In this document: positions 1 through 64,000 of the stretch, one piece after another | Numbering within the stretch: the first letter of the stretch is position 1 | How the letters are laid out: each line of letters starts with the position of its first letter | DNA from: Candidatus Eiseniibacteriota bacterium | GTDB taxonomy: Bacteria; Eisenbacteria; RBG-16-71-46; CAVPCR01 | Assembly: GCA_963823555.1 (NCBI GenBank) | Contig: CAWGMA010000002.1 | Span: 32,001 to 96,000 of the forward strand | Length of the DNA stretch: 64,000 nucleotides | Reading direction: 5' to 3' | Position numbers and translations under genes: made by a program | The notes under the pieces: model-generated | What the model saw: only the letters and a program-made list of their open reading frames with translations | What the model was told of the DNA's origin: nothing | The model's database searches: none

Positions 1-1
1 C

Positions 2-454
2 ATCTTCACTGATCCCAAGGTCATGGCGTCCTTTGACGATCAGCTGTTTGATCGCTCCATGATGGAGCAGTGGATCCGCCGTAACCTCGATCATCAAGAC
101 CAGCATGGATACGGTCTGTTTTCCGTGCTCTTGCGTGGTGCGAGAACCGTTATTGGCGACTGCGGTCTAGAGCACATGACAGTCGACGGAATGCCAGAAC
201 TCGAACTTGGATACGATTTCCGCAGCGACCATTGGAATCGAGGTCTGGCGACCGAGGCGGCGCTTGCGGTGCGCGACTTCGCGTTCAAGGAGCTTGGCAT
301 GCCTCGCCTCGTAAGCCTCATTCGATCCTCGAACGCGGCATCTTGTCGCGTAGCGGAAAAGATAGGAATGTCGAGGGAGCGAGAGGTCGCGCGAGCGGGC
401 CATGAGTATTGGATCTATTCCATATCGAGGAGCGAGTCCAGCTTTCTTCGGTGA
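2..454 (+). CDS. GNAT N-acetyltransferase, RimJ/RimL family (5' end probably outside the window)
   Basis: ELGY..., HWNRGLATEAA and N.AS.RVAEKIGM motifs; the frame is open back to the window edge (IFTDPKVMA). Confidence 0.85.
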   Translation: MFTDPKVMASFDDQLFDRSMMEQWIRRNLDHQDQHGYGLFSVLLRGARTVIGDCGLEHMTVDGMPELELGYDFRSDHWNRGLATEAALAVRDFAFKELGMPRLVSLIRSSNAASCRVAEKIGMSREREVARAGHEYWIYSISRSESSFLR

Positions 455-499
455 GGGCTGGAACCCCGAGGCGTTGGTGCTGGCCCAGGAGGACCATCG

Positions 500-2164
500 A
501 TGAAGCGTCTCTTTTCATTCCGCTGGCTGATCGCTTGTTTGCCGCTGCTGTTCGCATCGATATCCCTTGCCGAGCCGGTTCGCCTCTCCGATCTCGAGCG
601 GCAGTTCCAAGCGCTCCAGCTGGCGGCGGTGAACGCGTACACGCAAGGGGACTACCATGCCTCGGTCGCGGCTTACGATGAGATCCTGGACACAGTAGGT
701 ATCGAGCTCTTTCCGGAACAGGCGCCGGGGATTCTCTACAACCTCGCGTGCAGCGCCGCCCTCGCAGGAGAGCCCGAGAAGGCGATCCGTGCCCTCCAGG
801 CCGCCGTGGACGCAGGCTGGCGAAACGCGGAACACCTCGCGCGGGACACGGACCTCGATAGTATCCGAAGCGCGCCCGAGTTCCAGGAGATCGCGATCCG
901 CATGGAGCGTGACGCAGCGCTCGAAGAGAAGATGTGGGCAGGTCCGGCGCTCCAGACGCCGTACAGGGAGGACATCCCGGTGGCAGAGAAGGTGGCGGGG
1001 CTGGCCCGAATCTGGATGGAAGCGAAGTTCGCTTTCGCATTCTTCGACCAGGTGCCTGAACTTGACTGGGACGCGGAGTACCTCGCCTCCATCCCGGAAG
1101 TGATGGCGACCCGGTCGACCCGGGAGTACTACGAGATCCTCGGAAGACTCGTGGCCAAGCTCCGGGACGGTCATACGAACATCACCTACCCCGTGGAACT
1201 CCACGAAAAGGTGTACGCGAAGCCCCCGGTCCGCACGGCCCTGATCGAGGGTCGCGTCCTCGTCACCGGGATCGTCAATCCCGCAGTCACCTCGGTGGAA
1301 GTGGGCGAGGAGGTGGTCTCGATCGACGAGACCCCGGTGAAGGAGTACGCGGAGACCCGCATCCGCCCCTATGTCTGTGCCTCGACCCCACAGGACAGCG
1401 ACAACCGGACCTACGACTACGAGCTTCTCACCGGAGACCGGGACGTTCCCGTCACGCTGGGACTTCGGGATAGGAACGGAGAAGAGAGAACCGTTCGGAT
1501 CGATCGCGGGCTGGAGTGGATCCATGATGCGCCGCTCGTCGAATCACGTATTTTGGACGGGGGGATCGGTTATCTGGCCATCCATTCCTTCTCCAGCGAG
1601 TCTCCCATCGATTCCCTCGTCGAGACCGCGATGGGCGAGCTGCGGAGTGCGCATGGTCTCGTAATCGACATTCGCGACAACGGGGGCGGGAGCAGCGGAT
1701 GGTGGGTGATGGAATACCTCGTTGCCGAGTATGAGCTCACCACGTGGGCCACGCGCGATTATCGTCCCGCCTTTCGGGCTTGGGGCCGCCAGCAAACATG
1801 GTATCGGAGTCGTCCGTCCTCCCGGCCCGGGTTCGATCCGCCAAAGCGCTTCGATGGTCCCGTCGTGCTCTTGACCAGCCCGCGCACTTTCTCGGCGGCC
1901 GAGGACTTCGCTGCCGTCTTCCGCTGGTCGCGCCGGGGGAAGATCGTCGGCGAGGCGACCGCTGGGAGCACCGGCCAGCCTCTCTTCTTCCGCCTCCCCG
2001 GAGGAGGCTCGGCCCGGATATGCACGAAACGCGACACCTATCCGGACGGATCGGAGTTCGTCGGATACGGAGTTCAGCCGGATGTGGAAGTGCACCGCAC
2101 GGTGGAAGGCTATCGGAGCGGGAGAGACGAGATACTGGAGGCGGCTCTCGCCGTGCTGCGGTAG
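500..2164 (+). CDS. Secreted S41-family peptidase with N-terminal TPR-like region
   Basis: Signal peptide; YNLAC TPR motif; L.DGHT, IDIRDNGGG, TFSAAEDF (catalytic Ser), VGEATAG, GVQPD. Confidence 0.9.
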   Translation: MKRLFSFRWLIACLPLLFASISLAEPVRLSDLERQFQALQLAAVNAYTQGDYHASVAAYDEILDTVGIELFPEQAPGILYNLACSAALAGEPEKAIRALQAAVDAGWRNAEHLARDTDLDSIRSAPEFQEIAIRMERDAALEEKMWAGPALQTPYREDIPVAEKVAGLARIWMEAKFAFAFFDQVPELDWDAEYLASIPEVMATRSTREYYEILGRLVAKLRDGHTNITYPVELHEKVYAKPPVRTALIEGRVLVTGIVNPAVTSVEVGEEVVSIDETPVKEYAETRIRPYVCASTPQDSDNRTYDYELLTGDRDVPVTLGLRDRNGEERTVRIDRGLEWIHDAPLVESRILDGGIGYLAIHSFSSESPIDSLVETAMGELRSAHGLVIDIRDNGGGSSGWWVMEYLVAEYELTTWATRDYRPAFRAWGRQQTWYRSRPSSRPGFDPPKRFDGPVVLLTSPRTFSAAEDFAAVFRWSRRGKIVGEATAGSTGQPLFFRLPGGGSARICTKRDTYPDGSEFVGYGVQPDVEVHRTVEGYRSGRDEILEAALAVLR

Positions 2165-2292
2165 CATGGAACCGGGCTCATCTCGCGCGGCTATGCCACC
2201 ATCATCGCCTCCCGGATCAAGCCGGCGGCCGCCCATGGCAGTCGGATCCTCTGCTCGGCCACAGCTCTTGGGAGAAGGGAACATTGTCGAAG

Positions 2293-2676
2293 ATGGCACA
2301 ATCCATACGCACCATTCGACCAAGCGAACGTAAGACCCTGCCCTGCCCTCCGGACTTTCCTTTCGTTCGGCAGGAGATGTTCGGTGACGATCACGTCTGG
2401 TTGGGAATGGTCACCACCGAGCCGGGAGGCGCGTCACCATGGCACCATCATGGCAAGCACGAGACCTACGTCTTCCTCCTCGAGGGAGAGGCTACTGTCG
2501 AGTTCGGTGCGGGTGGGACCGGCCGTCTACACGCGACAGCAGATGGGTCGCTACACATCATTCCACCGGGGCTGCCTCACCGGGAGATCAACACGGGCAC
2601 AACACCTAACCGGATGCTTGTCGTGAGGGTCGGCGAGGGGCCGGCAGTTGTCCCCCTCGACGGTCCCCCCAAGTGA
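2293..2676 (+). CDS. Cupin-domain protein
   Basis: PGGASPWHHHGKHETYVFLLEG and IPPGLPHREIN cupin motifs; ATG at 2293. Confidence 0.85.
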   Translation: MAQSIRTIRPSERKTLPCPPDFPFVRQEMFGDDHVWLGMVTTEPGGASPWHHHGKHETYVFLLEGEATVEFGAGGTGRLHATADGSLHIIPPGLPHREINTGTTPNRMLVVRVGEGPAVVPLDGPPK

Positions 2677-2829
2677 GGGCGGGGTCGCCCAAAGCAGTCG
2701 TTGCGGCCATGTTCGTGGCTGCTGCCGGGATGCGGTGACAGACTGGGCGGCCTCGAAGCGATTTGAGCCGCTGCAGGCGCCGACGACGGGCAGGTAACGG
2801 GACGGGGCGTCGGCAAGGAGGAGCGAGAC

Positions 2830-3225
2830 GTGGCCGTGCGTATTGTCAGGCTTGGTAGTCCCCGCGTGCCAGATGAAGGCGTGCGCATCGGCACGGTCCG
2901 CCGTCCACCACGCGGGGTGCCCAAGGCCGAATTCGCCGCGCAGAACTGGTACGATATCTGGCTCCCCAACCTGGCGCCGAGCCCGGAGACCATGAAGCTC
3001 GGCCAGGCAGCCACGACGCCCGCCCAGCGGGCTGCGTTCACCAGGAAGTACCGTGCGGAAATGACCGCTCCCGACAACAGCCACGTCATCGAGCTTCTGG
3101 CCACGCTGTCTCGCCAAAGCGACTTCTCGGTCGGTTGCTACTGCGAGAACGAGGCGCGCTGTCATCGATCGATCCTGCGCGATCTCCTGCTGGAGAAGGG
3201 GGCCGAGCTGAAGGGTGATGACTAG
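2830..3225 (+). CDS. DUF488 (YeaO-like) family protein
   Basis: VRRPPRGVPK, WLPNLAPS, CYCE...CHRSIL; SD AAGGAGGAG upstream. Confidence 0.85.
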   Translation: MAVRIVRLGSPRVPDEGVRIGTVRRPPRGVPKAEFAAQNWYDIWLPNLAPSPETMKLGQAATTPAQRAAFTRKYRAEMTAPDNSHVIELLATLSRQSDFSVGCYCENEARCHRSILRDLLLEKGAELKGDD

Positions 3226-3293
3226 CGAGGAGCTCGCCGAAGGAAGCCAGGACACTAGGCTACGTCCCGCTCTGCGGCGCTCCACTTCCGGCA

Positions 3294-3311
3294 CGCTGTC
3301 TCGAGACAGCG
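3294..3311. promoter_or_regulatory. Perfect 18-bp palindrome CGCTGTCTCGAGACAGCG (possible operator)
   Basis: Exact self-complementary sequence ending 8 nt before the probable ATG at 3320. Confidence 0.35.
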
Positions 3312-3319
3312 CCCCAGCG

Positions 3320-4231
3320 ATGACTACGGCCCGCGAATACGATCCAGACAGCGATTTCCTTCGCGTCCGTGATTTCCTTTCGATCACCTACCAGGCCTTC
3401 GGGAGACCGCTCAACTGGCGGATCGAACGCTGGAACTGGGCCCGATATCATCCCGGCATGTTCGAGGGTGAGTCAGCAAGGAAGATCGAGTTCTGGGAGC
3501 AGGCGGTCCGCATCTGGGAGACCGGAGCGCAGGAGATCGTGGGGGTCGTGAACGTCGAGTCTCCCCAGTACGGAAGAGCGTACCTCCAACGCCATCCAGG
3601 TCACACCACCCTGCTGGGAGAGATGCTGGACTATGCGGAGGGAGCGCTGACCGATAGAGAGAATGGCGTCCTGCGCTGCTCCGCCTATGTCTACGACGAG
3701 CACTTCCAGGCATTGCTCCGGAGTCGGGGCTATCGCCAGCAACTCGAGCACCCCGAGTATGATTCGGAGTTCATGATCGAAGGACTCCCGGAAGTGACCC
3801 TGCCCCGTGGATACGCCGTGCAATCCATGGCGGAGGGAGGCGACATGGCCCTCCGATGCAAGGTCCAGGGGCTGGGGTTCGATCATCCCGATCCAGCGGA
3901 CTGGACGACGGTGTCGGCGTACCGGCGCGTGCAAGCGGCACCCGACTACCGTGAGGATCTCGATCTTTTTGTCCGGGGTCCGGATGGCGATTATGTGTCC
4001 TGCGGTATCCTGTGGCTCGACGAACGCAACCGCCTGGGGATCTGCGAGCCGATGTGCACGCACCCGAGTTACCGGCGCATGGGCTTCGGTCGCGCCGTCA
4101 TGATGGAAGGCGTCCGACGGGTAGCGGCCCTCGGTGCGCTGAGAGTCCAGGTCGGTTCGGGACAGCGGTTCTATGAAGCGATTGGCTTCGAGAGGAAGTA
4201 CAGGAGTTATCGCTGGACCAGGAACTGCTAG
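3320..4231 (+). CDS. Two-domain GNAT acetyltransferase
   Basis: C-terminal EPMCTHPSYRRMGFGRA and FYEAIGF; alternative start at 3215/3218. Confidence 0.85.
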   Translation: MTTAREYDPDSDFLRVRDFLSITYQAFGRPLNWRIERWNWARYHPGMFEGESARKIEFWEQAVRIWETGAQEIVGVVNVESPQYGRAYLQRHPGHTTLLGEMLDYAEGALTDRENGVLRCSAYVYDEHFQALLRSRGYRQQLEHPEYDSEFMIEGLPEVTLPRGYAVQSMAEGGDMALRCKVQGLGFDHPDPADWTTVSAYRRVQAAPDYREDLDLFVRGPDGDYVSCGILWLDERNRLGICEPMCTHPSYRRMGFGRAVMMEGVRRVAALGALRVQVGSGQRFYEAIGFERKYRSYRWTRNC

Positions 4232-4249
4232 CTTTCGGAGGGGCACGAC

Positions 4250-5092
4250 ATGAGACTGCCGCTCGCCGGGCTCTTGCTTGTCCTGTCATTGGTGTCGAGT
4301 GGCGACCTCCACGGACAGGATGCCTCAGGTCGGTTTCAGATCGAATCGCGTGCGGTCGGTGTCGCCTATGATATCGAGGTGGTGACCCCGGCAGAGAGCT
4401 CTGCCGTAGCGAAGTATCCCGTGGCCTACTGCATGGACTGGTATATCCTTGACGACTATCTCAAGTCCCTGCCCGGGCTGATGGCCCTTGGCCGCCTGGT
4501 GGAGCCCTACATCCTCGTGGGAATCGCCCAGGGTTCGACGACCGAGGACTGGGCTGCGGCGCGAACGAGGGACTTCACGCCGGTTCATCCCGCAGACGAA
4601 TATTCCAGGAGTCACATGTATCCACCCGCCCTCGATGCGACCGGGGGTGCGCAGAAGTTCGTCGCGTTCCTCGAGAGTGAGCTCATCCCGCAGATCGAAT
4701 CGAGGTATCCTGCCGATCCCTCTCGCCGGTGTTTTGTCGGCTATTCACTGGGCAGCCTGCTGGGCGTCTATGTCATGACCGAGCGCACCGGTTTGTTCCA
4801 GGACTACATACTGGGAAGTCCTTCGCTGTGGTTCAACGATTACTACCTGTCCTCCATGCTAGAGGAGGGACCGGCGGACCGCCTTGCAGCCATCGAGAAG
4901 GTCTACGTCAGCGTCGGTGAAGAGGAGTCCTGGGAAATGCTGAAGAGCTTCGACCTCATGCGCTCCGCGCTCACCCGGACCGCAGGCGGAGGTCCGGAGA
5001 TCAAGGCGGAGATCATCGACGCGGCAGGACATGTCGGCGCCATGCCGATCTCCCTCTACAATGGATTTCGCTTCATCTTTCAGAACGACTGA
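4250..5092 (+). CDS. Secreted alpha/beta hydrolase (IroE/BesA-like esterase)
   Basis: Signal peptide; RTRDFTP, GGAQKF..FLE.ELIP.IE..Y, GYSLG nucleophile elbow, SPSLW. Confidence 0.85.
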   Translation: MRLPLAGLLLVLSLVSSGDLHGQDASGRFQIESRAVGVAYDIEVVTPAESSAVAKYPVAYCMDWYILDDYLKSLPGLMALGRLVEPYILVGIAQGSTTEDWAAARTRDFTPVHPADEYSRSHMYPPALDATGGAQKFVAFLESELIPQIESRYPADPSRRCFVGYSLGSLLGVYVMTERTGLFQDYILGSPSLWFNDYYLSSMLEEGPADRLAAIEKVYVSVGEEESWEMLKSFDLMRSALTRTAGGGPEIKAEIIDAAGHVGAMPISLYNGFRFIFQND

Positions 5093-5113
5093 GGTCGAGG
5101 GGGGCACGAGCAC

Positions 5114-5518
5114 ATGGATGAAAAGAAGCAAGTGTCCGCTTGTCTGGAGCGGATCGTCCAGGCCGGGATGGCTGGCAAGACCGACGCCCTCCCTTCGCTC
5201 CTCCACGATGACGTGGTCATGGCGTTCCCCGGCTTCAGTGGCCGGGCGCAGGGGAAGGCCGCCATGCTCGGCGGGTTCGAAGACTTCGTCGCGAACGCCA
5301 TCGTACAGGCTCACGAGGAGCTGGATGAGCAGGTGGATGTGATCGATGACCTGGCAGTGGGGAGCTATCGCTTCGACATCACCTACTCCCGGGGCGGCGC
5401 CAGTCACCGCAGCACGGGGCGCGACCTCTGGGTGTTCCGCAAGTCCGGAGATCGCTGGCAGGCCGTATGGCGGACCATGCTGGAGCTGGTTGATGAGGAG
5501 TTGCCAGCACAGCTCTAG
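5114..5518 (+). CDS. NTF2/SnoaL-like (DUF4440) protein
   Basis: About 134 aa; LLHDDVV ... GRDLWVFRK..DRWQAVW pattern. Confidence 0.75.
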   Translation: MDEKKQVSACLERIVQAGMAGKTDALPSLLHDDVVMAFPGFSGRAQGKAAMLGGFEDFVANAIVQAHEELDEQVDVIDDLAVGSYRFDITYSRGGASHRSTGRDLWVFRKSGDRWQAVWRTMLELVDEELPAQL

Positions 5519-5553
5519 GTCGTACAGCTCGACTTGCAGAGAGTGGAGGTTGG

Positions 5554-6552
5554 ATGAGAGCGCGGACACTGGGGACGACCGGTATCTCGATCTCGCGCGT
5601 GATCCTCGGCTGCGGTACCTTCGGCGGCATCGGCGGAGCCCGGGATCTGATCGGGCGCGGCCTCGACCGTGAGGCGGCGTTCGCCACGATGGACGAAGCG
5701 GTCGCTCTCGGTATCGACGTCTTCGACACCGCGGAACGCTATGCCGACGGTGAAAGCGAGCGAGCCATGGGGGAATGGCTCCACAGCCGCCCGGAAACAG
5801 TGACCTCCCGGGTCCGCGTCGCCACCAAGGTGGCGCCGCCGAAGGCCGACGGCGCCGATGGGGTCCCGTTCGATCGCGACTACATCGAGCGCAAGCTGGC
5901 GGTGAGCCTCGAGCGTCTGGGGCTCGACCGAGTTGCCTTCTACCTCTCCCACGCGCCGGACGAGGTGACGCCCATCGAGAAGACGGTGGAAGGCTTTGCT
6001 GCCGTGGTCGAATCCGGACGCGCGGCCCACATCGGGTGCTGCAATGTCGATGTCGCTCAGCTCCTCGAGGCGCTGGAGGCAGCGGATCGGCTCGGAGTCC
6101 GGGGCTTCGAGTGGGTGCAGAACGGCTACAGCCTGCTGTCACCCGATGACGAGCGAGAAGTCCGGGCCGTGTGCCGGGAGCGAGGTCTCGGCTTCACGCC
6201 CTTCTCGCCCCTGGCCGGTGGGGTGTTGACGGGAAAGTACCGGCGCGGCGAGTCTTTCCCGGAGGGGACGCGCATGGCGCTGCGGCCGGAAGGACATGCC
6301 GCCCTCATGACCGACGCGGTGCATGATGCGCTCGACCGGCTTCGGGGTGCGGCGGCGGCCCGTGGTGTGAGTCCCGGGGCCCTCGCCCTCGCCTGGGTGC
6401 TCTCGCATCCGGACTGCACCGCGCCGGTCGTGGGGCCCTCGCGCCGGGCGCCGCATCTCGGGCATGTGGCCGAAGCCCTCGCCGTGGAGCTGACCGCGGA
6501 CGACCGCGAGCAACTCACCCGATGGTTCGCGAAGGCGCAGGGCGTCGTGTGA
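5554..6552 (+). CDS. Aldo/keto reductase
   Basis: LGCGTFG, FDTAERY, ATKV, SLERLG, PFSPLAGGVLTGKY. Confidence 0.92.
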   Translation: MRARTLGTTGISISRVILGCGTFGGIGGARDLIGRGLDREAAFATMDEAVALGIDVFDTAERYADGESERAMGEWLHSRPETVTSRVRVATKVAPPKADGADGVPFDRDYIERKLAVSLERLGLDRVAFYLSHAPDEVTPIEKTVEGFAAVVESGRAAHIGCCNVDVAQLLEALEAADRLGVRGFEWVQNGYSLLSPDDEREVRAVCRERGLGFTPFSPLAGGVLTGKYRRGESFPEGTRMALRPEGHAALMTDAVHDALDRLRGAAAARGVSPGALALAWVLSHPDCTAPVVGPSRRAPHLGHVAEALAVELTADDREQLTRWFAKAQGVV

Positions 6553-6604
6553 TCGTGCCGATCCCGCCACCATCCACCAAGCGCAGAGGAACTGGCGAAA
6601 CTCG

Positions 6605-7417
6605 ATGACTCGACATAGGACCCGAGGGTGGCTGCTCCTGGGAGTAGGACTCGCGGCGGGCGCGGTTCTGGCCTCCGGGCCGGCAAGTCTTACCGCACTA
6701 GCTGTGGAGACGGGATTTCTGGATCGCACCGCGACCGTGGCCGGCGGCACCTATCGATACCAGGTGTATGTGCCGGCCGCATATCCCACGGCCGAGGCGT
6801 GGCCCGTCATCCTGTTCCTCCATGGAAGCGGGGAATGCGGTAGCGACGGACTGGCGCCGACGACCGTCGGGATCGCGCCGGCGATCAGGCGATCACCCTC
6901 GCGTTACCCCGCCATCGTCGTCTTTCCCCAGGCGCCGGCCGACTCCAGCTGGGCCGGGATACCCGGGGAGATGGCCCTCGCCGCGCTGGACCGCACGCTC
7001 GCCGAGTTTCACGCCGATTCCACTCGCGTCTACCTGGTCGGTCTATCCATGGGCGGCAACGGTGCCTGGCACCTGGCGTATCGTCATCCTGAGCGGTTCG
7101 CTGCGCTGGCTGTCATCTGCGGCTACGTGACCCCGCCCGTGACCCTCTCGAACCGCAAGTCCGCCGTGCCCGCGGAGGATGGCGAGCCGCTCGTCGCGGT
7201 CGCGGGGCGGCTGGGCCGAATGCCGACCTGGATCTTCCACGGCGAGGTGGATTCGGTGGTTCCGGTGGAGGCGTCGCGCCAGGTGGCTCAGGCCCTCGAG
7301 CGCGACGGCGGTGATGTGCGGTACAGCGAGTTTCCGGGGATCGACCACGGGGTCTGGGATGCGGTGTTCTCGTCGCCGAGCTTCGTCGAGTGGCTGTTCG
7401 CCCAGCGGCGGCCCTAG
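6605..7417 (+). CDS. Secreted serine hydrolase (COG4099-like peptidase/phospholipase)
   Basis: PVILFLHGSGE.G, GLSMGG, WIFHG..D.VVP, H.VW. Confidence 0.85.
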   Translation: MTRHRTRGWLLLGVGLAAGAVLASGPASLTALAVETGFLDRTATVAGGTYRYQVYVPAAYPTAEAWPVILFLHGSGECGSDGLAPTTVGIAPAIRRSPSRYPAIVVFPQAPADSSWAGIPGEMALAALDRTLAEFHADSTRVYLVGLSMGGNGAWHLAYRHPERFAALAVICGYVTPPVTLSNRKSAVPAEDGEPLVAVAGRLGRMPTWIFHGEVDSVVPVEASRQVAQALERDGGDVRYSEFPGIDHGVWDAVFSSPSFVEWLFAQRRP

Positions 7418-7471
7418 GCCGAGTCGACTCGGGCGCGTCGCGGCACTGCTGGCAGAGGAGGTTGCAGGCTG

Positions 7472-8114
7472 ATGCTATCGGCACGGGACGCACTGGGACG
7501 CTTGCGAGAGGGAAACAGCCGTTTCGCGTCGGGTGTGCGGAGCCTCGACACGCTCATGAGCCAGACGCGGCGCGAGGAGTTCGTCGCCGGCCAGAAACCG
7601 TTCGCTGTGGTTGTCGGCTGCTCCGACTCGCGCGTTCCCGTGGAGATGATCTTCGACCAGGGCCTCGGCGACCTGTTCGTGATCCGGGTGGCAGGTAACA
7701 TCGTCGCGCCCTCGCAGATCGGCAGCGTGGAGTTCGCTGCGGAGCGCTTCGGCACCCGTCTCGTCGTAGTCCTCGGGCACACCCTGTGCGGAGCGATCGA
7801 GGCCACGCTGGAGGAGCTTCAACGACCGACGGAGAACCAGTCGCGGAACCTGCGCTTCGATCGTCGATCGCATCCGACCCTCGGTCGAGGGCCTGCTGGC
7901 GACCGAGCTCAGGAGAGACCAGGAGGCCCTGGCGCGAGAGGCGGTGCGAGCCAACGTCCGCGTGTCTGCAAACCAGCTGAGACATGGGTCTGAAGTGCTG
8001 GAGCAACTGATCCGGGACGATGGCCTTCTAGTCGTTGGGGCGGAATATGCGCTCGACACGGGGCTGGTCGACTTCTTTGATGCCATGCACCCGTCCGGCC
8101 AGCGTGGGATGTGA
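7472..8114 (+). pseudogene. Beta-class carbonic anhydrase split by an apparent +1 frameshift (real lesion or sequencing error)
   Basis: GCSDSR, GDLFVIRVAGN and GHTLCGA zinc motifs. The C-terminus (SIVDRIRPSV...AVRANV...GAEYALDTGLVDFF) continues in another frame after TT at 7856-7857. Confidence 0.85.
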
Positions 8115-8176
8115 CGCACGAACTGGGTCATGCCGGCGGAAGGCGGCAAGCGGATCCAGCTCACGAGCCACCCCTG

Positions 8177-9913
8177 CTACTTGGCTGCCGGCGCCTCCGC
8201 CTTCGAGGCGTCGAAGACGTGCACGGTGCGCGTCGGGAAGGCGAAGGCCGTGCCCGCATCCTCCACGACCTGCATGAAGCCGAGCAGCACTTCCTGGCGG
8301 CACTGCTGGAAGTCGGCCCAGGTCGGCACCTGGAACCAGGCCATGATCTCGATGTCGAGCGAGCTGGCGCCGAACTCCTTGAACTTGATTACCATGGAAT
8401 CGGGCCAGATCTTCGGGTGTTCGCGGAGCACGCGCTCGAATCCTTCGAGCACTTGCTGCATCTGAGCATGCGTCGTGCCGTACTCGACGCCGATCGTGGT
8501 GGCGAGGCGCATGCGGTCGCGAGCGGTGTAGGACTCGAGCCGCATATCGGCGACCTTCCCGTTCGGGATCGAGATCAGGGTGCGGTCGAGGGTCCGGAAT
8601 CGCGTCGAGCGGAGGCCGATATCCTCGACCGTGCCGACGAAGTCCTCCACCTTGACGAAATCGCCGACGCGGAACGGGCGGTCGGCGGCGAGGGAGATCG
8701 AGCCGAAGAGATTCTCGATGGTCTTCTGCGCGCCGAAGGCGAACGCGAAGCCGCCGATGCCGAGGCCGGCGAGAAGCGTGTTCACCGGGTAGCCGAGCTC
8801 CGCAAGCATCGCCACGATTCCGGAGGCGGCCACGAAGCCCTTGGCGAGATTGCGGCCCACGGTGAGCACGCTGCGAGCCGAGGCGCTCTGGGCGGCCCAC
8901 GGTGTGGCGAGCAGAGCATCCCAGACGACATCGACGACGCGCCACAACAGGAAGAAGACGATGACGACGCCTGTCGCCCCGAGCAGCGAGCGCACGAACG
9001 CCTCGGCCGGCTCGTAAAGATCCAGCAAGGGTAGTAGCGCATAGGCGGCGACCAGCATCCACACGAGAGTGAGCGGTGCCGCCGAACGGTCGAGCAGGTG
9101 GTCGTCCCAGGTGGCGCGGGTGTGGGCGAAGGCGCGGCCCAGGACATTGCGCGTGATCCAGCCGAGCAGGCGCCCCACCGCCCACGCGACGAGGAGGAGG
9201 AGCGGCAGCGCCAGCCATTGCCACCACAGCAGGTCGCGGGGTCCGGGGCGCAGCAGAAGCTCGGGCATCCACTCGTGCAACCAGTGATCCGGGAGATCGC
9301 CATACCAATGATCGATGCGCCCGACGGTGCTCCGGGAGAAGGCCCAGTAGCTGCCTTGATCGTCGTGTGTCTTGACGAGTCGCACCGTTTCGTTGCGCTT
9401 GCCGGAAGGGATCGTTCCGATCTGCTCGACATGGGCCGGCAGGTCATCGTCGTGAGACCCGTCGGGGTCGGCCGAGATGGTATCGAGATCGATCCACAGG
9501 TACCGGTCCAGGACCGCCTTGAGCCGCATGGCAAGCTCAGCCGCCTCGCCAGCGCGCGCCGGGGGCACCTGCAGGTAGCGCGTGGCCTCCGCATAGTGGC
9601 CGTCGCGCGTGAGCTCGAGGTAGGCCTGCACCGAGGCGCGTGGCGAGTCGCTGGCGACCTCCGCCGGTCCTTCATCCACGGGTTCCGGTGGCGGAGGGGT
9701 CTCGACCGGCGTGGGTAGCTGCGCCAGGGCGGGGCGAGCGAGGAGGCCGGATGTGGCGGTGAGGCCGGTGGCGACCGACCCGGCGGCGACGAGCAGGACG
9801 AGCAGGGTCTGGACGATCCGCGGGCTTGGCCCGAGCGGCGCCCCGCCTTCGCCGCTGGAGTGTCTCTTCATCATCACGGGGCCGAGTAGACAACCCCGGA
9901 GCGCGAGGGTCAA
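8177..9913 (-). CDS. MscS-family mechanosensitive channel with periplasmic N-terminal domain
   Basis: LAGLGIGGFAFAFGAQKTIENLFG, DRPFRVGDFV, GTVEDIGLRST, FAFPTRT; start may be 9874. Confidence 0.92.
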   Translation of the reverse strand: MTLALRGCLLGPVMMKRHSSGEGGAPLGPSPRIVQTLLVLLVAAGSVATGLTATSGLLARPALAQLPTPVETPPPPEPVDEGPAEVASDSPRASVQAYLELTRDGHYAEATRYLQVPPARAGEAAELAMRLKAVLDRYLWIDLDTISADPDGSHDDDLPAHVEQIGTIPSGKRNETVRLVKTHDDQGSYWAFSRSTVGRIDHWYGDLPDHWLHEWMPELLLRPGPRDLLWWQWLALPLLLLVAWAVGRLLGWITRNVLGRAFAHTRATWDDHLLDRSAAPLTLVWMLVAAYALLPLLDLYEPAEAFVRSLLGATGVVIVFFLLWRVVDVVWDALLATPWAAQSASARSVLTVGRNLAKGFVAASGIVAMLAELGYPVNTLLAGLGIGGFAFAFGAQKTIENLFGSISLAADRPFRVGDFVKVEDFVGTVEDIGLRSTRFRTLDRTLISIPNGKVADMRLESYTARDRMRLATTIGVEYGTTHAQMQQVLEGFERVLREHPKIWPDSMVIKFKEFGASSLDIEIMAWFQVPTWADFQQCRQEVLLGFMQVVEDAGTAFAFPTRTVHVFDASKAEAPAAK

Positions 9914-10944
9914 GTCCCGCGTCGCCTCGCGATGACCGTCGTTTCTTCAACGTGGAATCGCACCGGAAGGAAGCGCTCCGCGACCCGCATGTTGGTCTCC
10001 GTGTGCGGCGTGATCTCGCTCGTGCGCACGCGACCGCCGAGGAGTCCGAGAAAGGGTACGATCTGATCCGCCAGATGGCGATCCACCGCCGCCCCGCTCG
10101 CCCACTCCGCCTCGAGCCTGGACGCCGCCTCCCGACCCACTCGCTCCGCCGGCTTGCCCCGGGCTCCGATCGCGGACGCGCCGAGTACCGTCGCCGTGGT
10201 GGTGAGCCTGGCCAGGATGGACGTGCCCGGGTTCCGCATGCGGACGTAGGACAGCCGCGGCGCGATCGGCCCCCAGGCCGGGTCGGCGGCGGCGACGAAG
10301 CCATCGACCTGGCGCTCCGCGACGCGCGCGCGCGCCAGCGTCTCATCGGCGAGGCTGAGGATGTCAAGGCGCTGCGGTGTCCCCTGCTCGAGAAGCTCGA
10401 TCGGCGTGGCGGGTCGGGCGTCCCACGGGGTCACGTCGACGCGCACCTCGCCGCCGCCCTTGGGATGGACGCCGTGCTTGATGATGCTCATGCGCACGTC
10501 CATTCCCAGGCGCGAGAGATGAACGAGCAGGACGGTCTCGAGATAGGCTGCGAGCGGGCTCCACGAGACATCGGTGCCGCCGGTCACCGTGATCTCGACC
10601 GGCCCCGGGGCGTGGAGCGCGATCGGGATCGCGGCCTGCAGGACGAGGGTCGCCGCACCCGCCGTGCCGACGGCGATGTGGAAGCGGCCGCTGGCGATGG
10701 CCGAGGGCCGGAAGAGAAGCTCGGTCGAGCCCGGCTTCGCCCCTTCAACCGATGCGGCGGCGAGCTGGCGTGCGGCTTCGACCGCGGCCAGGTGCTGGGC
10801 GGCCAGCCCCGGGTTCGCCCGCCGCGCACGGATCTTCGTCAGGTGGCAGGCGCGGCCGGTGATGGCGGAGAGCGCGACGGAGGTGCGCACGACCTGTCCC
10901 CCACCCTCGCCCTGGCTGCCATCGATCGCGATGATCTCGCTCAT
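9910..10944 (-). CDS. rtcA: RNA 3'-terminal phosphate cyclase
   Basis: IDGSQGEGGGQVVR, RANPGL..QH, GGTDV, HP.GGG, VDRHLADQ (adenylated His). Confidence 0.93.
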   Translation of the reverse strand: MSEIIAIDGSQGEGGGQVVRTSVALSAITGRACHLTKIRARRANPGLAAQHLAAVEAARQLAAASVEGAKPGSTELLFRPSAIASGRFHIAVGTAGAATLVLQAAIPIALHAPGPVEITVTGGTDVSWSPLAAYLETVLLVHLSRLGMDVRMSIIKHGVHPKGGGEVRVDVTPWDARPATPIELLEQGTPQRLDILSLADETLARARVAERQVDGFVAAADPAWGPIAPRLSYVRMRNPGTSILARLTTTATVLGASAIGARGKPAERVGREAASRLEAEWASGAAVDRHLADQIVPFLGLLGGRVRTSEITPHTETNMRVAERFLPVRFHVEETTVIARRRGT

Positions 10945-10972
10945 CGCGGTGACTCCCCCTCCGGCGAGCTCG

Positions 10973-12847
10973 CTAGCGTGTGCGAATGACCTGGCCGCGC
11001 GCGAGTGCACGCAAGTCGCTGCCCTCGAGGCGGATGAAGTAGGCGCCGGGGGGCACCCGATGGCCGGCCGAATCCCGTCCATCCCAGCGCGCATCTTGCG
11101 CCCCCGCTTCCGGGATCAGGAGGCGCACCATGCGGCCCGCCGGGTCGTAGATCCCGATCCGCGCCGCGCCGTCGGCGGGCGGCGGGCCAGCGTTCCAGGT
11201 GATGGTCGTCTCGCTCGCGAAGGGATTCGGACTCGCGCTCAGCTCGAGCGGGCGGGCCAGGGGAGCCGCCGGATCGAGCGCGATCGCCGCCGCGTCGCCG
11301 ACGATGGCGAAAGACGAGGGAGTGATGGTGAGCGCGGTCTCCGTCCCTGCCGCCAGGGTGTAGCGCAGGCGGCAATCCGCGGAGACCGTGAACGGGACGG
11401 TCCACTGCCACCGGCCGCTGTCCGGCAAACCGCTGGCGATCATCGTCCATGGCCCACCGGCGCCCGAGGTCGAGAGCTCGAGCGTGACCGTGGCCGGTGT
11501 GCTGCCAGGGACCGAGCTCGTCCAGTCGATGAAGGCCACGGCCCCCGCGCGGAGTGTTGCCGCGGGCCGCGGTTGCATGGCATGGATCGCGAGGGTGGTG
11601 GGTGGCGTCGCCTCCCTGTAGAGATGGAAGCGGTTGACATAGACGAACGGCCCGCCTTCCTGGGCGATGACGGCGATGTCGGGGAACCCGTTATGATCGG
11701 TATCCCCGCCGGTGCGGAGCGCAGTGTGATAGCCGGGCGTGGGCGAGTTGAGAGCAGCGGATTGCGTCCAGTTGCCGGACCCATCGCCAGTCCAGATGGT
11801 GAGCTGCCCGTCCCCGAACGCGACGAGGTCCATGGCACCATCGAGGTCCATATCGAATAGTTGCGTGGCCTCGTAGTTTCCCGAGGCCGGGAGTCCGGTG
11901 CCGGCGGCGGCCCAGGTGCCCGGACCCGTCCATCGCCAGACCTCGACCCCGCCCTGGCTCGTGGCGAACGCGAGATCGGCGCGGCCATCGGCGTCGATAT
12001 CGCCCAGGCTCGGGCCGCGGCGGCCGACGCTGCCGGCAGGTGGCAGGTTGCCGTCTCCCGCCGTGAAGCCGCCGCTCCCATCCCCCAGGTAAACGGTCTG
12101 GTTCTGGTGCGCGACCGCGATGTCGGGATAGCCGTCGCCGTTGACGTCGCCTGTGGTCAGGTCCTGCCTCGAGTTGCCCCCGACGAAACCGAAGCTCTGG
12201 AGCCAGGTGCCATCTCCCTGGTTCAAATAGACGTGCACGCCGGCACAGCAGCCGAACGAGTTGGCGGCCACATCGAGATCCCCATCGGCGTCGAAGTCGG
12301 CGAGATCGGTGCCGAACATGCCCCAGGTCTCGCCGTGGGTGGCGAGGCCGTCATCCCAGGGCGTCCATGCCGTGCCCGTGCCATCGCCCAGCGCGACCTC
12401 CAGCAGCTGATCCCCGAAGTCCACGCCCGAGTAGTTGTGGTGCATGCCGTAGGCGGCATCCAGATGGCCGTCGCCGTTCACATCGCCGAGCGCCACCCCG
12501 CCGTAGCCGAAGTTGCCGGTCTGGACGACGCTCCAGTTGCCGGCTCCATCCCCGAACCACACCATGATTCCGTGCTCCTGGGTGTTCACGTAGGGCGAAC
12601 CGTGATCGCCGATCGAGATCAGATCCAGTTTGCCGTCGGCGTTCACATCCGCCATCTCCACCTCGGTCCGCCCGCCATCGAGCGCGGGCGTCCCCAGTCC
12701 GGTCGACGACTCGACATAGGTGAGAGCGGCGACGGGTGGAGTTGCGGGTGGTGCTGCGGTGATGATGACGGCGAGGGTGGTAAGGAGTGGGAAGAAGAAG
12801 GGGTGAGGTGAGGGGGTCGGGATGGACGGCGAGGGCTGCTGCTTCAT
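10973..12847 (-). CDS. Secreted FG-GAP/VCBS beta-propeller protein with C-terminal FlgD-Ig-like domain
   Basis: Repeated D(V/F/I)(N/D)(A/G)DGxxD motifs; C-terminal SPNPF...IYDPAGRMVR...WDGRD...PGAYFIRL. Confidence 0.85.
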   Translation of the reverse strand: MKQQPSPSIPTPSPHPFFFPLLTTLAVIITAAPPATPPVAALTYVESSTGLGTPALDGGRTEVEMADVNADGKLDLISIGDHGSPYVNTQEHGIMVWFGDGAGNWSVVQTGNFGYGGVALGDVNGDGHLDAAYGMHHNYSGVDFGDQLLEVALGDGTGTAWTPWDDGLATHGETWGMFGTDLADFDADGDLDVAANSFGCCAGVHVYLNQGDGTWLQSFGFVGGNSRQDLTTGDVNGDGYPDIAVAHQNQTVYLGDGSGGFTAGDGNLPPAGSVGRRGPSLGDIDADGRADLAFATSQGGVEVWRWTGPGTWAAAGTGLPASGNYEATQLFDMDLDGAMDLVAFGDGQLTIWTGDGSGNWTQSAALNSPTPGYHTALRTGGDTDHNGFPDIAVIAQEGGPFVYVNRFHLYREATPPTTLAIHAMQPRPAATLRAGAVAFIDWTSSVPGSTPATVTLELSTSGAGGPWTMIASGLPDSGRWQWTVPFTVSADCRLRYTLAAGTETALTITPSSFAIVGDAAAIALDPAAPLARPLELSASPNPFASETTITWNAGPPPADGAARIGIYDPAGRMVRLLIPEAGAQDARWDGRDSAGHRVPPGAYFIRLEGSDLRALARGQVIRTR

Positions 12848-12993
12848 GGGATCACCTCGGACAGGATCGTGGGTGGGTCGCGGTGCGCGAGCTCCGACGC
12901 CGGAATCGGCCCATCCATGATCGCAGCCCCGGGCGGTATCGGGGAGCCCGACTTGCGACCGCGTCTTTTTTCGATCGGCGGGGATCTTTCCAG

Positions 12994-13030
12994 TTGACTG
13001 GAGGTACTCATTAGTATAGTCTTCTGAGTA
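12994..13030 (+). promoter_or_regulatory. Candidate promoter (TTGACT-15-TATAGT) overlapped by inverted repeat TACTCA-N14-TGAGTA
   Basis: AT-rich patch upstream of the HNH gene; the spacer is shorter than canonical. Confidence 0.4.
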
Positions 13031-13125
13031 TTGATGGGGCCCGCCCCTCGCCCACCCCGCGAGAGCCCCAGGCGCACCGAGCCAGATCCCGGCCAGATTG
13101 GCCGACCCCACCATAAGCCGTTTTC

Positions 13126-15531
13126 TTGAATGGGCTTGACGCTCCGGCCGGACCCTTCGGGTCGGGCTCCGGGGAGCTCGAGCCGGCGCCGTGGTTGCCG
13201 CCAGCCGCTGGGGACCGCATGGGTCGATCTCATCGCCGCCCGCTGGATGCGAGGTCGCCGCTCGTTGATCGCCGGTTGTGCCGGCTGTTCATGAGCCGCG
13301 CGGCGCGCGGCCGCTTCGGGCCACGTCTTGCGCCGCGCATCGATCGGGCCCTCTGGCAATTGGTCGGAGTCCAGCACGCGCTCGACCTGTCCCTGGGACG
13401 CGCCCTCCGCCGGCTCAGGGAGCGCTCGGGGTATTCGGGGCTCGGCTTCGTCCTCTGGACCGACTACGTGCGCGAGCGTGTCGGGATTCCGCAGCGCACG
13501 TGCCAGGAGGTGATGCGACTGGCGAGAGGATGCGATGACGTGCCCGAGCTCGGCGCGGCTCTGGAGCATGGCGAGCTGTCCAAGAGCAAGGTGCTGGCTC
13601 TCCTGGGGATCCTCGACGCCGGATCTTCGATCGAAGATCGTGCTCGATGGGTCCGGCGTGCTCGCGAGATGACCGTGCGGGAGCTCGTGCGTGCGGTGAG
13701 AGCGGAGAGGACCGAGAGAACCCAGAGAACCGAGAGCGGAGGCACTGCGGGCGACAGAGACCGAGCCATGCCGACCGAGGACGGAAGCGACGCGTGCGAT
13801 GAAGGGATGCGCGGGGGAATGCTCACGATTCGCTGTCCGGCCCGCACCGTCACCCTGGCCCGCATGGGGTTCGAGCTCGTCGAGAGGCTTCACGGCCAGC
13901 GGTTGCCCCGCTTTCGCAGCCTCGAGTTCATGATCGCGGATTGGTTCAGCGCCATGGGCTGGCCGGGCGAGATGGAAGAGGATGGCGCATCGGCTGGCAT
14001 GGAGGAAATCCAGCGGGAGCGCCATCGCCTGCCTGCGACAGCGGAGAAGCCAGAGGACGCTCTCCCGGGGAGCCGCGAACGCGTCGAGGCGGCATGCCGG
14101 GAGGCAGCCGCCGGATGGGCCTATCTCTCATGGCAGCGCGAACCGGAATCCCTGGACCCCGCCCTCGATGCCAGCCACTCCGAGGACCCCTTTGCCCTGG
14201 ACGCGGCCGTGATGCGGATGAGCATGCTGGCGCGGCGCGTTCGCGTGCTGCTCGGTCAGGTCCTCGCGGCGATGTCGGCGCTCGATGGGTGGCGGCTCCT
14301 TGGGTTTGCCTCCTTCGATCACTACTGCCGCGAGCGAATCGGGCTCGAGCCGCGCTCGGTGGCCCGTTTCATGCGCTTCGCCCGCGCTCTGGATGCCCAC
14401 CCCGCGCTCGGGGAAGCCCATCTCTCCGGGGCGCTCAGCTACTTGCAGGTGCTGATCCTCATTCCGATCGTGCGTCGGGGTACGGCAGAGGCCTGGGCCG
14501 AGTGGGCGGCGCGGAAAACCTGCCTCGCGACGGCCAAGGCCGTGGATACGGCTCTCATGTCGGAGCTGAGCGGCGCGGGTCCCGAGGAGATGGCGGGCTG
14601 GGCCGATCTCCTGCGCCAGGCTGGGGAGAGCGAGGAATCGGCTGGCATCGTTCCGACGGCGATGACAATGTCCGCGCCTCGGCCGGCGGCCGCGTCGCCT
14701 CGGCCGGCGGCCGCATCGCCTCGGCCGGCGGCCGCATCGCCCCCGCTGGTCGGATCGCCCCCGCTGGTCGGATCGCCCCCGCTGGGCGCCGCTCTACCTC
14801 CACCCGCCGACTTCTCGGACCCGGTGATCGTCGGCCTCCGACCCGGCACGCCACTCCTGCGCGCCGACTGCATGACCTGCTGCTTCCGCATTCGCATCTT
14901 CTGTCCGGAGGATCTGAGGTCCTTCGTGCGCGCCGGCTTCCAATCCTGTCGCGATGCTTCGGGCCGCCCGCTGCCCGCGTGGCGCGCGCTCGAGCTATTC
15001 GTCCTGAACCTGCTCGATCATCTCGACGATCCGGAGTTCGAACGCCTGGCCGTCGCATTTCCCGTGCTCGAACGGGACGGCTGGCAGTGCCAGGTTCCGG
15101 GGTGCACCGGTCGGGGCGTCCTGCACTCCCACCACATCCGCTACAGGAGCCACGGCGGCTCCGACGCCGAGTTCAACCGCATCACACTGTGCGCCCCTCA
15201 TCACCGCCAGCACATTCACGAGTGCCGGACGGTATCGGTCGCGGGAGTGGCGCCCAAGGGGCTCGAGTGGCAGATCGGGCGCCGCGCGGGGATGGAACCG
15301 CTGCTGCGCTTTCGGGGCGAGACGCTGATCCCACCGCCGGCACCGGTGGCGAACGAGCCGTCGCTCGTGCGCGATGCGGTGCGACATACGCTGCCCGCAT
15401 GGCCTCGGCGGTCGAGGGCAGGCAGCTACCAGGTCATGCGGGAGTGGGCTGCCCGCAGCGGCCCACAGCGGCTTGTCCGCCTCAGGCCGCGGCCTTCTCT
15501 AGCCTCGACATCACGTAGTCAGCCGCCTTGA
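13126..15531 (+). CDS. Large HNH endonuclease with duplicated DUF222-like N-terminal region
   Basis: C-terminal RDGWQCQVPGC...HSHHIRYRSHGGSD...N.ITLC..HH..IH; two copies of LGF...Y.RER.G; start uncertain. Confidence 0.8.
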   Translation: MNGLDAPAGPFGSGSGELEPAPWLPPAAGDRMGRSHRRPLDARSPLVDRRLCRLFMSRAARGRFGPRLAPRIDRALWQLVGVQHALDLSLGRALRRLRERSGYSGLGFVLWTDYVRERVGIPQRTCQEVMRLARGCDDVPELGAALEHGELSKSKVLALLGILDAGSSIEDRARWVRRAREMTVRELVRAVRAERTERTQRTESGGTAGDRDRAMPTEDGSDACDEGMRGGMLTIRCPARTVTLARMGFELVERLHGQRLPRFRSLEFMIADWFSAMGWPGEMEEDGASAGMEEIQRERHRLPATAEKPEDALPGSRERVEAACREAAAGWAYLSWQREPESLDPALDASHSEDPFALDAAVMRMSMLARRVRVLLGQVLAAMSALDGWRLLGFASFDHYCRERIGLEPRSVARFMRFARALDAHPALGEAHLSGALSYLQVLILIPIVRRGTAEAWAEWAARKTCLATAKAVDTALMSELSGAGPEEMAGWADLLRQAGESEESAGIVPTAMTMSAPRPAAASPRPAAASPRPAAASPPLVGSPPLVGSPPLGAALPPPADFSDPVIVGLRPGTPLLRADCMTCCFRIRIFCPEDLRSFVRAGFQSCRDASGRPLPAWRALELFVLNLLDHLDDPEFERLAVAFPVLERDGWQCQVPGCTGRGVLHSHHIRYRSHGGSDAEFNRITLCAPHHRQHIHECRTVSVAGVAPKGLEWQIGRRAGMEPLLRFRGETLIPPPAPVANEPSLVRDAVRHTLPAWPRRSRAGSYQVMREWAARSGPQRLVRLRPRPSLASTSRSQPP
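14675..14785 (+). repeat. In-frame tandem repeats: 3x 21 bp (PRPAAAS) then about 2.7x 18 bp (PPLVGS)
   Basis: cgcctcggccggcggccgc(g/a)t x3 followed by cgcccccgctggtcggat x2 plus a partial copy. Confidence 0.95.
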
Positions 15532-15934
15532 GCGGCATCTTGACACGGACCGACGATTCGCCGTCATCCACCTCCACGAGGAGATGCCGGCCCTTCTTAC
15601 GCACCTTGACCCTCTCGTCATCCGAGTCGACGCTCACGATCACGAAGTCGGGGCAGCGGGAGATCTCGGCGATGAATGCGCGCGCGACGGGGGCCGCCTC
15701 GTTGATCTCGTCGACCGCTTCACGCAGGACCTCATCCGGAACGAACGGCATGACCAGCATCACAACAGCCGCCGGCATCTGGATCGACAGGTCGACGTCG
15801 TCGTCATGGATCTTCACCGAGAGCAGGCCGAAGCTCGCCACCGTGTACGTGATCCAGATCGATGAACCCACGAGCAGGGCCAGAACGCATGTGATGGCGA
15901 GCGTCGTCTTGTTGCGAAAGTCAGGTCGTCGCAT
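15482..15934 (-). CDS. Membrane-anchored hypothetical protein (apparent paralog of the upstream gene)
   Basis: N-terminal TM helix; SD GGAGG; shares VDSDDxRV and RVxMPL motifs with 15953-16582. Confidence 0.7.
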   Translation of the reverse strand: MRRPDFRNKTTLAITCVLALLVGSSIWITYTVASFGLLSVKIHDDDVDLSIQMPAAVVMLVMPFVPDEVLREAVDEINEAAPVARAFIAEISRCPDFVIVSVDSDDERVKVRKKGRHLLVEVDDGESSVRVKMPLKAADYVMSRLEKAAA

Positions 15935-15952
15935 GATCAGACCTCCCGGGTA

Positions 15953-16582
15953 CTACTCGGCTTCAGGCTTCCTGTCGAGCCAGATGCGCACCCTCGCGTC
16001 GTCGCTGTCCACGGCTACGAGCTCGCCCTCGCCGTGATCCTCCAGCGTCTTCACCGCGGCCGCGAGATCGACGTCACCCGATCCCTTCTCGTGCGCCGCG
16101 ATGAAGGCATCCACCAGCTTCAGGGGAAGGCGGATCCGGACCTTCTCGTCGCCATCCTCCGCCTTGATGAGCAGGTTCTTCCCGGAGCGGGCGACCTCGA
16201 TCTCCTCGCCGTCGGCTTCGACCCGGATGAACTGGCCTTCCTTGGCTTCCTTGAGGGCCTCGAGGACCCCACGGAGCTTGGCCATCTCCAGATCGTGATC
16301 ATCGATGCGCACCTTGCCCTGGCACACGTTCCCCTCATCGATGAGCGGGAGGATCGCCTGGGCGAGGGCGAGGGGGACCGTGACGCGGACGTGCTCCCCA
16401 TGCCCATCCGATTCGTCCACCGCGACATGAAGCCAGAGGTCGTTCGAACTGGCTGCCAGAGTGGCCCTTGAGCCCGCGAGCAGGGCCAGGGATATGAGGA
16501 TGAGGCCGGCCGCCAGGGTTCGGATCGCAGTCAGAAACCGTGGTCGGGGCACGCTGATCGGAGGAGGGGGCGAGAGGAGCAT
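15953..16582 (-). CDS. Secreted hypothetical protein
   Basis: Signal peptide; repeated E.VRV.VPL / EKVRIRLPL motif; SD GAGG. Confidence 0.75.
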   Translation of the reverse strand: MLLSPPPPISVPRPRFLTAIRTLAAGLILISLALLAGSRATLAASSNDLWLHVAVDESDGHGEHVRVTVPLALAQAILPLIDEGNVCQGKVRIDDHDLEMAKLRGVLEALKEAKEGQFIRVEADGEEIEVARSGKNLLIKAEDGDEKVRIRLPLKLVDAFIAAHEKGSGDVDLAAAVKTLEDHGEGELVAVDSDDARVRIWLDRKPEAE

Positions 16583-16714
16583 GGTCGCACCTCGGGGCTG
16601 GGGAGACGCCAACAACGGGCCGCCGGTAACGGCGTGCCATCCAGGTTCGTAGCAGGAACTACGAGCAGGGGCCGGAACGGGTTGCAACCCCGGCCGCGGG
16701 GCAGGTCAGGCGGT

Positions 16715-16846
16715 CCGCCCGGCTTCCACCGCCCGCCGCCCGGCTTCCACCGCCCGCCGCCCGGCTTCCTACCGGAGCCACCCAGCCGGGTCCACCGCCC
16801 ACCCCCCGGCTTCCTACCGGAGCCACCCAGCCGGGTCCACCGCCCG
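16715..16846. repeat. Tandem repeats 2x 21 bp + 2x 45 bp that duplicate the last 10 codons and stop of envC
   Basis: ccgcccggcttccaccgcccg x2; cc(g/c)cccggcttcctaccggagccacccagccgggtccaccgccc(a/g) x2. Confidence 0.95.
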
Positions 16847-18127
16847 CGACCCTTGCCGCACCTCGAAATGGAGCATCGGTCCCTTGAGCGATCCGGTGTC
16901 GCCGACCGTCCCGACCACCGCTCCTCCGGCCAGGGTCTGTCCCGTCGTCACCCCCACATCGGCAAGGTGGGCGTACAGCGTGTAGTACCCCCCCCCGTGA
17001 TTCAGGATCACGCAGTTTCCGTATCCCGTGAGCCAGTCGCGGTAGTCGACCTTGCCGTCCGCCACGGCGCGCACGGGCGTGCCGGCCGCGGCGGCGATGT
17101 CGATGCCATTGTTGCGGGTCGAGGTCCCGAACTTGGGATGGGTGTGGGGGCCAAATCCTTCGAGGACCTTGCCCTGGACCGGCCACGGTAGGTTGCCGCG
17201 GGCATGGGCGAAGGGTCCCGAAGGCGGGATGAACTCGGGCGCCGTCTTGCGGCGGGCCTCCAGCTGGCGAATGATGGACTCGAGCCGCTCCTGCGCGGCC
17301 TTGAGCTCGCGCGCCGCCTGCTCGTGAGTCTCGCGCTTCTTCCGCAGATCCGAGATCTGCGACTCGCGCTCCTTCTTGAGGCCCGACAGGCGGTTCTGCT
17401 CTCGCTGCTTCTCCTTCCCGATCTGCTGGATCTCGGTCTGGTTCCGCTCGACTTCGCTGCGGTCGGCAACCAGCGTCCGCCGCGTCGAGTCGATCGTTTC
17501 CATCAGCTTGCGCTCCTCGTCCGCGAGCCGGGTCATGAGGTAGACGCGGTCCGCGAGATCGGGGATCGATTCGGCGGAGAAGACGACTTCGATCCAGCTC
17601 GGTTGCCCGGTCTTGTAGATCTCCCGCACACGATGGGCGAGACGCCTGTTGGCGCGTTCGAGTTCGCTCTCCCGGGCACCGATGTCGAGTTCGAGCTGGC
17701 CGAGCCGGCGAGTGATGGCATTTTCCTGCTGTGACAGCTTCTTCAGATAGGCCTTCGTCGTGGCCAGACGCTTGTCGGCCGACTGGATTTCGGAGAGCAC
17801 CTTCTTCTCGCGCCCGCGGAGCCGCTCGGCCTCGGCGCTCTCGCGCTCGATCTGCAGCTTGAGCTCGAGGAGTTCCTGGCGCCGCCTGGCGATATCGGCC
17901 GCGGTCTCGGCGCTGGAGGTGTCCGCTGCGGCCTCGGTGCTCGTCGGTGGCGGCGCGGGCGCCTTCTTCGGCTCATCGGCCGCCTTCTTGGTCTGGCTGG
18001 AGCTCTTCTTGGGTGCGGCGCGGCCGCGATCGGCCAGGGTTCCCGGAGCGGGGGCAAGCGACAGCGCGAGGGCGAGGGCGGCCGCCGTCACGATCAACCG
18101 CGCGAGCTGTGTGGACCGCCATCTCAA
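16814..18127 (-). CDS. envC: Murein hydrolase activator EnvC-like protein (coiled coil + M23 domain)
   Basis: Long coiled coil; LPWPVQG, NNGIDI, YAHL, LHFEVR; directly downstream of ftsX with TTGA overlap. Confidence 0.88.
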   Translation of the reverse strand: MRWRSTQLARLIVTAAALALALSLAPAPGTLADRGRAAPKKSSSQTKKAADEPKKAPAPPPTSTEAAADTSSAETAADIARRRQELLELKLQIERESAEAERLRGREKKVLSEIQSADKRLATTKAYLKKLSQQENAITRRLGQLELDIGARESELERANRRLAHRVREIYKTGQPSWIEVVFSAESIPDLADRVYLMTRLADEERKLMETIDSTRRTLVADRSEVERNQTEIQQIGKEKQREQNRLSGLKKERESQISDLRKKRETHEQAARELKAAQERLESIIRQLEARRKTAPEFIPPSGPFAHARGNLPWPVQGKVLEGFGPHTHPKFGTSTRNNGIDIAAAAGTPVRAVADGKVDYRDWLTGYGNCVILNHGGGYYTLYAHLADVGVTTGQTLAGGAVVGTVGDTGSLKGPMLHFEVRQGSRAVDPAGWLR

Positions 18128-19002
18128 GCCGAGCTCCGGATGACATCGCCCAGCGACCACATGGCGCCAAGCATGCCAAGGAGCACGGCGAAGGCGAAGA
18201 AGCCGACGATTTCGTTCGCCGTCAGGAAATGCACCTCGACGCCGATCAACCGCGTCGAGAAGTTGGCGACCAGGAGTCGCAGCACGAGGAGGGTGCCCCC
18301 GGCGGCAACGAGAGCCTGCGCCACGCCCTCGACCAGGAAGGGCATCCGAATGTACGTCCCCGTGGCCCCGACCACGCTCATGATCTCGATCATCTCGCGG
18401 CGTGCGAGCACGGTGAGCCGGATCGTCGAGTGCACGGCGAAGGCGACCGCGAGACCGACCAGGATGGCGGTCGCGAGCTCGGCGAGACGGAGAGTGAGAA
18501 GCGCGGCATCGAGGCGCGCGATCCAGTCGCCGCCGAAGCGGACATCCTCGACGCCGGCGATCTCGGCGGCCGCGCTCGCGATCTCCTTCATCCGGGTTGC
18601 CGTCGCGACTCCGGAAGCCAGCTCGAGGCGGAAGCAGGCAGGAAGCGGGTTGAAGCCGAGCGCTTCCACCAGGTCGTAGCGCCCGATGTCGGCGCGAAAT
18701 GCCTCGAGCGCCTCCTCCTTGGAAACGAATCGGGTCCCGGAGACTCCCGCGATGGCGCGGAGCCCGCTCTCGATCTCGGCGCGCTGGCCCTCGCTCGTGT
18801 CCTCGGCGAGGTAGACATCGATGACGCGCCGGCTATCGAGTGAGCGGGCGCTGCGTTCGATGTTGGACGTGATGAGGAGGGTGATGGCGAACACGAGTAG
18901 CGAAGCCGAGATCGAGACGATCGCGGCGATCGTGAGCGCAGGGTGCCGGCGGGCCGACGACAACCCCTCGCGCGCCAGGTACAGGAACGCGCGCGGGCTC
19001 AT
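18124..19002 (-). CDS. ftsX: Cell division permease-like protein FtsX
   Basis: FVSKEEAL, NPLP, TIRLTVLARR.EIEIM..VGAT..YIRMPFLVEG. Confidence 0.93.
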   Translation of the reverse strand: MSPRAFLYLAREGLSSARRHPALTIAAIVSISASLLVFAITLLITSNIERSARSLDSRRVIDVYLAEDTSEGQRAEIESGLRAIAGVSGTRFVSKEEALEAFRADIGRYDLVEALGFNPLPACFRLELASGVATATRMKEIASAAAEIAGVEDVRFGGDWIARLDAALLTLRLAELATAILVGLAVAFAVHSTIRLTVLARREMIEIMSVVGATGTYIRMPFLVEGVAQALVAAGGTLLVLRLLVANFSTRLIGVEVHFLTANEIVGFFAFAVLLGMLGAMWSLGDVIRSSA

Positions 19003-19772
19003 GGCTCGGTCCCCGTCCCGTGCGGGATCAGACGCCGCACCGCCCTCGGACTCGGGACCATGGTCGACTCCGGCGGTGGCAACGAGCCGGCGCCCGGCTG
19101 ATGCGTGGCCGGTGCCAGCTCGCGCAGCGAGCCGCTGACAATATGGAACAGGCGGTCGCGTCTGGGATCGGCGCGGGTGTTGATGTGAGTGGCCACGATC
19201 ACGCCGGTCCCGGCCAGATGGATCTCGCGGAGCAGCGCAAATAGCACATCGCCCGCGGGTGGGTCGAGGTTGCGGGTCGGCTCGTCGGCCAGCAGGTAGA
19301 GCGGATCGTTGACCAGGGCGCGTGCCAGGGCGGCCCGCTGCTGCTCGCCACCCGAGAGCTCGAGCGGGCGGGCATGACGGCGATGGGCCAGCCCGACCCG
19401 ATGCAGCGCCCGCATCGTGCGCTCCTTGATCTCGCGTGGATCGTCGACCCCGGTGATGCGCAGCGGGAAGGCCACGTTGTCGAAGACGGTGCGGTCCTTG
19501 AGCAGCTTGAAGTCCTGGTAGATGACGCCGAGCTGGCGGCGGAGGCGCGGGACGTCCCGGCGCTTGAGCTTCGAGCTGCTGATCGACTCGACGATGATCT
19601 CGCCCTGGTCGGGGCGGATCTCGAAGGAGATCGAGCGTAGAAAGCTCGACTTCCCCGCCCCGCTGGGGCCGGTCAAGATCACGAACTCGCCGCGGTCGAT
19701 GCTCACGCAGACGTCATCGAGAGCGATATGACCGCCGGGATAGGTCTTGGTGACGTGGGCGAAGTGGATCAT
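18999..19772 (-). CDS. ftsE: Cell division ATP-binding protein FtsE
   Basis: GPSGAGKS, QDFKLL, LSGGEQQR, ADEPT; upstream of ftsX. Confidence 0.93.
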   Translation of the reverse strand: MIHFAHVTKTYPGGHIALDDVCVSIDRGEFVILTGPSGAGKSSFLRSISFEIRPDQGEIIVESISSSKLKRRDVPRLRRQLGVIYQDFKLLKDRTVFDNVAFPLRITGVDDPREIKERTMRALHRVGLAHRRHARPLELSGGEQQRAALARALVNDPLYLLADEPTRNLDPPAGDVLFALLREIHLAGTGVIVATHINTRADPRRDRLFHIVSGSLRELAPATHQPGAGSLPPPESTMVPSPRAVRRLIPHGTGTEP

Positions 19773-21034
19773 TTCTGGCGCCGGGGGGCGCCGGCATCGC
19801 CTCCACGCTTCCAGTGCCAGTCGATGCGGCCCTGCGGCAACCGGCTGGCCATGCGTCCCGCCGTCCGGATCGCCGCCACCATGCTTTCCTCGCTGGCCAC
19901 GCCTTTCCAGGCGATGTCGGGCGCCGTGCCGTGTTCGACCGAAGTGCGGAGGAATGGAATGCCGAGGCTCAGGTTGACGACCTTGCCACGCCCGAGCGTG
20001 CGCACCGGAGCCAGCCCCTGATCGTGGTACATGGCGATGACGACATCGAACTCCTCGTTCACCGCGCGCATGAACACGGTGTCGCCGGAGAAGGGTCCGT
20101 GCACGTCGATGCCCGATTCCTTGGCCCGTTCGACGGCCGGTTTGATGCGATCCCGCTCCTCGGTGCCGATGTGTCCCGCCTCGCCACAATGCGGGTTGAG
20201 TCCGGATACGGCGATGCGTGGCTGGCGCCGGGCGAAGAACTTCTGCATGGCGATCTGGGTGAGCTCGATGACGTCGAGGACGCGCGCCTTGGTCACCGAG
20301 CGCGATACCCGGTTGAGAGGCAGGTGAGTGGTGACAGTGGTGACTCGGAGGCGCGGCGAGATGAACATCGGGACGCAGCGCTTGGCCTCGCACAGGTTGC
20401 CCAGGAACTCGGTGTGACCCGCGAAGGCGATACCGAGATCGAGGAACGCCTCCTTGGAGATGGGCGCTGTCGTGATCGCGCGCACCTTGCCGTCGAGCGC
20501 GAGCTTGGCGGCGTGGCGCACCGTCGATGCGGCGGCGCGGCCGGTGGTCGCCGAGTGCGAGCCCGGGACGACGCGCTTGAGATCGGCGCCGAAGGCCTCG
20601 ACCAGATAGAGCACCGACGGGTCGAACTCCGCCGGTGCATCCTCGATCGAGATCGAGCGTATGCGCATGTGGGTGGCGAAGCGGCGGCAGGCCTCTCCCA
20701 TGATCTCACGCCCGCCGACGACCACCGGGCGACAGTCCTTGAAGCACTCCCCCGAGTGAATGGCCTTGACGACCACCTCGGGACCGATGCCGGCCGGGTC
20801 GCCCATGGTGACCGCGACCAGGGGCGGCGGCTCGCGACGGGGACGGACGACGAGGCTCGGTTCGGGCTCGACCTCGAGGATCGACTTCGTCTCCTTGGCT
20901 GCCGTCTCCCGGGGCGGCTTGGTGGCCGTGCCCGATCCACTGCCGGGCGCGGCGCTGAGAGCGCGGGGTGGCGCGTGGAGCGCCCGTTCCCCCGCCGCCG
21001 ACTTGGTTGATCTGAGCCGCCGTCTGTCAGCCAT
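19769..21034 (-). CDS. pdxA: 4-hydroxythreonine-4-phosphate dehydrogenase
   Basis: TMGDPAGIGPE, TAPISK, GHTE, GLNPH.GE, AMYHDQG, RTSVEHGTA; low-complexity N-terminal extension. Confidence 0.93.
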   Translation of the reverse strand: MADRRRLRSTKSAAGERALHAPPRALSAAPGSGSGTATKPPRETAAKETKSILEVEPEPSLVVRPRREPPPLVAVTMGDPAGIGPEVVVKAIHSGECFKDCRPVVVGGREIMGEACRRFATHMRIRSISIEDAPAEFDPSVLYLVEAFGADLKRVVPGSHSATTGRAAASTVRHAAKLALDGKVRAITTAPISKEAFLDLGIAFAGHTEFLGNLCEAKRCVPMFISPRLRVTTVTTHLPLNRVSRSVTKARVLDVIELTQIAMQKFFARRQPRIAVSGLNPHCGEAGHIGTEERDRIKPAVERAKESGIDVHGPFSGDTVFMRAVNEEFDVVIAMYHDQGLAPVRTLGRGKVVNLSLGIPFLRTSVEHGTAPDIAWKGVASEESMVAAIRTAGRMASRLPQGRIDWHWKRGGDAGAPRRQK

Positions 21035-21713
21035 CGTGAGTCATCTCGTAGGAGGGCGCCACCGATGGATCCGGCGCAGCGTGCGGTTCCATCGGACGCT
21101 GCCGGAGGAAATCGCGTAGCGACTTCATGTGCTCCCACATGACTCGCTTCTTGCTCGGATCGCGCAGCAGGAAGGCCGGATGGTAGAGCACCATGAACTG
21201 GATACCAGGGTAGCGTTTGAGGGTGAAGAAGCGGCCTGCTTCTTCCTCCATGGTAAACTCCCCGCGCGCCGGATCGATCCACTTGAGCGCCACTGCGCCG
21301 AGAAGCAGCACGACCCGCGGCCCTACGAGCTCGAGCTGTCGCTCCAGGTAGGGCAGACAGGCCTCGGCCTCGGCGGCGCTCGGCGAGCGGTCGATGGCCG
21401 GCTTGCACTTGACGACGTTCACGATGAGGGCGTCGCGATTCGAGTCGAGGCCGATGGCAGACAGGATCTTGTCGAGCATGTCCCCGGCGCGGCCGACGAA
21501 GGCGAGTCCGGTCGCATCTTCATTCTCGCCCGGTCGCTCGGAAATGATGAGGAGATCCGCCGCCGGATTGCCGCGATCGACGACGATCGCGGCGCGGCTG
21601 TCGGCGAGCTCGCAGCGGCGGCAGTTGTAGGCGCGGAGGCGGTCTCTGAACTCGGTGTAGGTTGGCGCTGCCAGGATGGCGTTGCGTTCCTGATCGAAGA
21701 TGTCGATCTGCAT
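21027..21713 (-). CDS. Uracil-DNA glycosylase, family 4 (4Fe-4S)
   Basis: CRRC...KC.P...C cysteines; ERPG..ED..G..FVGRAG; YHPA. Confidence 0.9.
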   Translation of the reverse strand: MQIDIFDQERNAILAAPTYTEFRDRLRAYNCRRCELADSRAAIVVDRGNPAADLLIISERPGENEDATGLAFVGRAGDMLDKILSAIGLDSNRDALIVNVVKCKPAIDRSPSAAEAEACLPYLERQLELVGPRVVLLLGAVALKWIDPARGEFTMEEEAGRFFTLKRYPGIQFMVLYHPAFLLRDPSKKRVMWEHMKSLRDFLRQRPMEPHAAPDPSVAPSYEMTHDG

Positions 21714-21797
21714 CGGCGCCCTCGCCTTCTCACCAGGAGATCGTCAAGCCGGGTTCAGCGGGCAGCCAAACGATTGTGGGACTGGAGTCTAGGCGCT

Positions 21798-23510
21798 GTG
21801 ATCAGGGGTGTCAATCGAGAGCAGGCGTTCGAGAGCCGACAACCGCATGGGCCTCGGGTTCACGTCGTGCTCGGGATGCTCGTCTTTCTGACCGCCGGTT
21901 GCGCACGGAAGCCGGTGCAAGATCCCATTCTCTCGCGACCGGCCATCTCGTGGCATGAGACGGCCCGGCTCGCGTTCACGGCGCGGGGTCGGGTCTGGGT
22001 GGCGGAGCGTGAGGTGCGAGGCCCTCACGGCGGCATCTGGCGGGCACGTCCGGTACCGGGCGGGGTACGCCAGGACCGCCCGGTGTGGACCCGAGACGGT
22101 GCGCTCCTGCTCTCGGTGTGGTTCTCCGCCGAGGAAGAAGCGGATCTGGCGACCTTCGCGGGGGGGCGGCTCGAGCGCCTGACTCGGACCCCTGCCGGCG
22201 AGCTTCTCGACGATGCCACGGACGATGGACGCGTTCTATTCGAACGTGAAGGCATGCTCGTCGAGACCGGAGGGGGAAGCGTCGAACGCGTGCTCGGGCG
22301 CGGGCGGGCCGGTCGCTACACGCCGGATGGCCGTCACATCCTCTTCGTCCGCGGGAACGAGCATGAACCGCTCGGCGTCTGGCGCCAGGGATATGCGGGA
22401 GGCGATGACTCCGAGATCTTCCTCCTCGATGTGGCCACGGGCGCCGTCACCCGGATCACCGACAGCCCGGACAATGACGAATGCCCGATCCCGCTCGATG
22501 ATGCCGGGAAGCGCTTCCTCGTCTGTCGGGAGCGGGAGAGTCCATATCGACCGTGGCTGGTCTCGGCCGTGAGCTCGCGGATTCACCGCGTGCACCGCTT
22601 CCCCATGCCCGACGGACCATGGCCTATTCTCTTCCCCACGCTCTGCCGCACCCCGGAGGACCGTCTCGAGCTGTGGGTGGAGGCCGATGGGCGACTCTTC
22701 CATGCCATGGGAACGATCGCCGATACCGGGCTGGCCTTCGCTCCTGCGGAGCCCGTGCGTATCGAGCTCCAGTCGGATGCGGTCTCGCCTGCGCCCCAGG
22801 GAGCGGCGCTCTTCGATGAGGTGGCTTCCCACCTCGCGGCGGGCGAGCTCACGCGAGAGCCCTGGCGAGGCATCTCGGAAGGGGAGCGTCGCCGCTTCCG
22901 GACCGAACTCCAGCAGATCATGGATCCGCAGGCGCGGGTCGATCTCTTGAACCGGCTCCTCGGACGGCTGGCCCTGCCCGGGCTCTGCCTGACCGCAGAG
23001 GGGATGCCGGCCGCCACCGCGTCGATCGCCCCGCGGTGGGTCTTGCCGGATGCCATCCTCGCTCACGCCCTCGAATCCCACGGGATCGCCTACTTGACGG
23101 CGGCCGCCTTGCCTCCGGCGCTGGCCGCCCACCCCGTGCTCGACCTGCGCGGTGCGGACCGCCTCCCGGAACCCCCCGACTCGCTGGCCGCGAAGCTCTG
23201 CGCCCGCCAGCCGCTCATCCTGCTCCTCGACGGAACAACTGATGGCGAGGCGGAGATTCTTGCGGATCGCCTCGCCGCCCGTCGCTGCGCCCGGCTCGTC
23301 GGCCGGCCGACGGCAGGGACGTTCATGATCACCGAATCGCGGCCGCTCGTCGCCGGCGGAACGCTGGTCCTCCCGGTGCGGAAAGTGGAGCGGCAATCGG
23401 GAGGCAGCGGATCTGCGGGAGTGATCCCCCGATTCTTCGTGCCATCCGACCCCGATCCCACGCGTGAGAGATGGCTCGAGATCATTCTCGAGGCTCTGGA
23501 AAGTGCGTGA
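21798..23510 (+). CDS. Lipoprotein with PD40/TolB-like propeller and degenerate S41 (tricorn-like) domain
   Basis: Lipobox LTAGC; YTPDGRHI, GY.GG..SEI, RITD; LDLRG, VGRPTAG and G.IP. Start uncertain. Confidence 0.65.
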   Translation: MIRGVNREQAFESRQPHGPRVHVVLGMLVFLTAGCARKPVQDPILSRPAISWHETARLAFTARGRVWVAEREVRGPHGGIWRARPVPGGVRQDRPVWTRDGALLLSVWFSAEEEADLATFAGGRLERLTRTPAGELLDDATDDGRVLFEREGMLVETGGGSVERVLGRGRAGRYTPDGRHILFVRGNEHEPLGVWRQGYAGGDDSEIFLLDVATGAVTRITDSPDNDECPIPLDDAGKRFLVCRERESPYRPWLVSAVSSRIHRVHRFPMPDGPWPILFPTLCRTPEDRLELWVEADGRLFHAMGTIADTGLAFAPAEPVRIELQSDAVSPAPQGAALFDEVASHLAAGELTREPWRGISEGERRRFRTELQQIMDPQARVDLLNRLLGRLALPGLCLTAEGMPAATASIAPRWVLPDAILAHALESHGIAYLTAAALPPALAAHPVLDLRGADRLPEPPDSLAAKLCARQPLILLLDGTTDGEAEILADRLAARRCARLVGRPTAGTFMITESRPLVAGGTLVLPVRKVERQSGGSGSAGVIPRFFVPSDPDPTRERWLEIILEALESA

Positions 23511-23529
23511 TGATGGTGAGGGCGCCGTC

Positions 23530-24303
23530 TCACCATGATGTCGCGGTGAGGCCGGGTAGGGTCATGAGCTCGCTGCCTTCGAGCAGCCGGTTGTAGAGGC
23601 GGAAGTCATCGATGGCCGCGCCCGGCGCCCCGAGGCCGAATACCTTGGGGAGTCCGGGCATCTCGAAGGCGCTGGCGGTTTCAGTGGTGCTCGGCCGCCC
23701 CGCCACGAACACCACGACCGTGCCCGCCGGAGCGTCCCAGCCCAGCGCGACATGCATCCAGGATCCGTCGTCGGGGATGGGCGCCGCGGCCCGGCGGCGG
23801 GTGCCGGCCCGGTCATCGAAGGCGGCGCGCACCTGGCGCGGGCGGCCGCCCACCGCGACTTCCAGGTTGAGCGGCGCATCCGAGCTCAGGACATGCACCA
23901 TGGTCGTGTCCACCTCCGAGGCTGCCGGCGCCGTGGCTGCCGGCGCCGTGTCGGCCGCAGCGGGTGCCGGCTCGAGCCTGACCCACAGCATGATGGTCCC
24001 GGTTGCCGGCGTGCGGCCGCGCAGCATGAGCCACGACAGGCGCGAGACATGGAGCGTGCCGACATGACGGCGCCCCGCCTCGGGAGTGCCCGCCGCGCCC
24101 GCCGCGCCGGCCATGAAGACCGGTCTTCCCTCCGCCTCCCCGCGCACCGCGCCGAGTGCGCGCACATCGGCCACCGATCCGTCGAGGGGGACGTGGATCA
24201 TGAGGCCGGGAGGTGAATCGGCGGCCGCGGCCGCCGAGGCGATGCCGGCCGCCAGGAGCAGCCACCGGCACAGCGATCTCGCGGGCAGAGCGCGCCGGGT
24301 CAT
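23530..24303 (-). CDS. Secreted LamG/concanavalin A-like domain protein
   Basis: Signal peptide; GTIMLWV, WMHVA..WD, IDDFRLYNR.L. Confidence 0.75.
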   Translation of the reverse strand: MTRRALPARSLCRWLLLAAGIASAAAAADSPPGLMIHVPLDGSVADVRALGAVRGEAEGRPVFMAGAAGAAGTPEAGRRHVGTLHVSRLSWLMLRGRTPATGTIMLWVRLEPAPAAADTAPAATAPAASEVDTTMVHVLSSDAPLNLEVAVGGRPRQVRAAFDDRAGTRRRAAAPIPDDGSWMHVALGWDAPAGTVVVFVAGRPSTTETASAFEMPGLPKVFGLGAPGAAIDDFRLYNRLLEGSELMTLPGLTATSW

Positions 24304-25016
24304 GGGGTGGTTGCTTCCTTCCATCCCCTCAGGTCGAACTCGATGTGGATGTCCTCGGCCACGTTGACCAGACCCGCCACCTTGATGCGTCTCAGGTTGA
24401 AGGCGCGATGCCGGATCGTGAACTCCCCGCTGGCGCGCATCTGCTGGTGATCCAGGTCGACGGTCAGAGGCACGGTGATCTCGCGCGATACGCCGTGGAG
24501 CGTGAGCTCGGCGGTCAGCGTTCCGCGATGGGCCTGCGGTGCGGGTGCGGACGCCTCGGGAACGAAGCGGATGCCGCGCAGGGTGATCAGCGGGAAGCGA
24601 GCTGTCTCGAGGACCTTCTCCTTCATGTCTTTCTCGATCCTGGCCCGCGTGGCCTCGTCCTGGTTGGGGTCGATCACGCGCATTCCCGCCGTCTCGACCT
24701 CGATGCCGAGGGCGAAGCGGGTGGCATCCTCCGCGTCCACTGCCAGCTCTCCATCGAGACCCGTTATGGCGATCGAGTGCTCGTGACCGGCGAAACCGAG
24801 GAGGCCGGAGGCAGTGGCATGAGCCTCGACCCGGCTCGAATCGGCCCGCAGGCGATAGGTGATCATCACTGCCGGGGCCGGAGCGGGGTCCGGTCCCGCC
24901 GAGACCGGTGACCAGGCGACCGCGCTGGCAACGGCTGCGAACGCCCCGAGCGACACGGTTGCGATCACCCGGGACCGGGTATCCTGGACGCGTTGGCGGA
25001 CGAGCAAGAAGCTCAC
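24300..25016 (-). CDS. YceI-family lipid/polyisoprenoid-binding protein
   Basis: VLETARFP.I, LTLHGVSREI, SGEFTI; signal/TM region. Confidence 0.85.
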   Translation of the reverse strand: MSFLLVRQRVQDTRSRVIATVSLGAFAAVASAVAWSPVSAGPDPAPAPAVMITYRLRADSSRVEAHATASGLLGFAGHEHSIAITGLDGELAVDAEDATRFALGIEVETAGMRVIDPNQDEATRARIEKDMKEKVLETARFPLITLRGIRFVPEASAPAPQAHRGTLTAELTLHGVSREITVPLTVDLDHQQMRASGEFTIRHRAFNLRRIKVAGLVNVAEDIHIEFDLRGWKEATTP

Positions 25017-25141
25017 CTCGAAATGGGAATGGTCGAGTGGCGCTGTCTTTCATTCTAGAAGATCCGGGGAAGGCGTCATCTCTGCTATTGTCGATCGCGT
25101 TCCCCCTCTCCCCCCGATTTCACGATGGAAGGAGAGCCGTC

Positions 25142-26092
25142 TTGGCCGCAGTGCACCCGGGCTCCGCTGGCAGGGCCGGCGCGGTCGCGCGGGCTCTGCT
25201 TTTCGCGGAGCTCCGTCTCTTTCTCGACCACCTGCGGTTGCCCTTCCAGCTTCTCCTGGCCCCCATCTTCATGCTCGGTGCCCTCCTCGGCGCGGGTCGT
25301 CCGACGCTCGAGCTGGGGCTGGCCTTCCTCGCGGTTCATGCCGGTATCTACGGCGGAATGACGGCGTTCAATAGCGTCTACGACCGCGATCGCGGGCCCA
25401 TCGGATTCATGAAACACCCGCGCCCCGCCGGCCGCTTTGTGCGCGATGCCGCGATCCTGACCCAGCTCGCCGCCGTCCTCGTGCTCGCCGCCCTGCGGCC
25501 GGTTGCAGCGATTCCAGCGCTCGCGCTGGTTGCCATGGGGATTGCCTACTCGCATCCGCGCTGGCGATGGAAGTCCCACCTGGGTGCCAGCCTGTTCGCA
25601 GTCGGGGTCGGGCAGGGCATGATCGCCTTCGCCATCGGCTTTCTGGCTGCCGGTGCCCCTCTCGCCCGGCTCCTCGAGCCGCCGACCCTCGGGGCGGCTG
25701 TGGGCTCGAGCATTGTCACCCTCGGCCTCTACCCGGTGACCCAGCTCTATCAGCTCGACGAGGATCGTGCGCGCGGCGATCGCACCTTGCCCCTCGCTCT
25801 CGGCTGGCGTCGAGCGCTCGTCGTATCGGCGCTGCTCCTGGCGGCGGGCGTCGGCATCCTCCTCTTGTCCCTTGCCGGCCGCATCGCACCCATCTGGTTT
25901 GGCCTCCTGCCGGCCGGCGTGGTCGTCCTCTGGATGCTCCTCGTCCTCTGGGCTCGGCGCTTCGAATCGCTCGATGCCTACCGCAATCATGACTGGGCGA
26001 TGGGGCTCGGGCTCATCGCCTCCGCGGCGTTCTGGATCCTGATCGCGAGCGAGTGGATGCGGAGCGCGGGAGCCCAGGTCCATGCCCGCTGA
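25142..26092 (+). CDS. UbiA-family prenyltransferase
   Basis: Multiple TM helices; FNSVYDRD, YSHP..RWK, TQLYQLDEDRARGDRT; SD AAGGAG before TTG. Confidence 0.88.
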   Translation: MAAVHPGSAGRAGAVARALLFAELRLFLDHLRLPFQLLLAPIFMLGALLGAGRPTLELGLAFLAVHAGIYGGMTAFNSVYDRDRGPIGFMKHPRPAGRFVRDAAILTQLAAVLVLAALRPVAAIPALALVAMGIAYSHPRWRWKSHLGASLFAVGVGQGMIAFAIGFLAAGAPLARLLEPPTLGAAVGSSIVTLGLYPVTQLYQLDEDRARGDRTLPLALGWRRALVVSALLLAAGVGILLLSLAGRIAPIWFGLLPAGVVVLWMLLVLWARRFESLDAYRNHDWAMGLGLIASAAFWILIASEWMRSAGAQVHAR

Positions 26093-27311
26093 CGGCGCCG
26101 CCCTCGCCCCAGCTGCCGTGCCGCCACGGTCCCGCCGGCGCGAGTCCAGGAGCGCCATCTGGGCGATCGGCACCGCCGTTCCGGGAACGCGGGTGCCGCA
26201 GGACGAGCTCGTCGAGTTCATGAAGCGCGCCCACCGCGCCGCCCGGGCTCCAGGCGACCCCGGCGGAGCCGGCGAGCATCTGGCCCGGCGGCTTGATGTG
26301 CTCTACCGGCGGAGCGGCATCCGCGCTCGCCACAGCTGTCTGGCCGACTACGGCCGCTCGCCGGAGGCGTTCACCTTCTACCCGCGCCACTGGCGGGGCG
26401 CCATGCCGTCCACCGCGCGGCGCATGGAGGTCTACCGCGAGGCCGCGCTGCCCCTGGCGCGCGCCGCGACGACGGTCGCCCTGGGCCGGGTTCCGGGGTT
26501 CGATCCCGCCCTCATCACTCATCTCATCGTCACCAGCTGCACCGGCTTCTACTCCCCGGGACTGGATGTCGAGCTGGCGCTGGATCTGGGTTTGTCCCCG
26601 AACGTCGTCCGCACGCTCGTCGGCTTTCAGGGCTGTCACGCGGGGGTGTCGAGCTTGCGTCTGGCCGATGCTATTTCCTGCGCTGACCCGCAATCCATTG
26701 TGCTCGTGGTCTGCATCGAGCTCTGTACCCTCCACTTCCAGATCGAGCCCAGCGCGGACAACCTGCTCGCCAACTCGCTGTTCGCGGATGGTGCCGCCGC
26801 GGCGCTCGTGGGCGCGGCTCCGGGCGTGGCGGGAGGAATCGACGGCCCGGCGGCGCGGCCCGCCGGACAGCCTTGCCTGGCGATCGAGCGCGGCGGGTCG
26901 TGGCTCGCCGCCGGAACGCGCGAGGAGATGGTGTGGACGATCGGGAATCGGGGCTTCCAGATGGGGCTCTCCGCCCTCGTCCCCCGCCTCCTTGGCCACA
27001 ACGTGGCAGGCTTTCTCGAGCAGGCGCTCGCCATGGCGCCACGCGAGATCACCGGCCTCGACTTCTGGGCGATCCATCCCGGCGGGCCGGCGATCCTCGA
27101 CCAGGTCGAGCGCGCGCTCGACATCGATCCCGCCCTTCTCGCCCCGTCGCGCGCTGTGCTGCGCGACTGCGGCAACATGTCCTCGCCCACCATCCTCTTC
27201 GTGCTCGAGCGCATCTGGACCGGCGCCGGCAGCCCGGGCCGCGGCCTCGCCCTCGCCTTCGGTCCCGGTCTCACCCTCGAGGCGATCGTCCTCGAGTGGT
27301 GCGCAGGGTGA
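26082..27311 (+). CDS. Type III polyketide synthase (chalcone synthase family)
   Basis: Catalytic triad GFQGCH, WAIHPGG, GNMSS; LFADG; AFGPGLT.E. Confidence 0.95.
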   Translation: MPADGAALAPAAVPPRSRRRESRSAIWAIGTAVPGTRVPQDELVEFMKRAHRAARAPGDPGGAGEHLARRLDVLYRRSGIRARHSCLADYGRSPEAFTFYPRHWRGAMPSTARRMEVYREAALPLARAATTVALGRVPGFDPALITHLIVTSCTGFYSPGLDVELALDLGLSPNVVRTLVGFQGCHAGVSSLRLADAISCADPQSIVLVVCIELCTLHFQIEPSADNLLANSLFADGAAAALVGAAPGVAGGIDGPAARPAGQPCLAIERGGSWLAAGTREEMVWTIGNRGFQMGLSALVPRLLGHNVAGFLEQALAMAPREITGLDFWAIHPGGPAILDQVERALDIDPALLAPSRAVLRDCGNMSSPTILFVLERIWTGAGSPGRGLALAFGPGLTLEAIVLEWCAG

Positions 27312-27323
27312 GGAGTGCCGGCG

Positions 27324-28115
27324 ATGGAGCGGAAGAGAGTCGATCTCGCCGAGCGCGCCGATGAACCCGAGCTCATGGACGACTGCGCGCTCACCGGGCC
27401 CGAGGTTCGGCAGGCGCTCCGGGAGATCGGCCACGTGAACCGCTTTCTCGGCGGGTCGGCGTCGACGCTCGCCCTTCTCGCCCCTCGCCTCGAGGGCCGG
27501 CGGTCGCCGCTCCGCATCCTCGACATCGGCACCGGCGGGGGCGACATCCCGGTGGCGATCGCCCGCCATGCGCGCCGGGCGGGAGCTCCGGTGCAGATCA
27601 CCGCCGTCGACCTCGGCCGGGATGCCTGCCGCCATGCCCGGCACCTCGCCCGCGATTATCCGGAGATCGAGATCTGCCGCGGCGATGTCTTCCGGCTGCC
27701 GTTCGCGCCCCGGAGCTTCGACCTCGCCCACTGCGCCATGTTCCTGCATCACTTCACCCAGGACGAGATCGTCCGCATCCTCCACGTTCTCTCCGCTCTC
27801 GTGCGCGAGGCCATCTTGATCAACGATCTCCACCGGCATGCCCTGGCCTACCATTCGATCCGGGCCCTCACCCGGCTCCTCTCCGCCAGCCGGCTCGTGC
27901 GGAACGACGCGCCGCTGTCGGTGCGCCGCGGCTTTCGCGCCGCCGACCTCGATGACATCCTGGCGCGCTCTGGATTCGCGCGCTTCCGCTATCGCTGGCG
28001 CTGGGCTTTCCGCTACCTGTGCGAGGTCGAGATCGGGGAGCCCGCCGCCCCCGTCGATCCCGGCGGCGCTCGGCGCGGCTCCACCCTCGGGGCGCCGGTC
28101 CTGGTGGATCGATGA
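27324..28115 (+). CDS. Class I SAM-dependent methyltransferase (T3PKS-associated type)
   Basis: ELMDD, VNRFLGG, LDIGTGGGD, FLHHF, INDLHR, NDAPLSV.RGF. Confidence 0.9.
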   Translation: MERKRVDLAERADEPELMDDCALTGPEVRQALREIGHVNRFLGGSASTLALLAPRLEGRRSPLRILDIGTGGGDIPVAIARHARRAGAPVQITAVDLGRDACRHARHLARDYPEIEICRGDVFRLPFAPRSFDLAHCAMFLHHFTQDEIVRILHVLSALVREAILINDLHRHALAYHSIRALTRLLSASRLVRNDAPLSVRRGFRAADLDDILARSGFARFRYRWRWAFRYLCEVEIGEPAAPVDPGGARRGSTLGAPVLVDR

Positions 28116-29302
28116 CGGCGCCGGCGAGCGCCGACCACGACGTCGCGGTGATCGGCTTCGGACCGGCGGGCGGCGCCCTGGCCGTCCAGCTCGGCCGACT
28201 GGGATTCCGCGCCGTGGTCGTGGACGAGCGGCGCATCCCTCACGACAAGCTCTGCGGCGAGTTCCTCTCGACCGAGGCCGTCGCTCGCCTCGCCGAGCTC
28301 GGTCTCTGGGCTTCGATCCGTGCTCGCACCCGACCGCCGACGATCCAGAGTGTGCGCCTGGCGGCTCCCGGGGTCGACCTGTCGCATCCGCTGAGCGAGC
28401 CCGGCATCGGCTTGAGCCGGATGGCGCTCGATGGCGCGCTCCATGACGCCGCGACCGCGGCCGGCGTCGAGATCCGACCGCGCTGGCGGGCGACGCGGTG
28501 CGTCGAATCGGGATCCGGTGGTTTCTCGATCGACGGTATCAAGGAGAGCGGCGAGCGGGATTCGATCCGCGCCCGGATCGTCGTCGGCGCCTATGGCAAG
28601 GGCGCTCGACTGGGAACCGCCGCGGATCGCACTCGCGCCGATGCCGACCGTGCGCGCTACATCGCCTGGAAGGCGCACCATGAAGGCGAGGGGCCTCAGG
28701 CCTCGGTCGAGCTCCATTTCTTCTCGGGCGGTTACTGCGGGGTCGCGCCGATCGAGGCCGGGCTCTACAACGTGTGCGGGATCGCGACGCGAAAGGCCTT
28801 TCTCCGAGCGGGCGGGACCCTGACGGCGCTCGTCGGCGCGGCGTGCGCCGAGAACCCCGCGCTCGCCTCCCGTCTCGCCGGCCTCGAGCGCTCTGCCGCC
28901 GATCTCGCCGCCGCCCACATGTCCTTCCGCCGCCGCCGCCCGGTGGCGGGACGGCTTCTCCTCGCCGGAGACGCCGCGGCCATGATCGCGCCATTGTGCG
29001 GGGATGGCATCGGTATGGCGCTGTCATCGGCGGCCATCGCCTCGTCCTGGGTTGCTGCAGCGCTCTCGGGGCGGATCGGCAACGAGGAGATGCTCGCTGG
29101 TTATGCCGCAAGCTGGCGTCGCGCCTTCAATCGGCCGCTCGCCATCGCGGCCGGGCTCCAGCGCATGCTCCTCGACACGCGGCACGCGACCATCATGCTC
29201 AATCTGGGCCGCGCCTGGCCCCCGCTCGTGGACTGGCTCGTGCGCTCGACGCGCGACACGGTGCTCGCCCGCAACCTCGCCGATCTCGCTGGCGCCGGCT
29301 AG
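28112..29302 (+). CDS. FAD-dependent oxidoreductase (geranylgeranyl reductase/aromatic monooxygenase-like)
   Basis: VIGFGPAGG, KLCGEF, GDAA..IAPLCGDGIGMAL. Confidence 0.9.
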   Translation: MTAPASADHDVAVIGFGPAGGALAVQLGRLGFRAVVVDERRIPHDKLCGEFLSTEAVARLAELGLWASIRARTRPPTIQSVRLAAPGVDLSHPLSEPGIGLSRMALDGALHDAATAAGVEIRPRWRATRCVESGSGGFSIDGIKESGERDSIRARIVVGAYGKGARLGTAADRTRADADRARYIAWKAHHEGEGPQASVELHFFSGGYCGVAPIEAGLYNVCGIATRKAFLRAGGTLTALVGAACAENPALASRLAGLERSAADLAAAHMSFRRRRPVAGRLLLAGDAAAMIAPLCGDGIGMALSSAAIASSWVAAALSGRIGNEEMLAGYAASWRRAFNRPLAIAAGLQRMLLDTRHATIMLNLGRAWPPLVDWLVRSTRDTVLARNLADLAGAG

Positions 29303-29835
29303 CGCCGGCCCGAAGGCCGGCGCCGCGCCGTGAGCGGCTTTCGCTTCGCCTTGGGCTCCGATTCGGGTGCGGTCTGCCGCTTGCTCTTTCCTGTGCCCGC
29401 GCGCTGACGCTGATTCCCGCTCGTACCGGGACGCGGCTTCTTCTCGGCGAGCAGCTGCGAAGCCCGCTGCGGCTCGTCGACACGCAGGTAGAGGGTAGCC
29501 AGCCGCCCCGCTTGCCCGGCGCTACCGTAGGCGTAGTGGATATTGATGTCCTGATCGGCGAGCTGGCGCGCGAGGCGGAGGAGACCCGCGGGACGGTTGG
29601 CCAGCTTCACAGCCACGACATCGGTGCGAGTGACGAGAAAGCCCCGGTCGGCGAGGATATCCACGGCCCGCTCCGCATCCTCGGTCACGATGCGGACGAT
29701 ACCGTGTTCCGTCTCTCCATAAGCCGAGAAGCCCTCGATGTTGATGTTATGGGAGCTGAGCGCGTCACAGAGGCGTGTGAGGACGCCCGGGCGGTTCTCG
29801 ATGACGACCGAGAGCTGAGTCTTGACCCGAATCAT
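29299..29835 (-). CDS. Tandem ACT-domain protein with basic C-terminal tail
   Basis: QLSVVIENRPG.L, NRPAGL, INI.YAY. Confidence 0.85.
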   Translation of the reverse strand: MIRVKTQLSVVIENRPGVLTRLCDALSSHNINIEGFSAYGETEHGIVRIVTEDAERAVDILADRGFLVTRTDVVAVKLANRPAGLLRLARQLADQDINIHYAYGSAGQAGRLATLYLRVDEPQRASQLLAEKKPRPGTSGNQRQRAGTGKSKRQTAPESEPKAKRKPLTARRRPSGRR

Positions 29836-30079
29836 GAATCCCTCCATGAGGAGCGCGCCGGAAGAGCAGGTCCGGATCGATCGCATGCTTCTCATGCGGC
29901 GCTCGCGCTCCGCGGCACGAGGAGCAGTGTACCGCACGCGGGAAGGGTCTGCTCGCCCAGGTGAACGCGTTCGCGGGCGACGGCGATGATTCCCGGTCTG
30001 GCCCGCGCCGCGCGATGCTAGGATGTCCGGAGCGAAGGGAACCGGTGTGTCGCACGTTCCTCCTTGAAGAGAGGTGATC

Positions 30080-30967
30080 ATGCATCGATTCGGCTCTGGC
30101 CCGGGAATGCTGATGGCGACCCTGATCATGGCAGCGGCCGCGGCGTGGGTCGCATCCGGTTGCGGGGGCGGGAAGACCCCGGAGACTGGTTCTTCCGATG
30201 AGGCGGCACCGGCACCTGGCGCCGCGGCATCCTTCGATGCCGCGGGATCCGATCCCCAGGCCATCGCCGTCGCCGATCGCGTGCTCGACGCCATGGGGGG
30301 TGCTGAGGCCTGGGCCGGCACCCGCGCTCTCGTCTTCACCTTCGCCGTGGCCCGCGGCGATACCGAGCTCACCCGCCGCACACACCACTGGGATCGGGCG
30401 CGGGGCTGGCACCGGGTCGAGGGTGTCGATCATGCGCAACGGTCCTTCGTCATCATCCACGATCTCGCCGACTCGACTGCGAGCCTGGCCGTCATCGACG
30501 GTCAGCCGGTCGAGGAGGCTGCCGAACGACGCAGACTGAAAGCGGCCGCCCATGCCATGTGGGTGAACGACACCTACTGGCTCCTCATGCCCTACAAGCT
30601 CAAGGATCCTGGTGTCCACCTCGCCTATGTGGATGTGGAGAGCTTCGACGGTCGCACCATGGACGTGATCCAGGTGAGCTTCGATCAGGTCGGCCTCACC
30701 CCCGGCGATCACTACTGGGCCTATGTGAACCAGGAGACCGGGCTCATGGAGCGCTGGGCCTTCCGTCTGGAGAGCATGCCCCCCGATGCGCCGCCGAAGG
30801 CGTTCCGCTGGATCAACTGGCAACGCTACGGCAAGATCCTGCTCTCGGATGCGAAGACCGCGGTCGAGGGCAATCAGCGCATCTTCTTCCCTGATCTCGC
30901 TGTGTTCGATGAACTGCCGGAGTCGGTGTTCACGTCGACCGCGGCCGTCTCCGTGCCGGCGCTGTAG
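30080..30967 (+). CDS. Putative lipoprotein of unknown function
   Basis: Lipobox VASGC; AMGG.EAW and NDTYWLLMPYKLKDPGV segments look conserved. Confidence 0.75.
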   Translation: MHRFGSGPGMLMATLIMAAAAAWVASGCGGGKTPETGSSDEAAPAPGAAASFDAAGSDPQAIAVADRVLDAMGGAEAWAGTRALVFTFAVARGDTELTRRTHHWDRARGWHRVEGVDHAQRSFVIIHDLADSTASLAVIDGQPVEEAAERRRLKAAAHAMWVNDTYWLLMPYKLKDPGVHLAYVDVESFDGRTMDVIQVSFDQVGLTPGDHYWAYVNQETGLMERWAFRLESMPPDAPPKAFRWINWQRYGKILLSDAKTAVEGNQRIFFPDLAVFDELPESVFTSTAAVSVPAL

Positions 30968-30992
30968 AGACGCGGCAGCGGTCCGCGCGAGC

Positions 30993-31703
30993 TCATGCCG
31001 GCACGGTCTCGATCAGCTCGATCGAGCGCGTGCGCCCGTCCCAGAAGATGGGCAGGTGCCGGATCGCCGTCACGAACCCCCGCTCCGCGAGTGCTGCGAC
31101 GAAGGCGCCGGCGTAGGGGCGTCCGGCGTCGGCCACGATCGCCCGCCCGCCGGGACCGAGAAGGCCGGGGATGAGCGCGGCGAGCGGCGGTACGCTTCGC
31201 GCCTCGTAGAGCACATCGGCGGCGATGACGAGATCGAAGCCGCCGGGCCAGGACGCGTCGCGCCAGTCGAGGCATTGCGTCCGGATCCGGAGGCCGTTGC
31301 GGGCGGCGTTCTCGCGGGCGAAGCGCAACGCCTCCTCCTCGTAGTCGGTGACGAGCACGTCGGCCCCGGCGCGAGCCGCCGCCAGTCCCGCGAGCCCGAC
31401 GCCGGCGCCGAGCTCGATCACCCGGAAGCGGGCGAGGTCGAGGCTGAGAAGATGGCGTCCCAGCGCGACCGAGGCCGGCCAGATGTCGCTCCAGTAGGGG
31501 ATGCGCTCGTCCTTGGCGAACTCCTCCGGGTCGATCGCCGCCATGATCGCCGTCGGGTCCGCCGGGTGCATGATGTCGAGGCACACGGACCCGAGCGCGA
31601 CCCGCCGGAGCCGAGCCGTCCCCCGAGGAGTAGGGGGGTGGGCGGCAGCGCCGGCGGCGTCCGGATCCAGCGGGGGGAGATGGGTATTCGACGGTTCGTT
31701 CAT
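30993..31703 (-). CDS. SAM-dependent methyltransferase (Methyltransf_16 / protein-lysine MTase-like)
   Basis: PYWSDIWPAS, ELGAGVGL.G, TDY, LDW, ADVLYE. Confidence 0.88.
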   Translation of the reverse strand: MNEPSNTHLPPLDPDAAGAAAHPPTPRGTARLRRVALGSVCLDIMHPADPTAIMAAIDPEEFAKDERIPYWSDIWPASVALGRHLLSLDLARFRVIELGAGVGLAGLAAARAGADVLVTDYEEEALRFARENAARNGLRIRTQCLDWRDASWPGGFDLVIAADVLYEARSVPPLAALIPGLLGPGGRAIVADAGRPYAGAFVAALAERGFVTAIRHLPIFWDGRTRSIELIETVPA

Positions 31704-31733
31704 GGCAGCATCGGAGAGGCCGGCAAGGCGACC

Positions 31734-34334
31734 ATGATACAGTCTTCTCGATTGACCATGAATGCCGCGCCACGTCCGGGTCGTCCCGGATTCATTCCGC
31801 CGCTTCCGGCGATGGCTCTCCTCCTGGCCGCTGTCGGCTGGCCGGCGCTGTGCGGGGCCGGATGGCTGGCGCTGCTGGCGGCCGGTCTGCCCGTTCCAGC
31901 CGCCGCCGAGATCGACTTCCCCCGTGCCCGCCACGATTTTGTCTCCGGGCGAGCGACCTATGATCTTACCGCCATCGACTTCGATGAGGATGGCGATCTG
32001 GATCTGGCGTGCATCCGCTTCACCCTTCCCGGCGCGGTCACCCTGCTCGAGAATGACGGCAGGGGTCGCTTCTCCTTCTTCACCGAGTTCACCACCGGGG
32101 ATGTCGGCACCTCGATCCTGGCCGGCGACATCGACGAGGATGGACATGCCGATCTGGTCTCGACCGGCTGGCTCCAGGGCGAGACGGGAACGATCGGCCT
32201 CCACCGCGGCGACGGGCAAGGCGGATTCACGACCACCTTTCTCCCCTTTCCCGGCGCCAATCCCTTCCGCGTGAACGGCGCCGATCTCGACGGTGACGGC
32301 CATCTCGATCTCGTCGCCGGCGGCAGCGGGGATGGCTTCGTCCGCGTGCTCAAGGGCGATGGCAACGGGCAGTTCACGCTCTCGCGCACGCTCCCGGGAG
32401 GCGCCGTACCGATCTATGTCGCGATCGGCGATATCGACGCCGACGGCGATCGCGATCTCGCCGTGGCCGATCAGGATGGCGAGGTCCTCGTCTATCTCGG
32501 CGATGGGACCGGCGACTTCGCCCCGGCCGTCATCCTCGAGGTCGCGGCGTCCCCGCGCTGGATCGATATCCGCACCATGGGCGATCCCGATCGCCCCTAC
32601 CTGGCGGTGGCCCAGTGGAACACGGCCGAGGGCGAGGACGGAGTGGATGTCTTCCGCTGGGATCCCGGGCCCGGCGCGCTCGCTCTCGTGAGCCGGCTCG
32701 ACACGCCCGGAGATCCCAACTCGGTGGCCTTCGTCGAGCCTGTCTTCTTCCATGATGTCGCCCGCTCGGGTGAGCGCCTGCCCGGGCTCGCGGTCGCCTG
32801 CCAGGGCTCTTCCGAGCTCTGGCTCTATCGCTCCATACCCTACGAGCCGCTGGTCCTCGTGACGCAGGAATGGCCGACCGCGGTGCGCATCGCCGACTGG
32901 ACCGGGGACGGCATCCCGGACTTCGCGCTCCCGGGCTGGAACACGGAGTCCTTGAGCCTGTTCGCGGGCTCGGGAGCGCTCGCCGACCACGCGCCGGCGA
33001 TCGACGTGAGCGGCGATCCCCTCCACGTGCGCGCGATCGACATGGATGGGAACCCCCGCCCCGACCTCGCCATCTTGCGCCGTAGCGCGAGTCGCTTGAC
33101 CGTGCTCCTCGGCGGTCCGCTCGTGCTCGGAGTTCCGACCTTCACCGAGATGGATATCGGCGATCCCTTCCCCGACATACCCAATGGCCTTGCTGTCTTC
33201 GATGCCGGCGACGACGGGGCCCCGGACTTCGCCGTGGGCCGGGCGGTCGGGAGCCAGTTCTGGGTGCTGCGCTCGAGCACGGGCTATGCCCGCGAGGAGA
33301 TCGCGATGACCGGGGCTGTGCCCGCCGCCATCGAGGCCGCTGATCTCGATGGCGACACCCATGACGACCTGGCGGTCGCCCTCTACATGACCGACAACCT
33401 CTCCGTGCATTTTGGCAGCGGCAGCGGGTTCGAGACGCCGATCACCGTCGTGGCCGGCGATGCACCGATCGCGCTCGCCGTCGCCGATCTCGACGGCAAT
33501 GGGCTCTCGGATCTGGTGACGGCGAACGATCTCGGCGGCTCGATCGCACTGGCGCTGCAGGAGCCCGCACGAGTCTTCTCTCCGCAGCCCGAGGCGCCGA
33601 TCCAGGTCGGGCGGCCCGGCGGGATCGCCGCCGGCCATCTCGATGACGATGACTTCCCGGATGTGGTGATCGCCGGCATCCTGGGCATCGAGATCCTGGC
33701 CGGCGACGGCGCGGGCGGGATCGAGTCGGTGGACTTCATTTCTACCGCGGCCGAGTTCGGAACGCTGCGCCTCGCCGACCTCGATGGCGACGGGGCCGCC
33801 GAGATCGTGGCCGCGGACCTGCTCGGAGATGCGATGGTCGTCTTTGCCCGTTCGCCGGCGGGCGAGTGGAGGGAGTCGATCGGGTATCCGCCGCTCAGCT
33901 TCGGCGTCGATCGCAATCCGGTCGACTTCGCCGTCATCGATCTCGACACCGATGCCCGTCCCGATCTCGCCGTGGTTGGGCGCAGCGCCAACCGGCTCAC
34001 CATGCTTCTGACGGGCGGCATCCCGGCTCCGGCCCGGGATGGCGAGCGCTCCGGAACTCCCCCATCACTCCAGGTCGAGTGGAGCCCGAATCCCTTCACG
34101 GAGGAGACGGGGTGGCGCGTCGACCTCGCCGCGCCGGCTCCCGTCATCCTCCGTTTGTTCGATGCTGCGGGGCGCCGCGTGGCCACGCCGTTCACGGGAC
34201 TTCTACCGGCGGGGCCGCAGGTGCTCACCTTCGACGGGCGCGACGACGAGGGCCGCATGCTGCCGCGCGGGGTCTATTTCTATCGCCTGGAAGCGGGTGA
34301 TCAGCGCGCGCGCGGCAAGCTCGTCCGGCACTGA
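31734..34334 (+). CDS. Secreted FG-GAP/VCBS repeat protein with C-terminal FlgD-Ig-like domain
   Basis: More than 10 D(L/F/I)DGDGxxD-type repeats; C-terminal SPNPF...FDAAGRRV...FDGRD...GVYFYRL; start may be 31758. Confidence 0.85.
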   Translation: MIQSSRLTMNAAPRPGRPGFIPPLPAMALLLAAVGWPALCGAGWLALLAAGLPVPAAAEIDFPRARHDFVSGRATYDLTAIDFDEDGDLDLACIRFTLPGAVTLLENDGRGRFSFFTEFTTGDVGTSILAGDIDEDGHADLVSTGWLQGETGTIGLHRGDGQGGFTTTFLPFPGANPFRVNGADLDGDGHLDLVAGGSGDGFVRVLKGDGNGQFTLSRTLPGGAVPIYVAIGDIDADGDRDLAVADQDGEVLVYLGDGTGDFAPAVILEVAASPRWIDIRTMGDPDRPYLAVAQWNTAEGEDGVDVFRWDPGPGALALVSRLDTPGDPNSVAFVEPVFFHDVARSGERLPGLAVACQGSSELWLYRSIPYEPLVLVTQEWPTAVRIADWTGDGIPDFALPGWNTESLSLFAGSGALADHAPAIDVSGDPLHVRAIDMDGNPRPDLAILRRSASRLTVLLGGPLVLGVPTFTEMDIGDPFPDIPNGLAVFDAGDDGAPDFAVGRAVGSQFWVLRSSTGYAREEIAMTGAVPAAIEAADLDGDTHDDLAVALYMTDNLSVHFGSGSGFETPITVVAGDAPIALAVADLDGNGLSDLVTANDLGGSIALALQEPARVFSPQPEAPIQVGRPGGIAAGHLDDDDFPDVVIAGILGIEILAGDGAGGIESVDFISTAAEFGTLRLADLDGDGAAEIVAADLLGDAMVVFARSPAGEWRESIGYPPLSFGVDRNPVDFAVIDLDTDARPDLAVVGRSANRLTMLLTGGIPAPARDGERSGTPPSLQVEWSPNPFTEETGWRVDLAAPAPVILRLFDAAGRRVATPFTGLLPAGPQVLTFDGRDDEGRMLPRGVYFYRLEAGDQRARGKLVRH

Positions 34335-34341
34335 CGTCGCG

Positions 34342-34950
34342 CTAGCTGGAGAAGGGATGCGCTACATCCCGCTCCAGCGCCTCGCTGCTCGATGGTGCAG
34401 GAGCCGTCCTCTCCTCGGCCGGAGGCGCCAGCTCGACCGGCCACATGAGATCGCGGAAGAAGGGACTCGCCTGCGGGATCTGGCCGCTCACGATGACGGC
34501 GTTCTCTGCCACCCAGCGCAGATCCGGCAGGAGGGTGGCGGCGCTTGCCGGGGGGAAGGCGATCAGGTACGAGCTGCCGAAGGCGATCACGCCACCCGCC
34601 CCGAGGAGATGGGCGATCTGTGCCAGGCGAATCTCGGGGTTGGCCGGGGCGGCCAGGCCCGGGGCGGCCAGGAGACGCGGGATCGGGATCTGGTCGGTGT
34701 TCCGGGACGGCGGGACCGCGTTCGCGAAATGACGTCCGGCCCCGTCGACGACCGATAGCGTGTCGCCACGAGCGGTGAGCGTGTAGGGCGGGTTGAGCTC
34801 GTTCCCGTGGGCGATGATGAGTCCGCCGGGGACGGTCACCGAGTGTGGCAGGCTCGCCTCGGCTCCCTCGACAGGATGGGCCGTCGCCCCTCCCCCGAGG
34901 AGGATGAGAGCCAGCGTCATCAGGGCCAACGTCGAAGTCCGTGCAGACAT
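34342..34950 (-). CDS. Secreted hypothetical protein
   Basis: SD GGAGG; signal peptide; no recognisable domain. Confidence 0.55.
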   Translation of the reverse strand: MSARTSTLALMTLALILLGGGATAHPVEGAEASLPHSVTVPGGLIIAHGNELNPPYTLTARGDTLSVVDGAGRHFANAVPPSRNTDQIPIPRLLAAPGLAAPANPEIRLAQIAHLLGAGGVIAFGSSYLIAFPPASAATLLPDLRWVAENAVIVSGQIPQASPFFRDLMWPVELAPPAEERTAPAPSSSEALERDVAHPFSS

Positions 34951-35349
34951 GCTCAGCCTCCAGATTTCGCGCGCCGATCGAGCGATGAACGCTCGGCGCC
35001 GAGTCAGGCGATGCAAGGAGCGCGCCGCCGCCCGCGGGGACGTATGGGCTGCAACCTGCAGTGATGGTGCGTGCTTTTCCACAACACGCGTCGAATGCAG
35101 AACGGGTTGACGCCGCCACGACAGCTCGGCAGGGGGGGAGATGTCGGCCCATCATGGTGTCTGCGGATCACCCTGCGGCGGATGACGCAGGCGGCGGGGC
35201 AGATGGCGCTGCACTTCACTTCGGCCTGTGTTAGTCTCCAACCGGGTAGCGTCGTTCGCGGGGATTTCGAGGCGCTACGGGGGCATTGCCTCCTTCTCAG
35301 TCCATGCCGTGATGGTGCACGGACAGCCCGTCTGGGAGGTTAAGGAGTC

Positions 35350-35970
35350 ATGCGCATAACGTCGTTTCTCTATGTTGCCATCGCAGTCTGCACCTTGACC
35401 GGACTCGGCTGCGGCAAGGGGCCGGCCGAAGAGGCCCTCAAGGCTGCGGATGAGGCCATCGCGGCTGCTCAGTCCGAGGTCGAGAAGTATGTGCCGGAGC
35501 AGTTCCGCCTGCTCACCGAGGCTGCAGACGCCGCCCACGCTGACTTCGATGCCGGCAACTATCGGTCCGCGCAGAATCAGGCCAAGGCGATTCTGGACCG
35601 TGTCGAGGAGGTCAAGGGGGCGGCGGAGACCCGAAAGGGCGAGCTCACCATCGTCTGGAGCCAGATGAGCACGATGATTCCGCAGATGATGACGGCCCTC
35701 ACCGGCAAGGTGAACGAGATCACCGCGTCGAAGAAGATGCCGGCGGGAATGACGAAAGAGGAGTTCGAGGCGGCCAAGACGGAGATGTCCGATCTGGTCA
35801 AGCTGTGGGGTGATGCGCAGACTGCACATCAGAACGGGCAGATCGCCGATGCCGTCGATTGGGCCGCCCAGGTCGGCAACCGGGGAGAGGCCTTGCTGAA
35901 CCGGTTCGGCGTTCCGACCACCGCTGCGGCGCAGAGCGCGACGCCCCCGGCTGCGGGCGGCACGCCGTAA
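35350..35970 (+). CDS. Helical lipoprotein (DUF4398-like N-terminus)
   Basis: SD AAGGAG; lipobox GLGC; A..YVPE..F motif; codon usage typical of the window. Confidence 0.75.
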   Translation: MRITSFLYVAIAVCTLTGLGCGKGPAEEALKAADEAIAAAQSEVEKYVPEQFRLLTEAADAAHADFDAGNYRSAQNQAKAILDRVEEVKGAAETRKGELTIVWSQMSTMIPQMMTALTGKVNEITASKKMPAGMTKEEFEAAKTEMSDLVKLWGDAQTAHQNGQIADAVDWAAQVGNRGEALLNRFGVPTTAAAQSATPPAAGGTP

Positions 35971-36000
35971 CGCGCGACCCGGAGTGGCCGTCAGGACGTG

Positions 36001-36033
36001 AGGGGCCCCTGAGTCATCGGGGGCCCCTGTTTC
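36001..36033 (+). terminator. GC-rich hairpin, candidate intrinsic terminator
   Basis: aggggcccc...ggggcccct followed by gtttc, about 30 nt after the stop at 35970. Confidence 0.5.
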
Positions 36034-36197
36034 ATGCCGGTCATCCGGTCATCCGGGCCGCCTTGACATGGCCCCGGTCCGGCGCGACCATTGAGATACC
36101 CATCCAAAGAGGGCTCTCTGGGCGCTCGTTGTCGCGCGATCGATGGCGCCAGCTCGAGATGTGCGCAAGGGGCACGGGCGCTCGCGGAGGTGGTGCC

Positions 36198-36770
36198 ATG
36201 CGGTGGCAAACCATCGGCGTTGCGGCGCCCGTCGCGATCGGCCTGCTCCTCCTGTCTTGCATTCCCGCCCATGGCCAGACCGAGACGGCCGAACCCAACC
36301 TCAATTTCGAGATCGATGTCGCTCCTCAGGACGAGAAGCCGGACGGATGGGTCGTTCTCGTCAAGAACGGAGCTGCATTCGAGTACAAGCGCGGGAGCGC
36401 CGCTTCCGGTCGCTGGTGTGTCGTGCTCAAGAACGCGAAGCCCGAGCAGACATCAGGTGTCGGGATCGCCCTGGGTCCGTTGATCAAGCCCAATTCGTGG
36501 TACAAGATCAACTACTGGGTGCTGGTCAGGGGGGATTCCGTGCGCTGCGGCTGGCGTCTCGGGACTTCCGACCTGACCGAGCTGAGCGGCGATCTGGGAG
36601 CCATGGAGGCGCCGACCAAGGGAGATGGCAAGTGGCATCTCCGGCAGAGTCCCGCCTTCAAGGTCACTCAGGCGCAGGTCGAGCGCTATCCGCTGCTCGC
36701 TTTCTGCCTCGACGGCCCGGGGAGCGTCGATCTCGACGACATCCGCATCGTGCGCAGCGCCCCGGACTAG
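36198..36770 (+). CDS. Secreted hypothetical protein (possible carbohydrate-binding beta-sandwich)
   Basis: SD GGAGG; signal peptide; NLNFE...W...G.V.LDDIRI resembles CBM-like modules. Confidence 0.6.
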   Translation: MRWQTIGVAAPVAIGLLLLSCIPAHGQTETAEPNLNFEIDVAPQDEKPDGWVVLVKNGAAFEYKRGSAASGRWCVVLKNAKPEQTSGVGIALGPLIKPNSWYKINYWVLVRGDSVRCGWRLGTSDLTELSGDLGAMEAPTKGDGKWHLRQSPAFKVTQAQVERYPLLAFCLDGPGSVDLDDIRIVRSAPD

Positions 36771-36792
36771 GCGTCGCGATCTGGAGCCGGTC

Positions 36793-39168
36793 CTATCCCC
36801 GCCCGTTCGTCGCGGCGTCGAGGCCGGCGCGGAGCCGCCCGAGACGCGTCTCTCTCTCGCGTACGAAACGTTCGATCCCCTTGAGGATCCACTCCGGCGA
36901 CAGCCGGGCCTCGGCGTAGACCTCGTCGACCGCGCCGCCGGTGCGCCAGCGGTTGTCGAAATCGGAGGTCATCGCGTACTCGGCGGCGAGCGGGTTCAAG
37001 AGCCAGTCGATCATGGTCCGCCGGGCGCGGTTCGAGATCACGGTCGAATCGACGCGATCGGCCGGGGTCAGGACCTTCTCGCGGTAGGCCTCCGGTTGCG
37101 CCGCGAACAGCTGCGGGCTGATGGCGGCGACGATCTTGACGTTCAACCCCGCCTTGTCGATCTCGGGCAGGACCTGGACGAGGTTCGCCGTGGGCATCGT
37201 GCCCTGCACGATGATCGTCCCCATGCGCGGTTTGCCCGGACGAAAGTCGCGGAGGATGTAGGCCCCCTTCGCCGCATCGAAGTGCGAGCCGAGACCGAGC
37301 GCTGCGCGATCGGGCACCGTGATCGCGGGCCGCGTCAGATGGAGCGCGACGATCGGCGGACCCAGCTTGAACGCGGCCCCGAGCACCACCGGCACCTCGT
37401 TCGGCTCCCAGGGATGGACGTCGATGACGTGGCCGTCGGGGAAGAGCTGGGTCACTCCGGGCGCGAAGATGCCGAAGTGCGTGCGCGAGTCCTCGGCCGT
37501 CTCCGGTCCCGAGTGGCCCACGACCCACAGGGCCTTCCCCAGCTTGAGCGGGCAATCCTGAGCGAGCTGCGAGAAGAGACGCATGAGTCCGTACTTGAGA
37601 TACGAGAACGAGCCGTAGGTCGAGCACCCGGCATAGAAGCCAAGGAAGTCCTTCTCCGGCTCCGGATGCATGTTGACCGTGGCCATGCCCACGGTGATCC
37701 CGGCGTTCGTGAACTCGGTGATCTGCTGCGGCAGGAGCACCCCGTCGGGGTTCTTGTCCCACAGGTACCAGCCGTGGCCGGGGAAGTCGCCGTGCTTCTT
37801 GGCGAAGCCCGAGATGTTGGTCGAATCGGCGAGATCGGCGGCCATCGCCATGAACAGCGGCCGGCCGTACTTCTCGGCGCAGTAGGCGTTCACCCACGCG
37901 CCCCAGCTCGCCAGCGAGGCGCGGTTGGGCTTCTTCTCTCCCGGCTTGAAATAGAGCTCGGCCGGGTAGTTCTCGTAGTCGTAGAGCGCCGGATCGTGGA
38001 TCGGGTTGCGCTTGGGATCGAGCTTGAAGCCGCGGACCTCGGCCGGCACCGAGTCGCCGATCTCGACCAGGCGGTCGGAGACGTATTCCAGGACCTTCCT
38101 GTTCTCGCGCAAGCACGCTCGAGGGCGATGTTGAAGTTGTTCGCCGCCTGCTGCATGAGCGCCGCCCTGTCGGCGGGGGCCGGCTGGCCGAAGCCGTCCC
38201 ACTTGACGCCGTACTTGTCGGCGAAGACGCGCTTGGTCTCCCAGAACTTCTCGGAGTTCATGGGATGCGGCGTGCCGTGGCTCTTGTTGTCGTAGACCCC
38301 GTACTCGCGCCCCTTCCGCGTCTTCATGAAGGTGACGCCGGGGCGGCCGGCCGGGTTGTCGCCGTGCACCATCTCGATCAGGGCGCGGGTGATGTCGGGC
38401 CAGTGGCTCCCGTTCTTCGCCTCGTGGACATGCCAGCCGTAGGGCGCGAACCAGTCGTGCGGCGTGCCGTGAACCACGGTCGAGATCGGATTGTCATCGA
38501 TACCGAAGTCGTTCCAGTCGAGGACGTAGGAGAGATTGTCGAGGCCGAGGCCGTAGGCCGAGTTCTTGGTCTCGTGAGCGGCGCCGGCGGTGTGCCCGCC
38601 CTCGCCCTCGAAGGCGAACACCCTGACCTCCCCGGCCCCGGCGCGCTTGAGCGCGAAGGCCTCGCCGGCGGCCGCGGGCGAGCCGTGCCCCGAGGGGCCG
38701 GTGTTGAACTTGATGAAGAGGATCTTCCCCTCCATCTCCACGTGTCCCGGGAGGCCGCCGTGGCGGCGGAACACCAGCAGATCCTCCCAGGTGAGCTGGC
38801 GCTCGGCGGCGTTCGGCACCTCGTAGCGGCGATCCCCCGTTTCCTTGAGGCGCACCCGGAGCGCTTCGTTGAATGTGGCGAGCGTGGCGTAGATGAGCGG
38901 CGCTGTGTGCCCGGCCACGAGCACGAAGCGATCGCCGAAGCGCTTCTCTGGATGGCGGATGTCCCAGCGCATGACGCCCGCCGAGGAGCGTGGCGACGAG
39001 GGCGTGCACCTTGGAGCGGCTGCCGCCCGGATGCCCCGACTGGCGGTAGTTGAGCATCAGGTCGATGAGCTGATCGATGACATCCTTGACGACCTCCCAC
39101 TCGGTGAAGTGAGCGGCCTGCTCATCGTAGAGGCGCACGGCAACCCTATTCTCTGTCTTCACTTCCAC
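36793..39168 (-). pseudogene. tkt: Divergent single-chain transketolase-family enzyme with two apparent frameshifts (~38978, ~38115)
   Basis: SGHPGGS, DRFVL.AGH, LPGH, NTGPSGHG, KTRKG, ADL.DST, EDSRTH spread over three consecutive frames; SD AGGAG before GTG 39168. Confidence 0.82.
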
Positions 39169-39361
39169 TTGAATGCTCCTTGGCCGCGGGGAAGGATCGA
39201 ATGACCGGAACCGGCCGGCGAGGGACCGGGACTCATGGCGGCTCACGCGGCGGTTGATTCTAGCCCACGGCGGCGGTGGCCGCCAGCCTGGGCATCGCGC
39301 CGGCGGGGAACCGGGATGCCGCCAAACGAGCCACGCGCCCACCTCTGCTACCATCTGGCCC

Positions 39362-41368
39362 GTGCTTTCCCTCACTCACATCGGCCTCTCCTTCGGCGCC
39401 CGCGCCCTCTTCCGCGACCTCGACTGGACGCTCGGGGACGGCGAGCGGGTGGCGCTCGTGGGTCCCAATGGCGCCGGCAAGACGACACTGCTCCGGATCG
39501 CGCTCGGCGAGACCGAGCCCGATGACGGGCAGGTCGCGCGCTCGCGCCATGTGCGCACCGGCTACCTGCCGCAGGAGGAGATCCCGCTCGAGGGCGCAAC
39601 CGCGCTCGACTGCGCCCTCGGCGCCTTCGAGGCCGCGCTCGATGCCGAGCGCGAGCAGACCGAGCTCAACGAGCTCATCGCGACCCTGCCCGAGGGGCAT
39701 CCCGATCTCCCGGCGCTCCTGCGCCGCCTCGGCGATCTGCAGCATCTCTTCGAGCAGTCGGATGGCTACCGCATGCGCGCCGAGGCCGAGCGCGTGCTCT
39801 CGGGGCTGGGCTTGAGCCCACGGCAGATCGCCGGACCGCTCTCGGCGCTCTCCGGCGGCTGGCGCATGCGTGTCGCGCTCGCGCGCCTCCTCCTCGCCCG
39901 CCCGACGCATCTCTTTCTCGACGAGCCGACCAATCACCTCGATCTGCCCTCGCTCGCCTGGCTCGAGGAGTATCTGGAGGAGTTCTCGGGCACCCTCGTC
40001 ATCATCTCGCACGATCGCATCTTCCTCGATCGCACCGTGAATCACGTCTACGAGCTCGTCTCCGGGCGGCTCGAGAGCTATGCCGGCAACTACTCCTTCT
40101 TCGCCGTCGAACGCGAGCGCCGGCGCGCTGCCCTCCTCGCCGCGCAGGAGAACCAGGCCAAGCGGATCGCCGAGCTCGAGCGCTTCGTCGAACGTTTCCG
40201 CGCCAAGAACTCGAAGGCGCGGCAGGTGAAGAGCAAGGAGAAGATGCTCGAGCGCATGGAGCGGATCGAGGTCCGCGGCGATGACAAGAAGATCCGCTTC
40301 ACCTTCGCTCCGGCGCCGCGCGCCGGCCGGGTCATGATCGAGCTCAAGGGGATCCACAAGACCTACGGCGGGCCGGAGCCGGTCTTCTCCGGGCTCGACT
40401 TCAAGATCGAGCGCGGCGAGAAGGTGGCGCTCGTCGGTCCCAACGGCGCCGGGAAGTCGACTCTCCTGCGCATCCTCGGTGGCGACGAGCCGATCCAGGC
40501 CGGGGCGCGCCTCGCCGACGAGCGCGCCCAGATCGCCATCTTCGCCCAGCACACGACCGACGGCCTCGATCTCGAGCACACCGTGATCGAGGAGGTCGCG
40601 GAAGCAGGACCCGCCGAGCCTCAGGAGCGGCTGCGCGGGTTCCTCGGCTCCTTCCTCTTCCGCGGCGACGATGTCTTCAAGCAGGTGCGCGTGCTCTCCG
40701 GCGGCGAGAAGGCGCGGCTCGCGATCGCCAAGACGTTGCTCAGGCCCGTCAACTTCCTCCTCCTCGATGAGCCGACCAACCACCTCGACATGGCGGGCAA
40801 GGAGGTGTTGCAGGATGCGCTCGAGCGTTACGACGGCACGCTCGTCGTCGTCACCCACGACCGTCATCTCATCGATGCCGTGGCCAACCGCGTGATCGAG
40901 GTCAGCATGGGCGGCGTGGTGCGTGACTTCCCCGGGAACTTCAGCGACTACGCCGAGCGGCTGTGGCGCGAAGGGCGCCCGCTCCCTGGTTACCGCGAGG
41001 ATCCGGCGCAGGTGCTGGCGAGACGCAAGGAGGATGCGGACCCGGCCGGCCGGCCGGGCGCTGCCAGGGGAGCGGCATCCAAGACCGCGGCCGCCAAACC
41101 GGCCAAGCCACCGCGACCGGGCGCCGAGAAACGCGAGCGCGAGCGGGTGGAGCGCGAACGGGCCCGCGAGGAGAGCCGGGTCATGAAAACGCTCGAGGCC
41201 CTGGAGGCGCGCCAGACCGAGATCGAGACCGAACTCGCCACCCCCGAGGTCTACGCGAACGGCGAGAAGTCGCGCGATCTCATGCGCGAGTACGAGCGCG
41301 TGCGAGCCGAGATCGCTTCCCTCTGGGACCGCTTGGGTACCCTGAGCGGCGCCGCCCCGGCCGACTGA
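39362..41368 (+). CDS. ABC-F family ATP-binding protein (Uup/YheS-like)
   Basis: Two NBDs (GPNGAGKT/S, LSGGW/LSGGE, LDEPTNHLD); no TM helices; C-terminal coiled coil. Confidence 0.95.
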   Translation: MLSLTHIGLSFGARALFRDLDWTLGDGERVALVGPNGAGKTTLLRIALGETEPDDGQVARSRHVRTGYLPQEEIPLEGATALDCALGAFEAALDAEREQTELNELIATLPEGHPDLPALLRRLGDLQHLFEQSDGYRMRAEAERVLSGLGLSPRQIAGPLSALSGGWRMRVALARLLLARPTHLFLDEPTNHLDLPSLAWLEEYLEEFSGTLVIISHDRIFLDRTVNHVYELVSGRLESYAGNYSFFAVERERRRAALLAAQENQAKRIAELERFVERFRAKNSKARQVKSKEKMLERMERIEVRGDDKKIRFTFAPAPRAGRVMIELKGIHKTYGGPEPVFSGLDFKIERGEKVALVGPNGAGKSTLLRILGGDEPIQAGARLADERAQIAIFAQHTTDGLDLEHTVIEEVAEAGPAEPQERLRGFLGSFLFRGDDVFKQVRVLSGGEKARLAIAKTLLRPVNFLLLDEPTNHLDMAGKEVLQDALERYDGTLVVVTHDRHLIDAVANRVIEVSMGGVVRDFPGNFSDYAERLWREGRPLPGYREDPAQVLARRKEDADPAGRPGAARGAASKTAAAKPAKPPRPGAEKRERERVERERAREESRVMKTLEALEARQTEIETELATPEVYANGEKSRDLMREYERVRAEIASLWDRLGTLSGAAPAD

Positions 41369-41577
41369 TGGCGAGCGCCCCGCAGGTGGCGGTCTGCCTG
41401 CCCGGAGCCAACTTCGGCTTCTTCGCCATGATGTGAGCGAGCGGATTTTCCCTGGCCGACCAGGACGCGGCATGCTGTGATCGGCGCCCATTTTGCCGTC
41501 GTTCATCGCGCCCGCTCGTTCCCGCGAGCGGGCGCCGGCATTTCTGCTGGTTGCACACCTGGTGTTAGACTCGCGTC

Positions 41578-43098
41578 ATGCGGTCATTGATGATCCCACT
41601 TCTCATCGCGTGTGCCGGCGCATGGGCCTTGAGCTGCGGTTCCCGCAGCGAGACCGACAGGACCGGAGCGCCGGCGGCGATCGATTCTGCCGAGACTCCT
41701 CAGCCATCCATCGACCCCGAGGTGGCGAGCTGGTTCGGACTCGATGAGCAGCACCTCGGCGACCTCGATGCCATGCGCGAGCGGCGCCTCATTCGCGCCC
41801 TGGTCACCTACAACCACACCCATTACTTCTTCGATGGGATGACCCAGCGCGGCCTGAGCTACGAGGCGCTGAGAATCCTCGAGGAGCACCTGAACCGGAA
41901 GTTCAAGACCGGCCGGCTCAAGATCCACGTCGTCTTGATCCCGGTCACGCGTGACGAGCTCATCCCCCGCCTGGTCGAGGGCTACGGCGATATCGCCTTG
42001 GGCGGGCTCACCGTCACTCCGGAGCGTGAGGCCCTGGTGGACTTCGTGCCCTCGGGAGCCGTCGTGCGCGAGGTCGTGGTCACCGGTCCGGCCGATTCGA
42101 CCGCGCTCACGTCCCAGGAGGATCTCGCCGGCCGCGAGGTCTGGGTCCGGCTATCGAGCAGCTACCGGGAGAGCCTGGAGGCGTTGAACGCGCGGCTCGC
42201 CGCCGCCGGCAAGCCCCCGGTGCGCATCCACGCCGCGGATGAGGTGCTCGAGGCCGAAGATCTGCTCGAGATGGTGAACGCGGGCCTCATCGAGGCGACG
42301 GTGGTGGATGACTACCTGGCCGAGTTCTGGGCGCAGATCTTCCCGCAGATCCGCATCCATGACGGCTTCGCCCTGCGCGAGGAGGGGCGGCTGGGCTGGG
42401 CCGTGCGGCGCGAATGCCCCCAGCTCAAGGCTCTCATCGAGGAGACTCTGACCCAGAATCAGGTCGGGACCAAGACGGCGAACATCCTCATCCAGCGCTA
42501 TCTCAAGGACACGAAATGGGCGCGCGCCGCCTACAGTAACGAGGATCTCGAGCGCTTCCGGCAGATGATCGAGATCTTCCGTCGCTACGCCGGCCGTTAC
42601 TCGTTCGACTGGCTCCTGTGCGCCGCCCAGGGTTACCAGGAGTCGCAGCTCAATCAGGCCCGACGCAGCAAGGCCGGCGCGATCGGTGTCATGCAGATCC
42701 TGCCCTCGACCGCCCGCTCGAGGGAGGTCGGCATCCCGGATATCGAGAACCTCGAACCCAACATCCATGCCGGGATCAAATACATGCGCGTGCTGGCGGA
42801 CACCTACTTTCCGGACCTCGCCTCGGATCCGCGACAGCAGATGCTCTTCACCCTGGCGGCCTACAACGCCGGCCCCAACCGGATCGCCCGGCTGCGCCGG
42901 GAGGCGGCGGCGGCCGGTCTCGATCCCGATCGCTGGTTCCGCAACGTGGAGATCGTCGTGGCGCGGCGGGTCGGCAGCGAACCCGTGCGCTACGTGAGCA
43001 ACATCTACAAGTACCACCTGGCCTACAAGGTCGTCGCCGATCGGCTGGAACGCGAAGGCCCGGCGGGAGCAGCGGTCAGGAGCGCACCCGGGCGCTGA
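41578..43098 (+). CDS. MltF-like lytic transglycosylase (substrate-binding domain + SLT domain), lipoprotein
   Basis: Lipobox LSC; YQESQL, GAIGVMQ, AAYNAG. Confidence 0.9.
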   Translation: MRSLMIPLLIACAGAWALSCGSRSETDRTGAPAAIDSAETPQPSIDPEVASWFGLDEQHLGDLDAMRERRLIRALVTYNHTHYFFDGMTQRGLSYEALRILEEHLNRKFKTGRLKIHVVLIPVTRDELIPRLVEGYGDIALGGLTVTPEREALVDFVPSGAVVREVVVTGPADSTALTSQEDLAGREVWVRLSSSYRESLEALNARLAAAGKPPVRIHAADEVLEAEDLLEMVNAGLIEATVVDDYLAEFWAQIFPQIRIHDGFALREEGRLGWAVRRECPQLKALIEETLTQNQVGTKTANILIQRYLKDTKWARAAYSNEDLERFRQMIEIFRRYAGRYSFDWLLCAAQGYQESQLNQARRSKAGAIGVMQILPSTARSREVGIPDIENLEPNIHAGIKYMRVLADTYFPDLASDPRQQMLFTLAAYNAGPNRIARLRREAAAAGLDPDRWFRNVEIVVARRVGSEPVRYVSNIYKYHLAYKVVADRLEREGPAGAAVRSAPGR

Positions 43099-43205
43099 GC
43101 CCCTGGCGAGGTCCGCTCCAGCGCCTGAAGGTCGCCTCGCGCTCGGCGACCGCTTCCCCGTTGATGCTTCGGAGCTCTGACTTCCATCGAGGAGGACGGT
43201 CGCCG

Positions 43206-46052
43206 CTACCGCGCGGCGACGAGCGTCCCCTCTTCATTGAGAATGACGACCTCACCGAGTCCGAGCGCGCGCAGACCGGGCTCGATCTTGGCGCGATCGC
43301 CGAGCAGGAGGTAGGTCGCCTGGGCCGGCACGGCGTACTTGCGGGCCGCCGCGTTCACCGCCTCGAGCGATGTCTCCGCGACCGCCGCCGGTTCGTGCTG
43401 GATCTCGCTCATGGGTAGCCCCGCCGCCCACAGGCCGGCAATCTGTCCCGCGACCCGCCCGTAGGTCTCGAACTGCTGGGCATAGCCGCGGATCCAGACC
43501 ACGCGTGACTTCTCCAGCTCCTCCGCCGTGATCGGCCGCCGGCCGGCGAGTCCCTCGAGCTCCTTGGCGAACTCGATCATCGATTCCTTGGTCTTGTCGG
43601 ACTGGACACCGCCTCCGGAGCGCCAGATACCGGACTCGCTGAACAGGACGGCCACCGAGAAGGCGCCGTAGGTGTAGCCCTTGTCCTCACGCAGGTTCAG
43701 GTTCAGGCGGGTGCCGAAGCCGCCGCCGCCCCAGACCGCGTCGGCGAGGCGGAGCGCATAGTAGTCCTCGGTCTTGCGCTTGGGCGCGGGCAGGAACTGC
43801 GAGATCACGGTCTGGGGCGCCCCCGGGCGATCGACGAGATAGATCTTGCCCGGTCCCGCCGGGTTCGGTGCCGGGATCGGGATCTCGGGCGCGCTGCCCC
43901 CGCTCCAGCCGCCGAGCTCCTTCGCGGCCAGCTCCTTGGCTTCATCGAGGTTCACGTCGCCGACGAGGATGAGCACCGAGCTGCCCGGCTTCCAGTACGT
44001 GTCATGGAACGCCGCGAGATCCTCCCGCGAGATGGCCTCCACCGTCGGCGGCAAGCCCTGCATCGGCCGGCCATAGGGGTGCTCGGCGCCGAAAGCGAGG
44101 ATCCCCCTCAAGCGCGAGGAGAGCCGGTAGGGATCCTTCTCTTCCTGCGCCAGGGCATCGAGGAGCAGGTTCTTCTCGCGAGCGACCTCCTCCTCCGGGA
44201 ACGTGGGGTTCTTGACGACGTCGGCCATGATGGCGAGTGCCGGACCCAGGTTCCGCTTGAGCACGTCGAGATCGAGAGTGGCCAGCTCGCGCTGGGCCGA
44301 ACCCGAGATCGCCGTTCCGAGCGTGCCCAGGTCCTCCTCGATGGCGAGCGATTTCCGCGTCTTGGTCCCGTACTGCATCGTCCCCGCGACGAGGTGAGCG
44401 ACGCCTTCCTTGCCGGCCGGGTCGGCCACGGCGCCGGCGCGTGTGGCCAGCGTCACCGCCACCTTGGGGAGCTCGGAACGCTCGACCACATAGAGCTCGA
44501 GGCCGTTGTCGAGGGTTGCCGACTTCACCTCCGGGGCATTGAACGGCCGGTCGGTCCCCAGGGGCGGTGCCGCCTTGCGATCGAGGGTTCCCGCCACCTC
44601 CGGGGAAGCCGTCTCGGGCCGGAAATGAAGGAGCAGGCGGTTGCGGTTGTCGAGCCAGCGGGACACTGCATCGCGCACGCCGGTGGTCGTGACGGCGCGA
44701 TAGCGGGCGATCTCTTCATCGAACATGCCGGGATCGCCCGAGTACGTGTTGTACATATTGAGAAGATCAGCCTTCCCGCCGAAGCCTCCGATCGACTCGA
44801 GGCCGTTCACGAAGGCGTACTCGCGCTTGGCCATGGCGCGATCGACTTCCTCCTGCGTGGGCGGCGACTTGGCCAGACGCGCGATCTCGGCCGTGATGAT
44901 GTCCTCGATCTCGGAGAGCGACTGCTCGGGGCGCGCTGTGGCGCTGACGACGAACATGCCCGAGATCTCGAGCGTTACATTGAAGACCGTGACATCGCTG
45001 CACAGCTGCTTGTCGTAGACCAGGACCTTGTTGAGGCGCGAGGAGAGTCCATCCCCCATGATGGCGCTGGCGATGTCGAGCGCGAACTGGTCCTGGCCAA
45101 AGTACTGGGGCGCAGGCCACACCATGTAGGTCCGCTCCTGCGGCACCCGGTCCTTCACTTCGACGACGCGCTCGCCATCGAGGCGTGGAATCCACAGCTG
45201 CGGGCGGTCGAGCGCGGGGCCCGGAGGGATCGGACCGAAGTACTTCTCGACCAGCCGCTTGGCCTCCACTGGATCGAAATCGCCGGCGATGACGAGCGAC
45301 AGGTTGTTGGGCGTGTAGTGGGTGCGGAAGAACTCCTTCACGTCATCGAGGGTGGCCGCCTCCAGATCCTCGTGGCTTCCGATGGGAGCGTGGTCGTAGG
45401 GATGGCCGGACGGATGCAGGCTCTCGAGCATCAGGGTCCAGAAGCGACCGTAGGGCTGATTCTCGAGCCCTTCGCGTCGCTCGTTGCGCACCACTTCCCG
45501 CTGGTTGTCGAGCTTGGCCTGGGTCGTGGCGTCCGCCAGTGTGGCGAGGCGGTCCGATTCCAGCCACAACAGCCTCTCCAGATTGCCGGAGGGGACCGTG
45601 GCGAAGTAGTTGGTGCGGTCGTTGCTCGTCGTACCGTTGACTCCGCCCTCGCGCAGGTTCGCCCCCAGCTCCTCGGCGACTGCGAAGTACTCGCCCGGGA
45701 CGTTCGCCGATCCCTGGAACATCAGATGCTCGAAGAGATGAGCGAAGCCGGTGCGTCCCCGCCGTTCGTTCTTCGACCCGACGTGATACCACTGGTTGAC
45801 ATGGACCATCGGCAGCTTCTTGTCCTGGTGCAGGATCAGCTGGAGGCCGTTGGGGAGCGTGATCTTCTCGAATTCGATGTGCGGGTCGCCTGGTTTGCTG
45901 GCTGCCATGGTCCTCTCGGTTTGCGGGGTCGCGCTTTCCGCCTCGGGCGCCGCTTCCTTCTTGCTGGCTTCGCCGCAGCCGGCGGCGATCAAGAGGGCTA
46001 GGCAAGCGGGCAGGGCGGCGTGGCGGCGGTTCGAGCGCAGTCTCGGGTTCAT
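43206..46052 (-). CDS. M16 (pitrilysin/insulinase) zinc peptidase, lipoprotein
   Basis: GFAHLFEHLMF (HXXEH), VRNERR, RLNLNLREDKGYTYG; lipobox AAGC. Confidence 0.95.
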   Translation of the reverse strand: MNPRLRSNRRHAALPACLALLIAAGCGEASKKEAAPEAESATPQTERTMAASKPGDPHIEFEKITLPNGLQLILHQDKKLPMVHVNQWYHVGSKNERRGRTGFAHLFEHLMFQGSANVPGEYFAVAEELGANLREGGVNGTTSNDRTNYFATVPSGNLERLLWLESDRLATLADATTQAKLDNQREVVRNERREGLENQPYGRFWTLMLESLHPSGHPYDHAPIGSHEDLEAATLDDVKEFFRTHYTPNNLSLVIAGDFDPVEAKRLVEKYFGPIPPGPALDRPQLWIPRLDGERVVEVKDRVPQERTYMVWPAPQYFGQDQFALDIASAIMGDGLSSRLNKVLVYDKQLCSDVTVFNVTLEISGMFVVSATARPEQSLSEIEDIITAEIARLAKSPPTQEEVDRAMAKREYAFVNGLESIGGFGGKADLLNMYNTYSGDPGMFDEEIARYRAVTTTGVRDAVSRWLDNRNRLLLHFRPETASPEVAGTLDRKAAPPLGTDRPFNAPEVKSATLDNGLELYVVERSELPKVAVTLATRAGAVADPAGKEGVAHLVAGTMQYGTKTRKSLAIEEDLGTLGTAISGSAQRELATLDLDVLKRNLGPALAIMADVVKNPTFPEEEVAREKNLLLDALAQEEKDPYRLSSRLRGILAFGAEHPYGRPMQGLPPTVEAISREDLAAFHDTYWKPGSSVLILVGDVNLDEAKELAAKELGGWSGGSAPEIPIPAPNPAGPGKIYLVDRPGAPQTVISQFLPAPKRKTEDYYALRLADAVWGGGGFGTRLNLNLREDKGYTYGAFSVAVLFSESGIWRSGGGVQSDKTKESMIEFAKELEGLAGRRPITAEELEKSRVVWIRGYAQQFETYGRVAGQIAGLWAAGLPMSEIQHEPAAVAETSLEAVNAAARKYAVPAQATYLLLGDRAKIEPGLRALGLGEVVILNEEGTLVAAR

Positions 46053-46384
46053 GATCTTCCTTGAGTTCCCAGCGCCAGGGGCAGTGGGTGGGAGTTGGAG
46101 CGCGAGCAGCGATTTCAGAGAGCCTGCGCGCCGGCAACGGATGGGGGGACGCGGGCTGGATCGTGCCGCCTCGCTCGCGGTCTGTCAACGCTCCGGGCTC
46201 GGGGCTGCCGCCACCCGGTCCGGGCGGGGTGGGCACCCCGGGGTATCCGGGTGCAAGGACGCAGCACGGGAGGGTGAGGTTTCCCGGTGCCCAGAACGGC
46301 GACACTTGGCGCGGGTGAGGAGCCCCAGGCGGGCTGTGTGATGTTCGCCCGCGTCTCGATCGCGGGCGCGCCGTGGTGCCTTTC

Positions 46385-46414
46385 TTGACCCGCAACTCCG
46401 CTTCTTGCTATGCT
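46385..46414 (+). promoter_or_regulatory. Sigma70-type promoter TTGACC-18-TATGCT with extended TG
   Basis: Near-consensus hexamers about 240 nt upstream of the UDP-GlcA decarboxylase ATG. Confidence 0.6.
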
Positions 46415-46586
46415 GTTACGTGATACGCGCGAGTTGCCGCGGTTTCCTTGCTGCGGTCGCTCCCCGATCCGGGAGCGTGAGATCTCCTCGGCAGTCCTGT
46501 GCCCCGGCCGGATCCAACGGGCGGCACCCGCAGCCGCCCCGGCTGCCCGCGAGGGCGAGTTCGAGTCGACGTTTCCATTGAGCATT

Positions 46587-46612
46587 CTCGATCCCCGGAT
46601 CCGGGGATCGAG
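46587..46612. repeat. Perfect 26-bp palindrome CTCGATCCCCGGATCCGGGGATCGAG
   Basis: Exact reverse-complement symmetry, in the predicted 5' UTR. Confidence 0.9.
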
Positions 46613-46654
46613 CCCAGCCCGGGTCTCGGCCCGGGTCCTTTCGGAGGCTCTGTC

Positions 46655-47752
46655 ATGCGGATCTTGGTGACTGGCGGTGCCGGGTTCATCGGTTCCCATC
46701 TCTGCGAGCGGCTGGTCGGCGCCGGCTACGAGGTCATCTGTCTCGACAACTACTTCACCGGCAGCAAGCACAACGTCCAGAAGCTGCTCGACAATCCCCA
46801 CTTCGAGCTGATCCGTCATGATGTGATCAACTACCTCGATATCGAGTGCGACCAGATCTACAACCTGGCGTGCCCGGCCTCTCCGATCCATTACCAGCAC
46901 GACCCGGTTCGCACCATTCACGCCAACGTCCTCGGCGTGACCAACATGCTCGAGCTCGCCAAGCGCACGCGGGCCCGCATCCTCCAGGCTTCGACATCGG
47001 AAATCTACGGCGATCCCCACGTACACCCGCAGCCGGAGACCTACTGGGGCCATGTCAATCCGATCGGCCCGCGCTCCTGCTATGACGAAGGCAAGCGTGT
47101 GGCCGAGACGCTGATGATGGACTACCACCGGCAGCACGGGGTCGACATCCGCATCGCCCGCATCTTCAACACCTATGGTCCGCGGATGGCGATTCACGAC
47201 GGCCGGGTGGTGAGTTCGTTCATCGTCCAGGCCCTGCAGGGCAAGCCGATCACGGTCTTCGGGGAGGGGAATCAGACCCGCTCCTTCTGCTACGTCTCCG
47301 ACATGATCGACGGGCTCATCGCCCTCATGAACACCGAGGGTGTGCAGCAGCCGGTGAACCTCGGCAATCCCGAGGAGTTCACCATCCTCGATCTGGCCCG
47401 GGCCGTGCTCGATCTGACCGGATCGACATCCACCATCGAACGGCACCCGCTGCCGCAGGACGATCCGGTGCAGCGCCAGCCGGACATCTCCCTTGCACGG
47501 CAGGCCCTCGGCTGGTGGCCTCGGGTGCCGCTCAAGGAGGGGCTCCTGCCGACGGTCAGCTTCTTCGAGCAGCTCGTCCACAAGATCCGGACGACGGGCA
47601 CCGGGAAGAGCGCCCTGCACGCGCGAATGAGCCGGACAGCCCCCGAGCGGCTCAAGGCGCTCGATGTGGAGAGCAAGGCCCCCGGCGGCGATGGCGGGCA
47701 GCCGGAGGAGCGAAAGGTCGGCGCCGAACGCCGCACCACCACCCGCCAGTGA
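46655..47752 (+). CDS. UDP-glucuronic acid decarboxylase (UDP-xylose synthase) family
   Basis: [48 protein letters not shown]; polar C-terminal extension. Confidence 0.93.
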
Positions 47753-47830
47753 TACCATTCAGTTCCGCTACGGCCTGGGTACCGCCCATGGATGTCGGCC
47801 CAGGCGGCGGACGCGTTTCAAGGAGGAAAC

Positions 47831-48670
47831 ATGCTGGGTGTGGGAATCGTGGGGGCAGGACGCGCCGGCCGGGCGCGGATGCGGGCCATCGAGGGACGCG
47901 ACGATGTCAAGCTGATCGGAGTCGCTTCGTCCCAGGCTGATGTCGGCACCCACCAGTTTGCGGAGCTCACGGCGAGTCCCGATGTCGATGCCATCTTCGT
48001 CTGCTCGGTCAATGCCGCCCATGCCGAGCAGGTGGGCGCGGCGCTCGCAGCCGGCAAGCATGTGCTCTGTGAGTACCCCCTCGCTCTCTCCCACGACGAT
48101 GCGGTCCGCCTCTTCGACCTGGCGCAAGACCGTGGGCGCGTCCTTCATGTCGAACACATCGAGCTCCTGAGCGGCTCGCAGACAGCGCTCCGGCAGGCGG
48201 CGCGGGGGCTCGGCCGGCCCGTCGACGGCCGCTATCACACCGAGGCCAATTCGGAGGGCTGGATCGCCGACATGCGCCTCGCCGGGTTCCCTTCGTTCTC
48301 CGGCATCTCGCGGCTGAGCCGGCTGGTAGATCTCTTCGGCCCGGCCGGAGTGGAGGACGCCCACCTCGATGAGTTGGAGGACGAGCAGCGGCTCGTGGTC
48401 GACCTGAGCTTCGTGCATGGCGGGCGCTGCCGGCTCGACTACCGGCGCGGGCGGGGGCTGCCGCGACGCGAGGACTGGGATATCCGCTGCGAGCGTGGCG
48501 CGCTCCGCACCTTGCCGCCGGTTCCGACCAAGCCGCTCTTTGCCACCGATCTCGACTTCTTCGTCGGACGCGTGACCGCCGGCGAGGAGAGCTACATCTC
48601 GGATGAGCAGATTCTCGACGTGATGAGCCTCGCCGAGGAGATCGAGATCCGATGTCGCGGCGTGCGCTGA
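47831..48670 (+). CDS. Gfo/Idh/MocA oxidoreductase closely resembling biliverdin IXalpha reductase (BVR-A)
   Basis: GKHVLCEYP, LHVEHIELL, GFPSFSGISRL, LAEEI; SD AGGAGG. Confidence 0.8.
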   Translation: MLGVGIVGAGRAGRARMRAIEGRDDVKLIGVASSQADVGTHQFAELTASPDVDAIFVCSVNAAHAEQVGAALAAGKHVLCEYPLALSHDDAVRLFDLAQDRGRVLHVEHIELLSGSQTALRQAARGLGRPVDGRYHTEANSEGWIADMRLAGFPSFSGISRLSRLVDLFGPAGVEDAHLDELEDEQRLVVDLSFVHGGRCRLDYRRGRGLPRREDWDIRCERGALRTLPPVPTKPLFATDLDFFVGRVTAGEESYISDEQILDVMSLAEEIEIRCRGVR

Positions 48671-48933
48671 GATCCGGAACACCCGTGGCCGGGGGGCGGT
48701 AGACCCGCGGGCCGGGCGGGCGGCACTCGCTTCTGGCGGGACATCCTCTCCGCCATCGCGATCGACATGGGGCGGGTGGCGCCGACAAGAGACCTGACCC
48801 CGCTCCCGCCTGCTCGCGCTTCAGGAAGAGCGACTCGATTCCCTCCTGGCCGCGTTCTGCCGGAGCTCCGCGCTTCTACCGTCGCCGCTGGGGCGTCGCC
48901 CCGGAAGCGGTACCCACGCGGGGGGAGAGCGAA

Positions 48934-49461
48934 ATGAACGTGAAGGAGAAGATCGCACGCCAGTACCACGCGGCGTTCGAGATGCTCGAGCGTGCCGTGA
49001 TCGCGTGCCCCGAAACGGCCTGGGATAGCCCGGCGCACGCGAATCGGTTCTGGCGGGTGGCGTATCACGCGCTCTTCTACACCCATCTCTATCTCCAGGA
49101 ATCCGAGGAGCACTTCACGCCCTGGAGCGGCCATCGCGGTGAGGCGCACTTTCTCGGCCGCCGCCCCTGGCCACCGCACGACCCGCCGGAGCTGGGCGCG
49201 CCCTACACCAGAGCCGAGGTTCTCGACTATCTCGGCTGCGTGAGGCGGCAGGTCGCCACGTGGCTCGAACCGCTCGATCTGGAGGGTTCATCGGGATTCC
49301 AGTGGTTGCCGCTCACCAAGTTCGAGCTCCAGCTGTACAACATCCGACACGTGCAGCATCATGCCGGCCAGCTCACCGACCGCCTGCGCAACGCGGCCGG
49401 TATCGGCATCGAATGGGTGGGCGCTCACCCCGGTCCGGCGCCGGAGGATTCGATATGCTGA
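48934..49461 (+). CDS. DinB-family protein
   Basis: FW..AYH.LFY and YNIRHVQHH.GQL. Confidence 0.85.
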   Translation: MNVKEKIARQYHAAFEMLERAVIACPETAWDSPAHANRFWRVAYHALFYTHLYLQESEEHFTPWSGHRGEAHFLGRRPWPPHDPPELGAPYTRAEVLDYLGCVRRQVATWLEPLDLEGSSGFQWLPLTKFELQLYNIRHVQHHAGQLTDRLRNAAGIGIEWVGAHPGPAPEDSIC

Positions 49462-50258
49462 GCGGTGAAGGCGAGTCCCGCGCGCCGATCACGGTCGAGC
49501 GGCTCGACGCCGGCCGGCGCGCCGACTTCTTCGCCCTGCACGGTCATCCGCCCTTCGACTGGTGCTTCTGTGTCGCCTGGAACGTCGAGTCATGGGAAGG
49601 TTGGGGCGAACGCAGCGCCGCAGAGAACCGCGCTCTTCGCGAGGAGATGCTGGCTCGAGGCCGTTGCGATGGCTACCTGCTCTATGTCGGAGACGAGGTC
49701 GCTGGCTGGTGCCAGTGCGGTCCGCGCGACGACTGGCCGAAGCTCAGGCTCGAGTTCGACCTGCCGCCGCGTCCCGACACCTGGGCCGTGACCTGCTTCT
49801 GCGTCCGGCCCGAGTATCGCCGGCGAGGATTGGCGCACGCGCTCCTGGCTGGGGTGCTCGCTGACCTGCGACGCCGGGAAGTCGCGCGAGTGGAGGCCTT
49901 CCCCCGCCCCGGCCGGCACCAGGACGACGAGGTGTGGACGGGACCAGAGAATCTCTTTCTTCGCGCCGGGTTCCGACCCGTGATGGCGGGCCGGCGGCGC
50001 TCGGTGATGTCACTCGAGCTTTCGTCGCGAGCGGCCAACCCGATCGAGGTGACCATGAGTCCTGAATCGACCGTGCTGCGGCGGTCCCGCGACAAGATGA
50101 TCGCCGGGGTTTGTGCCGGGATCGCCGAGAGGCTCGGCTGGCCTGCGAATCGCGTGCGCATTGCGTATGGGGTGCTGTCCATTCTGAGCGCGGCCTTCCC
50201 CGGCATCCTGGTCTACGTGGTGCTGTGGATCGCCATGCCGGGGCCGGAGGAGCCGTGA
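49455..50258 (+). CDS. GNAT acetyltransferase read in frame into a PspC domain (internal ATG at 50055)
   Basis: WCFC, GWCQCGPR, CFCVRPEYRRRGLA; then LRRSRDKMIAGVCAGIAE...YVVLWIAMP; no stop between the domains. Confidence 0.8.
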   Translation: MLSGEGESRAPITVERLDAGRRADFFALHGHPPFDWCFCVAWNVESWEGWGERSAAENRALREEMLARGRCDGYLLYVGDEVAGWCQCGPRDDWPKLRLEFDLPPRPDTWAVTCFCVRPEYRRRGLAHALLAGVLADLRRREVARVEAFPRPGRHQDDEVWTGPENLFLRAGFRPVMAGRRRSVMSLELSSRAANPIEVTMSPESTVLRRSRDKMIAGVCAGIAERLGWPANRVRIAYGVLSILSAAFPGILVYVVLWIAMPGPEEP

Positions 50259-50269
50259 ACGAACCGGAC

Positions 50270-51322
50270 ATGGAGAGCTTGCTCAGGGACTGGGATGGCG
50301 AAGCGTTGATCACCCGCTTCGATCGTCCCGCCGCGAGCTGGATCTTCATCGCCATTCACTCCACTCGGCTCGGCCCGGCGGCGGGCGGCACGCGCCTCAA
50401 GGTCTATCCGTATCCCCGGCTCGCCCTGGCCGATGCCTTGAAGCTCGCCGCGAGCATGACCTACAAGTACGCGGTCGCCGGGTTTCCCCGCGGCGGGGGC
50501 AAGGCGGTGATCGCGGTTCCTCCCGGCCTCGAGCCCGCGTCACGATCGGATCTCCTGCGCCGCTACGGCTCCTTGATCAAGGAGCTCGGCGGTCTCTACT
50601 TCACCGGGCCGGATGTCGGCACGGTGCCCGCGGACATGGACGTGATCGCCGAGACCGGAGATCCCTACGTGCACTGCCGGACCGAGGCCAGGGGCGGGGC
50701 GGGAGGATCGGGTCCGGCTACAGCGCTCGGGGTCTTCACGGCGATCGAGACCGCGTGCTGCTTTCTGTTCGGTACGGAAGCGCTCAGCGATCGCACCGTG
50801 CTGGTCCAGGGCGCGGGCAGCGTCGGCGCGCCGCTCATCGAGCGCCTGCTCGCTGCCGGCGCCACGGTCGCCTTCAGCGATCTGGATGCGGACACGGTCC
50901 ACCGCTTTCGCGATCAGCATGGACTCGAGTTCGTGCCGCCGGATCAGGTCGCCGACTTCGCTTGCGATGTGTTCGCGCCATGTGCCATGGGCGGCATCCT
51001 CGACGCCGAGACGATCGCGCGCCTGCGCTGTCGCGCGATCGTCGGCGGGGCCAACAACCAGCTCGCCACACCGGCCGATGCCGGGAGGCTGCGCGATCGT
51101 GGAATCCTCTACGCACCGGATTTCGTCGTGAACGTCGGTGGCGCGATGGCTATCACCGGGATCGAGGCCATGGGCTGGTCGCCGGCTCGCGCCGAGGATG
51201 AAGTGCGGCGGGTCGGACCCACCTTGTCCCGGGTGTTCGAGGCGGCGCGAGCGCAGGGCATCACGACCGAGGCGGCGGCGCTCGACCTTGCCGCCGCACG
51301 GCTCGCCGCCACGGGTTCCTGA
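50270..51322 (+). CDS. Glu/Leu/Phe/Val dehydrogenase (leucine dehydrogenase-like)
   Basis: IAIHST.LGPA.GG.R, MTYK, GGGKAVI, GPDVGT, PCAMG, GGANNQL, YAPDF..N.GG. Confidence 0.93.
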   Translation: MESLLRDWDGEALITRFDRPAASWIFIAIHSTRLGPAAGGTRLKVYPYPRLALADALKLAASMTYKYAVAGFPRGGGKAVIAVPPGLEPASRSDLLRRYGSLIKELGGLYFTGPDVGTVPADMDVIAETGDPYVHCRTEARGGAGGSGPATALGVFTAIETACCFLFGTEALSDRTVLVQGAGSVGAPLIERLLAAGATVAFSDLDADTVHRFRDQHGLEFVPPDQVADFACDVFAPCAMGGILDAETIARLRCRAIVGGANNQLATPADAGRLRDRGILYAPDFVVNVGGAMAITGIEAMGWSPARAEDEVRRVGPTLSRVFEAARAQGITTEAAALDLAAARLAATGS

Positions 51323-51542
51323 TGGGGTGCGCGCCATGTGATCCTGCGGGTAGCTTCGGAGGAGGCCGGCCCGCCGTCTCATGAGCGCGGATCCAGCGGT
51401 GCAGCATGGCGTGATGACCGCGGTGCTCCATCCCTTTCGCGTCGCGCTCCGCGCCGATCGCTGGGATGATGATCCTGCCTGATGGGAAGAAGATCGTCGC
51501 GAGACAGGTGCCGCTCGCCGGCCACGAGGAGGGAATGCGGGA

Positions 51543-52328
51543 GTGAAGATCTACACCGTCGATGCGTTCACGGCGGAACCTTTCCGCGGCAATCCGGCCG
51601 GGGTGTGCATGCTCTCCGCGGCGAAGGATGAACGCTGGATGCAACAGGTGGCGCGCGAGATGAACCTCTCCGAGACAGCGTTCCTCCGGCGCCGCGCCGA
51701 CGGGTTCGACCTCCGCTGGTTCACGCCGGTGGCCGAGGTCGAGCTTTGCGGCCATGCCACCCTGGCCAGCGCGCACATTCTCTGGGAGAGCGGTCACCTG
51801 GCCGGCGAAGCCGAGGCGCGCTTTCACACCCTCAGCGGTCTCCTCCGCGCCAACCGCAGGGGAGACGCGATCGAGCTCGATTTTCCCGCCACGCCGGCCG
51901 AGCCGGCGGAGATCCCGAACGCCGTGCTCGCCGCCCTCGGCGCCGAACCGACCTTCGTCGGGCGGAGCCGCTTCGACTACCTCGTCGAGGTCGGATCGGA
52001 GGACGAGGTGCGCCGGCTCGCGCCCGATTTCACCCGCCTCAAGGCCTGTGCCGTTCGTGGCATCATGGTCACGAGCCGGGCCGAGACCGCAGGCTACGAT
52101 TTCGTGTCGCGCTTCTTCGCTCCGGCTTTCGGGGTCGACGAGGATCCGGTCACCGGATCCGCTCACTGTTGCCTCGCGCCGCACTGGAGCCGGCGGCTGT
52201 CCAGGGCGGAAATGACGGCCTACCAGGCCTCCGCGCGTGGTGGAGAGATCCGCGTTCGCGTGGCCGGTGACCGGGTTCATCTCGCCGGCAACGCGATCAC
52301 CGTGATCCGCGGGGAGTTGTTCCACTAG
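51543..52328 (+). CDS. PhzF-family epimerase-like protein
   Basis: VDAF...PF.GNPA, NLSETAF, LRWFTP..EV.LCGHATLA, EDPVTGSAH. Confidence 0.93.
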   Translation: MKIYTVDAFTAEPFRGNPAGVCMLSAAKDERWMQQVAREMNLSETAFLRRRADGFDLRWFTPVAEVELCGHATLASAHILWESGHLAGEAEARFHTLSGLLRANRRGDAIELDFPATPAEPAEIPNAVLAALGAEPTFVGRSRFDYLVEVGSEDEVRRLAPDFTRLKACAVRGIMVTSRAETAGYDFVSRFFAPAFGVDEDPVTGSAHCCLAPHWSRRLSRAEMTAYQASARGGEIRVRVAGDRVHLAGNAITVIRGELFH

Positions 52329-52820
52329 ATGAACGATCGCGAGATGAACGATCATGCCTTTCAGGATCTGATTCCCAATAATCTGTGTTTCGGTTGTGGG
52401 CCGCAGAACCCGGCCGGCTTGAAGATCAAGAGCTACTGGGAAGGCGAAGCATCGGTCTGCACGTACGAGCCGCAGCCGCATCAAGCCGCGGGTCCGGACC
52501 AGGTCCTGAACGGCGGGGTGATCGCCACCCTCATCGACTGCCATTGCATCTGCACCGCCATCGCCCGGGCCTACCGCAGCGAGGGTCGCGCCATCGGTTC
52601 GGTCCCCGGCCTCTGGTATGCGACCGGCAAGCTCGAGGTCCGCTATCTGCGCCCGACGCCGATGTCCCGGCCGGTCGTGTTGCGCGCCCGGGTCGTCGCC
52701 GAGTCGCCCCGGAAGACGGTTCTTGCCTGCACGCTTTCGTCGGGCGGTGCGATCTGTGCCGAGGCCGAGGTGGTGGCCGTGAGGGTCGATGCGGAGTGGA
52801 TGGCGGGGGTGTCGCCATGA
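52329..52820 (+). CDS. PaaI-like hotdog thioesterase
   Basis: CFGCG..N..GL, LNGGVIATLIDCH, YLRPTP. Confidence 0.88.
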   Translation: MNDREMNDHAFQDLIPNNLCFGCGPQNPAGLKIKSYWEGEASVCTYEPQPHQAAGPDQVLNGGVIATLIDCHCICTAIARAYRSEGRAIGSVPGLWYATGKLEVRYLRPTPMSRPVVLRARVVAESPRKTVLACTLSSGGAICAEAEVVAVRVDAEWMAGVSP

Positions 52821-52852
52821 CGGCCCAGGCGTGAACGCCAGGAAGGTGAGCG

Positions 52853-53275
52853 ATGGACGATCCACCGGTCGGAGCCGATGAATTCGCGCGGCGACTCAAG
52901 ACCCTGTGCTCGAGCGGGCTCGGTCCGGGCCTCCCTCGCAGGCGACGCGATGCGCACATCCTCCTCTACAGCATCGCTCTCGTGTTCGTGCCCCAGCGGA
53001 GCTACGATGAGCCAGCGGTGGGATGCCTGATCGAGGAGTGGCTCGACGCCGCCGGTCCATTCGTCGGCTTCGACCGTGTGACTCTCCGCCGGAGTCTCGT
53101 CGACGAGGGATACCTGGTGCGTGACACCGCGGGCAAGGCCTACACGGTGCGGCGCACCGGCCGCGGTCAGATGAGCTTCGAGCCGGCGGTGAACCAGCTT
53201 GATCCGAAATCGATTCTCCGTGCGGCTCGCAGCCGCTCGAGGATCTCTCGCGAGGAGGAATCGGGGCATGACTGA
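52853..53275 (+). CDS. DUF2087-like winged-helix protein
   Basis: LP.R, Y.E..V, D.VTLRR.LVD.GYL.RD..G..Y. Confidence 0.75.
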   Translation: MDDPPVGADEFARRLKTLCSSGLGPGLPRRRRDAHILLYSIALVFVPQRSYDEPAVGCLIEEWLDAAGPFVGFDRVTLRRSLVDEGYLVRDTAGKAYTVRRTGRGQMSFEPAVNQLDPKSILRAARSRSRISREEESGHD

Positions 53276-54173
53276 ACCAGAGCGCTTCCGTGGCTGTTTG
53301 CTTGGCTTGGCCGTGGGCGACGCGCTGGGAGTGACTCTCGAGTTCTCCACGCGTGGATTCGCCCAGCTGACGGACATGGTCGGCGGCGGACCGTTCGATC
53401 TCCGTCCTGGTCAGTGGACGGATGACACCTCGATGGCGCTGTGCCTGGCGGTGAGCCTGCTCGAGAAGAACGGCTTCAATGCCGAGGATCAGATGCAGCG
53501 CTACTGCCGGTGGTGGGAAGGCGGGTACCTGAGCTCGACCGGCACCTGCTTCGACATCGGCGCCACGGTGACGGCCGCTCTCCGTCGCTACCTGGACACC
53601 GGTGAGGCCTTCGCCGGGTCGAGCGAGAAACGATCCGCCGGCAACGGCTCCATCATGCGTCTGGCACCCGTTCCCATGTTCTACTACCCGGATGAGGACG
53701 CAGCCGTCGCTCATGCCGCGGAGAGCTCGCGTACCACGCACGCTCATCCCGAGTGCCTGGATGCGTGCCGTCTCCTCGCCGGGATCATCCTCCGCGCGCT
53801 GGCCGGTCGCAGCAAGGAAGAAGTCCTTCTCGGAGCCGCCGGCACCTTCAGTGGGGCACCGAAGATCGTTGGCCTGGCCCGCGGCGAGTACCGGGACAAG
53901 GCCTACGAGCGGATCAACGGTTCGGGTTACGTGGTCGAGAGCCTGGAGGCGGCGCTGTGGTGCTTCGCGCACGCGGATCACTTCGAGGACGCGGTGCTCG
54001 CCGCGGTGAACCTGGCCGACGACTCCGATACGACAGGAGCGGTTTGCGGGCAGATCGCCGGGGCGTTCTACGGCGAGGCGGAAATTCCTGCGAAATGGCT
54101 CGAGCGCCTGGCGATGCGGGAGCTGATCGCCGACCTCGCGGATCGCCTCCATGCCGCGCATCCGGGCGGGTGA
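53268..54173 (+). CDS. ADP-ribosylglycohydrolase (DraG/ARH family)
   Basis: GLAVGDALG, WTDDT, GNGSIMR, DSDTTGAV.GQIAGA.YG. Confidence 0.95.
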   Translation: MTEPERFRGCLLGLAVGDALGVTLEFSTRGFAQLTDMVGGGPFDLRPGQWTDDTSMALCLAVSLLEKNGFNAEDQMQRYCRWWEGGYLSSTGTCFDIGATVTAALRRYLDTGEAFAGSSEKRSAGNGSIMRLAPVPMFYYPDEDAAVAHAAESSRTTHAHPECLDACRLLAGIILRALAGRSKEEVLLGAAGTFSGAPKIVGLARGEYRDKAYERINGSGYVVESLEAALWCFAHADHFEDAVLAAVNLADDSDTTGAVCGQIAGAFYGEAEIPAKWLERLAMRELIADLADRLHAAHPGG

Positions 54174-54228
54174 TCCCCGCCTCCCGGCGTCGGACAGACG
54201 CGGACGTGTGGAGCCCGGATACCCGGGC

Positions 54229-55026
54229 CTACTCCTTCTTGTTCTCGGCGTTCCGCACCAGCATCTCCGCCTGCTGGACCATGGCCCCCGGAAGCACGTG
54301 CAGCGAGTCGAGGGACTCGACCTGGGGAACCACGATGTCCACCGTCGCCGGCGGCAGCCCGGCATAGGGGTCCGCGGCCTGGGCGAGCGAGGCCCGGGCG
54401 CGGGCCTGCTTGTCCGGCGGCATCGTGGCGATGATCGACGTGTCGGCGAGCACATGGGAGATCATGTTGGCTCTTCGCCAGCGCCGGAGGACATCCTCGA
54501 CCGTGGCGCTGACCTCCTGGTAGCGGGTGAGCTCCATGTCGGCCGCCTCCGCCCCGGCAGCTTGCCGCGCCGGCGTGTCCCGCAGCTGCGTCAGGACAGC
54601 CCGGCCCGCGTCCATGTCCGGGGCCGACATCAGATCACTCATCAGGGATTCGGCGTGGGCGATCTCGGCGCTCTGGCCGCGCCGGTAGGCTTCGACATCG
54701 GATCGGGTGATCGCGATCGGGGCCGCCGGCGTCGGGCTCTCGCCGGTCGTCGCGGCATCCGGGGCCGCATCGGATGCCGCGGTGCCGCCTGCGGCAGCGG
54801 GGTCGGCCGGCTCCCCCGCTGCGGGCTGGATCAGGTCCGCCTCGCTGCCGGCGTTCGCGGTGGTTTCCGGCGCCTGGCCGGCGTGGGAGGTGGCCTGAGC
54901 GTCTTCCCCCGCCGTTCCTGGAGCGGTGTCATCCTTCTTGCCACAGCCGTCCATCGCCAGAATCGAGATCAGAATCACAGCTCCCACGACCGCGCGCGGT
55001 CGCCGGCCGAACCGGATCGTCATCAT
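54229..55026 (-). CDS. Hypothetical lipoprotein with Ala/Pro-rich linker
   Basis: Lipobox-like MDGC; ATGA overlap with the pfp stop. Confidence 0.65.
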   Translation of the reverse strand: MMTIRFGRRPRAVVGAVILISILAMDGCGKKDDTAPGTAGEDAQATSHAGQAPETTANAGSEADLIQPAAGEPADPAAAGGTAASDAAPDAATTGESPTPAAPIAITRSDVEAYRRGQSAEIAHAESLMSDLMSAPDMDAGRAVLTQLRDTPARQAAGAEAADMELTRYQEVSATVEDVLRRWRRANMISHVLADTSIIATMPPDKQARARASLAQAADPYAGLPPATVDIVVPQVESLDSLHVLPGAMVQQAEMLVRNAENKKE

Positions 55027-56357
55027 TCCCTCCATACCCCACGATACTCGCCGATCGGGTCCACGCGCGTTTCGAGGAAGCGAGCGAGCCGGTAGAAATC
55101 GCTTCCCGGACGGATGAAACGCACCTGGGTGACCAGAGTCTCCGGGTTCACCAGCTTGTTGAATGGGACGTAGACCAGGTCGAGCTGCCCGGCCACGCTC
55201 ACCATGTGGCCATCGAGGTTCTCCTCGATGAGAGCCCGGTAGGCGCCGATTCCGAGCTGGCTCCCCAGCATGACGTCGAAGGCATGGGGTAGGGCACAGC
55301 GCGCCTCGTAGCCCAGCTGCATGCCGTTGATCTTCCGCTTCTTGCCCGTTCGCTTCTCGTATTCCTCGGTGACCAGGCGGGCCACCAGCTTGCCGAGGTC
55401 GAGCTTGCCAATCGAGATGTGTCCGTGCTCATCGCGCGCCAGGCCCTTGACGAGGCTCTCGGGCATCAGCTCGCCGAGACCCTCGGCGAGGACGACCACG
55501 CCGTAGTGCTTGCCCTCATTCCGCTCACGGCTCAGGATGAGCGCGATGATGCGATCGACGAGCGCCTCGAGGCGGAGCCGCCGCTCGCGGCGTTTCGTTC
55601 CGCTCTGCGGATCGATGATCTCTTCCTCATAGATCCAGTCGTTCTCGATGTCCTCGACGCTGATGATGAGATTGGCCTCCCCGGCGATCCCCACGCCGTA
55701 GGACAGCCAGCCCGCCTTGCGCCCCATGGATTCGACAATGAAGTAGGAGGATGTCGCTGCGGCATCGGCCCGGAGGTTCTTGAGCTCCTTGGCCATGACA
55801 TCGACGGCGGTGAAGAAACCGAAGGTGAAATCGATGCCCTCGTAGTCGTTGTCGATGGTCTTCGGCAGGTGAATGATGTGCACCCGGCGGGCGCTGGGCG
55901 GGAATCGGCGCTGGTATTCGTGGAAGTAATTGGCGGTCTTCAGGGTGTCGTCACCGCCGATGGTGATGACGGCGTCGACATGGAGATCGACGAATGCCTG
56001 ATAGATGTTGTGAACGAGGGCTGTCTTCTGCGGGTCGGCGAGGTCTCCGGGGTTCTTGATCTGCTTGCCGGGATTGGCGCGCGAGGTGCCGATGATGACG
56101 CCCTGCGTGTTGCGGATGCCGGTGACGTCCCCGAGAGTGAAATGCCGATAGTGCTCGTCGCGAACGAGCGGGTTGTGGGCCGGGTGGTAGTGCTGGAGAT
56201 TCTCGAAACCGTTCAGGATGCCCAGGACGTCGCGCCCGTCATCGAGAAAGCTGATGGCGCTCGATGAGATGACGGCGTTTGCGGCCGGTGCCGGACCGCC
56301 GGAGAAGACGATGGCGACGCGGCGGATGCGGTCGCCTTTCTTGAGCGGCTGCTCCAT
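55023..56357 (-). CDS. pfp: Phosphofructokinase, PPi-dependent type
   Basis: SGGPAP, GGDDT and PKTIDND (the Asp/Lys pair diagnostic of PPi use), MGR, GYE.R. Confidence 0.85.
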   Translation of the reverse strand: MEQPLKKGDRIRRVAIVFSGGPAPAANAVISSSAISFLDDGRDVLGILNGFENLQHYHPAHNPLVRDEHYRHFTLGDVTGIRNTQGVIIGTSRANPGKQIKNPGDLADPQKTALVHNIYQAFVDLHVDAVITIGGDDTLKTANYFHEYQRRFPPSARRVHIIHLPKTIDNDYEGIDFTFGFFTAVDVMAKELKNLRADAAATSSYFIVESMGRKAGWLSYGVGIAGEANLIISVEDIENDWIYEEEIIDPQSGTKRRERRLRLEALVDRIIALILSRERNEGKHYGVVVLAEGLGELMPESLVKGLARDEHGHISIGKLDLGKLVARLVTEEYEKRTGKKRKINGMQLGYEARCALPHAFDVMLGSQLGIGAYRALIEENLDGHMVSVAGQLDLVYVPFNKLVNPETLVTQVRFIRPGSDFYRLARFLETRVDPIGEYRGVWRE

Positions 56358-56404
56358 ACGGAAGGGAACTCCTTTCCACCATCCAGGGGCAGGGTCGGCC
56401 AGCG

Positions 56405-56707
56405 CTAGGTCCGCTGGCGGATCTCATCCTTCTTGCCTTCGGCTCGTTCGCGGATACGGCGCACCTCGACGGCTAGTTCGTCACGCAGCCGCACCGCATC
56501 CTCGGCATTGCCCGCCGCGAGCGCGGCCTGAATGCGTGATTTGGACAGGATCTCCTGTTCGGCGATCTTGGCCTGCATCTCGCGATCGATGGCCGCTATC
56601 TCTTGCTTCTGCTCTTCGGTGAGCGGCGGCCCGGCGCTGTCAGATTGGGCAAAGCGCTCCATGGCCAGCTCGTAGGCGCTCTTCATCGGCTTCTCGTCGC
56701 CCGCCAT
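56405..56707 (-). CDS. Small coiled-coil hypothetical protein
   Basis: MKSAYELAMER...LT.EQK..IA; SD AAGGAG. Confidence 0.75.
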   Translation of the reverse strand: MAGDEKPMKSAYELAMERFAQSDSAGPPLTEEQKQEIAAIDREMQAKIAEQEILSKSRIQAALAAGNAEDAVRLRDELAVEVRRIRERAEGKKDEIRQRT

Positions 56708-56849
56708 TCCTAGTCTCCTTGGTCGCGATCTCGGCGGCTGCCGCCGGCGCGTTCGCCCGCGCCCCGCGCCGCCGCTCCATCCAGGATTCGGATGCTACTA
56801 TAGCGCGTTGGCCGCCGCCGTCGCGCGGTACTCCATCCTGGCGGGAGGA

Positions 56850-58538
56850 ATGATGCCTGGTCATCCACGCTACCATCCGGACCGCTTCTATCGCTACGCC
56901 GAGCTCGTCCAGTTTCTGCGCGCCGTCCACCGGGCTCACCCCCGACTCACCCGTCTCAGCTCGATCGGCAAGAGCTATCAGGGGCGGGATCTCCATGTCA
57001 TCGAGATCTCCCAGCGGGACCGCGGACGTCCCGAGGAGAAACCGGCCTACTGGATCGACGCCAATATCCACGCCACGGAGCTGACCGGCTCGGCGACCGC
57101 GCTCTATACCATCGACTACTTGACCCGCCGCTATGGTGCCGATCCCGAGATCACCGAGCTCCTCGATACGCGCACGATCTACATCCTGCCCCGTCTTTCG
57201 CCCGACGGTGCCGAGCACTGCCTCACCACCGGGGAGTACGTTCGCTCGAGCGTGAGACCGTTTCCCTACGATGACATGCCCGAGGGGCTTCGTCCTGCCG
57301 ATATCGACGGTGATGGCGAGATCGTGCAGATGCGGGTCCCCGATCCCCTTGGCGAATGGACGGTCTCGGCCAAGGACCCACGGCTCATGCGCCGCCGTCG
57401 CCCGGGCGAGTCGAACGGGGAATTCTACCGCCTCCTCCGCGAGGGAGTGTTCGAGCGCTTCGACGGTTTCCACCAGCCCGTGCCCGCTTCGCGCTACGGG
57501 CTGGACCTCAATCGCAACTGGCCCTACAACTGGGCGCCATCACACCGGCAGCGCGGGGCCGGCCCGATGCCGCTTTCAGAGCCGGAAACGCGCGCGGTGG
57601 CCGATTTCATCGTCGCTCATCGCAACATCACGGGGGTCACGACCTTTCATACCTTCTCGGGCGTGATCATCCGACCTTACTCCGATCGGCCCGACAAGGA
57701 AATGCCAGTCCATGACCGGCTGGCCTTCGAGGCCATCGCCCAGCGCGGCGCCCGCCTCTCCGGCTACCCGCTGGTCTCCTGCTACCACAAGTTCACGTAC
57801 GAAGAGGGGAAGCCGATCGTCGGAGTCTTCGACGACTGGGCCTACGACCATCGCGGTGTCTTCACCTACACGATCGAGCTCTGGAGCCCGGCCCATGCGG
57901 CCGGAGTCGAGGTCAAGGACTACATCGCCTTCCTGAAAGAGCTCCCGGAAGACGACATGCTCAAGTTCCTCAAGTGGAACGACGAAACGCTCGCCGGCGA
58001 GGGATTCCGGGACTGGAGGCCCTTCCGCCACCCGCAGCTCGGACCTGTGGAGATCGGCGGCTGGCGCTGGCTCCATGTCTGGTCGAATCCGCCGCGGCAA
58101 ATGCTCGAGGAGGTCTGCCGCGCCAACATGTACTTCACGCTGGTGCACGCCGCTTCCTCGCCCTGCCTCCGCATCGCCGAGTTCACGGCGATGGAGCTGG
58201 CGCCCGGACTGCGTAAGGTCACCGTGGTCGTCGAGAACACCGGATACCTGCCCACCCATGTGAGCCAGATCGCGCTCGACCGCCATCTGGTGCGGCCGGT
58301 CGTCGTGGATCTCGCGCTGGCGCGCGGCGCGGAGCTCCTGATCGGCAAGCAGCGAACCGAGATCGGTCACCTCGCCGGGACCGGCCTCATCGACGAGTGG
58401 GAATCCTCACGCTTCACCGATGGCATCTCGCGGGGGAATCGCGCCCGCGTCGAATGGCTCGTGCGCGGGGACGGACCGCTCGCGGTCGAGGTGAAGAGCG
58501 AGCGGGCCGGCGTCATGCGCGCTCTGATCGGCGGCTGA
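56850..58538 (+). CDS. M14 zinc carboxypeptidase
   Basis: IHATE (HxxE), DLNRNWP, SEPET, FHT, DDWAY, TIELW; SD GGAGGA. Confidence 0.92.
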   Translation: MMPGHPRYHPDRFYRYAELVQFLRAVHRAHPRLTRLSSIGKSYQGRDLHVIEISQRDRGRPEEKPAYWIDANIHATELTGSATALYTIDYLTRRYGADPEITELLDTRTIYILPRLSPDGAEHCLTTGEYVRSSVRPFPYDDMPEGLRPADIDGDGEIVQMRVPDPLGEWTVSAKDPRLMRRRRPGESNGEFYRLLREGVFERFDGFHQPVPASRYGLDLNRNWPYNWAPSHRQRGAGPMPLSEPETRAVADFIVAHRNITGVTTFHTFSGVIIRPYSDRPDKEMPVHDRLAFEAIAQRGARLSGYPLVSCYHKFTYEEGKPIVGVFDDWAYDHRGVFTYTIELWSPAHAAGVEVKDYIAFLKELPEDDMLKFLKWNDETLAGEGFRDWRPFRHPQLGPVEIGGWRWLHVWSNPPRQMLEEVCRANMYFTLVHAASSPCLRIAEFTAMELAPGLRKVTVVVENTGYLPTHVSQIALDRHLVRPVVVDLALARGAELLIGKQRTEIGHLAGTGLIDEWESSRFTDGISRGNRARVEWLVRGDGPLAVEVKSERAGVMRALIGG

Positions 58539-58545
58539 GGGCGGG

Positions 58546-58920
58546 CTATGCCAGCCGCACCTTGATCCGGCCGACCGCCGCGACCACCCGGAGCAGGGTC
58601 GGGTCATCGACGAGGCGACCGACCGGGTTGACCTCACTGGCCGGGACCGGGCGGTCTCCCCCGCTTGCCGGCGTCGGTCCGTAGAAGATCGCGAGCGCCT
58701 TTCCCTCCGGCCAGTAGCCGAGATCGCCGACGCTCACCGTGAGCGTGCTGGTCTCGTCGATCGGCATGTCGACGGCAATCGGGAAGTAGTACTCATCTCC
58801 CCAGGTGGAGAATTCGCAGTCGATCGGCAATGCCTTGGCGATGGCCTTGGCGGTCGGCGTGTCCGAGAGCTCGGCCCTGAGCTTGAGGTTCCCGACCTCG
58901 ATGACGATGGGCGTGGACAT
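58546..58920 (-). CDS. Cyclophilin-like fold protein (TM1367/DUF369 type)
   Basis: LP.....WGDEYYF, GDLGYWP.G.ALAIFYG.TP.S, P.S.VN. Confidence 0.88.
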   Translation of the reverse strand: MSTPIVIEVGNLKLRAELSDTPTAKAIAKALPIDCEFSTWGDEYYFPIAVDMPIDETSTLTVSVGDLGYWPEGKALAIFYGPTPASGGDRPVPASEVNPVGRLVDDPTLLRVVAAVGRIKVRLA

Positions 58921-59157
58921 GGCTGCATCGTATCAGGGGCTCACGGTCGTGTCATGCCGTTCCCCCCCGGGACTCGTGCACGGAAGCGCGCGTTGCAGAA
59001 TGCGCGCCGTGCCGCCTGGAGGTCCCAAGGCCTTCGGAGCGCGGCACTTGAAAGCGGGCAACAAGCCATGTCCGCCGGTACGCGTCTTGCACGAGTTGCT
59101 GCGTCGGCCCGCATCCGGTCACGATACGGCCGGTTTCATCACGCCGGTGAGTTTCCC

Positions 59158-59685
59158 ATGCCCCATTCCTCATCACGCATCACGAGTCGAACCTGCGCGA
59201 CGGGTCACGCACGTCGAGCGGGGCTCGATGCCGGTCGACTCGCTCTCGCTGCCCTGAGCCTGGTCGCGCTGGGCTGCGCTTCGCCACCTGAGGGTGCGAC
59301 CTCCACCCGCGAGGCGGGAACACAGACTCCGGCGAACTGGGACCCGCCATCCTCGGCGCCGCCGCATGGTTATGGTGCCGTCCGGGGCCGGGTGCTTCCG
59401 GAAGGAGTGGAGGCGATCGTCCATCTTCGCCCCGAAGGCGACTCCGCCCGGGGGCGCACCCAGACCTTCTCGGACCCGACGACCGGCGAGTTTGCCGCCG
59501 ATGATCTCCCGACGAGCGTCTATCACGTCGAGGTTCGTCCTCTCGATCCCGTGTTCGAGGCGCGCTTCTTCAGTGGTGTCGTGGTGCCCTGGGACGGTGT
59601 CAGCGATCTGGGGACGGTCGATTTCAGACGGGGGGCCGCCGAACCGGCGGGAGACTCGTCGGATGCGGCTCGACCCGACCCCTAG
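59158..59685 (+). CDS. Putative lipoprotein with carboxypeptidase-regulatory-like beta-sandwich
   Basis: Lipobox ALGC; G.V.G.V.P...TGEF...LP...Y.V; start uncertain. Confidence 0.6.
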   Translation: MPHSSSRITSRTCATGHARRAGLDAGRLALAALSLVALGCASPPEGATSTREAGTQTPANWDPPSSAPPHGYGAVRGRVLPEGVEAIVHLRPEGDSARGRTQTFSDPTTGEFAADDLPTSVYHVEVRPLDPVFEARFFSGVVVPWDGVSDLGTVDFRRGAAEPAGDSSDAARPDP

Positions 59686-59749
59686 CCTTCTTCCTCCGTT
59701 CCCGCTCGGGGCCCTTCCATCCCGCCACGCGCCGACGTACGCTCCCGGC

Positions 59750-60100
59750 ATGAAGGAACACGGTCACGGGGACGAGCCCGCTCCGGGTGAGCCGGATGCC
59801 ATGGATGAAGGGCCCGGGACACTGGACGATGCCGTCGAGATCCCGATCGAGGACGCTCTCGATCTTCATCTGTTCAGTCCACGAGATGTGAAGCCCGTCG
59901 TCGAGGAGTATCTCTACCAGTGCCGGGCGCGTGGCCTTGCCGAGGTGAGGATCATCCACGGGCGCGGGACCGGCACGCAGCGCGAGATCGTGCGCGCCAC
60001 GCTGTCGCGGAGCGCTCACGTGGTGTCGTTTGCCGATGCCCCCGCCGAGCGCGGCGGCTGGGGGGCCACCGTCGTCAGGCTGCGAGCGGGATCTCCGTGA
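59750..60100 (+). CDS. Stand-alone Smr-domain protein
   Basis: LDLH, VRIIHGRG.G, GGWGAT.V.L. Confidence 0.9.
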   Translation: MKEHGHGDEPAPGEPDAMDEGPGTLDDAVEIPIEDALDLHLFSPRDVKPVVEEYLYQCRARGLAEVRIIHGRGTGTQREIVRATLSRSAHVVSFADAPAERGGWGATVVRLRAGSP

Positions 60101-60164
60101 AGCCCTGCGGTCGATCCGGAGGCGCCGTCGGCTCGATTCCAGTGCCGCGCTCTAGGGGGCTTGG

Positions 60165-61514
60165 ATGAGCGCACGTTCCATTCTCTATGCGGCCGTGATC
60201 GTGCTCGCGCTGGCCACGGCCGGGATGCTGGCGCGGATCGAGCCGTTCGGGAGCTGGTACTACCTCTTCGCCTGGTACGCGACGATCGTGATCGCCGATG
60301 CCTGGACGCATCAGCGCCAGCGGCGCGAGCCGCTCTTGATCGTCCGTCCGGCGGTCATGATCTCCCTCTTCGCCTGGTCGGCTGTCATCTGGTTCAGCTT
60401 CGAGCTGTGGAATCTGCGGCTCGAGAACTGGTACTACGTGAATGTCCCCGACGCCCGCTGGCTGCGCTGGGCGGGCACCATCCTCGCTTTCGCCACGGTC
60501 CTTCCCGGGCTCTTCTTCGTGACCCGCCTCCTCGGTACCTTCGGTGTCGGCGCTGGCGTCCGCACCCGACCCTTCCGCTTGAAGCCCGTGCACCTCTGGA
60601 TGCTCGTCGGTCTGGGCGCGATCTCGGTCCTTCTCGTTCTCGTCTGGCCGCGCACGTATTTCCCCCTGGTATGGGGCATCGCCTTCTTTCTCATCGCGCC
60701 GCTCAATCATCGCTTCAGTCAGCGCGGTCTCTTGCGGGAGATCGCGGCCGGCAAGTGGGGTCTGCCGCTCCGCCTCCTCCTCGCCGGCGCCATCTGCGGG
60801 TTCCTGTGGGAGCTCTTCAACATCAGTGCCCGGGCCAAGTGGATCTACACGGTGCCCGGCTTCGAGGAACTCAAGCTGTTCGAGATGCCGGTGCTGGGAT
60901 TCCTGGGGTTCCCGCCCTTTGCCCTGGAGTGCTACGAGATGTATCGCGCGGTGGTGATGGTCGGTCTGGCCCGGGACTGGGAGTCGGGCCCGCCGGCTGA
61001 TCGCTCTCCCCTGGGGTCAGCTCCCACCCGCACGCATCCAGTCGCCGCGGTGCTCATCGCGCCGGCGATGATCGCATTCTGCATCTTGAGCCTCGGACTC
61101 ATGGACCAGAGGACCGTGGACTCGATGATTCCCCGTCCCGCTGATCTCACCCTGGTCGCGGCCCGACCCGAGCTCGGCGCGCGTATCGCCGAGCTCGGTA
61201 TCCGTGATGTGGCGAAGCTGGAGAAGTTGCTCGAGCAAGGCGACTCGGCGGAGCGCCTGGGCGTCTCTCCCGAGATGCGGGCGCGACTCGACGCGCAGGT
61301 GGAGCTCGTGTTGCTCCGTGGTATCGGGACGGCGAACGCAAGTCGTCTGGCCGCGGTCGGGGTCAATGACGTCGCCGAGCTGGCGCGCACCGATGCCGCG
61401 GGGCTCGAGGGCTGGATGCGGGCGGCGGATCCGCAATTCGAGCCGCGTCCGGCCCGGCTCCGCGTCTGGATCCGGGCCGCCCAGGAACGGATGGCGGCGA
61501 GCGGCGTCCGCTAG
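60165..61514 (+). CDS. Polytopic membrane protein with C-terminal helix-hairpin-helix (DUF4332-like) domain
   Basis: Many TM helices with repeated FELWN...W.Y / WELFN...W.Y; L.GIG...A..L...GV. Confidence 0.75.
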   Translation: MSARSILYAAVIVLALATAGMLARIEPFGSWYYLFAWYATIVIADAWTHQRQRREPLLIVRPAVMISLFAWSAVIWFSFELWNLRLENWYYVNVPDARWLRWAGTILAFATVLPGLFFVTRLLGTFGVGAGVRTRPFRLKPVHLWMLVGLGAISVLLVLVWPRTYFPLVWGIAFFLIAPLNHRFSQRGLLREIAAGKWGLPLRLLLAGAICGFLWELFNISARAKWIYTVPGFEELKLFEMPVLGFLGFPPFALECYEMYRAVVMVGLARDWESGPPADRSPLGSAPTRTHPVAAVLIAPAMIAFCILSLGLMDQRTVDSMIPRPADLTLVAARPELGARIAELGIRDVAKLEKLLEQGDSAERLGVSPEMRARLDAQVELVLLRGIGTANASRLAAVGVNDVAELARTDAAGLEGWMRAADPQFEPRPARLRVWIRAAQERMAASGVR

Positions 61515-61535
61515 CATCCATCGCGGGCAAGAAGG

Positions 61536-61566
61536 AGGGGGTGATACGCATCGCGTATCACCCCCT
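61536..61566. terminator. Perfect 14-bp stem, 3-nt loop hairpin between convergent genes
   Basis: agggggtgatacgc-atc-gcgtatcaccccct. Confidence 0.7.
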
Positions 61567-61591
61567 TCGATTCGTTCGTTGCCGGCAGCTG

Positions 61592-63433
61592 CTAGCGTAC
61601 GATGGCGAGGCGCGTGACCTCGCCCGCGGTCGCTCCGTCCACGCTCAGGCGCAGGAAGTAGACGCCGTTCGGGGCCAGCTCTCCCGCGGCCGTGCGACCA
61701 TCCCACGACAGGGCGTGCTCGCCGCCGGTCTGGACGCCGCGGTCGAGACGGCGGACGAGCCGGCCGTCCGGCGCGTAGATCGCAATCTCGACGTCGGCGC
61801 TCTGCGGCAGCTCGTAGCGCAGCATGGCCGGGCCCAGCGTCGGATTGGGGCTGGCCTGGAGGCCGGCGAGTCGTGGCATGGGTGCTGAGGGCTCGACCGG
61901 AATCGGACCGGCCGACTCCGTGATGTCGTCGACGCTGATATGGGCGGCCGGATCGCGGTCGACGATTTCCAGATAGGCACGCACGCCGACGTACGCGTTC
62001 AGACCCGTCCAGGTGCGCTCGGTCATCACCTCGCTGCCCGAGCCGGTTGCCGTGCGGAGCGGGGTCCCGGTCGTCGAGTCGACGAGGGCGACGTAGCAGG
62101 TGGGCGAGATCGGGCCGCCCACCCACAGGATCATGTCCCCGCCCCCGATCGTGAACGACTTCGAGCGCAGCACTCCGGTGTAGCTCTCGTCGGGGCTACA
62201 GGTGGGGCAGCCCCCCCCATACGGGCCGCTGTCGTTCTCGGATGTGTTCACCCAGAACAGCCCGTCCACGTTGGAGCGCGGCCCGCCGCGCCCTGCCGGC
62301 CGATCGCGATAGGTGGGCATGGCGCCCAGCTGGCCCTCGACGATCGTCCAGTTGAGATAGAAGCGGTTGAAGGGCAGGACGAGCGGGCCGTTCTGCGTCC
62401 ACGACAGGTCGTCGATGATCACCGCCCTGGCCTCGAGGTTGGCCTGGGTGATGAAGTCGACGGCATGCGAGTAGAGGTAGGAGCTGCCGAGGTCGGTGAT
62501 CTCGCTGGAGATGGCATTCTGGTCGAAGACGGTATCGGTCGTGATCGTCCAGCCCTGGTCGATCTGGCTCGAGGTCAGGCGGTGCACGCCGCCGGGCTCG
62601 ATCTGCCGGGCATAGAACAGGTTCCAGAGGTTGGTCACCGGGTTCCGGTTCATGTGGCTCGATGCCATCAGGCTCGAGTGGTTGTTCATGACCAGGGGGC
62701 GACCGATGTCGGTCCAGTTGAGGCCATCGGTGGAGGTGGCCATGGCGATGGCCCCCTTGGCTTCTTGACCCAGGTATCCGGAGCGCGTGCTGGCGCTCGC
62801 CAGCATCACGAACTGAGCCCCGTTCTTGAAGATGAACGGGTCACGGCAGTTCTGCCAGGTCGAGTCGGGGTGCCATGCCGCCCACACCGTGCTCGGCCGG
62901 AAGGCGCCATCGGTCACCGAGATATCCGTCCAGGCGTAGAGGTCGGACGATACCGCGAGCCCGACCTGCTGATTGCGGAGCGAATCCACGCCGGTGTACG
63001 CCATGATATAGGGCCAGGTCGTCTGACCGACGGTGACATCGGCGCGGAGGACGTGGGGCGCCCACACGTTGCGGGCCTTCCATCCGTTCGGGATGTCGAT
63101 GGGCAGGATGCGAGGCTCGGTCGTCCAGTGGATGAGATCGGTCGACGTGGCGTGTCCGAGGTCGATCTCGTTGCCGGGGAGGTTCCACCCCTCGCCGGCG
63201 AAACCCACCGAGTAGAACAGATGGTACACGCCGTCGGTGTGGCGGATCAGCGAGTGATCCTTGGCGTAGAGCTCGGGGGCCTCGGCGAAGACCCGCATCT
63301 CGAAATCATCCTTGAAGACGGCTCCTGCCGGTAGCGGCAGCAGCATGCCTGCGGCGACAAGGAGGCTGGCGCCGACGATCATGGTGCGGATGGACCTGTT
63401 CGCTCCGAGAAGGCTGAAACGCGCGGTGCGCAT
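61592..63433 (-). CDS. Secreted five-bladed propeller glycoside hydrolase (GH32/43 clan-like) with C-terminal FlgD-Ig-like domain
   Basis: YHLFY, GHATS.DL.HW, WAPHV, RDPF; TGVLRS..FTI accessory module; SPNP...WDGR...GVYFLRL. Confidence 0.8.
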   Translation of the reverse strand: MRTARFSLLGANRSIRTMIVGASLLVAAGMLLPLPAGAVFKDDFEMRVFAEAPELYAKDHSLIRHTDGVYHLFYSVGFAGEGWNLPGNEIDLGHATSTDLIHWTTEPRILPIDIPNGWKARNVWAPHVLRADVTVGQTTWPYIMAYTGVDSLRNQQVGLAVSSDLYAWTDISVTDGAFRPSTVWAAWHPDSTWQNCRDPFIFKNGAQFVMLASASTRSGYLGQEAKGAIAMATSTDGLNWTDIGRPLVMNNHSSLMASSHMNRNPVTNLWNLFYARQIEPGGVHRLTSSQIDQGWTITTDTVFDQNAISSEITDLGSSYLYSHAVDFITQANLEARAVIIDDLSWTQNGPLVLPFNRFYLNWTIVEGQLGAMPTYRDRPAGRGGPRSNVDGLFWVNTSENDSGPYGGGCPTCSPDESYTGVLRSKSFTIGGGDMILWVGGPISPTCYVALVDSTTGTPLRTATGSGSEVMTERTWTGLNAYVGVRAYLEIVDRDPAAHISVDDITESAGPIPVEPSAPMPRLAGLQASPNPTLGPAMLRYELPQSADVEIAIYAPDGRLVRRLDRGVQTGGEHALSWDGRTAAGELAPNGVYFLRLSVDGATAGEVTRLAIVR

Positions 63434-63673
63434 GAATTCGATTCCCTGGTGGTCTGGTGTTCTACCCCGGGTGGGGAGAGATTGGCGGCCTGCGCTCATC
63501 CAGGTGGGGTGATGAGCGCGAGCAGTGTCGAGTGCCTGCGGTGTACCTTGGCGAGGGTCAGGTGCGAGCGGTCGATCGTGTGGTCTCGCACCTTACGGGA
63601 TCGAAACCTGAGGGTTCCGGGGCTGCGGGCGGGACTGGCACCGCGGCCTTCGGCACCCTTCACGTACCTCATA

Positions 63674-63702
63674 AGACTAAGCTCAGCGGGGGTGGTCGTC
63701 AA
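63674..63702 (-). promoter_or_regulatory. Sigma70 promoter TTGACG-17-TAGTCT for the glycoside hydrolase gene
   Basis: Near-consensus hexamers with exact 17-bp spacing on the minus strand. Confidence 0.65.
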
Positions 63703-64000
63703 GAGAGGGGCGCCGCTACTCGAGTCCGCCGCGCGTCGTGGGGAAATTCACCCCGTCCTCTGTCTCGGTCCGGGTCTCTCCAGCATCCGGAATGGGACAG
63801 ATTGTCTGCCCTGATCGGTCCCATGAGCGGCAACCAGGGTGCCGCAGGAACCAGAATGGCACCGGCCGGGCAGGGTCCAGCGGCCAAATCCGAGAGCGAA
63901 TCAGGCCGGTGGATGTCCGGGGAGCCCCGGCCGCCACAAGGGACAGGGCGGGACCTCGCCATCGTCGGCGGTGGGGCCGGGGTCGAACGTCATCACGCAG

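Follow-up and report, generated by a model that had tools for sequence, protein, structure and literature searches.

A bacterial member of the biliverdin reductase A family in Candidatus Eisenbacteria and its bearing on the origin of the animal enzyme

The window, that is, the whole 64,000-nucleotide stretch of a Candidatus Eiseniibacteriota contig analysed here, encodes an oxidoreductase of the biliverdin reductase A (BVR-A) family, denoted P0001, downstream of a gene for an NAD-dependent epimerase/dehydratase. The features of this locus are:

46655..47752, + strand, NAD-dependent epimerase/dehydratase gene (365 aa), separated by 78 bp from the BVR-like gene that follows it
47820..47826, + strand, Shine-Dalgarno-like AAGGAGG, 4 nt 5' of the ATG, read from the sequence
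47831..48670, + strand, BVR-A-family oxidoreductase gene (P0001), 279 aa, intact ORF with an ATG start
47837..48157, + strand, NAD(P)-binding Rossmann domain at the N terminus (PF01408), aa 3-109
48269..48523, + strand, match to the biliverdin reductase catalytic domain PF09166, aa 147-231 (Pfam)
48311..48313, + strand, codon of R161 (Synechocystis R185, human R172, rat R171), placed by alignment; mutant kinetics in Table 2 of PMC5309722

The P0001 ORF is a real gene, as indicated by purifying selection against all four Eisenbacteria orthologues (dN/dS 0.13, 0.18, 0.33 and 0.20) and by the GC content of the three codon positions (0.76/0.47/0.84). The start at 47831 is preferred over an in-frame ATG at 47792 because of the AAGGAGG site and because the orthologues begin at the same residue. 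The co-transcription with an upstream UDP-glucuronate decarboxylase that was suggested by the first-pass annotation does not hold up as a conserved trait: the two genes are adjacent in only one of the four nearest loci (L001), and unrelated genes lie upstream of the BVR-like gene in L002, L003 and L004. An operon with the epimerase was accordingly rejected as a functional clue, and the upstream gene, for which no curated model confirms the decarboxylase name, is probably a bystander. Upstream of the epimerase gene, the stretch 46385-46414 resembles a promoter, but by consensus match alone. Three DNA sequencing runs compared with the locus yielded no more than short pieces, along with epimerase genes of other organisms.

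P0001 is a confirmed member of the BVR-A family. The catalytic domain PF09166 (Biliv-reduc_cat) is detected at 38.6 bits, above the Pfam cut-off of 24.5, along with PF01408 at 76.8 bits. All six motifs quoted in the first-pass annotation are present, at residues 3, 75, 102, 152, 206 and 261, and the end-to-end collinear match to human BVR-A that it described is seen in a sequence search of the PDB, in which rat and human BVR-A (E 6e-34 and 6e-33, both end to end) are followed by Synechocystis BvdR (E 3e-26); the best generic Gfo/Idh/MocA enzyme (E 1.5e-15) matches over part of the chain only. The AlphaFold model of P0001 (pLDDT 97.6) was built from a 91-row alignment that contained vertebrate rows, so that the fold match is not fully independent. 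The top 10 Foldseek rows and the top 6 VIA rows for this model are all biliverdin reductases, with TM scores of 0.90-0.91 for rat and human BVR-A, 0.85-0.86 for BvdR and up to 0.85 for generic enzymes, and with VIA Z scores of 35.8-36.5 (rmsd 1.6-1.7 A) for the mammalian enzymes, 34.2 for the BvdR complex and 31.4 for the best generic enzyme.

These comparisons bear directly on a rival reading, in which P0001 would be an ordinary sugar or nucleotide-sugar dehydrogenase of the generic Gfo/Idh/MocA type and act together with the upstream epimerase/decarboxylase. The upstream gene is co-oriented and 78 bp away, and unnamed Gfo/Idh/MocA clusters in the ESM Atlas score as high as the BVR-A cluster (0.96-0.97), a resource that places P0001 no more finely than the superfamily, but the adjacency is confined to a single nearby locus, as noted above. 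Likewise, the NCBIfam matches of P0001 are to sugar dehydrogenase models, but none of the 12 reaches its cut-off and they are restricted to the Rossmann half of the protein, whereas PF09166 is above threshold. The EYP motif that the first-pass annotation contrasted with the generic EKP is indeed present (E81-Y82-P83), and none of seven generic outgroup proteins has an aromatic residue at this site (lysine in four, arginine in three). In the trees, P0001 falls inside the BVR clade, which is separated from the generic proteins with 100/100 support (rooted, with five outgroup rows) and with support of 99 in a FastTree of 254 rows. The sugar dehydrogenase assignment is thus largely refuted and was rejected as very improbable.

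Active site residues were mapped to Synechocystis BvdR through alignments with 5B3T and to human BVR-A through 2H63. In the Rossmann domain, P0001 has G10 (human G17), H64 (Synechocystis H84), E81-Y82 (E101-Y102) and H109 (H129), with S34-Q35 in place of human R45-R46; the PF09166 region holds S160, R161, R164, R206 and R212. Altogether, P0001 has H64, E81, Y82, H109, W144, S160, R161, R164, R206 (for K237) and D240; in addition, C275 corresponds to human C292 and is conserved in 15 of 17 Eisenbacteria-clade rows. The arginine of the SGISR motif, to which the first-pass annotation attached functional importance, is R161 and aligns with R172, R171 and R185 of the human, rat and Synechocystis enzymes, respectively. 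According to the available part of PMC5309722, Synechocystis BvdR binds two stacked biliverdins, and R185 is essential, with kcat/Km dropping from 3.9 to 0.1 in R185A; H84 and D287 are required for activity as well. The equivalents of the latter two residues, H64 and D240, are retained in all 17 Eisenbacteria-clade rows.

The equivalent of R161 is nearly invariant across most of the family: it is present in 17/17 Eisenbacteria-clade rows, 43/43 and 65/66 Myxococcota-clade rows, 11/11 rows of the group nearest to animals, 17/18 and 42/42 other bacterial rows, 15/15 cyanobacterial and 16/17 vertebrate rows, and the single Syssomonas row. It is mostly or wholly missing in the Acidobacteria (0/5), the invertebrate clade (3/18) and the generic Gfo/Idh/MocA rows (0/7). 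The BVR family can therefore drop the catalytic arginine, and membership as such is no guarantee of activity.

The departures of P0001 from BvdR map, by sequence alignment, to distal-bilin sites, namely I145 (T169) and E214 (R246, human R227), the latter adjacent to R212 and R213. The charge reversal at E214 is found in all 17 Eisenbacteria-clade rows. In Synechocystis, T169A, S184A, R188A, K237A and R246A are all near wild type, with kcat/Km of 3.9, equal to wild type, for T169A and 2.2 for R246A (PMC5309722, same portion), so the two BvdR pocket residues that are absent from P0001 (T169 and R246) can be exchanged for alanine in that enzyme. Mutants of human R45, R46 and R227 have partly lowered activity (PMC12519219, section 5). 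Given these differences, the cofactor of P0001 may be either NADPH or NADH. Elsewhere in the family, R164 is exchanged for Q, A or other residues in 60 rows of two bacterial clades, and vertebrates carry W at the Synechocystis R188 site in 17/17 rows.

The four closest genome relatives of P0001 all belong to Candidatus Eisenbacteria (61-86% identity). Across the phylum, 35 hits reach E<=1e-25. Full-length relatives are carried by 8 of the 201 genomes, and all five genomes of the same order are among them; the remaining 27 hits are generic and for the most part match the N-terminal region. For the wider family, 283 of 8000 candidate proteins reach E<=1e-10. At the genome level there are 83 loci, 80 of them retained, and clustering at 50% gives 307 representatives at E<=1e-30, of which 150 are listed; animals, cyanobacteria and some generic enzymes are counted in all three figures. 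The carriers that have a name fall among Myxococcota/Deltaproteobacteria, Planctomycetota, Acidobacteriota and cyanobacteria, and the eukaryotic carriers are vertebrates, corals, an anemone, molluscs and the unicellular holozoan Syssomonas multiformis. P0001 is thus one of a large bacterial family and no rarity. The JGI pipeline already tags many bacterial members as 'biliverdin reductase', so that the homology is visible in automatic annotation.

In the literature, the BVR-A enzyme is described as widespread in mammals and many cyanobacteria (PMC10608806, in the part available) and BVRs as broadly distributed in animals and bacteria (PMC12847894, likewise in part); the sampling of the latter study may include members of the present bacterial group. 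The portions of PMC7242693, PMC13446030 and PMC10151467 that were covered contain nothing on this bacterial family, and a literature search in which subscription journals were thinly represented yielded no description of BVR-A homologues in Myxococcota, Planctomycetota or Eisenbacteria. A broad BVR-A radiation in non-photosynthetic bacteria, spanning these three groups, is apparently undescribed.

The first-pass annotation saw no heme oxygenase in the window, and the same applies to the canonical enzyme in the whole genome (4.62 Mb, 67% GC, 92.5% complete, with frameshifted genes such as cox1), in which the BVR-like gene is single-copy: neither PF01126 nor tblastn produced a match, and an HMM custom-built from 23 heme oxygenases likewise found none (best E 0.096). 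The genome also lacks matches to PF00360, PF05996, PF14518, PF05171 and PF10615. Canonical heme oxygenase (PF01126) was searched for in 55 of 76 carrier genomes, many of which are fragmentary, and was detected in none of the 53 non-cyanobacterial carriers (0/5 and 0/48) but in both cyanobacterial controls. Phytochrome, ferredoxin-dependent bilin reductase, HemS and DUF2470 are each found in 0/5 carrier genomes. By comparison, ferrochelatase and heme-copper oxidase are present in 5/5 of the carrier genomes tested, which implies that carrier cells make heme and use it with oxygen. The background frequency of heme oxygenase is 12/201 in the phylum and 10/151 in one class of Myxococcota, with no overlap with the carriers (8 and 22, respectively); in the latter class, in which at most 16 candidates per genome were scored, the expected number of co-occurrences by chance is about 1.5. 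There is accordingly no positive link between heme oxygenase and the BVR-like gene, and no proven exclusion either.

The neighbours of the BVR-like gene are conserved within clades but not between clades. Genes for a BMP-type ABC transporter are found nearby in 12-14 of 76 loci and those for alternative complex III in 13-14; acsF is located beside the BVR-like gene in 6/6 loci of the Acidobacteria clade, and ferrochelatase is the neighbour at one further locus (L170). Within the clade of P0001 itself, no bilin gene was found as a conserved neighbour.

P0001, which retains the catalytic arginine, is predicted, by analogy with the characterised enzymes, to form a bilirubin-type pigment by reducing biliverdin or a bilin like it, with the bilins either scavenged or formed without canonical heme oxygenase; we assign this reading a probability of roughly 60%. 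Bilin reduction is the parsimonious ancestral activity because the proven enzymes, cyanobacterial BvdR and vertebrate BVR-A, flank the root of the family, with P0001 between them. By analogy with Synechocystis BvdR (PMC5309722), the hydride of NAD(P)H would be transferred from the nicotinamide to the C10 bridge of a proximal bilin whose propionates would be held by R161 and R164, and R161 would supply the proton via a stacked second bilin. The product would likely serve in an antioxidant or pigment-scavenging step. The bilins are likely to be imported or formed without a canonical heme oxygenase; speculatively, they could come from pigments of prey or detritus, or from endogenous heme that is oxidised non-enzymatically.

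The main competing possibility, driven by the missing heme oxygenase and E214, is that the arginine-lined pocket of the non-photosynthetic subfamily serves to reduce another native substrate, such as a different conjugated carboxylate or a tetrapyrrole intermediate that is not a bilin. Biliverdin activity would then have been recruited separately in cyanobacteria and vertebrates or be a side activity here. Consistent with this possibility are the 0/53 count for canonical heme oxygenase, the clade-specific neighbours unrelated to bilins (the BMP-type transporter and alternative complex III), the presence of I145 along with E214 at distal-bilin sites, the replacement of R164 in the 60 rows mentioned above, and the strong purifying selection in the absence of an evident supply of biliverdin. 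However, a stacked-substrate mechanism with an identical arginine would then have to have been recruited twice independently, and P0001 retains more of the BvdR proximal pocket (W144, S160, R161, R164, R206) than do vertebrates. The tetrapyrrole-related neighbours elsewhere in the family, acsF in Acidobacteria and ferrochelatase at L170, also speak against it. We consider a different native substrate unlikely, although far from negligible.

Alternatively, P0001 could be a true biliverdin reductase paired with an endogenous non-canonical heme-opening enzyme, either a HutZ/HugZ-like split-barrel protein or an IsdG-like ABM protein, which would amount to a full heme-to-bilirubin pathway. Heme synthesis is present, ABM domains are found in 5/5 carrier genomes, and a split-barrel protein encoded in the genome that carries P0001 (G000:C3:441628-442023) matches HutZ weakly, at 50 bits where the cut-off is 225. 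However, this genome is the only one of the five carriers with a split barrel; Haem_oxygenas_2 occurs in one of the five and is absent from the genome that carries P0001, and DUF2470 and HemS, as reported above, in none; and ABM domains, scored here on the domain alone and not on IsdG features, are also present in 12 of 14 control genomes. Furthermore, HutZ/HugZ enzymes yield products other than the IXalpha isomer. The same is reported for IsdG-type enzymes in the part of PMC7242693 that was available. Such a partner is quite improbable; when it is counted in, it becomes fairly likely that P0001 is a biliverdin reductase, from whatever source of bilin.

The relationships within the family were examined in a set of 410 rows of at least 240 aa, from which 254 remained for FastTree after removal of rows at >=70% identity, and in two hand-picked, largely different subsets analysed with IQ-TREE under LG+C20+F+G4, one of 60 rows and the other of 44 rows with 5 generic outgroup rows. 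Of the 307 cluster representatives, the sampling covered the 150 listed, and sequence composition varies among the rows. The rooted tree splits into cyanobacteria with Acidobacteria (91/77; 100/99 without the outgroup) and all other bacteria with holozoa (84/91), and the clade of P0001 is among the earliest branches of the latter half, a placement on the animal side that has moderate support. Animals form one clade in both subsets (98/90 and 98/94). They are joined, at moderate support (90/90, together with one unnamed protein, and 88/78), by the Syssomonas sequence, which is transcriptome-derived and a possible contaminant. This assemblage lies within a group of two Planctomycetota genome proteins and metagenome proteins (99/96 and 98/96), which in turn is nested in a wider bacterial group (97/91 and 98/94).

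In two samplings, the AU test rejects a clade of holozoa with cyanobacteria (p 1.2e-5 and 9.4e-4) as well as one of holozoa with cyanobacteria and Acidobacteria (p 0.022 and 0.0044). The Eisenbacteria clade of P0001 as the sister of holozoan BVR-A is also rejected (p = 0.0073, first subset only). In quick trees of the separate domains, animals are apart from cyanobacteria in both (N 95, C 94); the C-domain tree puts P0001 on the side of the animals (94), and in the N-domain tree it is not part of the group that contains animals. The C-domain tree also adds a third Planctomycetes-named protein to the group nearest to animals. This group consists of 11 rows, 8 of which have no assigned host or context, and some could be eukaryotic; a metagenome scan for it gave 0 among the best 52 of 80 loci classified, and a class search around the Planctomycetota carrier covered 2 genomes only. 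Measured as mean tree path, animals are 2.1 away from the Planctomycetota group, 2.5 from the clade of P0001 and 3.9 from cyanobacteria.

Indels provide further, partly conflicting, evidence. P0001 has a span of 31 residues between R206 and F237. The median of this span is 31-33 for vertebrates, for Syssomonas and for five groups of bacteria, an intermediate 42 for Myxococcota clade B and 41 for invertebrates, and 47-48 for cyanobacteria, for Acidobacteria and for the generic enzymes. The short span, which P0001 has in common with vertebrates, is a shared derived deletion. In contrast, the N-domain span between R16 and H64 sets animals with cyanobacteria, both at 57-59 residues, and Syssomonas with the other bacteria, at 47-50. 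The C-terminal half of P0001, which the first-pass annotation judged to be closer to the vertebrate form, is so to a modest degree, with a mean identity of 28.9% to vertebrate sequences compared to 25.9% to cyanobacterial ones. The label 'animal-type' used there is borne out in part: the short C-terminal domain agrees with it, as does the position on the side of the animals when the tree is rooted or built from the C domain, but P0001 is not the sister of the animal enzymes. A special link of this protein to animals is not supported, and among named bacteria the Planctomycetota proteins come closest to the animal enzyme. The broader suggestion that the family is relevant to the origin of the animal enzyme stands, given that animal BVR-A nests among non-cyanobacterial bacteria.

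The animal BVR-A thus probably descends from the non-photosynthetic bacterial half of the family, with Planctomycetota-linked proteins as its nearest relatives, rather than from cyanobacteria. A transfer of BVR-A from a cyanobacterium to an early animal is stated in PNAS 2025 (PMC12519219, in the part available). The present trees disagree with this account on the donor and perhaps on the timing, the comparison being with the stated transfer and not with the tree figure (Fig. 1E) or the taxon set of that work. A more far-reaching scenario, which we put forward tentatively and with the odds somewhat against it, is that BVR-A, as a maker of bilirubin, is of old standing in heterotrophic bacteria which lack heme oxygenase and reduce scavenged bilins by a pathway not yet described, and that the enzyme passed from this radiation, with the Planctomycetota-linked proteins nearest, to a unicellular holozoan before the origin of animals, which would overturn the cyanobacterial origin.

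Why vertebrates turn harmless biliverdin into toxic bilirubin, and where the enzyme arose, are long-standing questions. The trees reject a sister relationship with cyanobacteria and point to non-photosynthetic bacteria, possibly with an acquisition that predates animals. The maintenance of the catalytic arginine under purifying selection in organisms without canonical heme oxygenase suggests either scavenging of environmental bilins or an unknown ancestral substrate, and through the bacterial radiation the ancestral substrate of the BVR-A family becomes directly testable. If active, the compact P0001, with its 279 residues, would be a minimal natural BVR for work on the mechanism and for bilirubin biocatalysis.

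Among the known systems, vertebrate BVR-A (1LC0 and 1GCU from rat, 2H63 from human) shares with P0001 the collinear two-domain fold of PF01408 and PF09166, the equivalents of G17, E97-Y98, R172 and C292, with K219 present as Arg, and a short C-terminal domain without extra strands. The identity is about 35%, and P0001 differs in having S-Q for R45-R46 and E for R227; unlike the vertebrate enzyme, it keeps the W and the second R of the cyanobacterial pocket, and no heme oxygenase partner is found in its own genome. The rat enzyme reportedly acts on phycobilin precursors as well. Cyanobacterial BvdR (Synechocystis PCC 6803; 5B3T, 5B3U and 5B3V) has equivalents in P0001 of H84, E101, Y102, H129, W168, S184, R185, R188 and D287, with K237 present as Arg; T169 is replaced by I and R246 by E. 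P0001 is some 50 residues shorter, lacking the N-domain insertion and the extra C-domain strands; it is placed on the opposite side of the root, and its host, unlike the setting of BvdR, has no match to a heme oxygenase, phytochrome or bilin reductase. Generic Gfo/Idh/MocA enzymes (GenD2, KanD2, 1,5-anhydrofructose reductase and inositol dehydrogenases) have the same Rossmann domain and overall fold (Z 28-31), but P0001 is set apart from them by the absence of the EKP lysine, by PF09166 and the BVR arginine, and by the tree. Finally, the F420H2-dependent biliverdin reductases of actinobacteria (Rv2074 type) provide a precedent for biliverdin reduction in non-photosynthetic bacteria, although, according to the available part of PMC10608806, they represent a family that differs in structure and mechanism and uses another cofactor.

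In the host's phylum, three further genomes (G144, G138 and G148) carry, at loci L086-L088, members of a different BVR-A subfamily that share 35-38% identity with P0001, the family member in the window; it is therefore likely that the phylum gained this family on at least two occasions. Proteins from records titled Enterobacterales, Enterobacteriaceae or Klebsiella (L020, L029, L041, L048, L050, L052, L058, L059, L062, L066 and L068) nest among Myxococcota in the tree, and these titles are likely to be mislabels.

Two gene neighborhoods recur in Myxococcota. In one subclade, the family gene lies immediately 5' of alternative complex III-type genes, namely those for a multiheme cytochrome c, a molybdopterin/Fe-S protein and NrfD, in 13-14 loci (L029, L030, L042, L047-L051, L056, L057, L059, L064, L070 and L072). 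In the other clade (L005-L016), the family gene is followed by a BMP-type ABC transporter in 12-14 loci.

In Acidobacteriota (Chloracidobacterium/Blastocatellia), acsF, the gene for a chlorophyll-pathway cyclase, directly precedes the family gene in all six loci (L019, L022, L023, L031, L032 and L039), and its product matches TIGR02029 above the cut-off. The catalytic arginine is retained in none of the five rows of this clade. The copies in phototrophic Acidobacteria possibly have an altered tetrapyrrole role. The neighborhood and two genes from other loci are as follows:

L019:1583-3931, acsF and the adjacent family member in an Acidobacteriota locus
L170:5856-6914, minus strand, ferrochelatase, adjacent to and convergent with a family member; a single case
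G000:C3:441628-442023 (L229, host genome), stand-alone split-barrel protein of 160 aa with a weak match to HutZ, present in one of five genomes

Frame disruptions in the host genome (G000), both within the window and elsewhere, are located at:

window 36793-39375, minus strand, large gene, presumably transketolase-like, split over three frames and intact in its L002 counterpart
G000:C1:552981-554217 and G000:C3:838651-839642, frameshifted cox1 and hemH

Because of the split gene and these two frameshifted genes, the assembly is likely to contain indel errors. Also within the window, a single reading frame (49455-50258, plus strand) combines a GNAT acetyltransferase with a PspC domain, and may represent either two genes or a fusion.

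Among the holozoan members, the BVR-A of Syssomonas multiformis (P0169; EukProt EP00128) contains the catalytic arginine and branches beside the animal proteins; contamination is possible in this case. The invertebrate proteins annotated as 'biliverdin reductase A-like' (P0107, P0137, P0220, P0237, P0263 and relatives, from corals, abalone, chiton and snail) have the catalytic arginine in only 3 of the 18 rows, and the pattern at the site of H109 in P0001 is absent or shifted in 15 of the 18. These invertebrate proteins may lack catalytic activity, or their substrates may be different ones.
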